This document shows positions 1 to 64,000 of a DNA stretch of 64,000 nucleotides, piece by piece; position 1 is the stretch's first letter, and each line of letters starts with the position of its first letter. The DNA lies in the NCBI GenBank assembly GCA_000320545.1, contig ADNK01000544.1, forward strand, positions 1 through 64,000, given 5' to 3'. Source of the stretch: Bigelowiella natans CCMP2755. Lineage: Eukaryota; Protista; Cercozoa. The translations under genes were made by a program, and so were the position numbers. A model generated the notes under the pieces. It did no database searches, was not told the origin of the DNA, and was given only the letters and a program-made list of their open reading frames with translations.

Positions 1-1
1 A

Positions 2-2044
2 CTACGTAGGTTCTCCCCTACCTACGCTAGGACTGCAGCTGCTTTTACTACTGCTTACCGGAAGGAGAACTCTGTAGGCCTCAGCTTCGCTAAGGTGTGG
101 GCCAAGGCTGGCCTTGATGCCCACTTCGATAACCTAATAAAGTTATGCAGCAACACCCTATTGAATGCTAAGCTAGACACTACTAGACCAGCTACCCTAT
201 GGACAGACTGGTCTAAGCTAGGTATGGCTGCTGTACTTACCCAAGACCAGCAGATCATACGGGTGTGGGGCAGGGCCTGCACAGCAGCTGAGGCCAAGTA
301 CAGCCCTACAAAAGGAGAGTATAAAGCCATGACTGAGGCGCAGAGGAAACTAAGATACTACCTGCTGTCGGTGCCCAGCTTCACCTTAATGACTGACCAC
401 AAGCCCCTCCTAGGCATCGACCGCAAGCTCGAAGCGCCTAACGATGAGTATGCAGCTATGAGGGCGGACACGGAAGAGTTTAGGGACAAGAGGACAGTGG
501 TCTACGCACCAGGAGACAAGCAGCTTGCTGACTATTTCAGCAGGCTGTTCGAAAAGAAAGTCCCTACCCAGGTCACCCCTATGGTTAACGCGATTACCTT
601 CGAGGACGGCGACTTCCTGCCTGAGCCAGAGGAGCTCCAGCACCTTCAAGAACACCTGGATAAATACAAACACAAGCATGAGGTACTTAGTGATAGGATA
701 TATGTATACACTAATAATGTTAGGCGTACCTACGTGCCACGGCGGACCAGGGGAGCCCTTCTCTTTACCGCCCATGGACCTGCACACGTAGGAGAAAACC
801 ATATCACTGCTCTACTCTACCATTACTACTGGCCCTACAAGCTAAAAGAGATAAGGACATACCTGCGTGGCTGCAGGTGCTCCAGCTTGAAGGCGGCAGG
901 CGTCGCCACCAAGGAGTCCAGCAAGAGCCGTGCATCTAAGAAAATCAAAGCAAGGAACTTCTTAGATATCGTGCAAATTGATGTTTATAAGTACGATGGC
1001 TATCACTACCTTACCTTCGTTGATGTGGCCACTGGAAAGTGCTGGGTTAAAAAGATTATCAAGGTCAACGTTGCTAAGAAGAACAAAGGCTTATATAAGC
1101 AGAGGCTTACTAACTGCTACCGTACCTGGGAGTCTGAGCTCCAGGCTATCCCTGATGAAGTTAGCATAAACAAGATACCAAAGAAGTTACATGTGGATAA
1201 TGAGACCTCTCTTCTACAGCTACCACACCCTAATATTGATGCCTCACCTGTATACTATGCCCAGTCCAACTCCAAGGTAGAGCGACTCCACCGCACCTTG
1301 GCCAACCTAAGCAGGATAAATAGCACCACACCAGACAAGATACAAGGGTTAGTAAACGACACCTTCACGTCTGGGGGAGGTATCAAGGATAAGGAGAGGG
1401 AAGAAGGCGACGACAACGACGACGATACCGAGAGCGAAGACGAGAAGGTCCCGTACGATGGCCGAGTTCTAAAGGAAGGACAGTATGTTAGGGCCAAGGT
1501 AAATCTGAGATCGAGAAATAAACAAGACCCCTTCTGGGGTGGCGTTGCAAAGGTTACCGAGAGGAAGGGGAGGAAGCAGTACTACATCTATGATGGGAAC
1601 AGGGTCACCTTGCGCCACATCAGTCACCTAAAGAATTATGATATCGGTGAGAAGCTCCTAGAGGATGTTAAAGTAAACCCTACTGTGTGGGAGCGAGCAA
1701 TGCCTTGTTTAGGACCCCGACCTAAGTTCGATGTGGAATATGGAAACAATAAGGTCAGGGTGAACGACGATTGGCGCATGAAGATTGTCTATCTAGGCTA
1801 CCCTGGATTACGAAATATGGAGAGGGTAGCTATGAAAATAAAGGACGGAAAATATCAGCTACTCTACCTAGCTGTTCCCGACTTACCCTTTGAGCACTGG
1901 TATAAGGTCCTGGGGGACCTTGATGCAGAGGGCTGGTATGGACACGAACCTAAGGACGAAGGTGAGTTCTGGGTAAGCGACAAAGGAGATAAGGTTAGAG
2001 AGGAATCTATTACCTGGTGGTTGGTGAAGTTCCGAAAGCGATGA
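2..2044 (+). CDS. pol: Pol polyprotein, partial: RT thumb/connection, RNase H, integrase, C-terminal extension
   Basis: Frame is open from base 2 (LRRFSPTYA, like gypsy YRRFIPNFA). RNase H: LWTDWS, YSPTKGE, TDHKPL, ADYFSR. Integrase: H-x3-H...CRC zinc finger, QIDVY, LTFVDVATG, VDNET, QSNSKVER, then DPFWG (GPF/Y-like). Confidence 0.93.
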   Translation, partial: LRRFSPTYARTAAAFTTAYRKENSVGLSFAKVWAKAGLDAHFDNLIKLCSNTLLNAKLDTTRPATLWTDWSKLGMAAVLTQDQQIIRVWGRACTAAEAKYSPTKGEYKAMTEAQRKLRYYLLSVPSFTLMTDHKPLLGIDRKLEAPNDEYAAMRADTEEFRDKRTVVYAPGDKQLADYFSRLFEKKVPTQVTPMVNAITFEDGDFLPEPEELQHLQEHLDKYKHKHEVLSDRIYVYTNNVRRTYVPRRTRGALLFTAHGPAHVGENHITALLYHYYWPYKLKEIRTYLRGCRCSSLKAAGVATKESSKSRASKKIKARNFLDIVQIDVYKYDGYHYLTFVDVATGKCWVKKIIKVNVAKKNKGLYKQRLTNCYRTWESELQAIPDEVSINKIPKKLHVDNETSLLQLPHPNIDASPVYYAQSNSKVERLHRTLANLSRINSTTPDKIQGLVNDTFTSGGGIKDKEREEGDDNDDDTESEDEKVPYDGRVLKEGQYVRAKVNLRSRNKQDPFWGGVAKVTERKGRKQYYIYDGNRVTLRHISHLKNYDIGEKLLEDVKVNPTVWERAMPCLGPRPKFDVEYGNNKVRVNDDWRMKIVYLGYPGLRNMERVAMKIKDGKYQLLYLAVPDLPFEHWYKVLGDLDAEGWYGHEPKDEGEFWVSDKGDKVREESITWWLVKFRKR

Positions 2045-2050
2045 AGGTCT

Positions 2051-2095
2051 AAGGGAATAAGGAAGGAAGGAAGGAGCAACGTGACTTGGGGGAGG
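2051..2095 (+). promoter_or_regulatory. Polypurine tract region (PPT GGGGGAGG at 2088-2095)
   Basis: Purine run AAGGGAATAAGGAAGGAAGGAAGGAG after the pol stop; GGGGGAGG abuts the TG of the LTR. Confidence 0.8.
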
Positions 2096-2421
2096 TGTAG
2101 CGCGTACCACTACGCGGGCACAAGTCACGTGCGACAACAAAGGGGTTGTCGCGGATATAGAATATAGATAACGTAGATATTAATACAGCATAGGCACGTG
2201 GGTTCCGGCGGGACTCATGGCAGCACACCGGAAGTGTGCTGCCCCACGTGCGGCGGCATTCGCGAAAGCTTCGCGAATGATTACGCAGTGCACGATTTAA
2301 TAAAAATATAATCTTTAATAAAAATAAACACAACTCTTCAAAAGGAAGCAAACGTGCCTTTCCCCCCCCCTGCCTACTTGTGCACGTAGCGCCTCGGCCT
2401 GTGAACACCTTACGCGCAACA
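2096..2421 (+). repeat. 3' LTR (326 bp)
   Basis: Starts TGTAGCGCGTA and ends TACGCGCAACA (10/11 inverted match, TG...CA); AT-rich TATA/AATAAA-like core at ~2297-2328. The 5' LTR is not in the window. Confidence 0.85.
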
Positions 2422-3066
2422 TGGACATAGCAACAGCACATGATGTGTGCATGATGTTACGTGTCTATGATACCATCCGATGCACACCATCATGCATGTT
2501 TGATGATCTTGCCACACTGCGCGTGTGCATGCTGTCATGCCTGCTGGCTGGCCAGCCTGCCTGGCTAGCGCGCGCCAGCACGACATGCGAACCTTCCGCC
2601 TTCGATCGATCGAACGCAATTTGCTAGCCAGCCACTGTGGCTAGCTAGCCAGCTAGGTGCAATTGCACACTGCCATGATTTGCATGTGTGCGCGCTGACA
2701 TTTCTAGATCTAGACATCAGATGCTGACACAAAGCACACAAGCACGGTGCCACCAGCTAGACCAGCTGGCCAGCTAGCCAGACGCACATCCAGCAAACAC
2801 CTGCATGTTGTTTTGGCTCAATTTCTAAAATGTTTGAAAATGAGAAAATAGGTTGTCGTTGTCCGCAATTGGCATGCATTCCAGCACAAATAATGATGAT
2901 GGGTCAGGAAGTAAAAGAACTTGTCGATGGTGATGATGATGATGATGATGATGATGATGAGACCCTAGCACAACTACCATCCCATCAATCCACCTTCCGA
3001 ACTACAGGGGCCGCACATAAGACACATGCTGGGGAAGCTGCAGCTTTCAAATTTCAATTTTAGATA

Positions 3067-4033
3067 ATGTACCTAGAGGGGAGGAGGCAGCAGCTATTGC
3101 TAAGTATAAACCGTCGAAGAAGAAGCAACTCGCTTGCAGTTATTTTGATGACTATGATGGGGATTTTGGGAATACTAAATCAACGGTACTCCTTCTCTAA
3201 GAAGAGCATAAGAGCCCTCTTCTCCTCTACTCCCATCTGTCAAAGTACAGAAACGACGCGAACTGAATTAGGGATCAATCGGAGTCGTCGCAGCAGATTC
3301 CAAGAAAATTTTGGACCAGCTAAGGTGTCATTACATGATTGCTTCAACCCATCAAACAATATCTATACTCGCTGCTTCACTTTTTATTTTTCAGAAATTT
3401 CATCCAGAAGCACGGAAAAGGCTAAGAAAACTGATCACGTTCACGGGAGGCGCTACTACTGCTACTACTACTTATTCTACTTTGAATAGAGGAATTTCCA
3501 TAAATGCTGCTGATACGATGAGAAGCTCCAACGAAAATGATAAGAACAGCAGGATCAAGAGTAGCAACACTAGCGCAACGATGAAGCTTCCGTGTGAAAA
3601 TCAAAGATGGTGCACACTCCTTGTTTCCACCGAAGCAGACACAGCATCCATGTAATAGAGCTGCTTCTTTTTCCATCATCACCAAAATGAATCTCTATAG
3701 AAACAATTTCTTTCATTTTATTGCGAGAGATTTTCATGTCTTGCCGAGTTATCATGAGCTGACCAATATGTTTGATTCCTTTACTTCCACAAGAACTATG
3801 CGAGATTCATTGCTCAGGCTGTTCGGGGATTGCTGGGAACCACTTGTAAGTAGTTGTAGTAAGACAAGTGTTGCAGTAGTAAGCTACATTCAACTTTTGC
3901 AATGATTATCTCATGAGCAATCCGGAGGAGGAAGAGGAGGAGGAGGAGGAGGAGGAGGAGGAGGAGGAGGAAGGAGACACAGTTAAAGCGTAGCAGCACA
4001 GACGACGATATGTTTGATGATTACTATGTACTG

Positions 4034-4066
<33 letters not shown>

Positions 4067-5562
4067 GGTTCCTGGCAACGATATCACTAAATCAAGCTCT
4101 TCCATCATCGGCAGCAGCATCGATACTAGAGAGAAGAAGAAGAGGATAGAGTATGATCCATCACGCTATGAAGGCGCTCGCTGTTACAGATACTACCGCT
4201 CACAAGGAAAAGAAGAAGAAGAAGAAGATCATATATGTTGCCTGTGGACCCTACCAAAACAGGTTGTAGAATAATCAATCATCCAGATTATTTGTTCTAT
4301 TTGAAGAACAACTAGGAGCGTATTTCCTAGTCATGCTTCCTTCCTGCTGCTGCATTTACTAAGTGAATTATTACCATCATCGTTATCATCATATTTTCTT
4401 TGGTATCAATCTATCTATATGGCTGCTGCTGCCCCCCTCCCCCTCCCCCTTTTCTTCCTGCTCTCTGATCGTATGCCATTGTTCTGACGGTCAAGGCGGA
4501 TTTTCTCCATCTGGATCACATCGATGAAGCGTTTTTGGACCACGAATATCACGTCGCGTCGTCTGCGGCCGATGATGGCGCAGATGGTAATGCTGACTAC
4601 GACTGTAAGGATCAGATCAAGTATTCCATTAAAGAAGTAGTTTTTCTTTCAAGACATCAATCGAAGTCTGGAAGTCCCGCACTTACTGTGCATCCTATAG
4701 GTGGTAGTGATGATAAAATGATGATTATGATATTGATAATAATAGTAGTAATGATGATGATGATGATGATGATGGTGATGCACTCACTAATGGGAAAATA
4801 GAATGATGGAACATCCCATAACAGAAGTATATATCACATCGAAGTATTATCATATGGAATTGCAGGTATTCCACGTCCTAGCAAATGGACAAAGGAAATG
4901 GGGTATTATTTTTATCATCATTGTTATTACTATTATTATTATTATTATAACTATTTTACGCTCATGTAGGCATTATAGCCTCTGAGGAAAAAGACGAAGC
5001 TCCAACATTATCATCATCAACATCATCATCATCATCATTATCATCATCACCATCATCATCATCATCATCATTATCATCATCACCATCATCATCATCATTA
5101 TCTTACTTAAATGCTGGTAGAGGTCATGCTGGGAAATGCCCTCCGCCCTCTGCAAGCATGGGCTGGGTCTTTCGAGAACTTAAAAAGCAGGTTATTACTT
5201 TTAGAGAATGTAGATGTAAGCATGCATAATCTCAGAGTTATGAATTGCTGCTGTGTAGCTGTACTAGTTGTACAATTAAGTAGTAATACTTTTACCGCTA
5301 TCAACCTTTTATTCAACGATGCTACTGAAATCTTTAAAGGCCAGACAAAGTGGGATTTCTGAAGAATTCCAAGTGACTTTTGAGGCCACACACCATGGCC
5401 CCTACCTGAGGACTCCTGCAATGTTTCTAGAGATCGGTTGTTGTTGTTGTTGTTGCTATTGGTGTGCTTAGTAGCTGCAAGTATTTACATTGCTTTCATA
5501 TTTATAATTTGGGAAGATATAGACGACGTAGAATAGGTACATCATCATGACTCAAACAGTCA

Positions 5563-5599
<37 letters not shown>

Positions 5600-6226
5600 A
5601 ATGTGGAGATCTGAAGTCATTATATAGTTCATCACCACACATTTAGTCGGACGTACGTAGGTTCTAAACAAGACGACTGGGTGCGACAAGATGCTGGTGA
5701 TTGCTGGGCAAGGACACTGCAAAATACGATTTTAAGCAGCAACGACAGTAGCAGTGGCAGCAGCAAAAATGGGGGAGTAGTAACTTTAGGTAAAGAAAAT
5801 AATACGCAGCATCAGGTGGTGGTGTTATCTCTAGGCGGAGGACACTATGTACCATTCATCAATGACATCGTTTTGAACTCTGACTCGATTACCCCAGGCC
5901 ATATGCTTCCATCGTATCTTTTGGATGATATAATTGTTGATAACCAAGAAGGAAAATCTGAAGGAGAGAGGGAATGGGAACGGGCGATAAAAACTGCTGT
6001 GGATGCAACATATAGTACAGCAATGAGCACCAACAAAAATAACGACGATGATGCTGGAAATATGCGGGAAAGTGAGCGTAATGCCAAATCTTGGCTTAAA
6101 GTATACATCGACAAGAAGAGTTTCAAAGCTCCTGCACGACAGAAAATAATCGATTTGTTACAACAGATCGGTCTCGAATATACCACAAAGAAAAGAGACA
6201 CTGTATTTTTCGACTACCGCCCATAA
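3067..6226 (+). CDS. DTD2: D-aminoacyl-tRNA deacylase, archaeal/plant DTD2 (GEK1) type; multi-exon, start uncertain
   Basis: Motifs spread over exons: LLVSTEADTAS (~3617-3650), VVFLSRHQSKSGSPALTVHPIG (~4637-4703), FEATHHGP (~5379-5402), VLSLGGGHY, VYIDKKSFK. Probable first intron 3325-3394 joins a long N-terminal extension in phase 0. Confidence 0.88.
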
Positions 6227-6280
6227 ATTTAAAAGAAAAGAGACACAACTGTATTTTTCGACCACCACCCTTAAATTTAA
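6187..6280 (+). repeat. Imperfect tandem duplication (~46 bp x2) spanning the DTD2 stop codon
   Basis: AAAGAAAAGAGACAC(AA)CTGTATTTTTCGACYACCRCCCWTAAATTTAA occurs twice in tandem. Confidence 0.85.
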
Positions 6281-7874
6281 TAAAGTCAGATAATAAGAAG
6301 AAAAATCGATACAAACGATGCGGACACCTATTTTGTAGGGCATTATGTACAGTTTTAATGTCGTCAAAGGACCTGTCCATCGCTGTCATCAATGACACAG
6401 CGCAGTGTGTTCAATGTGATTACAACAACAGAATGTCCATCTTTACATGAAGAATGGCAAAGATGTGTGCACACCATGTGCATGTTAGCATGGGGATAGC
6501 TATATTCTTGCTTATGATGCTCATCATAAGGGGCCACATATTCCGTTATTACGCCAATTTTGTTGCGTACGTATGTGCAAATTGGGCGCACACATTGAGA
6601 GAATGTTAATTTGGTGAGTCATGACCATGATGTTCACCTCAATCCAAAAGCACAGCTCATCAATTGAGAAACCACAATCTGCAGCTCCTCTTTTGCCTCT
6701 GCAAGATCACAAAGCGACCACATTCAATTCACTACAGCTGCAGCCATACTCTAGCACTCAACCGTGGGCTCAGCCCATCCATCAAAGTGCGGCCACCCGC
6801 GGTCATCCGGTCCTTTGTGATTTCACCACGGAGTGGTTTGCACTTGTTTCCTGCTCCAAAATGAAAACGACAAAAATGGGAACTTAGGTCTGGGATTATC
6901 ACTCCATGCCGGCCGTTCTTTCCGACTGTAAGACAATTTTCTGTCACGCAAAGTCTGGAAGTCTTGTGCTCGTGCATGATTGGGAAGAAACATGATGCAG
7001 TGACACGGACTGAGACGTGCCCCCCCCCTGCCATGTTGGTCCCACAAATGATTGCCCCCACAGAGTGTGAGCGATTCGAAAGTGATCCAATCCCGTCTCC
7101 TCTCTGGTTCGCACGCCGTTAGTTCCAGATGAGAGCAAGTGCAATAGATGCCAACACACACATGTTTACGCACATCTCTCTTTGAGTACCTACCACCCGA
7201 TTGAGTATCGGCTCGGGAGAACGTATGAGCAGAAAGATTAATTCACCACCGGATTTTCTGTCATTTTTGGACAAACGCATAGTGATTTCATGTAACGACT
7301 TGGTAATTTTGCTCTTTATGCATCCGTTTTGTCGCAGGTTTAAAAGTGGGACCCTGTGGATTTCTGCTTTCTTGTCGCAGGTTTAGATAAGAGTACCAGA
7401 TGGTAAAACATGGAAGATATAACGACGACATAGTCCATAAATTATATCCCCAATTTATATGAATATTCCTCTTGTATACAAAATATTTGTATTTACCTCA
7501 TCAAATCACGACACTGTAAAAGAAAATATGAACTTTCTAATCTGAACATAGGTATCTTTCATGTCGCTACTTGAAATGTTGCGCAACATCCGACTTGTTG
7601 AATGTGAAATAATTTAGACGACAAGAAATAATCTGAGTCGTGTTAAGATTTACACTAGGTTTTATCCGAAAACTACCAAACTTGCCGGATATAAGCCTTT
7701 AAGTATTTTTAATTTGTTCAATGTCGAGCAAAAAAAAAGAAATTGCCGAAAAAAGTTGTCATTACAATTTTATACGGAAGTCGCAGCATAAATTTTACGA
7801 GATCTATTATTTAAAATGCTGTCTTCTAGTCTGAACCTTTAATAGGATTTTGGCTCCCCCAGAAACCATTAACA

Positions 7875-9426
7875 ATGTCAATCCTCGCTGCTGCCCTGCC
7901 TCTCTTGGCTCTTCTTGCCAAAGCTGACAACTACGCCGTCCTCATCGCAGGATCGAGCGGATATTCTAACTACAGGCATCAAGCAGATGTTTGTCATGGT
8001 AGGAGATGAATTTGAAATTGATAAAATATTGTACTCTTTATGAGTACCCGTGTTATGTTCCCCTTGATGATCCGCTGATATCTGTCATCGTTCAGCGTAT
8101 CAGATCTTGGTCCGTAATGGAGTGTCTGCAGATAACATCATCACTTTTAGCTACGACGATGTTGCAAACTCGCGAGACAATCCTTTCCCAGGAAAACTCT
8201 TCAACAAACCAACAGAGGAAGGAACACCTGGTGTTGATGTCTATGAAGGCTGCAAGATTGACTACTCGGGTAGGGATGTGACCCCTGACAACTTTTTGGC
8301 AGCTCTCAAGGGAGACTCTTCCAAAGCTTCGGGTAAAGTCTTGAAGAGCGGTGCTGAGGATCGCGTTTTCATCAACTTCGCTGATCATGGTGCTCCTGGA
8401 CTCATTGCGTTTCCTCACAGTGAGTTGCATGCTGACGACCTCATTGATGCGCTCAAGTACATGAATGAAAACAAGATGTACAGTGAACTTGTTTTCTACC
8501 TCGAAGCATGTGAATCCGGTTCCATGTTCGAAGATAAGCTTCCAGAGGATATCAAGATCTACGCTACGACTGCTGCAAATGCTCACGAGTCAAGTTGGGG
8601 AACTTACTGCCCTCCTTCCAGCAAAGTTGATGGCAAAAACCTTAACACATGTTTGGGTGATTTGTATTCTGTCAACTGGATGGAGGACGCAGATCTTGCG
8701 AACACTACTGAAAGTCTTGATGACCAGTTCCAGAAAGTGAAGACTGAGACTTCTAAAAGTCATGTCATGGAGTATGGAGAACTCGATTTCGACTCTCAAA
8801 AAGCTGACAGTTTCTGGGGTAATAGTGACAACTAAAATAATTTATGAATAGAATTTGATTCTATTTCTCCTGATTATCGGCAATTAATAATGAAATACGA
8901 GGAACAAGTTTGTACCATCTCAGCATCAATAACAATTGAAGACCACTTGCATCATAAGCAAAAACATTACATTATTTTAGGTAAAGTTGCTGCACCAGCC
9001 ATCCGGTACAGTAAGGTTGATCCTTCTATTAAGACTGCTTCTGCTGTTGATTCCCGAGATGTCGGTCTCACCACTTTCTACAGCCAGTACCTCAACAGCG
9101 ATCCTCGTGACCTCAAAAATCGCCGCAGGCTTGCTGAGAAACTCGTTGCTGAGATTCAGTTTCGCCAGTGGTCCGATGAACTTTTCTCCAAGATTGCTGC
9201 GAAGGTAATGATGAGCAACAACGGTATGCTTTCTGATGCTCTCTACGGACATCGCAAGCCAGTGTCTTTCCAGTGCCACAAAGCTGCAATCAAGCAGTAC
9301 AAGAGTGTGTGCGGAGAATTGACCGACTATTCCCTCAAACATGTTCGTGTCCTTGTAAACCTCTGCGAGATTACCAAGGATACCGAATCGGTGACAAATG
9401 GCATCAAGGAGGTGTGTCAGGCATAA
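7875..9426 (+). CDS. LGMN: Legumain / asparaginyl endopeptidase (peptidase C13); exons 7875-7998, 8096-8818, 8981-9426
   Basis: Signal peptide [38 protein letters not shown], catalytic ADHGAPG and [22 protein letters not shown]-terminal prodomain with LVNLCE. Both GT-AG introns keep the frame. Confidence 0.96.
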
Positions 9427-9836
9427 ATGACCAGTCAGTCAGCTGCTGGAACATATCGTAACGCCTTCGCAGCAACGTATATCTACCGTGGTCGAAGTAC
9501 TCTTCATTGGTATGTTTGCTGTAATGTTAACTTGTGTTGTATATAGATCGTTACGCCAACAGTAACTAGAATAACCTATTGCTTCCTGTCTAGCATGTAC
9601 ATACATGTTATTGACACTCTGCTAACAAAGGGTTGATTCTGAAAATTTCACATGTAATGCTGCCACGCGATACAGGCTAGCGCGCAGGTGCAACGTTCGA
9701 TGACATACATCCAACATTGCACGAATTCGCATCGTGCACGCATGCGTGGCGTGCTAGCTATAGCTACGTACGCTATACCTAGCTACGTCGCCATTACACA
9801 GTTGTGCATGCATGTGGACAGACAGCATGTGTATGT

Positions 9837-9930
9837 ATGTAAGACGGATGTAATGAAATGTTTAAATTTTTTCAATTGTCATCCTAATAGATGTAGTTGT
9901 GTCCAATGCAGCGGCTACAGCGCTCAAATT
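9837..9930 (+). repeat. Copy of a ~90-bp dispersed two-hairpin element
   Basis: ATGTAAGACGGATGTAATGAA...TTGTCATCCTAAT...TGCAGCGGCTACAGCGC; related copies at 59668-59750 (-), 59951-60037 (-) and a partial one at 25779-25849 (+). Confidence 0.8.
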
Positions 9931-10078
9931 ATTGTAACTATTTGTTTCCTTATTGTTGTCTACAGCTAGTAGCATGTTATTGCATGCATGAAAAAGCATT
10001 GCAATTAATTTGGTCTTTATGTATACGTATACGTATGTGTGCGATGATAACGCACTATAGCACTGTTGTACCAATCTA

Positions 10079-10891
10079 TCAATATAAATCATGCGATTTG
10101 ATCAAAGGACCGTCTAAAATCACGTTGCTGCATTTACCATGATGGCTGCTGCCAGAGTTATATCCCATCGTCGTTGTCATCTTTGGTGCTCGTGTGTCCA
10201 ATTTGTTCTTATTCCCACCAGTATTTCGTCCTGTCATCAACGAAGAAAAAGATGACGATGCCCCTACTAGCTGCTTTGGTCCTGCTACCGATTTTGTCAT
10301 CAGACAATTTCTCGAATTGTGATTCTTTGTCTGCTGCTGTTTTTCCCCAAGCGATGACATTGCCATAGTCCCCTGCTGCTGCTGCTTCTGTGCTTTATTA
10401 CTTTCCATACCTCTGCTCCTCCTTTTCTTTACATGCAGTAAACGCTTTCTCTGCCTCCCAACTATTAAACCGTTGGCAAGAGCTTCTGCCTGTTGAGATC
10501 ATCATCGTTGTGACGGTGGTGGTAGTGATGGTAGCGATGATGATGACAATGATGATGATGTTATTGATGATGAGCTTGGATGCTACTGTCCTTTTACTTT
10601 TTCATCACGTTACAATGCTACCTCCTTATCCTTTTGTTTTTCAGCTTGAGTTTGAAACCATGTTCGCTTTTCTCGGCGATGTATCTCCTCTTTATGTTTC
10701 TGCATGTTGAGAGCTTTTTCTGTGGTAGAATGGTAGTAGTAGTAGTAAAAATAGTGGGTAGTAGTAGTAGTAGTAGTAGTAGTAGTAAGTAGTAAGTAGT
10801 AGTAGTAGTAGTAGTAAGTAGTAGTAGTCGTAGAGGTGATGTTTATATTAACGGAACCCACATTGTTGTTTCGCATCAGTTTACTACACAA

Positions 10892-10934
<43 letters not shown>

Positions 10935-11276
10935 GACGCACACAATACACAATACACCATTGGACGCACATGCACTCCCTCCCCCCTCTCTGTCTCTGTG
11001 CGTGTGCGCGTGTGTGTGTGTGTGTGTGTGTGTGTGCCATGAGTATATAATGAATCGATTGTTGCCTTTGGACAGAAGCTGCATCCTTTCTGTTTTGTTG
11101 CGAAGTTCTTCCTTCATAATCTTTGTCACCTTAAGAAAGGATGAAAATGAAACGAGGGAGAGTGTATTCAAGTAGATAGATGAGATATGTTGAATAATAT
11201 ACGGGCAGTGTGTAACGTCGATGTATATATAATACAACATATTATCAGCAAACAATACAATTGCATGAACAACTTT

Positions 11277-11310
<34 letters not shown>

Positions 11311-11371
11311 CGTTCCTTCATATCGACGAATTCGACTTCTCCATATCTTTGTTCTCGAAATGTTAAGCTGA

Positions 11372-11402
<31 letters not shown>

Positions 11403-12214
11403 TTACTATTATTTACAAAGACAAACACATCATGTAATCAATCGATCGTCTCTAAATTATAATAATTATATAGCATTTGCTGGATTGTCTTGACTAATAC
11501 TTTGACAGTGAGAAATGAAAAGACGCGTAGAAAGAGATATAGGTTGGGTATAGATGGAGATAGATAGATCGATAGAGAGAGAGAGAGAGAGAGAGAATAG
11601 GTATGTTTTTCTTCTTCTTTTATCCTCATAATAATGCTGGAGGTGCTGCATTGAAACCCCCCCCCTTCCGAAGTACCGTTCTAATGTAGGGTCTTTCTTT
11701 CCTCTTCTTCGATATTGTAAGCACCTTGATCACGTGCATCATTAGTACGATTGCATGTATCCATACGACTACATATCACCACCACCACCACCACCATCAC
11801 CATCATCATCATGTGTTGGTTCTTTCTTCTTCTACTTTGAAGATGATAATATCACCGCTACTACTCTGTACGCCGTTGAAAACATAGAATAAGAAGCACA
11901 TACCTCCCGCATGGTAGATTCATCACCCTCAGAGAAAATCGTTATTGCAGTTCCTGATTGATATATTATATGAATATTAACACAACATATAATATGTATA
12001 TAATATAACATATCCACCGAGCTACGATGGGACCGGTGGGAGCAACCAACCTTTCAGGCCAATACGTGCCGTCCTTCCAACACGATGAATATACCTTGAG
12101 CAGCAGCAGCAGCAGCAGCAGCAAAGAGCAGACAAATACAATAGGACGAGGAGGAGGAAGGAGGAATACGTAAGAATGACGATGTTGCGAACAAAATTCA
12201 ATTAAAACCATCGC

Positions 12215-12247
<33 letters not shown>

Positions 12248-13612
12248 TATTATAATTATTATTATGGCTACCACGATCCTCTTTGTTTGATTATTACAAT
12301 ACTTTCCGGTCCCCCCTTCTTCTTACAAATTCTTCCAACAACTAACTACTACGTTTTCAAGTTCCGAGGCGCATCAAGGTTGACGATGCAAGAGATCTAC
12401 AATCCATGGATATCAATTGCTACACGTCAGCAGCTAGTATGAATGATTACGAATTAGCAGCATTGTTATTTCTTACTATTATCAATATGCTCCTTATGAA
12501 GGAGAAGAAAGAAAACATCAAACCATCCAACAACACAACATTACATTATTGAACACCACCTACCATCATCATCGTCATCATCATCATCATCATATGTAGT
12601 AGCACATACGTGCATGTATTTCTGGCCAGACAAGCTGCCCATCTCCATACTACCACTATACTACTACTACTACTACTATTACTATTACTAATACCCCTTG
12701 GATATCCAGCCCCCTTGCACCTAGATCGCTACTAATCTGATTGTTAGTTTGATGTAAGTTGACTGCTGGCTGTTAAAAAAAATTAGTAGTTGTGAAAATT
12801 ATTACAACTTACCGATACTGTTGTTTTGATAATTAATTCTCATCCTCATCATCATCATCATCATCATCACCATCACCAAGGTGTTCTCCTACTCACTGCT
12901 TAGAAATGCATCATTATTACTTAGTTACCATGTAATCTGCATGTCCTTTGGCAAATCGATCCAATCCAGCAAGTCTCTCCTGCATGTCTAAATCGCCATG
13001 CAGCTCAACGCACGACATATGAAATCCCTATTATTAATAGTTATAGTTTCAACAACCAAACAATATAGGAAGTAAGTACGTAAAATGCAACAACATTACG
13101 AATGTGCATCGCCATCTAGGAGTAGTAGCATAAGGACAGCTGATCATCCTTCTTTGATTGTCACTGTTATTGTATTCACGCCTTTTCCTCCTCGTTCTTC
13201 TTCTTCATCATCATCATCAATGGCATGATCAATCTCATCATGTCACCACTAGCAGCAGCAGCAGCGGCTATTCCTTTCTTCGCCCTCCAACGTGATCATC
13301 ATCATCATCATCATCGTCGTCATCATCATAATCAGCGCCTGATCTAGTCACTACTTAGTACTACTACCCTAAGAATAATGGCGAGGCGATGAGCTTTGTA
13401 CTTAAAATTGGTGAAGATTATTGTCCTCTTTGGAAGTTCCGATTCCAAAAGCCACAACAGTGCTCCTTCCTGTATATAATCATCATCATCATCATCATCA
13501 TCATCCTCGTGATTATTATCACCATCATCCATCTGGTTTCGTGACCACACACCTTGAAAGCTTTTTTGTCAACCCAAAGCACCTCCTGTCGTAGCGTTGA
13601 TACCTGTGTGTG

Positions 13613-13680
<68 letters not shown>

Positions 13681-13847
13681 TACGGTGATCATAACTGAAA
13701 GAGAACAAGAAATTTGTGTATGAATACATTGACCCTCCCCCCCCTCTCCTCTCCTCTCCCCCCACAAGCGTATTTTTATTAAATGTTAGGTTTAAGAGCA
13801 ATGATAAAGTTAGCAGTATAGAAGATGGGGACAACATGATCGCTTGA

Positions 13848-13888
<41 letters not shown>

Positions 13889-14659
13889 TGTAAATATAAA
13901 TATCACATTATTATCTTCCAACAGGACAACACGACAAGGCACACGATAAAACAAGAAAGTCAAAACGAAGAGGCAACAACAACAACATTGACGATGACGA
14001 CTAAGCCAGCGACAGAGATGCTGATGAAGAAGAAGAATAAGGATAAGAGTGAAAGGTTGATCATCACCGTTTGCAATGAGTGTGACAAACGTATTCTTAT
14101 GGGGTCCTTTAGGGTAAACTGTAAGCAGATCAATCAGTAGTAGCATGGTATATATAATGATGATTTTGTCAATATCTTCCATTATTCTTCTAAAATAATG
14201 AGACGTATTTACTTATAGGCGTTTTGATCAGTAGGTCAAGACGAAGAAAAAGGGAGAGAAGAAGAGGAAGAGAAGAAGGAAAGAGAATTAGACCGGAAGG
14301 AGTATTTGATTATCATCATTATTGCAAAATGAATATTAGTTAATCGATCACCATCAATCATATAACTAACCTTGGATAGATCCTTAATGTTGGAATTTAG
14401 AGTAGCAGAGAAGAGAGACGTCTGTGGACAATGAGTAGTAGTACCAAAGACTAGTAATTAGGAGGAACTAGATGTAGCGTCTGGCATGATCATGTACTTA
14501 TTTGTGGACTACATAAAGAAATTCGTCGTTATCCTGATGATCATCAGACTCCATGATCATCATCATCATCGTTATCATCAGCATCATTCGTCGTACCTGT
14601 CTTCCTTTGGCAGATTCTCTACAACTTTTTAGAAGCTCTAGTATTTGCAACTCAAAACC

Positions 14660-14692
<33 letters not shown>

Positions 14693-16395
14693 GTTCTTGT
14701 TGTTGTTGGTGTTGTCGTTGTTATCCACCAGCATTACCTCACTAATATGCATCTAAAATACTATATTAATAAGCGATCATGATGACGTGGTTGTGGTGAC
14801 ATGATGTTTAATGATTGTTATGTAGCACCTGGCATGAGCAACCTATCTGCTTCATCGAGGACGAGTGTAAAGATCCCAGATAGATAGTTTCGAGGCAGAA
14901 AGTTGCGCAAGTGGTCAATGATTCTTCCTGTAGTTCCAACCTTACCACAGGGAGGAGGAGGAGGAGGAGGAGGAGGAGGAGGAGGAAGAGGCATCATCAT
15001 CATCAGCAGCAGCATCATCACTGCTACGACTATTAAGTACCACAAGTGTCGGTTTATTCATGAGTTGTCTTTCTTGATCACGCAGTTTTAATCCCCCAAC
15101 TGCAACCACAGCACTAAACTGGAAGGATGATGAAAGTCATATGACAATCTAAAGTTGTTCATTTGTGAAGAAATAGATGCTAATTTTATAAGGAAAGGAA
15201 GTGCCAAGGATGGATAAAAGCGCAAGATTAAGTCGATTATGCACATATCCCAAAAATTCGTATTCTTGGTTTGCTTTTTTTTTCCTCTCTCTCTCTCTCC
15301 ATTTCTGTTTGTGTGTTCTATGTGCCAAGCTGTTGATGTACTTACTATTAAATGCAACCAATGCATAATAAAAATATATTGTAAATGAAATTTTGAAGCA
15401 AAATTCTGTATAAGACAACTACAAGTACCTGGAATGATTTAGCAGCTGCTAGCCTTGTGAATACATCCTGTTATTTGTCGTTCACAGTTGTATCAATAGC
15501 AACGGAAAGGAGAACACCAAAGGAATACATACCGTACTCTGCGTCGCCAATTCACGTGTTGGAACCAAGATCTATTGCCAATTACAATCGTCATTGATAG
15601 TCGCAGGTAGCATGAAGCAAGTAGGCAATGCAGCAACTACAGCATTCAGCAAAAGGAAGAACAACCAGTCCTTTTGTGGATGGCGTCGTAGTCCGTTTAC
15701 TGTTCACAGTAAATTGTCCCTGTCCTTCTTCTAGCAGCCGGTGGAGAAAAGGCAGCAAGTAAGCACCTGTTTTGCCAGATCCCGTCTGAAAGTGATCATG
15801 ATGACAACCAGCATAAAACCAAGATGTGTGATTCTCAACAATAGAAATGTTCATGTCGATATCACATCCAATCATTATAACTATTACCTCTGCAGTTACA
15901 ATAACATCTCTTCCCTGAAGAACGAGCGGAATAACTGCTGCTTGGACTCTACCATAAAATGAGTTATAAACAACGAATGCCAGCAGCATAAAGTGTGGCG
16001 AATCACCTAGAATAAGAATACTTACTTTGTAGGTTTCTTCCACCCAATTGAAAAAGCCCTTTCGACAACTCTTTCATCAATCTTGGAGATAAATAATGAA
16101 GAAATTTGAAGGTATTGAAATTATAATTCATAACATTCAAGTTGTACTACCGAAAGCTCTCCAAAGTTCTTTGTGGAAAATAGTTCAGCATCTGACCATA
16201 GGTAATTTATTTAGCAACCTAGCCAAGAAGCATGGAATGCGGGCTCAATCACCTCCTCTTCCCTCAGCCCTACCATCTTCCGAATTTCGATGCCCAGCGC
16301 TGTTGCGTTTGGCAATGCACAGTGGCAGCAATCCTTGGGGACTGAGCAGGGCAATGAAAGCGAGAGACCAAAATAATGCAGGCTCTCGCATCCAT
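10079..16395 (-). CDS. DEAD-box RNA helicase, DRS1/DDX27-like; multi-exon, with signal-peptide-like N-terminus
   Basis: Q motif KPTK|VQ, AE|TGSGKT, LVPTRELATQ (~15541-15570), GTTGRIIDH, LVLDEADRLL, SLFSATL (~14398-14420), IIFTNFKYKAHRL, ELHGDL, ARGLDI, YIHRVGRTAR (~12063-12093). Subfamily is inferred from AHRL...ELHG. Confidence 0.9.
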
Positions 16396-16548
16396 AGTAA
16401 TCCTATGGTGAAATCCGAGGGGGATGGTGTTCTCCTCTCTTAGTACGTGAATGTAAGAGTCGTCCCATATGTCCCAAGAACTAGTAGCTGATCGTCGTCG
16501 TAGTCATGATGATCGCACCGAGGGGAGGAGGAGAAGTTGATCGTCAAA

Positions 16549-16582
<34 letters not shown>

Positions 16583-16589
16583 GAGGTCA

Positions 16590-16670
16590 TATTGGCCTAT
16601 TTTAGGGAATAATACACCGGAAATAGTACTATCGTTCTTCTAACATTATTGGCCTATTTTAGGGAATAAT
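16590..16670 (+). repeat. 24-bp direct repeat upstream of the helicase gene
   Basis: TATTGGCCTATTTTAGGGAATAAT at 16590-16613 and 16647-16670. Confidence 0.9.
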
Positions 16671-16845
16671 AATTATACAAATGAAAAAATACTAATCTAG
16701 GAAGAAATCTAGGAAATATTCTTATTACGACATGTAGGCTACAAGCATCATCATGACCCGTCGAGGATCGAGGGATCGGAAAAGAAGATGGATCCCCTGG
16801 AAGGAGATCTCTTTGGTCCTAAAATGAGATCTTCAAGCTCCTCGA

Positions 16846-17950
16846 TGGCTAGAATGCCATTCTTGATTCCTTCTGGTTTCACTAATTAGACCTCTCTAAA
16901 GTTAGTTTGAGGCATTGCGTTTCGCACACTGTAAATGTCTTGCAACATTTTGGAAATGCAGTTTGTCATCGCATTGCACGTTTCATTGTTTGTCATTTCG
17001 TGGAATCTTCGCTGGCTGCTCCACACAGCTGAAACGCAAATTTTTCAAATCCCTTCAGTCTTCAAGCAAGTTCGAGGCACTGCGTTTCACACTTTGCAAA
17101 TGCCTTGCAATGTTTTGGAAATGCAGTTCGCTTCATCACGCGTTTGTTTGTTCGATCCTCGCTAGCTCGAATGGAACTTGCATCAGGAACATTGGACCTG
17201 TCCGAACCAAGCATGGACACAGTGTGCACATTGCACGCTGCACGCTCATTGCGCACGTGCTGTGGCACGCACGTTGACATCCGGATCCGGCGACGCGTGC
17301 TTGTGCTGTCCCATCTAGCCATCGTGATTTGCTGCGCATGATGAGTCAACACACTGCTCGCCAACCTAGCAATGTGCACGCGCCTAGCGCAGCGAAGTCT
17401 GACTGCTTTGAAATCGCAATCGGTTGCTGCGATGCTATGTGCTCGCATGCATGCACACGTTCGATCATGGCAGCCGCACATGCACACGCGCTAGTGTGCG
17501 ATGCAATTGCCGATTTTGTGCATGCAGTACGTGCGTGTGGAAAGCCGCCACGCCATGCCATGGCTAGTGCTTCGTGACGTACGGTTGTGTTGACGCCGCC
17601 AGTCCAAACTTTGCGCGCTTGCATGTTTCACAGCGCAAGCTAGCAGGCCGCTACCTGTGCGTGCTGCATCCGAGCGAGCGAACAATCCGCACCACAACCA
17701 CATCTACATAGCTGTGCATGTCATGGCTAGATGGCATGCACACGAACGCCAGACGGCAGCTAGATGTGTGCGATTCACTTGTTTTGCAGCTTGATGGCAT
17801 GTCACGCATCATGATCTGGATGAATAGATCTAAACTTACAGATGGGTAGATGAACAATGCTAGAATGCATCCCGATGTTGGATGCGACAGCGAACAGTCA
17901 TCCACACAGTGCCTCTTCGAACCTAACCTTCGGCACTCTTTGTCCTAAGC
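16846..17950 (+). mobile_element. Non-coding dispersed repeat, copy 1 (putative non-autonomous transposon); right end approximate
   Basis: Begins TGGCTAGAATGCCATTCTTGATTCCTT, the reverse complement of 51011-51037; subterminal repeat GAGGCAYTGCGTTTCRCAC...TTGCAAYRTTTTGGAAATGCAGTT at ~16909 and ~17074. Confidence 0.7.
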
Positions 17951-17979
17951 CAATGTACGTGACGTTATAAACAAATTTC

Positions 17980-19571
17980 TCATGGTACTTTTCGTGCATA
18001 CAAAGCTGTTGCTGCCTTCGTCATGAGTTTCGTGCGCTTGTTTGTCACATACGGTGCACGTTGGAAGTTTGTCGCCCCTGGGTTAAACTCCGGAGTTTCG
18101 ATAAAGTTTAGGAAAAGATTTTCTAACCGTAGTCTTAACCCACTCAAACTGGATTCAGATCTGCCCCTTGAGACCATGTCTTGCTCACGGTTTACAAGCT
18201 CTACAATGTCCCTGGTAAGGAGGCAATCGAATTCCCTCACAGTAAATTTGACGTTAAGAATTATATCCAGGCGCTGTCGAGCAGGAATCTTTCTTAATTT
18301 CAGCCCATTATACAATTGCACCAGCTCTGAAGCGCGAGTCGTTACAGGTGTGACTACCTCGATGTAGTCTCCCTGGGCTGTTAGCCACTCCTTGGGTGAT
18401 GCCATCAATTCTAACCTAGCTTTGATTCTCTCCTCCTTTACTGCCGAGCGAGCCTTGATCTTGAGCTTATCGATAGTCTGTAGCAACTTAATCTCTTTGT
18501 GCAGCAACTCCTTCAGTGCTTGTGCTATCTGCTCATCAGTTCCACCTTCGTCTCGAATACTTTTTTCTTGATACCGTTTCCAAGCCTCAAGTTCCTTGTA
18601 CAGAGCATCAAAATCTGCCTTCGACTTAGGATTCATTCTTCGATTAATCTTATCCTGTTCAGCTTCCTTGGCTAATTTCTCATCGAGTTCCTTTTTCTTC
18701 TTTTCCGCAATTAATCGGTTACGCTTCTGGTGATAGAATTGAGCGACTTTCCTCCAAGCGAAACATTGCCTTATGAAGCATTGAATGGCTAAGGCTTTCT
18801 CCTTCTTTAATGATATCAGCTCTTCCGTCGTGAAATAGGGCTGAGAGGCTATTATCTTGTCATTTGCAGTATCAATGAAAAGGTCTTTCCTAGCCATCTG
18901 GGTTCCCTGCTCCCGTTTAGACTGCACAGATTTTGTGCTGAGATCTACAGTTTGTGTCTCACGGTGGAACTTAGCGATTTTTGACTCCTTCGGCTTTCTC
19001 GTCGTTTGGGTGCAAGCATGGTGATACACCAGTCCGTTGCGCTTGTCACGATATCCCCCGAAATACTTCTTCTTTGTATCCTCTGATTCTATCTGCACCT
19101 TCACTACGACTGGGTGACCGTTGACGTCAGAGTCAACCATGACATCGATTACACTCGGCATCTTGTACTCAACACTCTTTGGCTGCAAAAGGGTGGCCAC
19201 CACTTGCAACACCACATCACGCTCTGCGAGAAACTCTGTTAAATACCTACAGAGGAAATATAGAGTATTTCGATTATCACCGTTTTGAAATAGGATTCAA
19301 ATCATGCATGCTAATTTTTATAAAGACTTGTAAGTCCTGCGGCTCATAATTATTAAAATGATCAAATATAGAGTAGTTCTTTGGGATTGGTTCGTACATT
19401 GAATCTTTCATTGGTCTTCCTTCCCGCGTCTCAAGGCCTAGTCTTGTGAATGGAATACTGAGCTTTTTACAAAGAATCAGACGCACTTGTTTCATAGATA
19501 AGAGAGGATCGAAACTATCCATCACTCTGAACTTCTCGGGCATTACGAGCACCTCCATGTTTACGAGGCTA

Positions 19572-19610
<39 letters not shown>

Positions 19611-20111
19611 TGGAGCAGCGCGGATGTATTTTCACCCATGTGAATGCCTTCGCTGGTAGGAACGTTCTGTGCAATTTAAGAATGATAAATATGGACGGAA
19701 GCAGATAAAACTGTAAGCAGGAGAATAAGTATCATTCAAATTTGTTGTACCATAGCTTCATCTTTCGTCTTGGCTTGAGCCTCCTCAGAAGCGGTCCCAA
19801 CGTTCTCGGCAGTTTTCATTTGAGACTTTGACTCTATTTCCTCGGAATCTATGAATATATTTTATCGCAGTAGCGTCCATACAAGAATGCATAATTATAG
19901 TCGTAGTACGAAAAATCATGAGGTAAGATATGCATAGCCTCTCTCTGCGTGTGCGTGTTTTAATCGGTCGAAAATATCCATAGAAATGGGTACCTTTGCC
20001 TTCAATGTTGCCCTTCTTTTCGTCTTCCGATTTAGAGGCTTCCATACTCTTCCTCAAGCCCTCGTCAGCAACACCCTCCAACGTTGTTTTACCTCCAGTC
20101 TCCTCCCTCAT
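17980..20111 (-). CDS. IQUB: IQ motif and ubiquitin-like domain protein (flagellar radial spoke, FAP253-like)
   Basis: KKYFGGYRDKRNGLVYHHACTQT, HRETQT, IQ motif IQCFIRQCFAWR, INRRMNPKSKADFDALY, FIETPEFNP; ubiquitin-like segment in the 19277-19639 region. Confidence 0.92.
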
Positions 20112-21011
20112 TTAAGCTTTAATTTTGTGATAATAGAATGAAAGCAATCAAATCAATTTTGAAATCAACGTTATTATCAAGGATGCTTCGATCTTGTAAT
20201 ATGCAGATTCCCATAAAAAGCTGGTTTATGAGCCCCATGCCATTTGTAGTTAAATATTTTTTTTGTTGGACGAATTTCCCCTAATTTTCATTATTATTCG
20301 ATCGAAAGCGTTTAGTCTGGGTCGAACCGTTTTGTAATTATTGAGACAGAGTCCCTTCCGCGCTCAAAGGGGACAGGAGAGGGGGGGGGCGTCGAAGGTG
20401 GCAGTAACGGCACAGAACTGCCCTTGCAAGTGTTCGACAGAAGATTTATTTCTGATATATTTGGAAATAGACTTCAATCCTTAAGTGCGACATAAGGCGT
20501 AGTCTCACAAAACTATTTACGTACAAAACTTTGAAATGAAGCTCTCATTTTGCGAGAAACCAGTTGCATTCTATTTCCTTCCGAAGTATTATTATTCATG
20601 TTTCGTTTTATTATTTATTTATTCGGGGAATTTAGGAATTCATTTCTTCGACGATCACATGTACATTATGAGCGTCGTCAGCAGTGATTAAATACATGGG
20701 ATTTTTGACTAAATATGTGTCTATCATGTCCAGTTTAAGGCTAGAAACCCCTTCTCTCCAGTAACGGCTGCCACGCTTCTACTGAACGAGTAAACTCGGA
20801 CTAGATCTAGTTTCGTGGGAGGAGGGAGGACGCAGCCACTCTCCCAGCGTTCCAACATTCGTTATTATTCACTAGTAGTGCCAAACCCACAACTGCTAGT
20901 TTACTCTAGATTTACATCGATTTCGACTCGCTCCTCCCTTTGACACCAGGACTTTCTCGCTCAAGAATCAGGGTTCCGCGAAGCTTCGAAGCTGTTTCGA
21001 GCTAAACAGTC

Positions 21012-21909
21012 ATGGCGTTTGTGAATCGAAACAAACGCCATACTGACGAGTTCTTCAGCAGTAGTATCCAGACGACAGAATTTGTTGGTCCAGGCGCCTA
21101 TGTTGACACAAATAGTATCAATCCACGCCCCTGCGGAGGCCTCGCGCCTTTCGGCGCATCGGCGGATAGAGGTGTATTATCGATTCCCTATAAATTTTCG
21201 CCTGGACCTGGAGAGTACGAAGCCACGAACACCTCCCAGGTAATGAAAACGAAATAATACACACGAGCAGACTTTTTTTTCAGCGAGTAGGCAGTATAAT
21301 TTGTAGAATTCTTACGGAATCAATGAATATGATCAATTGAAGCTGGGGAAAATATCGGGAGCGAGCACAGCGTTTCAGAGCCGGACTAAGCGCCACACTT
21401 TCAACCAAAAATCGCCGCAACCAGGTCACACTCATTTTCTGCATATAACAAATATCATTAGCTAAGAGGTCAATGCTGCCAATAAAATTAATTTTGTATC
21501 ATTGCTTCGTTTTGACGAATCAAGTCAGACATTTACACCTTCCTGAAATGCTTTCATAATTTTAGGACCAGGAAAGTATGCTCCTAAGAAAAACGACTGG
21601 GTTCGATTTCCAGAAAATCAGAGTCATTTCTTTGGCGGGTAGTTATACTCAGCAGGGCCTAATTCAAACATCAAAAAGCTAGCTTAATACCCAAACCTAC
21701 TTAAATGTTTCGAGCTGTGCTCGAGGCTGCCTTTCTCCATAATTTGTTGATTGAATTGAATAAAATAAGGGGTCGTGCAAAAAACGAAGGAGGCATGAGA
21801 CGAAGTACCAAAATAGAATGGGTTCGAGTTGCTCAACCTCCATCAATCCCGTACAAGAAGGAAAAATACGGGTATTATTATTATTTATAATAATCATAGT
21901 AATTAATGA

Positions 21910-21944
<35 letters not shown>

Positions 21945-22200
21945 AAAGTAGTAGTGGTAGTCGTTGTTGTTGGAGTAGAGAAGGGGCAAACTGGGTCAAC
22001 TTATAATTAGGAGAAAACAACAAGTCAACTAAAAAATTGTAAGTGGATTACTTTTTCAGTCATACTCATATCTTCCCCCCTCTTTCCTCTTTCGTTAAGC
22101 TACATTCCGGGAGATTTTGGTGAATTAATATCGGAGAAGGGACCGGATCTTAGGTGAGTGGATGTTGCTGTTGCTGCTCAATATTGGATCATCCATCTCT

Positions 22201-22252
<52 letters not shown>

Positions 22253-22822
22253 ATTTCTCTCTCAAACATACGTGCTTGTAGTTGTGTTGATTTTGTACTC
22301 ACTATTCAGCAACCAAGAAATGAACACTGCTGCTTCTCGCCAGACATCGGTGTGTGTCATCATTTTTATAAGCATGTTTTTTCTATGTAACGGAAACGCT
22401 ATATAGGTAGTTCATATAAGCAGCATCTGAGAAGCGTAAACTAGAGTATAATGTCATATAGATCAACGCGAAGAATTGTCTGTCATCCGAATATTTGTTC
22501 TAATTCCCATAATTATACAATTGACATTACTGATTCGATGATTTGCAAAAAAGCAGCAGCATCATCATGTATCTCCGTGGAAGGTCTCAAAGACCAGACG
22601 AAGCCTCTTTGACGCAAAGCCTATCCCTGGACCCGGAACTTATAATTTATCATCAGACAATCATCCTAGCAATGATTATTATCAGCAGCAGTCCTTCGGT
22701 ACCTCATCTCTCGCTTCAAATACAAAGCGATTTGCAAAAGCAGACACCCCAGGCCCAGGACCTTTTGGATACGACAAGGTAGTAGTAGTTGGAGGAGAAA
22801 GACACTAAGGAAGAAAGATGAT

Positions 22823-22869
<47 letters not shown>

Positions 22870-25507
22870 GCAGTATTATCAGAGAAAATGATGATGAAGA
22901 CTGTTTTGCTCGAATTTTTGAGCGAAATGATGCATGTTCAAATCACATATGCAACAACTAAGCATTGCTCTGGTGCTGTTTAAGGTTAAAGCAAGCCAAG
23001 CTCTCCGAAAGAAAATCGACAACTATGGTGGTCGGTCAATATAATAATAGTAATACCAAAAAATAGTGTTCTTACAGTTGATGTCGTTTTGTTATGGACC
23101 TTTCTTAACCCCCTATGTATGGTGATACAAGGCTATCGTCTATCTTTAACATCATTATCATGCATCATTCCTTTTGCCCCCTCCTCACATATTCGAAACA
23201 ATAACTCAGGTAGTCATTTTGGATCAACAGCAGAGCGGAAGTCAGTATTCATTCGCGACAACTCCAACCCAGGGCCAGGTATTGCTGCAGAGAGACATAA
23301 AATGAGAAAGATGATTGAAAATGGGTTATGGTGAAAAGTAGTATGTGTGAGCACTGAATCACCTGGAAAGACAAATATCAAGCACAACACTAGAAAAATG
23401 TTCTATCCCGCAAATGAAATCCTAAAAAAATTATCAGCTTATTACGGGCATCATCATCAAAATCGCCATCTTGACAAGAGGAGACTACTTAACCCTAGCC
23501 GTATGAAGAAGTCTACGTCTACAGCGTTCTCATCGAGCTCCCAGAGGTACATACTACTAGTAATATGTAGTAGCTGTAAAAAGTACGTTTCTTATGATTA
23601 AAGATCGAAATCTATCTTCAGGTTTGGATCCAAATCCTTTTCTCATAGCGTTGGACCTGGAGAATATACAGTTACGACTATCTTTGCATTTTCGTATTAT
23701 AATTACATGGCACTACTTTATACATGTATCTGGAAATAGGTATATTACGTGCAAAAACTGTTTAGTTGACAATATGTGTGCTATGCTATGCTATGCTATG
23801 CTATGCTACCAGGTGAGTTCCTCGTTCGAAAAGGAATCCTTTGGTCGCAACGCCTCTTTTGGAATAACAGCCAAAAGGTGAGTCAACAACAAGGAGGGGC
23901 ATCGTCATTATCCCTACCTCAATCAAGTTGTGATGAGTTTTGCCAAGAAAGCTAATCTATTTCGAGTAATGATGGTGATGATGGTGGTTCAGTGAATATA
24001 GAAGCAAAACTTCGAGTACGATCATTCTTTAGTAATTCTTTCTTGTCGTTGAAGCGAATATATTATCCCCTTCTTACATACTTCGCCGTTGTTTATCTGT
24101 TGTGTCCGTTAACTAGATTTAATAAGAAAAAGGGCGGCAAAACTTATGCAATGCCAGGGCCTGGATTCTACAACTCCACCAAGTCATGAAAACCAAGCTT
24201 TCAGACCATAATTAACAATATTAGTGGGGAATATAGTGGCATGATCAGACATTTCTCATTAAGTCCAAATACATAACCTCGAGCACGTTTGGTAGATCTA
24301 TGTTTGTCGATTGTTGTCGTGTTTTTCTTCTGTGTCCCCTTATCTTACACACATCTTCTTTACACGCAGCGCAGCAACACATGGTACGAATCATCGGTAC
24401 CATCACCATCATCATCACCACCATCTATCTATCATTGTCAGGCCTCCTAGTCCTAAACCTTTGCCCGTCTCTTTTGGAGCAGCTAAGAGATTCGTATCCT
24501 CGAAAGATGAACGACCTCGTAATTCTGCTAATCTTAGAAATAATTAATATTCTATCCCTCAAGAATAGTGTAGTGTATTGTTACCTCGGCTACTGCATGG
24601 ACTTGTACATTCTCTACTACGTTTGTAGATGCTAACTATCTTATGCATTGACTTTTACAACTATTATTACTACTACTACTACTACTACTACTACTATCAG
24701 CTGTGGGAATCTATGAAACACGAATGTCATGGGGAAAAGGAAGTCCATCTCGTACACCTGGAAGTGCTGCCTTCAAATCCAAAACGAAACGCCTCGACCC
24801 AGGTAATTAAAAGCATCGAGGAAAGAAGAATGGAAGGATAGCAGCGCATTCAAACAGACATTATTCGGATTCCTACATGCAACAAGCATATTACTGCTTA
24901 GAACAAGTGCTCGTGCCTCCTGCAATCTACCAGCTTTTTGCATCATTCTAGGCTGATTGTGGATAACGTATTATTCTTTAACAGCTTCCAATAAAAAGAT
25001 TCCAGGGCCGGGAGATTATGAGATAGGGTCTAAAAATAAGGGTCGTGTCATTCGTGCTACTCCACCTTCTTTTGGGTTGTAAGCACTCACCTCGATTGTG
25101 ATAGCCATCAGAAGAGTACCATGTGACTAGCTTCATTAATGAAGTCAAGATGCTACAACGGAAGTTTACCTCCATCGACAGAATGCATCTTTTAGTGTAG
25201 CGTTTCATTTCTTAGTGAGTGTTGATGTAAAATTATGTGTGATGACATTACTATGTGATTCTACAGATCAGGAAGTATCCGCTTTGAAATATCAAAGGCC
25301 ATCTCTCGCCTGGGCCTGGTATCAAATCATGCTATTCAGCTGCTAATAATTTTTCCTCGGCCACATTTGAGATTCCATTGCAACACTAATCCCTCCCCCC
25401 CCCCCCCCCCCCCCTTACTATTGACTCTATTACATGCAGGCTCATATGGGGATGGTGGTCAGGCTTTGACAGCGAAAAAAACATACAACGTGACCATAGA
25501 CATGTAG
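21012..25507 (+). CDS. Sperm-tail PG-rich (SHIPPO) repeat protein, STPG2-like; multi-exon
   Basis: Repeated (P/V)GPGxY motifs (VGPGAY, PGPGEY, PGPGTY, PGPGFY, PGPGDY); last exon SYGDGGQALTAKKTYNVTIDM with TAG at 25505-25507. Confidence 0.88.
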
Positions 25508-26212
25508 CTGCTTACTTGTGCCTGTGAGTTTGCCCATACTGAACTTTCGTTCGTAATGAGGTACTCATCTCTCATCTAGTCATCATCGTTGTGTCCGCTG
25601 CTATGAATGACAATTCAACCATGCTAGCATGCGTATTGTTCAGTGTTTTATTATCTGCGCCGCGTGCCCGTACGTCGTGAACAAGCGCACTAGCACTATG
25701 ATGAGATGTGTGTTATATAGCTGCTGATGCAATATGCGGTGCATGCTGGTGACTTATATCCACTACTATAAGCGTACGGTAAGACGGTTGTAATCATATG
25801 ATCATATCTTTTTAATTGTACTATGTCTATTGTTTGTCATCCTGATGTAAGACAGATGTATCTGATTTGTCGATGGATTCCATGTGCGCGCGCGCACATC
25901 ATTTGACAACATATATTGTTGCTCATGCTAGCATATGCGCACTGTGAAAAGTCAAATGACATACGCTACGACGAGAGCAGTCGATAACACCTGCATCGTA
26001 GGGGTTCTATTGTTTGTATGACACACTTGTTGCTCGACGTACAATAATAAGTAGTGCAGCAAGCAGCATTGTGCAATTATCAGCATCGATGTATACGCTA
26101 ATCTACGGTACTATTTTGAATCACCCACCTTACGCACACAATCCGATGCAATTCATTTGTAACTGAGTGACTTTGTAGCAACATAACAAAGAGAGGCATT
26201 CTAAACTCATCT

Positions 26213-27968
26213 TTAATAGACGCTACCCCCTGCACCCTTGATTAAGAATGAATTTTCGTTTTCTAAGAACAAGTTGAGACCGTCTGATCGTGCCTCCAGC
26301 TCTACCAGATCATGGTGATTATTACTATTGTAGTAATAGTTTTCTTCGTGCCCTCCAGCCTGTCTTCTTGTTTGCTGCAGAATTTTATTGAGGCGGGGGG
26401 GAGGAGGGGGGGGAGGCCGGGATGCAAATCCTCCTCCTCCTCCTCCTCCTTGCACTATTGCTCCTGATAATACTGCTGGCATGGTTTCGTGACGTGCTCT
26501 GTAGCCGTAGGCGGTGCCAGAATCAGCTACATGTGATGATATCTGCTGCTGCTGCTGCTGATGATGATTGGGCAGTAGTCCTTTTTTGCTCTTTTGGTGC
26601 TGATGCTGACTCGTATATCTATAATAAACACGTACTAATTATTATGGTAATAGCAATAATAATGATAACATACAAATGATAGTGCATCATCATGTCGCTT
26701 GAGAGTTGTTGTATCCGATTGGTTGTGCAGTAGCATTCAGAGAGGAGGAGGAGGAGGAGGGTGGTGGTGAGCTATGGGGTACCACCTACCGTATATTGTT
26801 AAGCTGTAGCGCTGAATGCTGTGTCTGAAATAGGTCCAGCTTTGTGCGCTCAACTCTAAGCCTTTCGTTATAGATTCGTTCTGCTTCTGTCTTCTGTTCC
26901 CGCCTTATACGATCAGAGTTATCTTCAATGCGCTTTACCTAAGAAAGCAGTGGCAGTGGTAGTTGTAGTAGTAGTAGTGGGAGGAGGAGGAGGAGGAGGA
27001 AGAAGAGGAGGAGGAGGAGGAGGAGGAAGAGGAGGAGAGCACAGCATATGATGTGACATATTCATCTTCTATCAACACAGCTGAAAACTCTCCTTTAGCA
27101 GTTCCAATGGTGCGGTGCTACCTATTACTACTACTACTACTACTACTAGAAAAGAGACAGTATTCTTATGCTTACATCAGCGTGCAACTCCTCGGCCCGT
27201 CTTCTTTCTCTCAACGCAGAAATATGCATTTCACGTAACTTGACCGCTTGTCGCTTCACACGCACAGCTGTGTCAGCCATATCTTCCTCCTCAGAATCAA
27301 GAAATCTCATTCGTTCATGGATTTGCCGCTGCAATTGACGAATAGTGTCTTCTGTGCGCTCAAGATACTCAACCCGTGCTTGTAGGCTCATGGCCTCCGT
27401 CCGCAGTTTGTGCTTCTCTTCTTCAACCTAGATGATTATAACAAGAGGAGGTAGTAGGGGAGGCAATACGTTTACAAGTGAGTGAGTGCGTATATCTACG
27501 CAATCTTTCTCTATGAGGTTTTATGTACTTATCGAAGCTGATGGTCATCGTTACGATGATACATAACAATGATGCACCCCCCCCCCCTTCTCTCCCCCTA
27601 CACAGCACCAGTACCACCTTACGGCTAAAAGCCTCTCTTTCTTTAGCCAAGTCTGCAGTGTCGCTCTCAAGTCGGATTTTCATCCGGTCAAGAGGCTCAG
27701 ACCGTAATCTGAGCTCCTCCTCCTTACGTTTAAGTTCGCCTTCTTTCTTTGTGCGGACTTGATCGAATTCTGCTTTTTCCTTTAACAATTGTTCCCTTTG
27801 AGCCTTGAGTTGGTCTTGCCTTGTGTGGTGCTGCTCCATAAGCTCAGACTATCAAACGAATATGATCAATATACCACATCATCATCATCATCATATCATC
27901 AATGAGCATCATCATTAGAATCTCACCAACCATGCCATACAACATGGACGAGTAGTGTCCCACTACCT

Positions 27969-27999
<31 letters not shown>

Positions 28000-30355
28000 A
28001 ATAAGTAGTACAATAAGTACAACTCTTACCTGCAAAGTATGAAGCCTGGAGGTTTCGTCTTGCATCCTTACCTTATCACGTTCATTTTGCTTTTGCAGAG
28101 TCTCGAAAGTCGCTAGTAGATCTAGATTGCGGCGTCGATCCTCTGCAATACGGGTTTCTGCTTCTTTAAGCTCCTTCTCACGTTGACCCAATCGTTGTAT
28201 TTGAGCACTATCAGCAAGAGATTTGTCTTTTATAACACGCTGTTTGAGATCATTAATAGTCCTTGTGCTTACTTCTAGCTGCTTTACAAGGCCTGCAACG
28301 AATGTCGAATCTCTTTGTGAACGACGAATGCTTTCCAACTCTTCCTTGTGCTGAGCTTTGAGCGCTTCAATGGCTCTTTGCCCGCGAGCTGTTTCTTCAT
28401 TCAACGTCTGCAAAGCTAAAGTCTCGTGATGGGAAATCCTTTCTCCTACTTCTTTTCGCACTCTTCGTATAGCAGCAGCGGTGCTCTCCTCAGCCCTGGA
28501 ATCAAAATCATGAGTAGTAGAGGCAAAGGAGTGTTACTGGAAATACAGAAGGTGGTACATACATACATACATACATACATACATACAACCAACCGTATTG
28601 CCTCTTCCCTAAGTTTTTTCCTCAAGCGTGTGATTTCTTCGCTCTTGGAATTAATTTCAATCCTGAGAATCTTCTCAGCTTCAGCTTGGTCCATTTTCAT
28701 CACATTCTTCAGCCTTGTAACTTGGAGAGAGTGCTCATTGTCACGTGTTTCGAGTTGTTGCCTCAAATCACGATTCTCATCTTCTAATCGACGTATGGCT
28801 ATGAGCAATGAGGTGGAGGAGGAGGAGGAGGAGGAAGAACTACCATGCTGCTCACCGACCCTGTAAACACGTAGTAGGAAAGAGACAGACGCGATTTGTG
28901 AGAATGTAACGGCACAGTAGCACTATATTATTATTATTATCATTATCATTATTATTATTGTGTAATATGAGTCAGGAGCACCAGTTGCGGTACTAGCAAG
29001 AGAACAATTTACAAAGAGTGTTTGTATCTGTGTGCTTGTGATGATGACGATCATATTTGTCTTTGTATTCTTGTTATCATCATCGTCATCGTGTTTCAGT
29101 GGCATTGTACCGAACCTTGCTGCTGCTGTTGTTGTTGTTGAAACTGGCGAGGGGCCTGATACTGTTACTTCAGCAGCTGCGCTGTTTGTGATTATTCCTT
29201 TTTTCTTTTCTTCTTCTTCTTCTTCTTCTTTTATCTTCTTCCTCCTCCCCATCATCATTCCAGTATTTCTCTTGTTGCCTACTACTGCTACTTCTGCCTT
29301 GTGCTCATCTTGTTCTCCATCGGCTGCTGCTGCTTGCTGAATCATGATGTTGGCGCTGCTCCTTCCTCCCCCTCCTCCTCCTCCTCCTCCTCCATGATTT
29401 AAACGTCTTCGTTGTTGTTGTTGTTGCTGTGCAGGGGTGCTTCTGATTCTTGATGTCACCGCAGCGGAGTTGTTATGAACAGCCCTGCTAGCAGTATCAC
29501 CACCACCATCACCAGTAGCAGTAGTGGCAGTAGTGGTAGTAGAAGGCAACATGGCACTTGCAGCACCGATCCTGCCTCTTCTTGTCAAAGGCCTTTGTCC
29601 CTCCTCCTCCGGAAATACTTGATCATCCTCATCATCCTGATCATCCTCATCATCGTCTTCGTCGAGTCCTAATGCCTCACGACGTGCGGTAGCTGCTTGC
29701 AGGTGTTTGAGTTGAGTTTGGACCTCCTTGATCTTCAACTCTAGCATTGGATGATCTTTCTGCCGTTTATCATCGGGTCCCTCAAATTCTTGTGTGTTTT
29801 TCCAGAATTTCCATTCCTTTGACAAACTGGCCTTTGATGCCTCAACCGCGATTGGCTCTAGATCTGTTATGAATCTCTTGCAAGGAGACTCGTCAAGTTT
29901 CAGCCATTTCTTCCACTGCTCAACTCCAAAGAAACGTTGTCGTGTGTTGCTATTTCTAGAATTACGATGGTGAGAAGAAGTCAACGACTGAGCATCCACC
30001 CCAGGAATGAGGAGGACCCCTGTGCTTGATGATACTGCTGCTGCTTCTTCTGCTTTTTTTATTTCAGAATTTCCAATAGCCGGGGTATTGCTACTGGTAA
30101 TCATGTTGGTCAGATTAAAAGGCTGCTCCTGCTTTCTTCTTCTTCTTCTCTGTGATGACTCATTTCTGCCGCGTGATCCCATCATAGATGAAGGATTGTA
30201 TCCACCGAGAATGTCATCATCGTCATCGTCGTCGCCAGCATTAGCAGCCCTACTCATTGATGATGAGATGGGATGGATGATGAGACGATATATTATGTGC
30301 AAATCTGATGTTGTCATTCATAATGATAGCCATGACGACGAAGATCACACAGAAT

Positions 30356-30400
<45 letters not shown>

Positions 30401-31609
30401 GTACAACATGTAGTGCACGATAAGTAAGTGAGAGAGGACAAGAAGGGAGATATTTTGTTGGCTAATAATATTACTCCTCTTTAGACGGAGAAGCAGCTTC
30501 TTGAGTAGCGGAAGTTGGATCGACTGACCCACTACCATCGTCGAGAGGAATGTCAATATCACCAAACATATCGCCAGCTGAACCCCCCCCTGCACTATGA
30601 AAGGTGCTTGTGGATACTACGGAGAGAATCGGTCCCTCCTCCTCCTCCTCCTCCTCCTCATGCTGCTGCTGCTGCTGCTGATGATGATGATGATTTTTTG
30701 CAGACTCTGCTTGTTTGCGTTTTTGCAACAACATTTCTTTGCGCATGCGACGGTACTCAGCACGACTGGTAATATACCATGAAAAACAAGGAAGAATAGT
30801 TAGTAGTCTGTTGTTATTTTTACTAATACCTTTGTCATCTAATCCTCATATACCAACACCGCCATTATTAAATTATCATCTGTGTGTCACAGTCTTACTG
30901 TTATCATTGCCATCACTGTCATCATCATCTTCTTCTTCTTCTCCTTCTTAACTACTTCAACCTTCGTTTCGTGGAACTGGACGCAACACTGGAGGCAGCC
31001 GTATCTCCTCCCCCCCCCCCCTCCACCTCTCGAAGATGCAACGGAATTAGCTCGAGAGTGAGATTTTGGTGGTGGGGGCTGAAGAAGAGAATTATGAGTG
31101 TTCCTACTACTATCCTCCTTCGATGATAATAGTGACTGTGCAGTAGTAGTCGGAGAAACTACTGCATCATCAGCATCATCATCTTTTTCTTCGTCGTGGT
31201 GGAGGTCCTCTGAGTTCTTTGATTCCTTTTGAGACTTTGATGATCTTGTGTCTCTTCTTCTTCTTCCTTTTCCCCGGAGAGTACCAAGATCACCATCTTC
31301 CTCATTATTTCTCATTGTGCTTGATGATTTCTGCCGAGGTGCAATTGTAGGTATAAAGAAACTTCCTCCTCCTCCTTTGGTATCTTCTTCCTCTTCTAAT
31401 TCATTTGGAGGTTCTTCTTCCTCTTCTTCTCCATCATCATCATCATCAAAATCATCATTATTATCTTTCTCGTGTGCTGCCTTATCGCCTCTACCCCCTT
31501 CTCCTTCTCCTCCTCCTACTCTTCTTCTTCTTCCTCCTTCACTCCCCGGTTTTGCTGAGCTTTGGGCATTCTTCTTCTCTGCTTTCTTACCGTGCTAGGT
31601 TGTTTTTAG

Positions 31610-31645
<36 letters not shown>

Positions 31646-32247
31646 GTAAGTCGTTTATTCCTACTACAGAAGCTGCTCTAGTTACTCTCCAACCTACTAT
31701 TGATGGCCAGGCAACGATGCAGCAGCAGCAGCAGAGAATTCATCATCACCATCATCATCATCATTAACACGTGCAAGTTCTCCCATCTCCCAACAAGAGG
31801 ATGACGAGTGTGTTATCTATCACTTCACCGTCAAGAACCAGCCCCCCAAAACGATGATGATGGTGTGATAACAATGTTTTGGAAGCAGTGCTACCTCCTC
31901 CCCTGCTTCTTCTTCTTCTTCATCATCATCATGTTGCAGATCGAAGCTAAGGCTGTCATTGCTTGAGGTCCCCTTAAATAGCAAGGTATCATCATCCATA
32001 CCATTGTTCTTTCTGTCATCCACACTCCTTCCACTCCTATTTATAGACTCCACCGTCTTCGTTCTTCCTTCCTTTTCTTCCCCCACTGCTCCCTGCCCCC
32101 CCTTTCTCTGCTGTCTCCTGCGTCTCCGGGCAGCCAGATATTCGGCATCCTAACAGTAATTAGCGGCGTTAGATTATTAACAAGCAGATCATGTATTAGC
32201 TCTACTCGTTCCTCCTCCTTTTTTATTATCATTATTATTATTGTAAC

Positions 32248-32284
<37 letters not shown>

Positions 32285-32747
32285 GCTGCTGCTGCTGCCG
32301 CTACATCAGATTCGGAGGAAGAGTCATCAAGTGCAAGCTCCTTCTCAAATTCCTTATCCACTGACCAATACCATGTAACATTAACAATCGTACTAATGAT
32401 GAGAGTTGTTCGATTTTTGCCTTCCTATTTTATTAACATCTTCTATTCTCCGACACAATCAAGCCTCTGCTGTGTTATCATATTATCGATATTTGTTTAA
32501 GGTAGTGAAAGTACTTCATATCATCATCATGTCTCATATTATCATCTCAACGTAAAAAGACTTAAAACTACTATAAATACAGCACTGGTAGCTACTGCTT
32601 CAGCTACCCGCCGTTTCCTTAAGCGATCCCTTATTCGTCGTGCTAGTCTGATGAATTAAGACAAGGAGGTCAGTCAACAACTGCTCGAATTCTGTTTGTT
32701 GCTCTTTCCTTCCCCATCATTTGCGAACTCAAAGAATAGGCGCGCGC

Positions 32748-32782
<35 letters not shown>

Positions 32783-33443
32783 CGTTGATATGGTTACTTC
32801 TATTGTTGATATTGTTTATTTTTCCTACTACTACTACTACTACTATCTTGTTTGTTCCTTTCGTTCTTACTGAGGAAATGCCGAGTAAATCGTTTAAAGT
32901 GTCTAAAGTTGACGTGTCAGCTTTTCTGTAGTAGTGTACAGATTCGAAAATTATACGACGATGCAATAAATAGATATATAATCGTTTTTTTACAGCGGCG
33001 CCTATGCACATACTATAATAATTTTCAACGATGAATTCATTGTTTATATTGTAATATTCGTAAAATCACTTGGGTCTGGTCCTGAAGTAGTCAACGTTCT
33101 GATCTTTCGCACTAGCTTTCGCCGAATAACGACTCCCCCCCCCCGAATTATCTGGTAAGACGAGGTCGTCGTCCAGGAAGTCATCGGGAGGTGGAGAACG
33201 CTCTATTTCGTAAGTAAGTAAGTAAGTAAGAAAAATGTGCGAACAGGTAAAGATACAGACCAGACAGGGAAGAATAAGAAGATGGAAGAACATGAAGAAG
33301 GACCATATGCACTTATTACGCAAATTATTTGAAGCTTAGGATCACATTTTGTAAGTCTTTTATATCAACATCGGCACCATTTCCTGTGTGGGTGAGTGTG
33401 TGCTCTGACCTCGTCGGCCATTCCTCCGACCGTTAGAGCGCAT
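26213..33443 (-). CDS. FBF1-like centriolar distal-appendage coiled-coil protein; multi-exon, start approximate
   Basis: Long acidic low-complexity N-terminal half (DDILGGYNPS), coiled-coil exons at ~26800-28860, and C-terminal LFLENENSFL resembling the FBF1 terminal FLENEQFFL motif. Confidence 0.65.
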
Positions 33444-33647
33444 GGGTCATGAGCACTTTTATCGATTAAAAAACAAGGGGACATCATCCATGCGACATTA
33501 ATATTGTCGAGTGATAATAAGTTAACAGCGATCGGATGCCATTTTGTCTTTACGACATGGTTTGTACCGAGTATTTCTGATTAAATTTGATTACTTAATT
33601 TCTTCTCACATCCGTGCACGACGCAAATCTAGGAGCAAGAAGGAAAT

Positions 33648-34348
33648 ATGCAAGACCCTCCACCTTCTTCCTCCTCCTCCACCTCCTCTAATGAGAAACC
33701 CCCCACTCTGCCAACCCTTCTTCGTGAAGCATCGCAACTGGCTAAGCAAGGAATGATTTCAAACGAAGAAAAGGTACTACCTTGTCATAGGGGAGTGGAC
33801 ACTGAACAACTGAATATGTTGGCGAGCCAAACATTTATATGATGTCCACGTAAGTAGGCAATTAAGCAAATAAGCGAATAGGGAATACTTGACACATCAT
33901 TATTCGATTGAAATTCCCCTTTCTTCACTATCAGGTGGTTCTCAAGCACACATTGCTGAAGGAGGGTAGTAGTAGCTCACCGAGGAAGAGTGATTATGGT
34001 AGTAGTAGATTTTATTTAATTATTGCAAACTTGATTCGATTCCACTACCAGCACATCGTTCTTTTCATTATTGACTGGTTGTTGTTGCTAACATTCCCAG
34101 GAGGAGAAAATGGTGATGCTGAGGCTGGAGGAGACAGAAAGCAGATGATGATGATGATATCGAAACAGCAGCTGCCTTCGAAAAGCATAGAAGCTACTCA
34201 TTATCCCCGCCGTGTCTCCGACCTAACAAATTCATCATCACGAAAACTGATGCGTCATTTCTCAAAGATTATCCATAATAAGAAGCTGGCTACTGACGTT
34301 GGGAATAGCAAAGGCGATGCGATCGATGATGGCGATGTGATATAATAA

Positions 34349-34404
<56 letters not shown>

Positions 34405-34496
34405 TCAGATGTCTGACTCTCTCTCTCCCTCACTCTCTCTCGCTCTTTCTATTATAAATATTTAAGTGGTAAACACCATCTCCGAATCTTCTTGCT

Positions 34497-34536
<40 letters not shown>

Positions 34537-35786
34537 CTACGTCCCTCCCCCCTCTCCTGTAGGAGACATGGTCGTCGTTCCGATCTATCTTGCGCTTTCT
34601 TATCACATCCGCCCGAGAGGGAAAAATGAATGATGCTGACAACAGTAGTATTACAAGAAAAGAAGAAGTTGTTGCTACTACCTCCTCCTCGACAATAGCC
34701 CAAAAGGAGGAGGCCAACAAACAGGAGGAGGGGGGAGGAAAAGGAGGAGGAAAACTGCAGACCTCCGCCGATGTTGCAAAAGTAGTAGTATCATCTCTTC
34801 CCGTGGTATTGAGACAGATATCTGACATGAAGGATGCAGGCCTCATAGGTGCTACTAGCTACTTAATAACCGCTCTTATCAATTCACTAAAATTGCCACT
34901 CCCTATCCCCCATTCATTCTCATGCTCTTTGCATGAATGACAGATGGAAACAACGAGGAGGAGGAAATTAAAATCGAATTAATTGAGATGCAAAGGACGA
35001 TTGAGCTTCTACGTGCATTGAAGGAAGGCCCAATTAGAAGAAGAAACAGCAACATTGACAACAACGATGATGAAGGAACTGGTGTTGATGATGCTAATGC
35101 AAAGAAAACAGAGCCGAAGTCTCCATCATCGTTGCAGGAGGAGGAGGAGGAGAAGAAGAAGAAGAAGAAGAGCACAAAACAACAACAGACACGGGCAGTA
35201 GCAATGGAAGAAGCTCTTAAGATGTGGGGAAAACAGGTGATGATAGACAAGTGTTAGTACAAATTCGATGCTGATGATGATGCTGAGGATGATGATGACA
35301 AATAATGGGTTGAGTGAAAGTTTAACAATTGCTCCCTTCCCTCCCCGACTTAATATCTAGATTTATGAAGTTGCCGAATACATCGATTACAACGAGGGTA
35401 CTGAAGAAGAAGCAAGTGCGCACTATGGACACCCTTACCATCATCATCATTATTATCATTATCTATCATCATATCACCAGTATCTGCACATATATAATAA
35501 CCGTCATTATTTCTAGACTCTGACAACTGCACGATCCACGTGTCGGCAACGATCCCTATTTTTCTCAAAGCACGGTAGCATGCTTCTTCCTACGCAGCAC
35601 CACCACCATATGATTTACAATATTATCATCAATATTTTCTTTTTCTTCTTCTTCTTGTTCTACTACATTATCTTTAAATGTTGTGATTACAGAATGAAGA
35701 AACCTGTGGGTTTTGAGATATGTATGGCATTGCCGCTCAATAGTGCTGTTACTATTGCTAGTACTACTACCACTGCTACAGCACCC

Positions 35787-35822
<36 letters not shown>

Positions 35823-36406
35823 CAACAACAACAAGAAGCACCAGCCACCACTGCGGTTAATGGTCAGGACAACGATAAAGCTGCTTCTAACAGTGATGAC
35901 AAAGACGAGGAAGGGGGGGGGGAGAATGCAAGCTGTGTCCTCCTTCGTTCATTAGTTGACTCACTTCAAATCCAAGGTGCTAATCATAATCATCATCACC
36001 ATCACCATCATTATCATCATCCTCCTCCTCCTTCTTTACAACGTAAGACAGCATGAACTCCTCATATCTCAATTCATTTACTAATTATAAATATCTATAA
36101 TCTTGTTCTTCTGATTTACCTTCTTCTGGCTACTTGTTATTAGCATATCTCCGACCGTCAATGCAAGGAAAGGCTGGCAAGATGAAAGAGTCCCTTGAAA
36201 CTCATCTGAAATCGATTGCTATGGAAGTTGTAAAGGAGAAGCAACGACAGAAACAGACACCAGCAGCTGTGCATCAGTACGGTTTTGACTTAATATCGAA
36301 GGTGGGGAGAGACGGAGAAGAAGAAGAATAATAATAAGGAGGAGGAGAAGGAGGAGGACGGAGAATAGAGAAGCTGAACAAATAGCAGTGATATGTGCAT
36401 ATATGT

Positions 36407-36474
<68 letters not shown>

Positions 36475-36491
36475 TCCTCCTTGCTGTACAT

Positions 36492-36531
<40 letters not shown>

Positions 36532-38105
36532 GTGTTTGTCTGTCTGTGTGTGTGTGTGTGTGTGTAGATCATCGATGGGGGGCGCAAATGGGTATCAATG
36601 AATGAGGTACGACTCAAAAAACTAAGGTATGATCGATGATCGATGATGATGATGATGATAATGATGATGATAATGATGATGATGATGATAATGATGATGA
36701 TGATGATTGCAACGGTATATAACAGACGTCGCTCAAGGTCTCAGTCACGTTCAAGATCTCGCTCCTTCACCAGAGGTACCTACCTACCTACCTACTACTG
36801 ATAGCTTATGTAACTGTGAGTATAACTACTGTCAATAGCACGCAATGGAGCTAAGAAAGAGAGCGACAAAGACAACATTGAAAGAACAGAGTCTAATGAG
36901 GTAGGTATTATGGGTTGTTGAATGTGTGCTGATTACAGAAACTAAATCATGTGTGAATGAATCATCATCATACTGCAGATTGATTGCTGGAACATTCTTG
37001 GAGAACTTTATCAAACAAGTCCCAATAATAACGATGGTAAAGAGAAGAAGAAGAACAAGAACAAGAAGACTGGTGCTACTCAAACAACATGGCACCCTGA
37101 GAAATTAGACACGCAGGTAACTAGTAGTACTTTGTGTTGTTAGTAATAGTGATAACAACATGCTGATATTAATGACGATGATGATAATGATGACGATGGT
37201 GATGATGGTGGATGGATAGCACTGGGCAATGGTGGATAATGCCATCATAAATAATAACCACAAACAACGTATAAATAAATTACAGATTCAAAAACGTTCT
37301 TGGAGTATGGGTGAGGCGATGGGGGTTGGCTCAGGTGTGTGTTACCAAGATATCTCATGATGATGATGAATGAATGAATGAATCAATCAATCAATCGATC
37401 ATCTAGCTTTTTAAGAGATGGATATACGGAGCACAAATTGCTCATTATTGCTGCTGCTGGTGGTGATGTGTTGTTCTTTATTGCAAATCGTTAAGGCGAA
37501 GCTCTTCAAGTGATTATCGATACAGTTGCAGCCGTACTACAACTAATTACAAATAAAACCAAATAATTTCAACGTAAGGAACACTACTAGTAGTAACAAG
37601 CTGGTAGCTCATAAAAAGACGAAATAGGTGATTATTTTCGATATTTTAACAGTTGTTATGTATATCTGCTGTTGTTACAGATTGAAATGGAAGAACAGCG
37701 GCTCTTGGCCAATAAAATAGCGGTGAGTAAGTAAGTAAGTAATAGAGGACCATCATCATCATAATGATGTACAGAGGGCCTTGAATAAAGCATGGAAGAG
37801 AGATAGTAATTTGGATTATTCGATAACCCTGATGATGATGATGATGATAATGTGATGATGATGATAGCTGACGGTACTTCACATGCTGTTGTTACATTCT
37901 ACACACACTTTCATGCTGCTGCATTTAATTATAAATGGTTCCGTCGTCTTGCTCCCCCCCCCCCACCCAACCACATACACCTGCTCAGTTGGAAAGCAAG
38001 AAAAAACTTGACACAGAGAAGTCGGAACGAAGAACACTTCGTCAAAAGGCAATTGCTGAAAGAAAAAGAAAGCAAAACAAGAGGACAGAGCGCAAATCTT
38101 TTGTA

Positions 38106-38162
<57 letters not shown>

Positions 38163-38645
38163 TTGTATCTATCTATGATGAGAATGATTATACAGTACAA
38201 TTGGAGAAACAAAATCATCAGGATGATGGTCATAATACACAATGTAAATTCAGCTGCTGATGTGCGTTCTCGTCAAGTGTGTTTTATCATCATCGTACTA
38301 GGTAGTCTTCTTGTTACATTGATGACATTACTAACTAAACGTTGCTTGGGATGGTGTGTAGGTGCCACGACTATCGCAGCATCAGTTGGCAGCGATGAGC
38401 ATGGAAGAACAGATAGAATATGTAGCAAGGTAGTAGTGGTATAGACACTAGATTACAATCCAACCAACACCAAAGGCGAACAACTTCGCTCATTGTTCAA
38501 AACACGATGATGGTTTCTGCCCATGATGGATGGATGATGGATGGATTGATGATAATGAGTTTCCCAACCACCTTCTTGAGTCGTCGTCTTAGGCTGGAGA
38601 GGGGGGGGGGGGAAGAGGGGTGGATTGTCAAAAACAACGCACCTA

Positions 38646-38679
<34 letters not shown>

Positions 38680-38981
38680 ATGATACACTATTCGTTTGGG
38701 GGGGAACAATAATCAGGTGGAGTGGCGGTGAGATGGCAAACATAGACACGGAGAAAATCAAGAAGATGAAAGTTGTAGTTTATTTATTCTCTGCTACTGC
38801 CGACATTTATTTGTGTATTTCTTTGCCATAATCACTATTTAATAATGCATCTGTTGTTCTCATATTTTTCCTTTTCCTTCTTGTATTCTATGTGAATAGG
38901 ATCTTAAGAAGAAAAGGGATCGTGTTACAGATCAAACAAAACGGTGATCACGACTCATTCTCATCCTCCCCCTCCTCTTCC

Positions 38982-39019
<38 letters not shown>

Positions 39020-40881
39020 GTTGTTGTTGTTGTTGTTGTTGCAGCTTCCAAGAAAACGTTGGCAGCCATGCGAGAGAACTGTCAAGAGCTGTTAAGAAAG
39101 CAACTGCAGCAGCTGCTTCATTAGACGACGATGGTAATGAGCAGAAGGGCAGTAATCAGTTGGCGGACAGCAAGAATTACGAGCATTTTCGGAAGAAAAT
39201 GAGAGAGGATTTCTATGACGTGGATGATAACAGCAAGCATCGATTTAGTTGTGAGATCTGTTTTGAAGATTTTCCAAGGTCGTTACCATCACTTTGTCAT
39301 CATCATAATCATAATAATGATAATAATAATAATAATAATAACACCACCAACACCACCACCACCATTAGCAGAAGCAGGTAGCTATTGTTTGATAACAGTG
39401 GTATTTCTACGTTGCACTATCCCCACTAATCAATCAATCAATACTCAATCAAACAATAATAGGGAGAATGGACTCAAGTATGCGGGGGCATGCAGACATG
39501 AGTTTTGTGTAGACTGCTGGAAAGGGTGCTGCTGCTGCTGATGATGATGATGACGATGACGATGATGATAGTTACGACGAATTGTGAGAGTGATGATATT
39601 AAAAAATGAGATAGAGGAGGAAGAAGAGAGAGGACACAAGATTGCATTGTCGCTCTGGATAATAACACATACCACAAAATTTAATCCGACAAATATTTGT
39701 TAAAATAAACATTTGTTTTATTCAAATTTTGTCATCATCACCGTCTTCTTCTTCTTGTTGTGATTGATTATGTATTACATTGGAAATGGTTGTCATTAAT
39801 AATGAAAATGCTATTATTATTATTATTAAGGTATCTCACCTCCCAAATTGACCAAGGAAAATCAATAATCAAGTAGTTTTACGAGATGTGGTCGTTGTCG
39901 TTGTTGATGATGATGGTGAGAAGATATTTGATGTGCCACAGCATACCGGCACTATCCCATGAGGATATGCGTAGAACTAAATATATGCTGTTGATTATCA
40001 TCCATTCATCATCCATTATTATTGTCATCTTCGGATATATGAAGGTGCCCTGGGTTCAAATGCAAGGAATTTGTCGAAGATACTGTGGTAATTAATAATA
40101 ACAAGTCATCATCAACATAGTATTATTATTATTATTAAATGGTGTAATAGCAATGGACATAATATATCTGCTTCTTCTTCCTCTTCTTTTTCTCTACATA
40201 TTGTGTGTGCATCATTGTTCTCCTCCCTTCTCCCTTCAAATTCCTCTTCCCTTTACTGATTTTTTTATCTTCTTCTTCTACTTCTACTTTTGGCTCTCGA
40301 AATAATACGATGATATTTATACATTAGCAATGACAACAATAACAACAATAGGTGATGGCCTTATGTCCTAAGTTATACCCCAAATATCGATCGTGGATCA
40401 CAAGTAATTGCAATAGTAGTAGTAGCAGCAGTAGCAGCAGTGGCTTTAACCAACGATGATGCTATTGCTCTTATGATTACATAACATTAATAAAGATCAT
40501 TTCTAAATCAAGTACAAGAAGATGATGATGATGATGATGATGAAAAACGAAGATGCTGATAACACAATGATGATGGGGATGATGATGGTGGTGATGATGG
40601 TGATGCTAGAATGGTTTGTCATTACGATATATCCTATCGTTTGACGATATTAGATCACGGGGGTATTTAGTGATGATTGGGTTGAGTTGTTGGTGCTACT
40701 TGCTGACAGATATGTACGTCAAGTGCAAAGGATATCGTTGGTAGACCTTCATCATCATCATCATCATTATTATTGTTGTTGTTGTTGTTGTTATCATCAC
40801 CATCATCTTCCAATACACTACAAGAACAAGTAGAAGAAGAAGCATGAGAATATGATCATACTTAAATAAATATTATATATT

Positions 40882-40918
<37 letters not shown>

Positions 40919-41346
40919 GTGAATAAATGAATGGGAGCGCTGTATGGGAGAGACCAAAAGGAGTTGAGATCTTGATCATGCATTTCATTTCTTTCCTCTT
41001 TATCGTTCCATAGCTGATATAACATTATTATCATGATCACTACTATCTCAACCATAAGATGATGGGTATATCCTTCTTCCTCTGGTTATGCTGTTCTTTA
41101 CCGTAATACTAATTATTATCATCATCTTAGGTGTGTAGGCAACGGCTGTGAAATGGTGGCAGTTGGGGTGATGAGATCTTCTTAATAATACATCTAAAGG
41201 GAGAAATAACAACAACATCATGTATCCTCTATATATCCACAAAAATATTCATTCGTCTAATAATTCACTATTACTTTATCGTCAAACAACAACAACATCA
41301 ACATCAACCACAAGAGCAACAGCACGTATATTGTCATTATAACTAA

Positions 41347-41380
<34 letters not shown>

Positions 41381-42616
41381 GCTCTTGTCGCACACACAGA
41401 TATTATCTCTTCTAATAATTCAATAGGGTGACTACCTGGGGAATGTACACTGTAAAGTGTGTGATAGTGAATACTGTTTCTCCTGTGGTTCAATGCCACA
41501 TTGGCCTGTTCCATGCAAATTTATAAATGTCTATGAGGGCGATATCCTAGAGAATAAAAGGTTGGCAATCAATCTATCAGTCACAATAAGAAACGACTAT
41601 CTCTTCACTGCTACTCTTTCTTCAGGCAGCGCTGTGTACAGAACGTAAGGAATAATGGAGGGCGGGCAAATCTCAAAGCTAGAAGGGAACAGGTATCCTA
41701 TTTTACCTTATGCATTTAGGAATGATGATGATGATAATGATGATAATTTATCATCCGTCTCAGGTGAGTTTCAATATGAAAAAGTGCCCCAAATGCCGGA
41801 CCCCATGGTTCAAAGACGGAGGGTTAGTAACATGATGATCCATCATATGTAATAATAATTATGATATTGTTTGTCCATCATCACGTTAGAAGAAAAGAAG
41901 AGAGCACCAATACCACATTTATGTACACCTCTTAACCTAATAAATGCAATGGTGATATTGTTTAGATGCAACCATTTCTCATGTCCTTGTGGGCATCATT
42001 TTTGTTGGATTTGTCTCGGCCCTTGGCAAGATCATGGAAACAGTTTTTATAAATGTGTGCGTAAGAAAGAGGTAGTAGTAGTAACAATAGTAAGCTCTGC
42101 TATTTGCTCTGCTGTCTCTCCTTATTATGTTGTTGCTTGTGTGATAATATCATGATTCTGGTGGTGGTGCTGATGATGCCTTTATTGTTATTATCGTTAT
42201 TATTATTATGTGTTGGTATACTTGATATTAGTATAAAACAAGTGCTTTGAAATTGTCCTTCTCCTCTGAGGAAAGTTGGAATATGGAGATTGACCGACTG
42301 GTGGTTAATGAGGTCGTCATCACTACTCTCATTCACTCACTCAATGTTTTGATGATAGCACTGCTACTCTTTGTGTGTGTGAGTGTGTAGGTCACACATG
42401 CCATCTTTAGCAATGACGTTAAGAAGATTATGGAAGAGAAGAGAGAGAAAACTGTTCGCAAGGTACTTGGTTAGGAACATAGGATGATGAGTGGGACAAC
42501 AAGAAATATAAATATATACTACAACAACAACAACAACACACGAAGTAATAGCGGTCATATTCATCACTCATCATCCATGATCGTTTCTCTTAATTGTAAT
42601 TAATAATAATATTGAC

Positions 42617-42651
<35 letters not shown>

Positions 42652-43153
42652 GGTCGTGGAATGGTGCAGCAATCCTTCTGTAAGCAGGAGTTACATACGT
42701 CAAGTTGCCAGTTTTCTCCATAAAGCCCACGTTTTTATAAGATCTGCGTATATCTTCATCGTTGTCCTGGTGAAGTATTACTTGAGAGAGGGGGGTGATG
42801 ATTGATTTGCTTCGATAGCAAGAGTGATGCTAATAATGACGATAATGATCATGATAAAGTTGGGGGGTCAAAGGGAATGCTACACAGTCTAGAACTTAGA
42901 ATGAGGTTGTTGATTCAGTATCATCCATTTCATTTCATTAACATGTCAGATGCTGATGATGAGCTTCCATATTTGTAGTAGTACCTTTGCTTTGTGACCA
43001 CAGTTATTGTTCAATCTCTGAAAATATCTACAATAACTGGAATCAACATCGAAATATTACTATAGATCATCATCATTTGTCAACTCTGTATTTGCAATTG
43101 TTTTAAGATCTGCAGTATTAACGTTGTACCCAAAGGGGAAGGTGATTCTCTCT

Positions 43154-43193
<40 letters not shown>

Positions 43194-43206
43194 CTCTTAG
43201 TGTGTT

Positions 43207-43289
<83 letters not shown>

Positions 43290-43328
43290 TTGTGTTTTAA
43301 TACTGGTTTTTCTACATGATAACAGTTG

Positions 43329-43363
<35 letters not shown>

Positions 43364-44197
43364 GTTACTTCTCCCTCTACTTCTCTTTTCATCAACATCA
43401 CAATTTATTCCTTGCCCATCATACAGAGCATTGGCGTGAGATGCGCGAGTACAAAGTGAGAAAGAAGAGGGTGGAGATTATCATTGAAGATTCTCTTAGC
43501 CAACTTGAGCAGATGGAGTATGTAGTAGTAGTAGTAGTAGTAGTAGTTGTTGTAGTAGTATCATCACCATGAGTCATGATCATGATGTCGTATCCTTCTT
43601 TTGTCAAGCTAAAATTATTAATAGTCAAATTTGATGCTGATGTTGATGATGATGATGATGAAAGCAAAATACTGCTAGGTCCCATCGGCTAACGCATATT
43701 ATCATTATTTCCATCATCCATCCATTAGGTATCTCACAGACCTCTTGGATCAGATTTTCTGTGTTGTCCCCAATAATCTACTGACAAGGCGAGATCGATA
43801 TCAACTCAATGATACGGTAATAGTGCCTTGTGTGGTATCTTACCTGCTGCCTGGCTGCTTGATCTGAAAGCCTTGGTGCTTTCTATCGTGGCCTATCGTC
43901 CACGCCGTGATAGATAGCCCTTGCTGTTCTTCTTGGACGTATTCTTTTGCTACATCTGCTGCTTCTGCTGCTAGTGCTCATGTTCCTGAGATATTAATCG
44001 GTGAACAATTCCCCATGCTTCAGATTCGAGGTGTACAGAAGTATGCTGTGCAAACTAGCGCACAGTTTGACCTCGCCCGGCAGCAATTTATCGGCAAAGA
44101 TGGAGATTTGTTACTCACGATCGATGGATTTACAGAAGGACTAAAATTTGTTGCAAACAAATCAGCAGAAACCATCGTACGAGCACAAACAGTATGA
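33648..44197 (+). CDS. Ariadne-type RBR E3 ubiquitin ligase with long N-terminal extension (could be two genes)
   Basis: RING1 CEICFEDF...ACRHEFCVDCWKG (39249-39526), CPGFKC, IBR CKVCDSEYCFSCGSMPHWPVPC, RING2 KCPKC...[26 protein letters not shown]..FYKC, Ariadne-like helical tail; TGA at 44195-44197. Confidence 0.85.
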
Positions 44198-44824
44198 GCA
44201 CATTGAATAGCGACGATGTTTGCATGTGAATTAGTTCGACTTTCAGCATGCGTTTATTATACAAATCTAGACACGCTTTTATTTGTACAGACGAGCTATA
44301 GTGTTATAGTGTATGCTAGTATGTTCACCGCTGCTATGCATAGTCGCAAACATATTTCGCGCATGCATCAGTTCTTACATCAGCTACATTCATACTAGCA
44401 TGGAAAGCATTGTATAAATAAGAACATTGCCAGATTGCGTGCAATGCGTATAAAGTTACATGATATATATAGTGCTGTGTCTATTATTTACGCTACGCTC
44501 GATCACAAACGTGTACATGCTAGCATATAAAGCCAAGGTGACTCTTGCATGATTTAATTTGCGAGGCTCTGTGATGTGCAAGTAGCGTTTTGATGTTGTG
44601 GGCCATTAGTAAGGTATCTATCACCACGCTAGCACGTACAGCTAGACAGCATGCTATCGACGATCCATCAAAAAAAGTATCGTCGTAGTTAATACCAATT
44701 TTATCTATTCCTTGCTAGCTAGCTTGTATGGATGCTTTCGATCATATGCATGCTTTTTCATTTCGGATGTATGGTATGATAATAATAATAATAATAACGT
44801 ACGGTGCGAGATTTAACAAAAACG

Positions 44825-44920
44825 GATCGCTATTGGTCTCCACTGCCTCGCTATTATTCCACACAGTTGATAATGGTGGAAATCGAATGGGTTTTAGCGA
44901 AGGTAGCTTCATATTTTCAG
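44825..44920 (-). promoter_or_regulatory. SECIS element 2 (distal) in the selenoprotein 3' UTR
   Basis: Minus strand: AUGAA (44912-44908), GCUACCUUCGCU, AAAA, apical arm UUCCAC/GUGGAA, AGCGAGGCAGU, GGAG (44841-44838). Confidence 0.8.
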
Positions 44921-45061
44921 AAATACGTCTTCTTATGTTTGTTCTCGATCGTTAGGCTTATTCTCCGCATTATTGACAAGTGCTGATTGCAAATGGTGAT
45001 AATGGTGATGATGCTGCATGCTATGCTATGGTCTTCTAAGAAGACGGCAAAAGCTGCTAAA

Positions 45062-45160
45062 TGCATATATTGTCTCCACTGCCTCACTCGATTCCCAACC
45101 ATGACTAAACTGGCAGCAGGGGAATATTGTTTTTTTAGCGAAGGCAGCTTCATATTCGCA
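45062..45160 (-). promoter_or_regulatory. SECIS element 1 (proximal) in the selenoprotein 3' UTR
   Basis: Minus strand: AUGAA (45153-45149), 12-nt GCUGCCUUCGCU, A-run, apical arm AUUCCC/GGGAAU, AGUGAGGCAGU, GGAG (45077-45074); imperfect lower helix UGCGAAU.../...UAUGCA. Confidence 0.83.
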
Positions 45161-45539
45161 GCAGCAGTAGCAGCAGCAGCTACGGTGGTGGTGGTGGTGG
45201 TGATGATGAGAGGGTTAGGGAAAAAAAGAATGAGAGGAGGAGATACCAAGAATAGGGTAGTATATACTCTTCTTCTTGCTCATGAGCAGCAGCTCAGAAG
45301 ACTACGACTACTACTCATGAGAGGTACCTACATACCTACCTCTGATTTTATTTGCCCGCTGTTGGTTGTCATCGAGATAATGATGATGATGATGATGATG
45401 ATGATGGTGGTTGCCTCTTCTCTTCTAATACGGAGTTTCTTGTTCATGCTAACATCTATTATTGTCCTTATGAGAGACTACAGTGGTATGGGCACTCAGA
45501 GATCGTATGAATAGAATATTCATCGATGTTTATTGACAT

Positions 45540-45582
<43 letters not shown>

Positions 45583-45608
45583 ATTCTTCTCCTTAGTTTC
45601 CGCCTCCT

Positions 45609-46092
45609 CTAATGTCACGTAGCACATTCAGACGTATCAACAGTTTCATGATTCTTCTTCTTCTTTCCTTCCCCCCCCTCCTCCTTCTCCTCCTTTGCTG
45701 CTCCCGTATGCAGTAGCAGCTTCCGTGCTGGGTTGAGAGGGTGTACACCTCCTGTTTCTAAGCCGAATAAGACCTTTTCGTAACACTGATCTGCCTTGTA
45801 AAGCATTTGCTTCTCTGTTTGATCTGAAATAGGATGTTGGACCCATACCACCAATGAAAGCACTTCTTCAGCTTTCATTGCACGACCTGCCACCTGTTTG
45901 CCTTGATACAGTGCCTGAGGCATAAATTCGTCCGAAATTAACGCCACAGAGCTCACTCCTCCACGCTCCAAGGATAGCACGTCATGCATGATACATGACG
46001 TGCAGCTTCCTATTAGTTAGTAGTGGTTATAAATCATCGTCAAACAAGCAAGGAAGGGATCGTCGCTATGAGAATAATGATGGACCAGCAGC

Positions 46093-46136
<44 letters not shown>

Positions 46137-46262
46137 TCTTTTGTTGGAGGAATACATACGAACGTAGCGTAATAGCAGCTATAAGAATAATGATAATGGT
46201 GGTGGTGATGATGATGCTCACAAACAACTATTCCGTGTAGTAGCAGTAGCAGGTAGTAGCAG

Positions 46263-46295
<33 letters not shown>

Positions 46296-48120
46296 CCTCA
46301 GTCTGCCAGAGCAGCCACTGCATGTTTAGCCCCACTTGTTAAGATCTCTCTCATCAACTCCAAGGGACATGGCCGACTGAAAGTCGGTTTCACAAAACGC
46401 ATGATCTTGATGTGTGGGTACTGCTCTTGAAGCTTACTTTGCAGACGATCCAGCAGTATATCTCCATTTCCTTTGCTAATATCCAAAAATGCTATGGGTC
46501 CTTCTAACTTGCCCGTGCGTGCTGCTTTAATCAATGACGATCCATTGCTACAACCATGTCCTCCTCCTCCTCCTGCTGCAGCATCTTCTTCTTCTTCTTC
46601 TTGTTCCATCTTCGGATTTAAGAAACAAAAGGGAGGAGGAGGAGAGATTTCTGGTGTTTGCTGATCGTCCTTCTCCTCTTTCTTCTTATCATTCAACGTG
46701 GTGGAGTGCTGCAGTTTATATTTCCTGAGAAGTAGCTTGATACGGTCCTGGACCATACCAAATCTGCTGCTAGCCACTCGTCGTCGTTCAGATTGAGGAG
46801 GAGGAGGAGGAGGAGGAGGAGGAGGAGCATCATTATTTTCTGATCTTGCTTCCCCTTCTCTGTCATCCTCCTTGAACTCCTCATCCTCCTCCTCACCACC
46901 ACCACCACTACCAGCATCGTTGATAATAGTACGACTGATTGGAATTGTCATATTTGCAAGAGGGCCATCTCTTCCAACTCCAAACCCAGGGAAAAATGCT
47001 GAGAATTTTCCAGCACCTCCTCCAGCAACTATGACTTGAAAAGAGTCAGGCCCACACACTTTAGGTACAATGCCTAAAGGTTTGTTTAATATATTGCTTG
47101 AGAACCAGCATATTCCTGCAAGAAAGTACCCCAAACCCCATAGTGCAATCTCTGAAAGGGACTTTGTGAAGAGAAGGACCAAGATCATAGTTCCGATGAA
47201 TATACGTACACCGAGCATCAGATCTACGTTATTTTGCATTGCATCGCTCTTCAGCACCGCAACTAGTATTCCAAGCAAGATCACGCGAAGTGGGAAAAGA
47301 AACTTTGATAGTGTTTTAAAGATAGGTTTTTTGGATAATCTTGGACCAAGCAGCCGTGCCACAATGAACGGAATATCGCTAACCATCAGCCTATTGCAAT
47401 GATCGAAGAGCATCTTCTGGAACTGTTTCTTTGTTTTCACACCGTCCGAAGATAGTAGCTTCCAGTGCTCCTGTAGCATATAATAATAATGATAATAATA
47501 ATAATAAGAAGAAGAAGAATCATAATAAATGTAACAAATATGATGACAATTACGATAATGATAATGATGATGATAATCAAGGTTATCGAATTAGCTTTAA
47601 CATAATTTGCAGTTGCTTAAGAGCTAATATCACCGGAGATATGACGCAGAGAACGTGGTTTAGCAAAGGAATTCGAGACTCATAGAGCGTCTAATCGTTT
47701 ATTATCATGAAGAAGTAAAAGGAGCAACAGTATGTGTTAGTAGTAGTAGCAGTAGTAGGAGGAGGAGGAGGAAAAGGAGGAGGAGGAAAAGAAAGGAGGG
47801 GGTAAGTAATGTGTGTGTAATCATACAGACAAGTCGTAAGCAAAGAAGGAGGATAAATTGAGGAGCTCAAAGATTCTTAAAAAGTGTAAAGGGATGTGAA
47901 GTCATCATCAGCATCAGCATCAGCATCATCATAACAGCAACACCCTCACCACCTTAATAATTCTTGCCATAGATCGACACAGCTCGTATGACGATGTGGT
48001 CTTAAAGTCCACCAACTGATATGGTCCACCTATGAGCGATCAGTACGATCACCATCATATCATCAGACCAAGGGGAATTCAACGGACATAGCGATAACGA
48101 CGATAACGGCAACGACGACG

Positions 48121-48198
<78 letters not shown>

Positions 48199-49332
48199 CC
48201 TGTAACAGCCATTACGGTGACTACATTCTCACTAGGTTTGAAACCCCGCGTAACGTGGTATGGAACCCATCGCTTCAAAGGAGGCTTGTCTTTCCCATAT
48301 TTTATTGGTGACTCTTCTTCCTCTTCTTCAAGCAATTCTTCCAGCTCCCCGATACACAGACCCCATTTATTTGGTGATCCAAGAGTTGTTGATTCAGTCC
48401 CTCCAAGACGAGCTCCACCAACATTTTGAAGCACCAGTTTAATGGCACGACCTATGCTTGCATTCACACGAGTCTACAAAAAAGAAATTGTGTTGCTTAA
48501 GAAGGAAAACAAGTAATTGGGAAAGATATCCTCAATGTATGCGTATTATACATGTATTATTACCCCAGAGCCTAGCACCCCAAGTCTGCAATTTAGCGAG
48601 ATGCTATTCCTGATAGGCCCGTTCACTATCAAAATTGGGCAGCCCCCCATTGTAGTTGCGTGCGATCCATGAAGATTGAATTTTTCATCAAGCATGGCCG
48701 ATGTTGCGGAAAGTACAACGTTGAAGTGTGAAGGGCGGCATCCCGCCATTACTGCGGCAATTGCAACTTTTTCCACGGAAACGGTGCTGTAAGAAGGCGG
48801 ACATTTGCCAAGTACCTGGACAATGGTGATTTGAAGGAATAACACAGCAGCACACGTTTTTAACATATTAAACTCGATTATATTTTAGATTGAAAACATA
48901 TAACTGATGCCACCACCTCTCCTGGCTGAAGCTTTGTCCCTTTGGCGATCATTTGAGCAACCCTCTGAGGCGTCGGGGGTACGACAGGGAGGCCATCAGT
49001 TAGCCCAGATTCGAACAACACCTCGTGAGGATCTTCTCCTGGAGGCACTTTGATCAAGCTAGATTCCATAATTCCCGTTCCTCTTCTTTCTCTTCCTCTT
49101 CTTTCTCCTCTTCCCCCCCCCTCTTCCTCCTGCTCTTTCCGAAAGAGTTGAGATTTGTTTGTACAAGCACCCGCGTGATGAATGACAATGATGTAAAAGA
49201 CAATGATTAGGCTAAAATAGCCTCAGTTTGAATACTGCGACAACAAATAGCAACACATATTACTTGCCCTCCGCATACCTTCGTCGTACTCCATCCATTT
49301 GAACTTCTTACAAGCACTTCATGTGAGGGCAT
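45609..49332 (-). CDS. Multi-selenocysteine protein: bacterial-type TDGLPVVPPT domain with transmembrane insert, UGSC thioredoxin-like domain, C-terminal CxxU; start uncertain
   Basis: Exons carry GLTDGLPVVPPT, VEKVAIAAVMAGCRP, FNLHGSHATT, NASIGRAIKL, VISP|EH, IVAGGGAGKFSAF, then FLDISKGNGD..LDRL, FVKPTFSRP, ALAD-TGA(46300-46298)-G | intron 46296-46010 | GSCTSCIMHD, and ECAT-TGA(45617-45615)-H-TAG(45611-45609). Two SECIS-like hairpins lie downstream. Confidence 0.87.
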
Positions 49333-49876
49333 GGGGGACTTTGCACGAGAAATTCATCGCTTCTTCGTCTTTGCTTTCCTATTCTTAGCCTCAGCTGCAC
49401 CCGTTTGCAAGTCGAATGTACCTTGTTTAAAGATCTTCGGTCATCGGATGAGCAACAATAGAATGCGATCAAAAGTAGTATATGGAAGCAGATCCATTGC
49501 CTCAAGGACGGTCAGAGTTTTGTGCGACGGTATTTGATAACCATATCATGTAGGAATGATTTCATTCTCATTATAACTATCGTCCTTGCATTAATACTTT
49601 GTGGCAGCTGAGAATCAAGATGGAAATGGGAGCGGGCATTCAATAAACCTACAAGTTCTGAGAGAAGAGGAAGAAGAACTGCAAAACTACCTCCAATACA
49701 TTGGAGCATTATTAACGCGAAATGAAGCGCAGAGAGACAGTTTCGTGAGTGAAAAAGATCAATGGGATGCACAAAGTGAGGAAGATCGTCAGGATATCCT
49801 CTCGAAGCCAAGTATTGAAGCAAGAATAGAAGAGATAAAGAAAATTTTATCAGAGCACGGTGGCGAGAGCAGATAA
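49331..49876 (+). CDS. Small hypothetical protein with signal peptide and transit-peptide-like leader; exons 49331-49529, 49608-49876
   Basis: MGDFAREIHRFFVFAFLFLASAAPV, then an S/R-rich stretch; GT-AG intron 49530-49607 joins in frame to an acidic helical domain (RNEAQRDSFVSEKDQW). Confidence 0.7.
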
Positions 49877-49899
49877 ATGATATGCAATGCTAATGACAA

Positions 49900-51037
49900 A
49901 TGAGGAATGACACTTGTTGGTGATGTTCACCAGATGCTATTCACAACAGCTGCACATCTTTGTCGTATTTGTAGCTTTGCAGTGAACTCTGTCGTGCATG
50001 GATACTGAAATTCAATTCCAAATCAAAACATCGTACATGCATTGCTAGCCGATGATCATGAACAGTTCCTATTCACGCTTTATGTCACTTTAGCCGGTGG
50101 TTTGCTGCGCAGGCGGTCGTCTACAGCGGTGTGCGGTGTGCGCTCGATCACATGCACGTGTTTGTTTCATATTCATTTCATGAAATTGATGTTGCTTGAG
50201 CACCACCATTGGACAACTTTGGTTCATCGATCAGTGAGTGTGGCTTGCGAGGTTCCAGAGGTCTAGAGGTTGTTGCTCCACACCTCCTAGACAAGCTCAT
50301 GCACAACAATGGACAAAGTGCACATTGTGCGTGCATTGCACGCAGTGCGCGTGGGGACTCATAGTCCATGTGCGTGTGTCCATGTGGTGTGCTAGCTGAT
50401 GGTGACAATTGCACATGGCTAGCTGGTGTGACGACCTAGCGACGTGCATTCTCATGCACAGCCCAGGGGCGCACGATCGATGGTGTGCAAGCTGGCTCTG
50501 CTGTCTAGCTGTGGCTGTGCACGCATGCCACGTGCAATGCCATGAAACGATGGCGTGTCAAAATCCAAATCACGTGACGTGCTGCAATGAGGATGCGAGC
50601 ACCACTGATTTGTTCGACAATGATGAGAAGAAAAGTGATGAGTGAATGGCGGGTTGCGCACAAACGATGTGAATGGGTGTTTGTCCCAGTGGTGGCCGTG
50701 GCCGGAAGAATCAATGGGAGCACAAGCTAGTTCTAGCTAGCAATTCCTTGCCTTTCTGCCGAATCAACTGTGGAAACAACGCACCGAAAAAAAAGACAAA
50801 CACAAAACAATGATGAGAAACAACGTTTCCAAAAGTGTCGCAAGACACTTGCAATGAACAATTGACAATGATGAAAAACCACATTTCCAAAGTGTGACAA
50901 GACACTTGCAGTGTGCGAAATGCAGTGCCTCAAACTGGCTTCAGTGAGGACTGAAAACTGTGCCTCGAACCAACTTTGGTGGGCTAGTGAGAACTAACTA
51001 GTGAAACAAAAAGGAATCAAGAATGGCATTCTAGCCA
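49900..51037 (-). mobile_element. Non-coding dispersed repeat, copy 2; left end approximate
   Basis: 50880-51037 is a diverged reverse complement of 16846-16960; similarity stops at ...GAATGGCATTCTAGCCA; same subterminal repeat (TTTCCAAA..GTG.CAAGACACTTGCA twice). Confidence 0.7.
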
Positions 51038-51409
51038 CTCCTCCATTCCTAGTTTCATTGTCTTTTGTGCCTAATCTTTGTCAACTTCAGGACCAACTTG
51101 CAATGCACAAACTGTGTCCATTGCATGAGAAGGCCACGGGACGCGTTGATTGAGGGATGAAAATCAACATCATAGTCCTCCCTCAATAAATCCACAAATG
51201 ACCTGCGTTTATGGGGTAAGCCAAGCCGATTTCTTCTCTGTTTTTAGTTACCGAGGGAGTGGCAGACTGTTGCCAATTCTGGTCCAAATTTTATCCTCAC
51301 AACATCCTAAGATATTTTAACGAAAAATTGAAAGCCTCCCAACAAACATAGAACAGAACAAAATTTACGGTAGCGGTCCTCAAATCGTCCTCAATGGCTC
51401 CTGCCGTGT

Positions 51410-52885
51410 ATGTGCTGCTACTGCCCACATCAGAGAAATGAGGGAGAATCAGCGGGGCGGCAAAAAAGAAGAGGGCCAAAGAGGTTTCTTGTGGTAGGAA
51501 GCCTTCTTGTAATAGTTGGAGGGATATTGAATCCACCAGAAAGAGGAAGGAGAAGGATAAACTTGGAAAACAAGTTGCATGAAGCAAGCAGTTACAACAG
51601 CCGAGAGGCAAGAAGAAGTCGGATAGCTCTACCCGCCATTATGATAAATGCAGAAGGTAGCAGCAATAGTTTCCTTAGCTTACGGAATCTCCGTTCAAGG
51701 ACTTGGGAGGAGTGTGGTGACACACGCGGTTTGAGCGGAGGTGCCAAGAAGAGAGTTGTAGTACATCGCTACGGAGATGCTCAGAAATACATGGTAGTAA
51801 CAACAGCGCTATTGCATCCAAACTGCATTGTTATCATCGCAATTCAATACATTTATCATCAGGATGATTTAGACGATGTCAGGCTCACGGGAGACTTTGA
51901 ATGGATCGATGGATACTCAGAATCCTCAAACACGTAGAATAAATACTACTACTACGTCGTAGTAGTAATAGTAGTAATAGTAGTAGTAGTAATAGTAGTA
52001 GCAGAAAAGGAAGAGAAAGAATTTGGTGCTGTTCTTCTTTTCGCCACCTCGACAAGAAGACCCCAGTAGAAATGGAAATTTGAAGAAGAAGGAGAAATAG
52101 ATTGGGAATTCTGATAGACTTTCTCGATCACATTGAGTGAATTGTCTTTTTGTTGCATTTGGGTTCCTCTCTCTCCCTCTTCTTCTTCCCCTTCATCCTG
52201 CTGCAGTATAGAAGAAGTAGAAGAAAGTCGGACAGTGATTAGTGAAAGTGAGGTTGTGGAAGTGCTTAGGAGCCAGGGCTGTGACAAGCCTTACGATCCC
52301 TATCAAAAATATGGCCTGGTAGTAATTTAAATATTTCCATTCTTGAGATTACGTGGAATTTCTTCATTAGGAGGAACATGTTATCGAACACAGTTAATTG
52401 TGGATAGATTGTTGTCATAGTATCTTCTTCATCTTTGATCACTTGTATTCTTATTATATCATCATGATTGCTGCTTAAGGGTGCCTTTAACGCTACACCG
52501 TCGTGGACGGAGAGAGAAACATATTGGTAATGTTCTAGTCTGACCGTTGATGTCCACCATTCACTTAAAGATCTGCATCATCTGGCCACATATGATTGAT
52601 CTATCAGGAGACTGCTTTCTAAAAGTCCGTATCCCAACGGCGTGTGCCCGAAATCGGTTGTTTGGAAGACAGAACACAATATAACATTCAATGTATGCAT
52701 CGACTATATATCGATCTACTGGTATTTGATTTGTAGATGAAGGAAGGCTGCGTTATTAATTATTGGGATTATTTGTTGTTATTTGTTATTATCTATGCAT
52801 GAATATGTGTAGGTCCGGGAACATTTCAAAGAAGCTGTCAAGATGGTAGTTATAGGAAATAAATACTACATTCATCATCAATTAT

Positions 52886-52918
<33 letters not shown>

Positions 52919-54865
52919 GACACAAATAAGTATCTTTCGTCGTAACAACACATCAACCAAATTAATAAAATCAAAATTCGAGATATGAGTTATGGCTTCA
53001 TCCTGTTTCCTCTTTTTTGTTCTATCGTTAGCGATTTGATCTAACGGAGTACGAGGTGAGGTAGTAGCTTGTAGAGTGCGATTAGTCTTCAGACGATTCT
53101 CTTTGATGGTATTGATTGTGCGTATAATAGTATTGTGGCTGGTTGCTTGGTTTCCATCATCATCAATCAATCAATCAATAGGTCATTGAGCTCATCGATC
53201 AGATGCCGAGGATAGAGTCACAGTTGGATCAAGTATGATGATGATGAGGAGGAGGAGGAGGAGGAGGAGGAGAAGGAAATTAGAATCACTGTTTATTATT
53301 ATATCATATGAACACACAAGCAGTAGAAATGATGACAGTGGATACATACAAAAAGTTGATGATATCATTACTTACCACAGTAGACACTACCTCGTTGTTA
53401 TCGATGATGATCATACTGTTTTTCAAAGTATTATGCATCATCATTTTGTGTATTCTTCTCTAGATGTAGTTATCATTAGATGACAGTTAGTAGTTGACCA
53501 ATCAAAATCTCACTGCTGCTGCTGATGATGATGATGACGATGTTACTAATCATTCTTCCCCCCTCCCATATTGACCTCTCTCATGTCGTGCATGTATTTG
53601 CCCATGTTAAGATAATAACTCATTGCGGAGAAAGAATCAACTTTGAAGAACAGGTAGTAGTAGTAATAGTAGTAGTAGTAGAAGAAGAAGAAGAAGTAGA
53701 AGCAATTGTAGTATCATGGTAAGAATCTTGGTGCGGACGATGATGATGATGATTGTGATGTCAAATTTATTAAGCTTCGGTAGAAGAGAAGAAAAATATT
53801 ATGAATGGATTGTGATATATGCTTGTTTCCTGCCTCCTATGCTTTACTTAAACAATATAGCTAGTATAATGATGATTATGATGATGATGATGATGATGAT
53901 GATATTAGGGGGAATTACTCCGTTTGATAAAGGATATATTGGGGGCAGGTACTGTATTAACTTTTTGTGTGGTTGCTGGAGCAATGAGTTATTTGCTAGC
54001 ATACTCTGATGATTAACACACACACACACACACACGCACAGCATAAGATGATGCAGGGAAGTGGCGTGCAATTCTTCTTCTCACCGTCTGAGAGTTGTAG
54101 TTATAGAAATGACATGCTGTTCTTTTTCTTCTTCTTTTCTTCTTTTCTTCTTCCTCTCTTTTTTCATCTGTGTTATTATTATTATTATTATTATTATCAG
54201 TTGTGAAAGAAGCAGAAGAGAAAGATCCCCATTCGTTAAGTAACTATGCTCAAAGAGAGGTAGGCCACCCACTCTCTAAAGCAACATGGTACGATTCACT
54301 GTTACAGCTTGATTCTGATGGTATTATTTAGATATATCAAGTTGCATCACTGCACAATGGCAAACCCACTGGAGAATGGTCAAAATACTCGCAATATTGA
54401 AATCAAATTTTTCTCAAGAAATGAAGCTAGTGGATGATAGTGATGATGATCGATACAATTCGTCCTCCTCCTGCTATTGCTGCTGCCTTTTATAGACACT
54501 GCAAGGAGAAGTGAAAAAACAAATTACTGATAGTTTTTGATATAGTATTACTTTTACGGAGGAACATGAGGTGCTATGATGAGAATGTTATTAGAAATGT
54601 CAAATCATCTATACTTCAACTGCCGCTACTAAAACTAGCACAACAAATAGGCATGAGCTAAGTGAATGCAAACCTTTGAATCCCAATAAGACAAAATTCT
54701 ATATTCGCGTTGGTATTCAGTATAGGGTAATAATATAAACAACTTGACAATGATGATGATGATCATGATGATCATGATGATGATGATAATGCTTAAGTAT
54801 ACAACAAGCATACAGATTTTCGATTATTCTTGGAGAGACTACTGCATAAAGCATAGCATAGATTA

Positions 54866-54905
<40 letters not shown>

Positions 54906-55856
54906 CCTCTTATGTAAAAATATTATATCATCGTACGGACACCCTATCACCATCACCAATATCATCGGGGGTGCTACCACCATTATATCTTTTCATCGTC
55001 ATTTCCTTGTTCAGGCTCAGATTTTTATCACTTGCAAATAAAGTACAATCTGACGTCCCTGCGCAATATATTCGGGCAAAACCTACTCCAAAGCTGTGGA
55101 AGATGTACTACTACTTACGTGATGCAGTTAGTTGTCAATATCAACAGTTCTATACAGCACCATGATGCTACTGCAACTATTACTGCTGCTACTACTTATA
55201 TCTAAACACGAATATCATCATCATCATCATCTTTACCATCATCATCAGTATAACTGTTTAATTGTATATTATTTTGTGCAGGTATATACTGGAGGAATCA
55301 AGGAAAACTGCTCATCCATTTGACCCAGAAACACTGTTGTTTCCTAACACATATTTCCTCTTTCCCCCCCCTACCCCCCTACCAATATCCTTACTCTTCG
55401 CTAATATAATTTATGTTGATCATGGCTGCTAGGAAGCCGTACATCAACGACACCTTATGGAAAAACATGACAAAAGCGGTGAGAATCGTGTGTATCTGTG
55501 TCATTGTTATCATCAGCCTTATCATCATCATCATCATTATCATCATCATCAATATCCTTTTCATAATCACCGTCGCTATAACAACTAATAGAGGATATTT
55601 TGCACTCAAATCACAAGAAAAGCTGGGGTCCGCGCAGGTGTTGTGCATAGATAGACAACATTTCTGCTTAAATACATTACTAGATGGATTTGAAAAGAGG
55701 AGAGGAGATTGTGCAGAGTATTAGTAGTTGTAGGACCAACAGCATTTGTAGTATTAGTCTGTACGTTTGATTGTGCAAGCGTGTGAGGGAAAGAGAGAGA
55801 GAGAGAGAGAGGGAGATTGGTAGAAGCCTTCGCTAGGAGAGATAGGAAGTCGATCC

Positions 55857-55887
<31 letters not shown>

Positions 55888-58800
55888 AATGTCAATACAA
55901 ATGTATCAAATATAAACGTCATATCCCTGTTTCTCATTCCTCTCTCTCCCTCTCCCTTTCTTTCAAATTATTTGTGTTATCATCATCATGATCGTGCTTA
56001 TCATCGTCATCATCGGTCTAATGGACATCAACACGCTCCTCCTCGTGCTAATGAACCAAACAAATCAACAATGGATCATCATGCGTAGGATATTGGGAAT
56101 CAGACATGTACTGAAGTGAAGAGAACGATAACGATGATAATGATGATAATGATGACAATGATGATGATGATGCAGCTATACATAATAGCAGTTTCTTATT
56201 CATGTAGTATATCTCCAATAGTTCATTTTGTTGATGGCAAACGCAGGAAAGGTTCTGTTTTGCAATCAGACTTAAAAGCGGTAGTACTACTAGTAGTAGT
56301 AGTAACATTATCATCATCATCATCATCATCATCATCATTGTATAATTGTACATTGGAAGTGCTACTCACAGTGGTATAAGTGTCATAAGCGATGACGATG
56401 TCCTACATAATCACCACCACTAAAAACAACGTTCGGTGTTATTTATTATGATTAACAACAAATCGTCTATCGTGATCAGATACATGGAGAAACATGAAGC
56501 TTTGAGGAAATCCTTCGCTAACTATTTAGCACACGTATGTTAAGTATAGATATAGGGTTGGAAGAAGAAGAAGAAGAAGAAGAAGAAGAAGAAGAAGAAA
56601 GAGATCACATCAGGCGATTGCATTACCAACCTTCCATCGTTATTTTACGTACTAGTACCAGTAGTAGTAGCAGTAGTAGCAGTACATAGTAAGTGTAATC
56701 ATCATTGATTTCAGTGTGTCATCTTTTATGCTGTGTTTATCCTTAGTTCTTTGTACACGCACTTAATAATAGTAATAGCAATGCAACTGCTATGGAATCT
56801 CCTAGTACGAAGGCAAATTGTAAGCAGGAAGAAGGAAAAGCAGAACAAAACGATAATAATGATGATATCTTGAGGGAGAAGAAGGACAAAATGGCTTCGT
56901 ATAAGGCAGCAGCTACAAAGCTAGAAGATGTCAATCCATTCACAGTTCCAGTCCCGCCGCAGAAAATAGAAATATTTGATGATGATGATGATGATGATGA
57001 AGACGACGATGATGGAAAGGAGGAAAAGAAACCATCTAATCATGTAAGAGAAGCTATGAGAGTGTGAGCTTGTACGTATGTGTGGGGAGCAATACTATGA
57101 CTATCTAGTAGTAATAGTATATTGTAATATGAGCTTGCATATCGGTCAGCAGCTTCCTTATTGGAAAATCGTTGTTTATTGCTGGTAGTAGATATCTTCC
57201 TTGCATCATCATCAGCATCAGCATCACCACACACCTCCTCCTTCTTCTTCTTATTCTTCTTCTTCTTCTTCCTCGTTAATATGACAATGATGTGAGCCCC
57301 TCTTACTATTTGTTAATATTCTTATTTCAGGTCGTTGTAACACTTGGCCATCTTGAAAAGTGAGTCAGTGAGTGAGAAGAAGATGATGAAGAGTTGCGGG
57401 GTGGTAGTAGGGTAGTAGTATACCTTCTTCATTAGTAGTATATCTTGCTCACATTTGATTTGATTTCAGGAAGAATGAAAGGGAGAGCGACAACGCAATC
57501 CGATGAATATCACCGTGTAAGGCTGGAAGAATGAGTTTTGAATACTACCATAAATAAAAAAATAGTTGTAGCATAAGAATCAAATTCGAATTGGTGGATG
57601 ATGATGCAGATAGTAATACTTTTCAAGGTATCAGCCTGACGATGATTATTGTTCGTTTTACACACGCATATATGTTATGTATACATTCCTATTATTATAC
57701 TGATAGGTACACAGGCAAGTGGGAGCATAGAAAGAAGGTAATAGTAATGGCGTTATTGTTGATCATCACCATCATCATCATCATCATCATCATCATGATA
57801 AAACCCTCTTTCTAGTCTAATGTCTTCCTCTTTACACATTATTCTCCTCGTTGATGTGATCGTTCTCATCTTTTGGACGAACTGTAACAAATATATTATA
57901 ATATTGATAGTTATTATTATTATTATTATCATTATTGTTGTATTATTATGCGATCGCATACATTTGATGTGGGTGGTGTTGTTTGATACCCTATTATTAG
58001 GATAATGCGTTTTATGACTCAGGTTTGTTTGTGTCGTAGTAAGTAAAGCATGTATAGACTAAATCGATGCCGTGATAATGGTCACATGCGAAATTCCTCT
58101 TCTTCACCTTCTTCATATTCTTCTTCTTTCCCCCGTTCACTGAACATGGTGCTAGAGGATACGTACGAAAAGACATGCGACATATTTGAGAAGCAAGCTT
58201 CATATGAAGGTGACAGGAGAGCTTTATTGCAGCTAGTTAGCTCCTATGGTATTGTATACAAAGATAATATAGCGTATGATACTGATGATGATGATTTCTT
58301 TGTTGATGTTGTCGTTGTTGGTGGTGGTAGTAGTGGTGATGGTGGTGATGATAACGATGATGATGATGATGATGATGATGATGCTGACGAGAATACAACG
58401 ATAACGATATAATGACGAGCAGGGCTTACAACTCCGGATATGCTTGGCGGATATGACGAAAGGATTCTTCTTCGGAATGTGATTGAAACAAAAGAAAAAG
58501 AAGAGAGGAAGATGAAAATAGGAAGAGAAGAGTATCATAGTGATGACATGGACGAATGCATTGCTGTAATGTTTTGTTGATATAAGCTAAATAGTCATAG
58601 GTGTTGTTGTTGGTTCAACACGTTAGTTGCTGCTGCTGATGTCATCTTCATTTACACGTGCTGCCTTTAGGAAATGGGAAAGGGATACCAGCCGATTAGC
58701 TGCCGGTTGATGGACGAATAGAATATGATAAGATGATGATTATGATGATAAGATGATGAACAACAAATGGGAGGTGATGAATTGGTCATCTATCTCATTT

Positions 58801-58960
58801 ATTCTGGTGTGCCGTCGTTTATTGATAGAGACCTAGCGCGGCATGCACGTATGAGGAACCGATTCAATTTTGGGAAAGCACTTGGATTTGACCGAGGTTT
58901 GCTTTTGTTCAGCCATAGTCAGGATGGAATACTATATTTGCGGTTCCCCCCCTCCCCCCC

Positions 58961-59018
<58 letters not shown>

Positions 59019-59585
59019 CTCTCTCTCTCTCTTCCCTCTTTCTCTACAATGTTGAGAAATTGAGTACGAGTCAGCAGCTACCAGCAAGTGCTATTGAGAG
59101 TAGAAATATAATGAGTGACAAATATAATCTCGATCGTGCTACTCTGTACGTACCCACCGCTACCTAATTAGATCCTCAAATGCGGGTGATTGAGACGGGC
59201 TCTGACGATGAAGATTATCATGACGCTCGAGATACAGGTGATGCTACACCTCCCCCCCTCCCCCCTTGACAATAAAGTAGTATTGGGGTCTAGGCGTCCT
59301 CCTGCTCCCGTTACTATTTTTGTGCGAGCCTCCAACGTTTATAGACACATTATTATATTATTCATGCAGAACGATGGAGTCGCAGAGGGGAAAATTTCAC
59401 GCACAGGTTGTGATAGTCTTAATTCTTATGCAGAGATAATGACACTGTACCATGTACGCGATTTAGATGTTATTGTTGCAAATAATAGAAGTTAGTTCAT
59501 TTGCAGACTTCTTCCCATCCCTCACCTTAATTTATCAAAAGGTTCAATCGAATCGACCGGGGCGTGGATGGGAAGCCACAATTAG
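51410..59585 (+). CDS. Unidentified multi-exon protein (about 25 short exons); ends approximate
   Basis: Chain of short GT-AG-bounded coding segments between microsatellite introns (WRLLSKSPYPNGVCPK, VIELIDQMPRIESQLDQ, DTYEKTCDIFEKQASYE, DLARHARMRNRFNFGKALGFDR); hydrophobic N-terminal segment FLVVGSLLVIVGGIL. No family recognised. Confidence 0.6.
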
Positions 59586-59667
59586 GCTACTTAATGGATT
59601 AATTGCATGAGCGGGCAATCTAGCAATAATGATAATAGACGCCAGTTAGTATGACGTTGATTACATT

Positions 59668-60037
59668 AGCGCTGTAGCCGCTGCATTGCACGGCTACATG
59701 AGGATGATCATTAAACAGATTTAATTTAATTCATTACATTCGTCTTACATTACCCCGCTAGCAGATTCTTAGCACACATGCTTGCATTGGCTATTATTAT
59801 GACCCGGTGGAGTGCTGAATGTGTATAATGTTTCATCTTGCGCGGCGCGCACAGAGAAGCCGTCGCCACAACGCATCTGCATATTTATCTGCAGTACGTG
59901 TCTTAGTTGTGATTGCGATTCGTTTACTTTTACATTCACATGCATGTCAAAACAATTTTTGAGCGTCGTAGCCGCAGAGCTTTGCAAAGCTACATTAGGA
60001 TGACAATTGAAAATTTTTAATATATTCATCACATCCG
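59668..60037 (-). repeat. Two copies of the ~90-bp two-hairpin element (59668-59750, 59951-60037)
   Basis: Reverse complements match 9837-9930 (GATGT.ATGAA...TCATCCT.ATGTAGC...GCGGCTAC). Confidence 0.8.
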
Positions 60038-60287
60038 ATTTATGTATGTCAATTATCCAGCGCGACCTTATCGGTCGGTGCTAATATCTACAACTACAGA
60101 AGTAAGGCCGTTTGGGCCGAGCACTGAATATTTCAGATTAGATATCTACGATATATTTTATTGAACATTTTCATTCTTACTGGTGAGACAGAGCAATTAA
60201 CTTGCGAACATTTGGTCAGATGATTAAAGAGTGCAATTAATTAATTATGCCATTTGTGAAGCCAGAAGTTGCACTGTGTAACGAGTG

Positions 60288-63200
60288 TTATCTAAACGTT
60301 GCTGAAGATGAAAGTGAGGTATTTGTTCGATCATTTTGTGCATCACTGTCACGAAACCTTCTCATGCATAAAAGGTTAGTGAACCGCTTTTGAGCTGCTT
60401 CATGATCTCTTCCTACTTTCTCTAAGTCTCTCCGTAATTGATTTCCGGAATTCTGCTCTTTTTGCAACTTTTCTTCAAGATCACTGACATGGGTTTTCAA
60501 TTCTCTCGCCTTCTCTTCAGCTGCGATTAATTTTGACTCCATTTTAGCTCGGAATTCCTCATTTTCTGTGGCTTTCGTTCTTTCTGCGTGTAGTTGACTT
60601 TGCAGCATTGCTAAATCATTTTGTAGGGTAGCTATTCTCTGTTCTAAACCTTCTTCCTTCGAGTGCCTCCTTTTTAAGTTCTCCTCCACTTCAGATAGTT
60701 TTCTTTCAAGCGAGTACTTTTCTTCTTGCATTGATTCTAATCTTGATTCCCATTCTAAGCAAGTTTTTTTCAGATCCTTTATTTCGGCTTCCTGTCGATC
60801 GATCTCATTTGCTGCAAGACTTTTCTCTCTTAATGCATTGGTGAGATTCTCCACGTTGGCTTCCTTCTTTTGTAGTTGTTCTCTAGCGGTGGTGAGCTCT
60901 CTCACAGCCTTTGATGTTCGTAACTGTGCTTCCACAATAGCACTTTGAAGATGGCGTTTCTGTTCCCTTAGCTGTTGCAGTTCCTCTTCAACTACACGCA
61001 AGCGATGTTGGGCCTGTTGCAATTTTTGCGCCACATTTTTCAGTAAACTTTGAGACTCGTTGTACTTAGAGCTTATACTTGCCACAGCTGCTTGAGCTAC
61101 CGCGAGCTGAACAGCAGCTTCCTCTGACATTTTTCCTTCGTCGTAGTCGGCGGATTTATCACTTGTATGGAAGCCCTCGCTCAATAATTGCTCTTTTTGT
61201 CGCTTCAACTGTTCTAGTTCTTGTTCAAGTCTTGCTGCCCGTTCTTTGAAGATTGAAGTATCTTTGTGTGTCGAGTTTTGGCCCTTCTTTGGCATCGAAT
61301 TTAGATCTTTTTGCATCTCTGCAATCCTTAAATCTTTCTCCAAAAGTTCCTGCTTTAAGTTCTCCAGATACCTTACTTCCTCTTCGAACTTTGCATAGAG
61401 GTTGTCGTATCTTCTGTGTAGCGAATCAATTTGTTTTTGGGCTCGTTTCTTCTCAGCCTCACTTGCACGCTCAGTTGCCGCCTTAGCTCTGTTGACTTGA
61501 GCTTGAATACCCCTCTCTCGTGAAAGCATTTCTTTCCGAAGTCGTTCATTCTCTGCCTCTAAAGCTTCGATATCAGTTTCCAGTCTTTGTCTTTCTCGTG
61601 TAGATCTATCTTCGGCATTTTTAGCCATTTCTTGTGCCTCTTCTGCGCATTTGACATGGGCTTGTGCACGCCTTCTTAGTCCCGCCTCTCGCTTTCCTGA
61701 AGCTTCGAGGGAAGAATTAAGCTCTCGGCACTTTCTCTTCAGATCTGATATTTGCTGAGTGAATTCCCTCTTTTTGGATTCAAATACCTGGGCTGAAAGT
61801 TTTTTCCCCTTGAACATACGGTCTTTCATAACCCGAATTGATGATTTTTGGCGTTCATTTTCCAACTTGATGTGTTGGAGCTCCTCGCTACAGAGTTGGT
61901 ACGAGTGCTGAGAGTCCTCAAGATTAGTTTCAAGCTCCAGTATTCTCTCTTTCTGTTTACCAATAGAGGACTGAAGCTCTTTGGCATTTTGACTTACCTT
62001 GTGCAACATCCCTTGCAACCTATCTTTTGCACTAGCGCTGATTCTAAGCCATTTAGATAGATTTATCATGCTTTGAGATAATCCTTTCAGCCTTCTTTCG
62101 ACGGCAACCACTTTATTATCGATTCGGAGTTTAGTAGGTTCAAAGTGCGTTTCTAAAACACTTATTCCTTTCTGGAATTTCGAAATAGCATTTCTCTGCA
62201 TCTCCAACCTTTCTTGAATTTCAGCATCCCTTGCTTCGGCTTCTACGGTGTCTTTCAACATGACATTTTCTTCTTGGCTCTTTTTACTCTCCAATATTTG
62301 TACCTGTTTCAGCAGTTTTTTATTTGATGCGGCCATCACTTCAAGTTGCTCCGTTGCCGCTTGGTGTTCTTGTTGAACACGTTCAAGTTTTTCCTTCACC
62401 TTCTCCGTCCCATTGATGTCACTTTTCATTTGGAGTTTCATCAACGATGAAGCACGCCTCATTCGTTCAATTTCTCCAGATTTCGCCTAGTGTATGATCA
62501 TACATAGCATCATTAGAGTCATCTGTGCTTAAAGTTTTTAAAATTATTTGCGTGGAGTTTCTAAACGCATGTTGGAGCTTACTTTCAAAGCAGTTATCTG
62601 TGCCTCATATTGAGAGCTGGTGGTACTTATTTTCTCTGTAAGAGTGTCTATTTTTTCCATGAGCGACTTGTGTTCGTTCTTTAATTTCGTTACTTGTACA
62701 TCCACTTGCTTCTTAGCGAGGAGAACTGTCTCATACTTTTCGATATTGGCAGCTAGAGTCTTCGTCCTGTCTTCGAGTTGAACATTGATCTCATTTCGCG
62801 AATCTATGAGTTTTCCGTTTTCCGTTTCCAATTTAGAATTTGCATTTTGCAAATTCAGGATTTCAAGCCTCTGACTTTCCTGAGTTTCACCAAGATTTTC
62901 GTTCTGAGATTTGAGTTCAGAAATTTCCGCTTTTAACGCGGCCATGTTTTGTTCAAATTTCTCGCAATCTTGAAGATTAGTTTCCATGGAAATCTTAAGT
63001 TTGCGTTCCAACAGTTCTAGTTGCTTATGGGTCTCAGATTTTCCTTTACTGACAGCATCTTTGAGTTTCAACTCTTGCTTTGTTGCCACCAAATCTTTTG
63101 CAAGACGATTGCATTTCTCCTGTGCGATTTCGAATTTGTCGGTCTCTCTCTGCAATTGTGAAGCAAGAGAGTCTCTTGATGCTACGAGTTTCCCTATGGC

Positions 63201-64000
63201 ATCGACCTTTTCTTGAAATTCGGACTTCAAGCTCTTAAATTCTTCGCTCTTTTCAGATAGTCGTTCTTGGAGAGATTCCACTTCTCTGTCTGCAACCTCC
63301 GCATGAGTTTTGTAAGTTTGTGCCTTTGCAGAGTCGTCAACTCTCTGTTTTGCGATCGATTCTAGCTTGAGTTCCAAGGCCCCACATTTTTCTTTCTCGC
63401 AAACCAATGCCTCTCTCTCTAATTGTAAGGCTTTTTTGTACTCTTGATCTATTTTTTTCCTTTCTAAAAGTAATTGAGAATGTTTTTGAGAAGTTAATTT
63501 CTGCTCCATCCTTAAAGCTCTGACCAACTTACACGTTTGCTCCAAGCTATCGCTGAGAGTGTCGCCATCCTTAAATTGCTTCCCACAAAGGGATGTAACG
63601 TTCTCGGTAAATTTTTTTGTTTGGTTCATAAGTGCGCGCGTTTCAGCAGCAGAATCTTCAACCTGACATCTAAGGCTATCAATGGTCTCGTTGAGTGACG
63701 TGCGTTCGCTTTGAAGCTTCTCGAGTTTCAATTCAACTTGCTTGTTCGCTTCAACAATTTGCTCATACTTTTCAACCTTTGCAGCGAGGACATTTGACTT
63801 ATTTTCAAGCTTCGCTTTAAGAGTTTGGATTTCTTCTTTAAGTTTTTTTTCCACAGTCTTTAGATCTTCGTTTTCGGATTCTAGCCTAGTGTGCCTTTCC
63901 ATAATATCTTGGATGGCTAATTTTTGACGTTTATTCAGATAATCAACTTCTTGTCTTTGTGTCTTGAGAGTGGAAACCTTACTTTTTAATTCTGACATAC
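60288..64000 (-). CDS. Large coiled-coil protein, probably 5'-truncated by the window; intron ~62487-62582
   Basis: Two long E/K/L/Q-rich heptad ORFs (484 and 724 aa) joinable by a GTAAG...CTAG intron; no catalytic motif seen. Confidence 0.85.

Follow-up and report, generated by a model that had tools for sequence, protein, structure and literature searches.

Why would a single 3′ UTR carry two nearly identical SECIS hairpins, and which codons would they serve? This question is raised by a short region of the window, which is the whole 64,000-nt stretch of Bigelowiella natans DNA analyzed here. The sequence-only reading had located a tandem pair of elements there by two shared motifs; both the location and the motifs were exact in a regular-expression check, and the elements are read on the minus strand. 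They are listed below with their scores in R1, a covariance model that was built from the two copies and in which the quartet and helix 2 were annotated.

45072..45153, minus strand: proximal SECIS (SECIS 1), AUGAA...GGAG-AC; R1 score 115.9 bits
45054..45167, minus strand: full proximal hairpin including helix 1, from the fold of a 146-nt context
44836..44912, minus strand: distal SECIS (SECIS 2), AUGAA/GGAG core plus AAAA; R1 score 104.9 bits

The regular-expression check places the shared 21-nt 5′ arms at 45153-45133 and 44912-44892 and the shared 17-nt 3′ arms at 45088-45072 and 44852-44836, all on the minus strand. A repeat search of 44700-45300 returned two direct-repeat families: one of 29 nt with 90% identity at a spacing of 241, and another of 17 nt with 94% identity at a spacing of 236. 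The sequence between the shared arms is 44 nt in the proximal copy and 39 nt in the distal copy; these lengths are slightly shorter than the 45-50 nt estimated by the sequence-only reading, although the arms themselves were given exactly. The flanking UTR consists of trinucleotide and dinucleotide microsatellites, as had been claimed.

Three structural features are common to both copies. One is the core quartet, in which AUGAA stands opposite GGAG; the base after the 3′ GA is G in both, and several other B. natans SECIS candidates are alike in this respect. Another is helix 2, which has 11 bp and one bulged U on the 5′ side, with an unpaired A run (AAAA) directly above it. The last is a helix 3 of 6 bp, whose register is shifted in the distal copy. 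The two apical stems that had been proposed, AUUCCC/GGGAAU and UUCCAC/GUGGAA, form in constrained and free folds alike. The 5′ internal loop is 11 nt long and led by AAAAAAA in the proximal copy, and about 14 nt long in the distal copy.

The copies differ in the remaining parts. Above helix 3 of the proximal copy there is an extra 4-bp stem with a 9-nt loop, and below its quartet a helix 1 that comprises about 13 bp and is interrupted by small loops; the unconstrained minimum free energy (MFE) fold of its 146-nt context already includes the whole SECIS fold together with helix 1. In the distal copy, helix 2 contains an A·C mismatch (G-to-A in the 5′ arm), one G·U has been changed into G-C, and helix 1 is G·U-rich and weak, forming only under constraint in the 146-nt context. 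The constrained distal SECIS fold has −24.7 kcal/mol as compared with −27.6 kcal/mol for the MFE, that is, 2.9 kcal/mol above it. Thus, the proximal copy is predicted to be the stronger, canonical one, and the distal copy to be slightly weakened. The energy z-scores of the isolated elements (−0.6 and −1.3) are unremarkable, and therefore folding energy alone is insufficient to flag either element. The layout of both hairpins supports their assignment as eukaryotic form-2 SECIS, that is, as a tandem SECIS pair, and for at least the proximal copy the SECIS identity is very probable.

The gene to which the pair belongs was clarified by transcript alignment. The relevant features are as follows.

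45609..49131, minus strand: coding part of a seven-exon gene (transcript alignment)
49131-48915, 48817-48564, 48474-48198, 48031-47953, 47695-47633, 47471-46297 and 46009 onward, minus strand: exons (alignment of transcript contig L008)
46298..46300, minus strand: UGA 1, Sec codon of the UGSC motif (..ALAD-U-GSC..), from the profile break, the splice site and homologues
46010..46296, minus strand: last intron, GT..AG, 287 nt, transcript-confirmed; it splits the Gly codon after the Sec codon
45615..45617, minus strand: UGA 2, penultimate codon (..E-C-A-T-U-H); next come CAT and TAG (45611-45609), the latter being the true stop
44761..45608, minus strand: 3′ UTR of at least 848 nt, with no introns and with both SECIS inside; L008 ends at 44761

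L008 is one of two JGI transcript contigs that were retrieved by means of a 124-aa ORF downstream of the TGA. It is 3298 nt long and 100% identical to the window in seven blocks, the last of which covers 46009-44761. This last exon includes both hairpins without a break and reaches at least as far as 44761, and the two elements thus belong to the mature 3′ UTR; the proximal element is located 462 nt and the distal element 703 nt past UGA 2. Three further contigs from other samples are 99.55% identical and end about 237 nt past the stop codon. A search for variants of the UTR among strains, by way of spurious UTR ORFs and of cluster members, led back to the same contig.

From its N terminus, the encoded protein has an 'Unknown_1'-type domain, a hydrophobic membrane insertion, then a linker of low complexity, and finally the UGSC domain. 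The searches were made with the natural transcript ORF and with each of the segments flanking the UGA, one at a time; none used a protein sequence joined or read through across the codon. Two profiles break at UGA 1: positions 5-68 of NCBIfam NF041046, a match below the family's own cut-off, stop at the TGA at 46300-46298, and the exon that follows takes up the match at positions 71-143, and Pfam PF24696 (UGSC), which is the sole protein family above the Pfam curated cut-off, shows the same break at the TGA and resumes past the intron. Because the profiles end there and restart in the next exon, this TGA corresponds to the U of UGSC. It sits 1 nt upstream of the last intron (TGA G|GT). Both UGAs are thus within the last exon or a few nucleotides from it, so that, under the usual rule of 50-55 nt for nonsense-mediated decay, shielding would follow; the positions of the two codons may in this way protect the mRNA.

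The second UGA is found 393 nt, or 131 codons, after the first. Clarification of its status can be obtained from the orthologous genes. With the natural 681-aa transcript ORF as the query, dozens of eukaryote fusions of the N-terminal domain and UGSC were found (dinoflagellate, EukProt and MMETSP sequences), and dozens of marine protist proteins, including those of the dinoflagellates Effrenium and Prorocentrum, have the fusion cut at the Sec UGA. All 20 of the eukaryote homologues inspected terminate in ..ALAD or ..GLAD, which indicates that the homologue proteins are cut at the first UGA. In the bacterial relatives (L011-L013), the N-terminal domain is encoded as a separate protein; bacterial members of the family would use the bacterial type of SECIS, located within the ORF. 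The tails of five orthologous contigs around the second TGA are as follows.

L014: ..ECAS-U-H
L015: ..ECKT-U-Q
L010: ..CGPNG-U-H
L026: ..GGC-U-G
L027: ..TS-U-C

In all six sequences, these five and that of B. natans, the second TGA is followed by one sense codon and then TAA or TAG, and the tails are otherwise unconserved. A true stop with another stop exactly two codons further on would be expected in about 5% of cases per sequence. From this contrast between six of six and about 5%, we conclude that the UGSC fusion protein is predicted to carry two selenocysteines, 131 codons apart.

The same orthologues provide information on the number of SECIS. In L014, both UGAs are present, and within 1.27 kb downstream a single SECIS is detectable, a related element in the same place. 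L027, L010 and L026 have one SECIS each, and these contigs end 48-190 nt beyond that SECIS. Since orthologues with both UGAs show one SECIS in the sequence at hand, the second element does not seem to be required, and the duplication looks lineage-specific rather than obligatory.

The next issue is whether the pair could arise by chance or could be of another nature. The 854-nt 3′ UTR was scanned with a SECIS-pattern script (anchors AUGA and GA, the first helix-2 pair enforced, the interior folded), and exactly two candidates were found, namely the two hairpins. When a strict filter (AUGA/GA, helix 2 and AA; both strands; cut-off of −14 kcal/mol or lower) was applied to the whole window, there were 5 hits, among which the two hairpins ranked first and second; the background of this filter is about 0.02 hits per kb. 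Two looser scanners served as aids on known 3′ regions only: a tolerant one, allowing long spans and interior loops, which was rich in false positives, and one based on pairing only, with 0.36 hits per kb. Elsewhere in the window, on the plus strand, a weak SECIS-pattern match (AUGAU..UGAU, span about 82-85 nt) was seen at 58742-58826; its 5′ arm is a GAT-type microsatellite, and it is probably a false positive.

The genome of 91.4 Mb (3736 contigs) was also searched. The 21-mer occurs in only two exact copies, and matches with three or fewer mismatches are at the level of a reversed-pattern control. In the whole genome at E ≤ 10, R1 found only the two copies themselves; on the fetched loci, its sole non-self pick-up, and thus its best non-self match, was the SECIS of the L014 orthologue, which was detected weakly. 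The sequence-only reading had regarded a covariance-model scan as a way to further selenoprotein UTRs, and none appeared beyond the two copies. It had also named, as the outcome that would speak against a SECIS pair, the occurrence of the same element throughout the genome with no link to UGA-containing genes; the pair is instead unique in 91 Mb. The idea of a dispersed repeat was ruled out on the same ground, neither the 21-mer nor R1 revealing a further copy in the 91-Mb genome.

The behavior of the public models needs to be considered here. No curated Rfam family matched the hairpins: a scan of the window at the gathering score gave no SECIS, and the Rfam SECIS_1 model (RF00031) returned nothing on 44500-45500 even at E ≤ 10. 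Genome-wide, RF00031 found one sub-threshold element elsewhere (24.8 bits against a gathering score of 35), and it scored none of the four GPx candidates described below and none of the orthologue SECIS. Because the model is nearly blind to SECIS in B. natans, an Rfam score is a weak test in this species, and the failure cannot be attributed to the long apex, since compact SECIS of the genome and of the orthologues are missed too. The earlier suggestion that the large apex lets the pair evade default SECIS models therefore holds for the evasion, as Rfam SECIS_1 misses both elements, and finds no support as to the cause. SECISearch3 filters candidates by apical loop length (PMC3753652). The number of selenoprotein genes reported for B. 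natans is 23 (PMC7539508). An alignment of seven compact SECIS with MAFFT was too low in quality for a general species model.

The absence of a curated Rfam family match, together with the modest z-scores, is also what would be expected if the hairpins were not SECIS at all, being instead a duplicated fragment of a repeat element, a miRNA-like precursor or a protein-binding UTR motif. However, the gene needs a SECIS and the pair are the only candidates in its UTR; moreover, all sequence hallmarks are present at the right spacing, no other genomic copies exist, and a related element is found at the corresponding place in the L014 UTR. We therefore regard a non-SECIS nature of the pair as extremely improbable.

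The apex was compared with those of other SECIS. Five B. natans candidates were used: those on the coding strand downstream of four Sec-GPx genes, and the sub-threshold element found with Rfam.

L016 1192-1151, minus strand: compact SECIS candidate
L017 60-6, minus strand: compact SECIS candidate
L018 2112-2159, plus strand: compact SECIS candidate
L022 245-197, minus strand: compact SECIS candidate
L007 1510-1558, plus strand: compact SECIS candidate

The AUGAA..GGAG core is present in most of these compact candidates and in the L014 orthologue. Between AUGA and the 3′ quartet, the pair spans 80 nt (proximal) and 75 nt (distal), as compared with 42-55 nt in the five B. natans candidates and 43-62 nt in four orthologues (43 in L027, 45 in L010 and 62 in L014, which have clear folds, and a similar span in L026, judged by eye). 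The apex itself, which the scanner measures from the first unpaired base after helix 2 to the 3′ arm, is 48 and 41 nt long in the pair, 12-22 nt in the five B. natans candidates, and 12-25 nt over all nine comparison SECIS of B. natans and the orthologues. In L015, the closest orthologue outside Bigelowiella, there is a tentative SECIS at 2141-2262 (plus strand) with a span of 122 nt; it is similar to the B. natans element in its 5′ arm, and its fold is not the MFE. Within the sample examined, the claim of an unusually long apex holds.

The two copies provide a clear contrast between arms and apex. The arms are identical at 36 of 38 positions, while the best global alignment of the apices has 26 identities in 44 positions as against 22.9 ± 1.8 for shuffles (P = 0.07); the difference between arm and apex identity is significant (Fisher p = 2e-4). 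The two arm differences, each a transition, affect paired positions: one is proximal G-C against distal A·C, with A in the distal 5′ arm, and the other is proximal G·U against distal G-C. The distal A is probably derived, since the tentative L015 element has G there, like the proximal copy. The apical stems share a UUCC/GGAA core with a shift of one register; the proximal stem has an outer A-U pair, and where it has C-G on the inner side the distal stem has A-U plus C-G, both stems keeping a length of 6 bp. The apical stems are homologous and not independent inventions, with one compensatory event (C-G to A-U). The co-duplicated apex is near-random in similarity while the arms remain 95% identical, a pattern that speaks for purifying selection having acted on each copy. 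The earlier proposal of structure-conserving selection after a duplication is thus borne out for the arms, where 36 of 38 positions stand against a randomized apex; for the apical stem it receives only modest support, namely the one compensatory change.

The same comparison bears on the possibility that only the proximal element works and that the distal copy is a duplicate that has lost, or is losing, its function, a situation comparable to that of human Sep15, in which the upstream SECIS-like element is inactive. The derived A·C mismatch in the distal helix 2, at a position where the tentative L015 SECIS has G, would be a sign of such decay, as would the weak helix 1 and the SECIS fold lying 2.9 kcal/mol above the MFE; the orthologues appear to be single-SECIS, and superfluous second SECIS are known in the literature (PMC2874816, PMC3473315). 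However, free drift should have made the arms diverge as the apex did, and the arms agree at 36 of 38 positions beside a randomized apex; the quartet, the AAAA run and, with one compensatory change, the 6-bp helix 3 have all been kept. An idle distal copy is accordingly a possibility to be taken seriously, if a rather doubtful one.

Folding of the two copies together was also considered. In the 391-nt region of 44800-45190, the predicted MFE structure is a nested hybrid in which the proximal 5′ arm is paired with the distal 3′ arm (−101.4 kcal/mol as compared with −98.0 kcal/mol for two hairpins); this is the only combination of arms that has neither a mismatch nor an internal wobble. The copies might therefore jointly form a long-range structure and switch between this nested form and the two hairpins. 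We give this model little weight, because the gap of 3.4 kcal/mol is within the error of the energy model and because such a hybrid is a generic by-product, possible for any tandem duplication of a hairpin. Furthermore, co-transcriptional folding favors the local hairpins, and the distribution of the two arm differences that makes this combination perfect has a chance expectation of about 1 in 4. A switch of this kind is hence very improbable.

With two Sec codons and two SECIS in one mRNA, it can be asked whether each element is dedicated to one codon, as the sequence-only reading had raised as a possibility. One element would then serve the internal UGSC UGA and the other the penultimate UGA, in a manner like that of selenoprotein P. 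Apart from the 393 nt that separate the two UGAs, this arrangement would fit the proposal of Turanov et al. (2013) that two distant Sec need two SECIS unless the element is position-independent, and the position-dependent SECIS function shown for TR1 (PMC3737529); mouse mutants of selenoprotein P likewise indicate distinct roles for its two elements (PMC5133445). However, the core and helix 2 of the B. natans pair are nearly identical and both elements are form 2, unlike the form-2/form-1 pair of selenoprotein P, and L014 has both UGAs with one detectable SECIS in 1.27 kb. We consider such a dedication unlikely, although it is a better candidate than the long-range switch.

The reading that we prefer is that both copies act additively or redundantly for both UGAs, neither being dedicated to one codon; we assign it a probability of roughly 0.55. 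That both copies are functional in one way or another, whether additively, redundantly or each for its own codon, is somewhat more probable still. Under the preferred reading, the history of the pair would have begun with the tandem duplication of a unit of about 100 nt, known to date from the B. natans lineage alone. The quartet, helix 2 and the AAAA run would then have been held nearly unchanged in both copies, presumably by selection, and the apex would meanwhile have drifted to near-random similarity with the 6-bp helix 3 kept. By analogy with established SECIS biology, each element would act as a kink-turn hairpin that recruits SBP2, eEFSec and Sec-tRNA(Sec), and the recruited factors would cause ribosomes to read UGA as Sec. 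The distal copy would most likely add recoding capacity for both UGAs, each copy being presumed active.

The pair belongs to known classes, form-2 SECIS and dual-SECIS mRNA, and has an unusually long apex. With form-2 SECIS (RF00031; PMC3753652) it shares the location in the 3′ UTR, the AUGA/GA quartet, helix 2 of about 11 bp, the unpaired A run right after helix 2, helix 3, and, in the proximal copy, helix 1 under the core. It differs from them in the long apex, the 5′ internal loop of 11-14 nt, the extra small stem above helix 3 of the proximal copy and the lack of a score with the Rfam model, and also in having GGAG as against the published consensus KGAW, in which the last base is A or U (PMC3753652).

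Among mRNAs with two SECIS, selenoprotein P (PMC5133445, PMC3737529) is the obvious counterpart: there, too, multiple Sec codons occur, one early and at least one C-terminal, a single 3′ UTR holds two SECIS a few hundred nucleotides apart, and an intron is close to the first UGA. In contrast, the B. natans protein is an unrelated fusion of the UGSC family with only two UGAs, and its SECIS are recent paralogues that are both form 2, whereas those of selenoprotein P are form 2 and form 1. Two SECIS for one UGA have been described in human Sep15 and Ciona SelW1 (PMC2874816) and in Nematostella Gpx_a and amphioxus Bf2DI (PMC3473315), where the extra element is probably idle (PMC2874816, PMC3473315). 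The B. natans gene resembles these four in having a lineage-specific extra SECIS-like element, possibly superfluous, in a UTR other than that of selenoprotein P; however, they have one UGA each and the B. natans gene has two distant ones, and the sequence pattern in B. natans argues that both copies were kept by selection. As for the protein, the gene belongs to the same family as the known UGSC selenoproteins (algal UGSC, PMC7539508) and is of the same fusion type as UGSC/Unknown_1, which was noted earlier (PMC2398784). In those published descriptions of UGSC and of the fusion that were consulted (PMC2398784, PMC7539508), neither a penultimate second Sec nor two SECIS are mentioned.

Two-SECIS mRNAs outside selenoprotein P are very rare, and the B. 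natans gene adds a case that has two Sec codons. With two SECIS of one core that differ in apex and stability, and with two distant Sec codons, it would offer a tractable system for the question of multiple SECIS and for that of how SECIS function depends on the position of the UGA (PMC3737529, PMC5133445). If the elements were specialized for their UGAs, the gene would represent, in a rhizarian alga, a natural and minimal equivalent of selenoprotein P and a direct natural test of the two-SECIS proposal of Turanov and Gladyshev, for which the orthologues with both UGAs and a single SECIS would act as internal controls. In addition, since the public Rfam model of SECIS is almost blind to those of B. 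natans, the selenoprotein UTRs of such protists would be under-annotated. Finally, the C-terminal Sec tails in the family take the forms C-x-x-U-x-stop, C-U-G-stop and S-U-C-stop, and the penultimate-UGA tail of the UGSC fusion recalls the GCUG tail of thioredoxin reductase.
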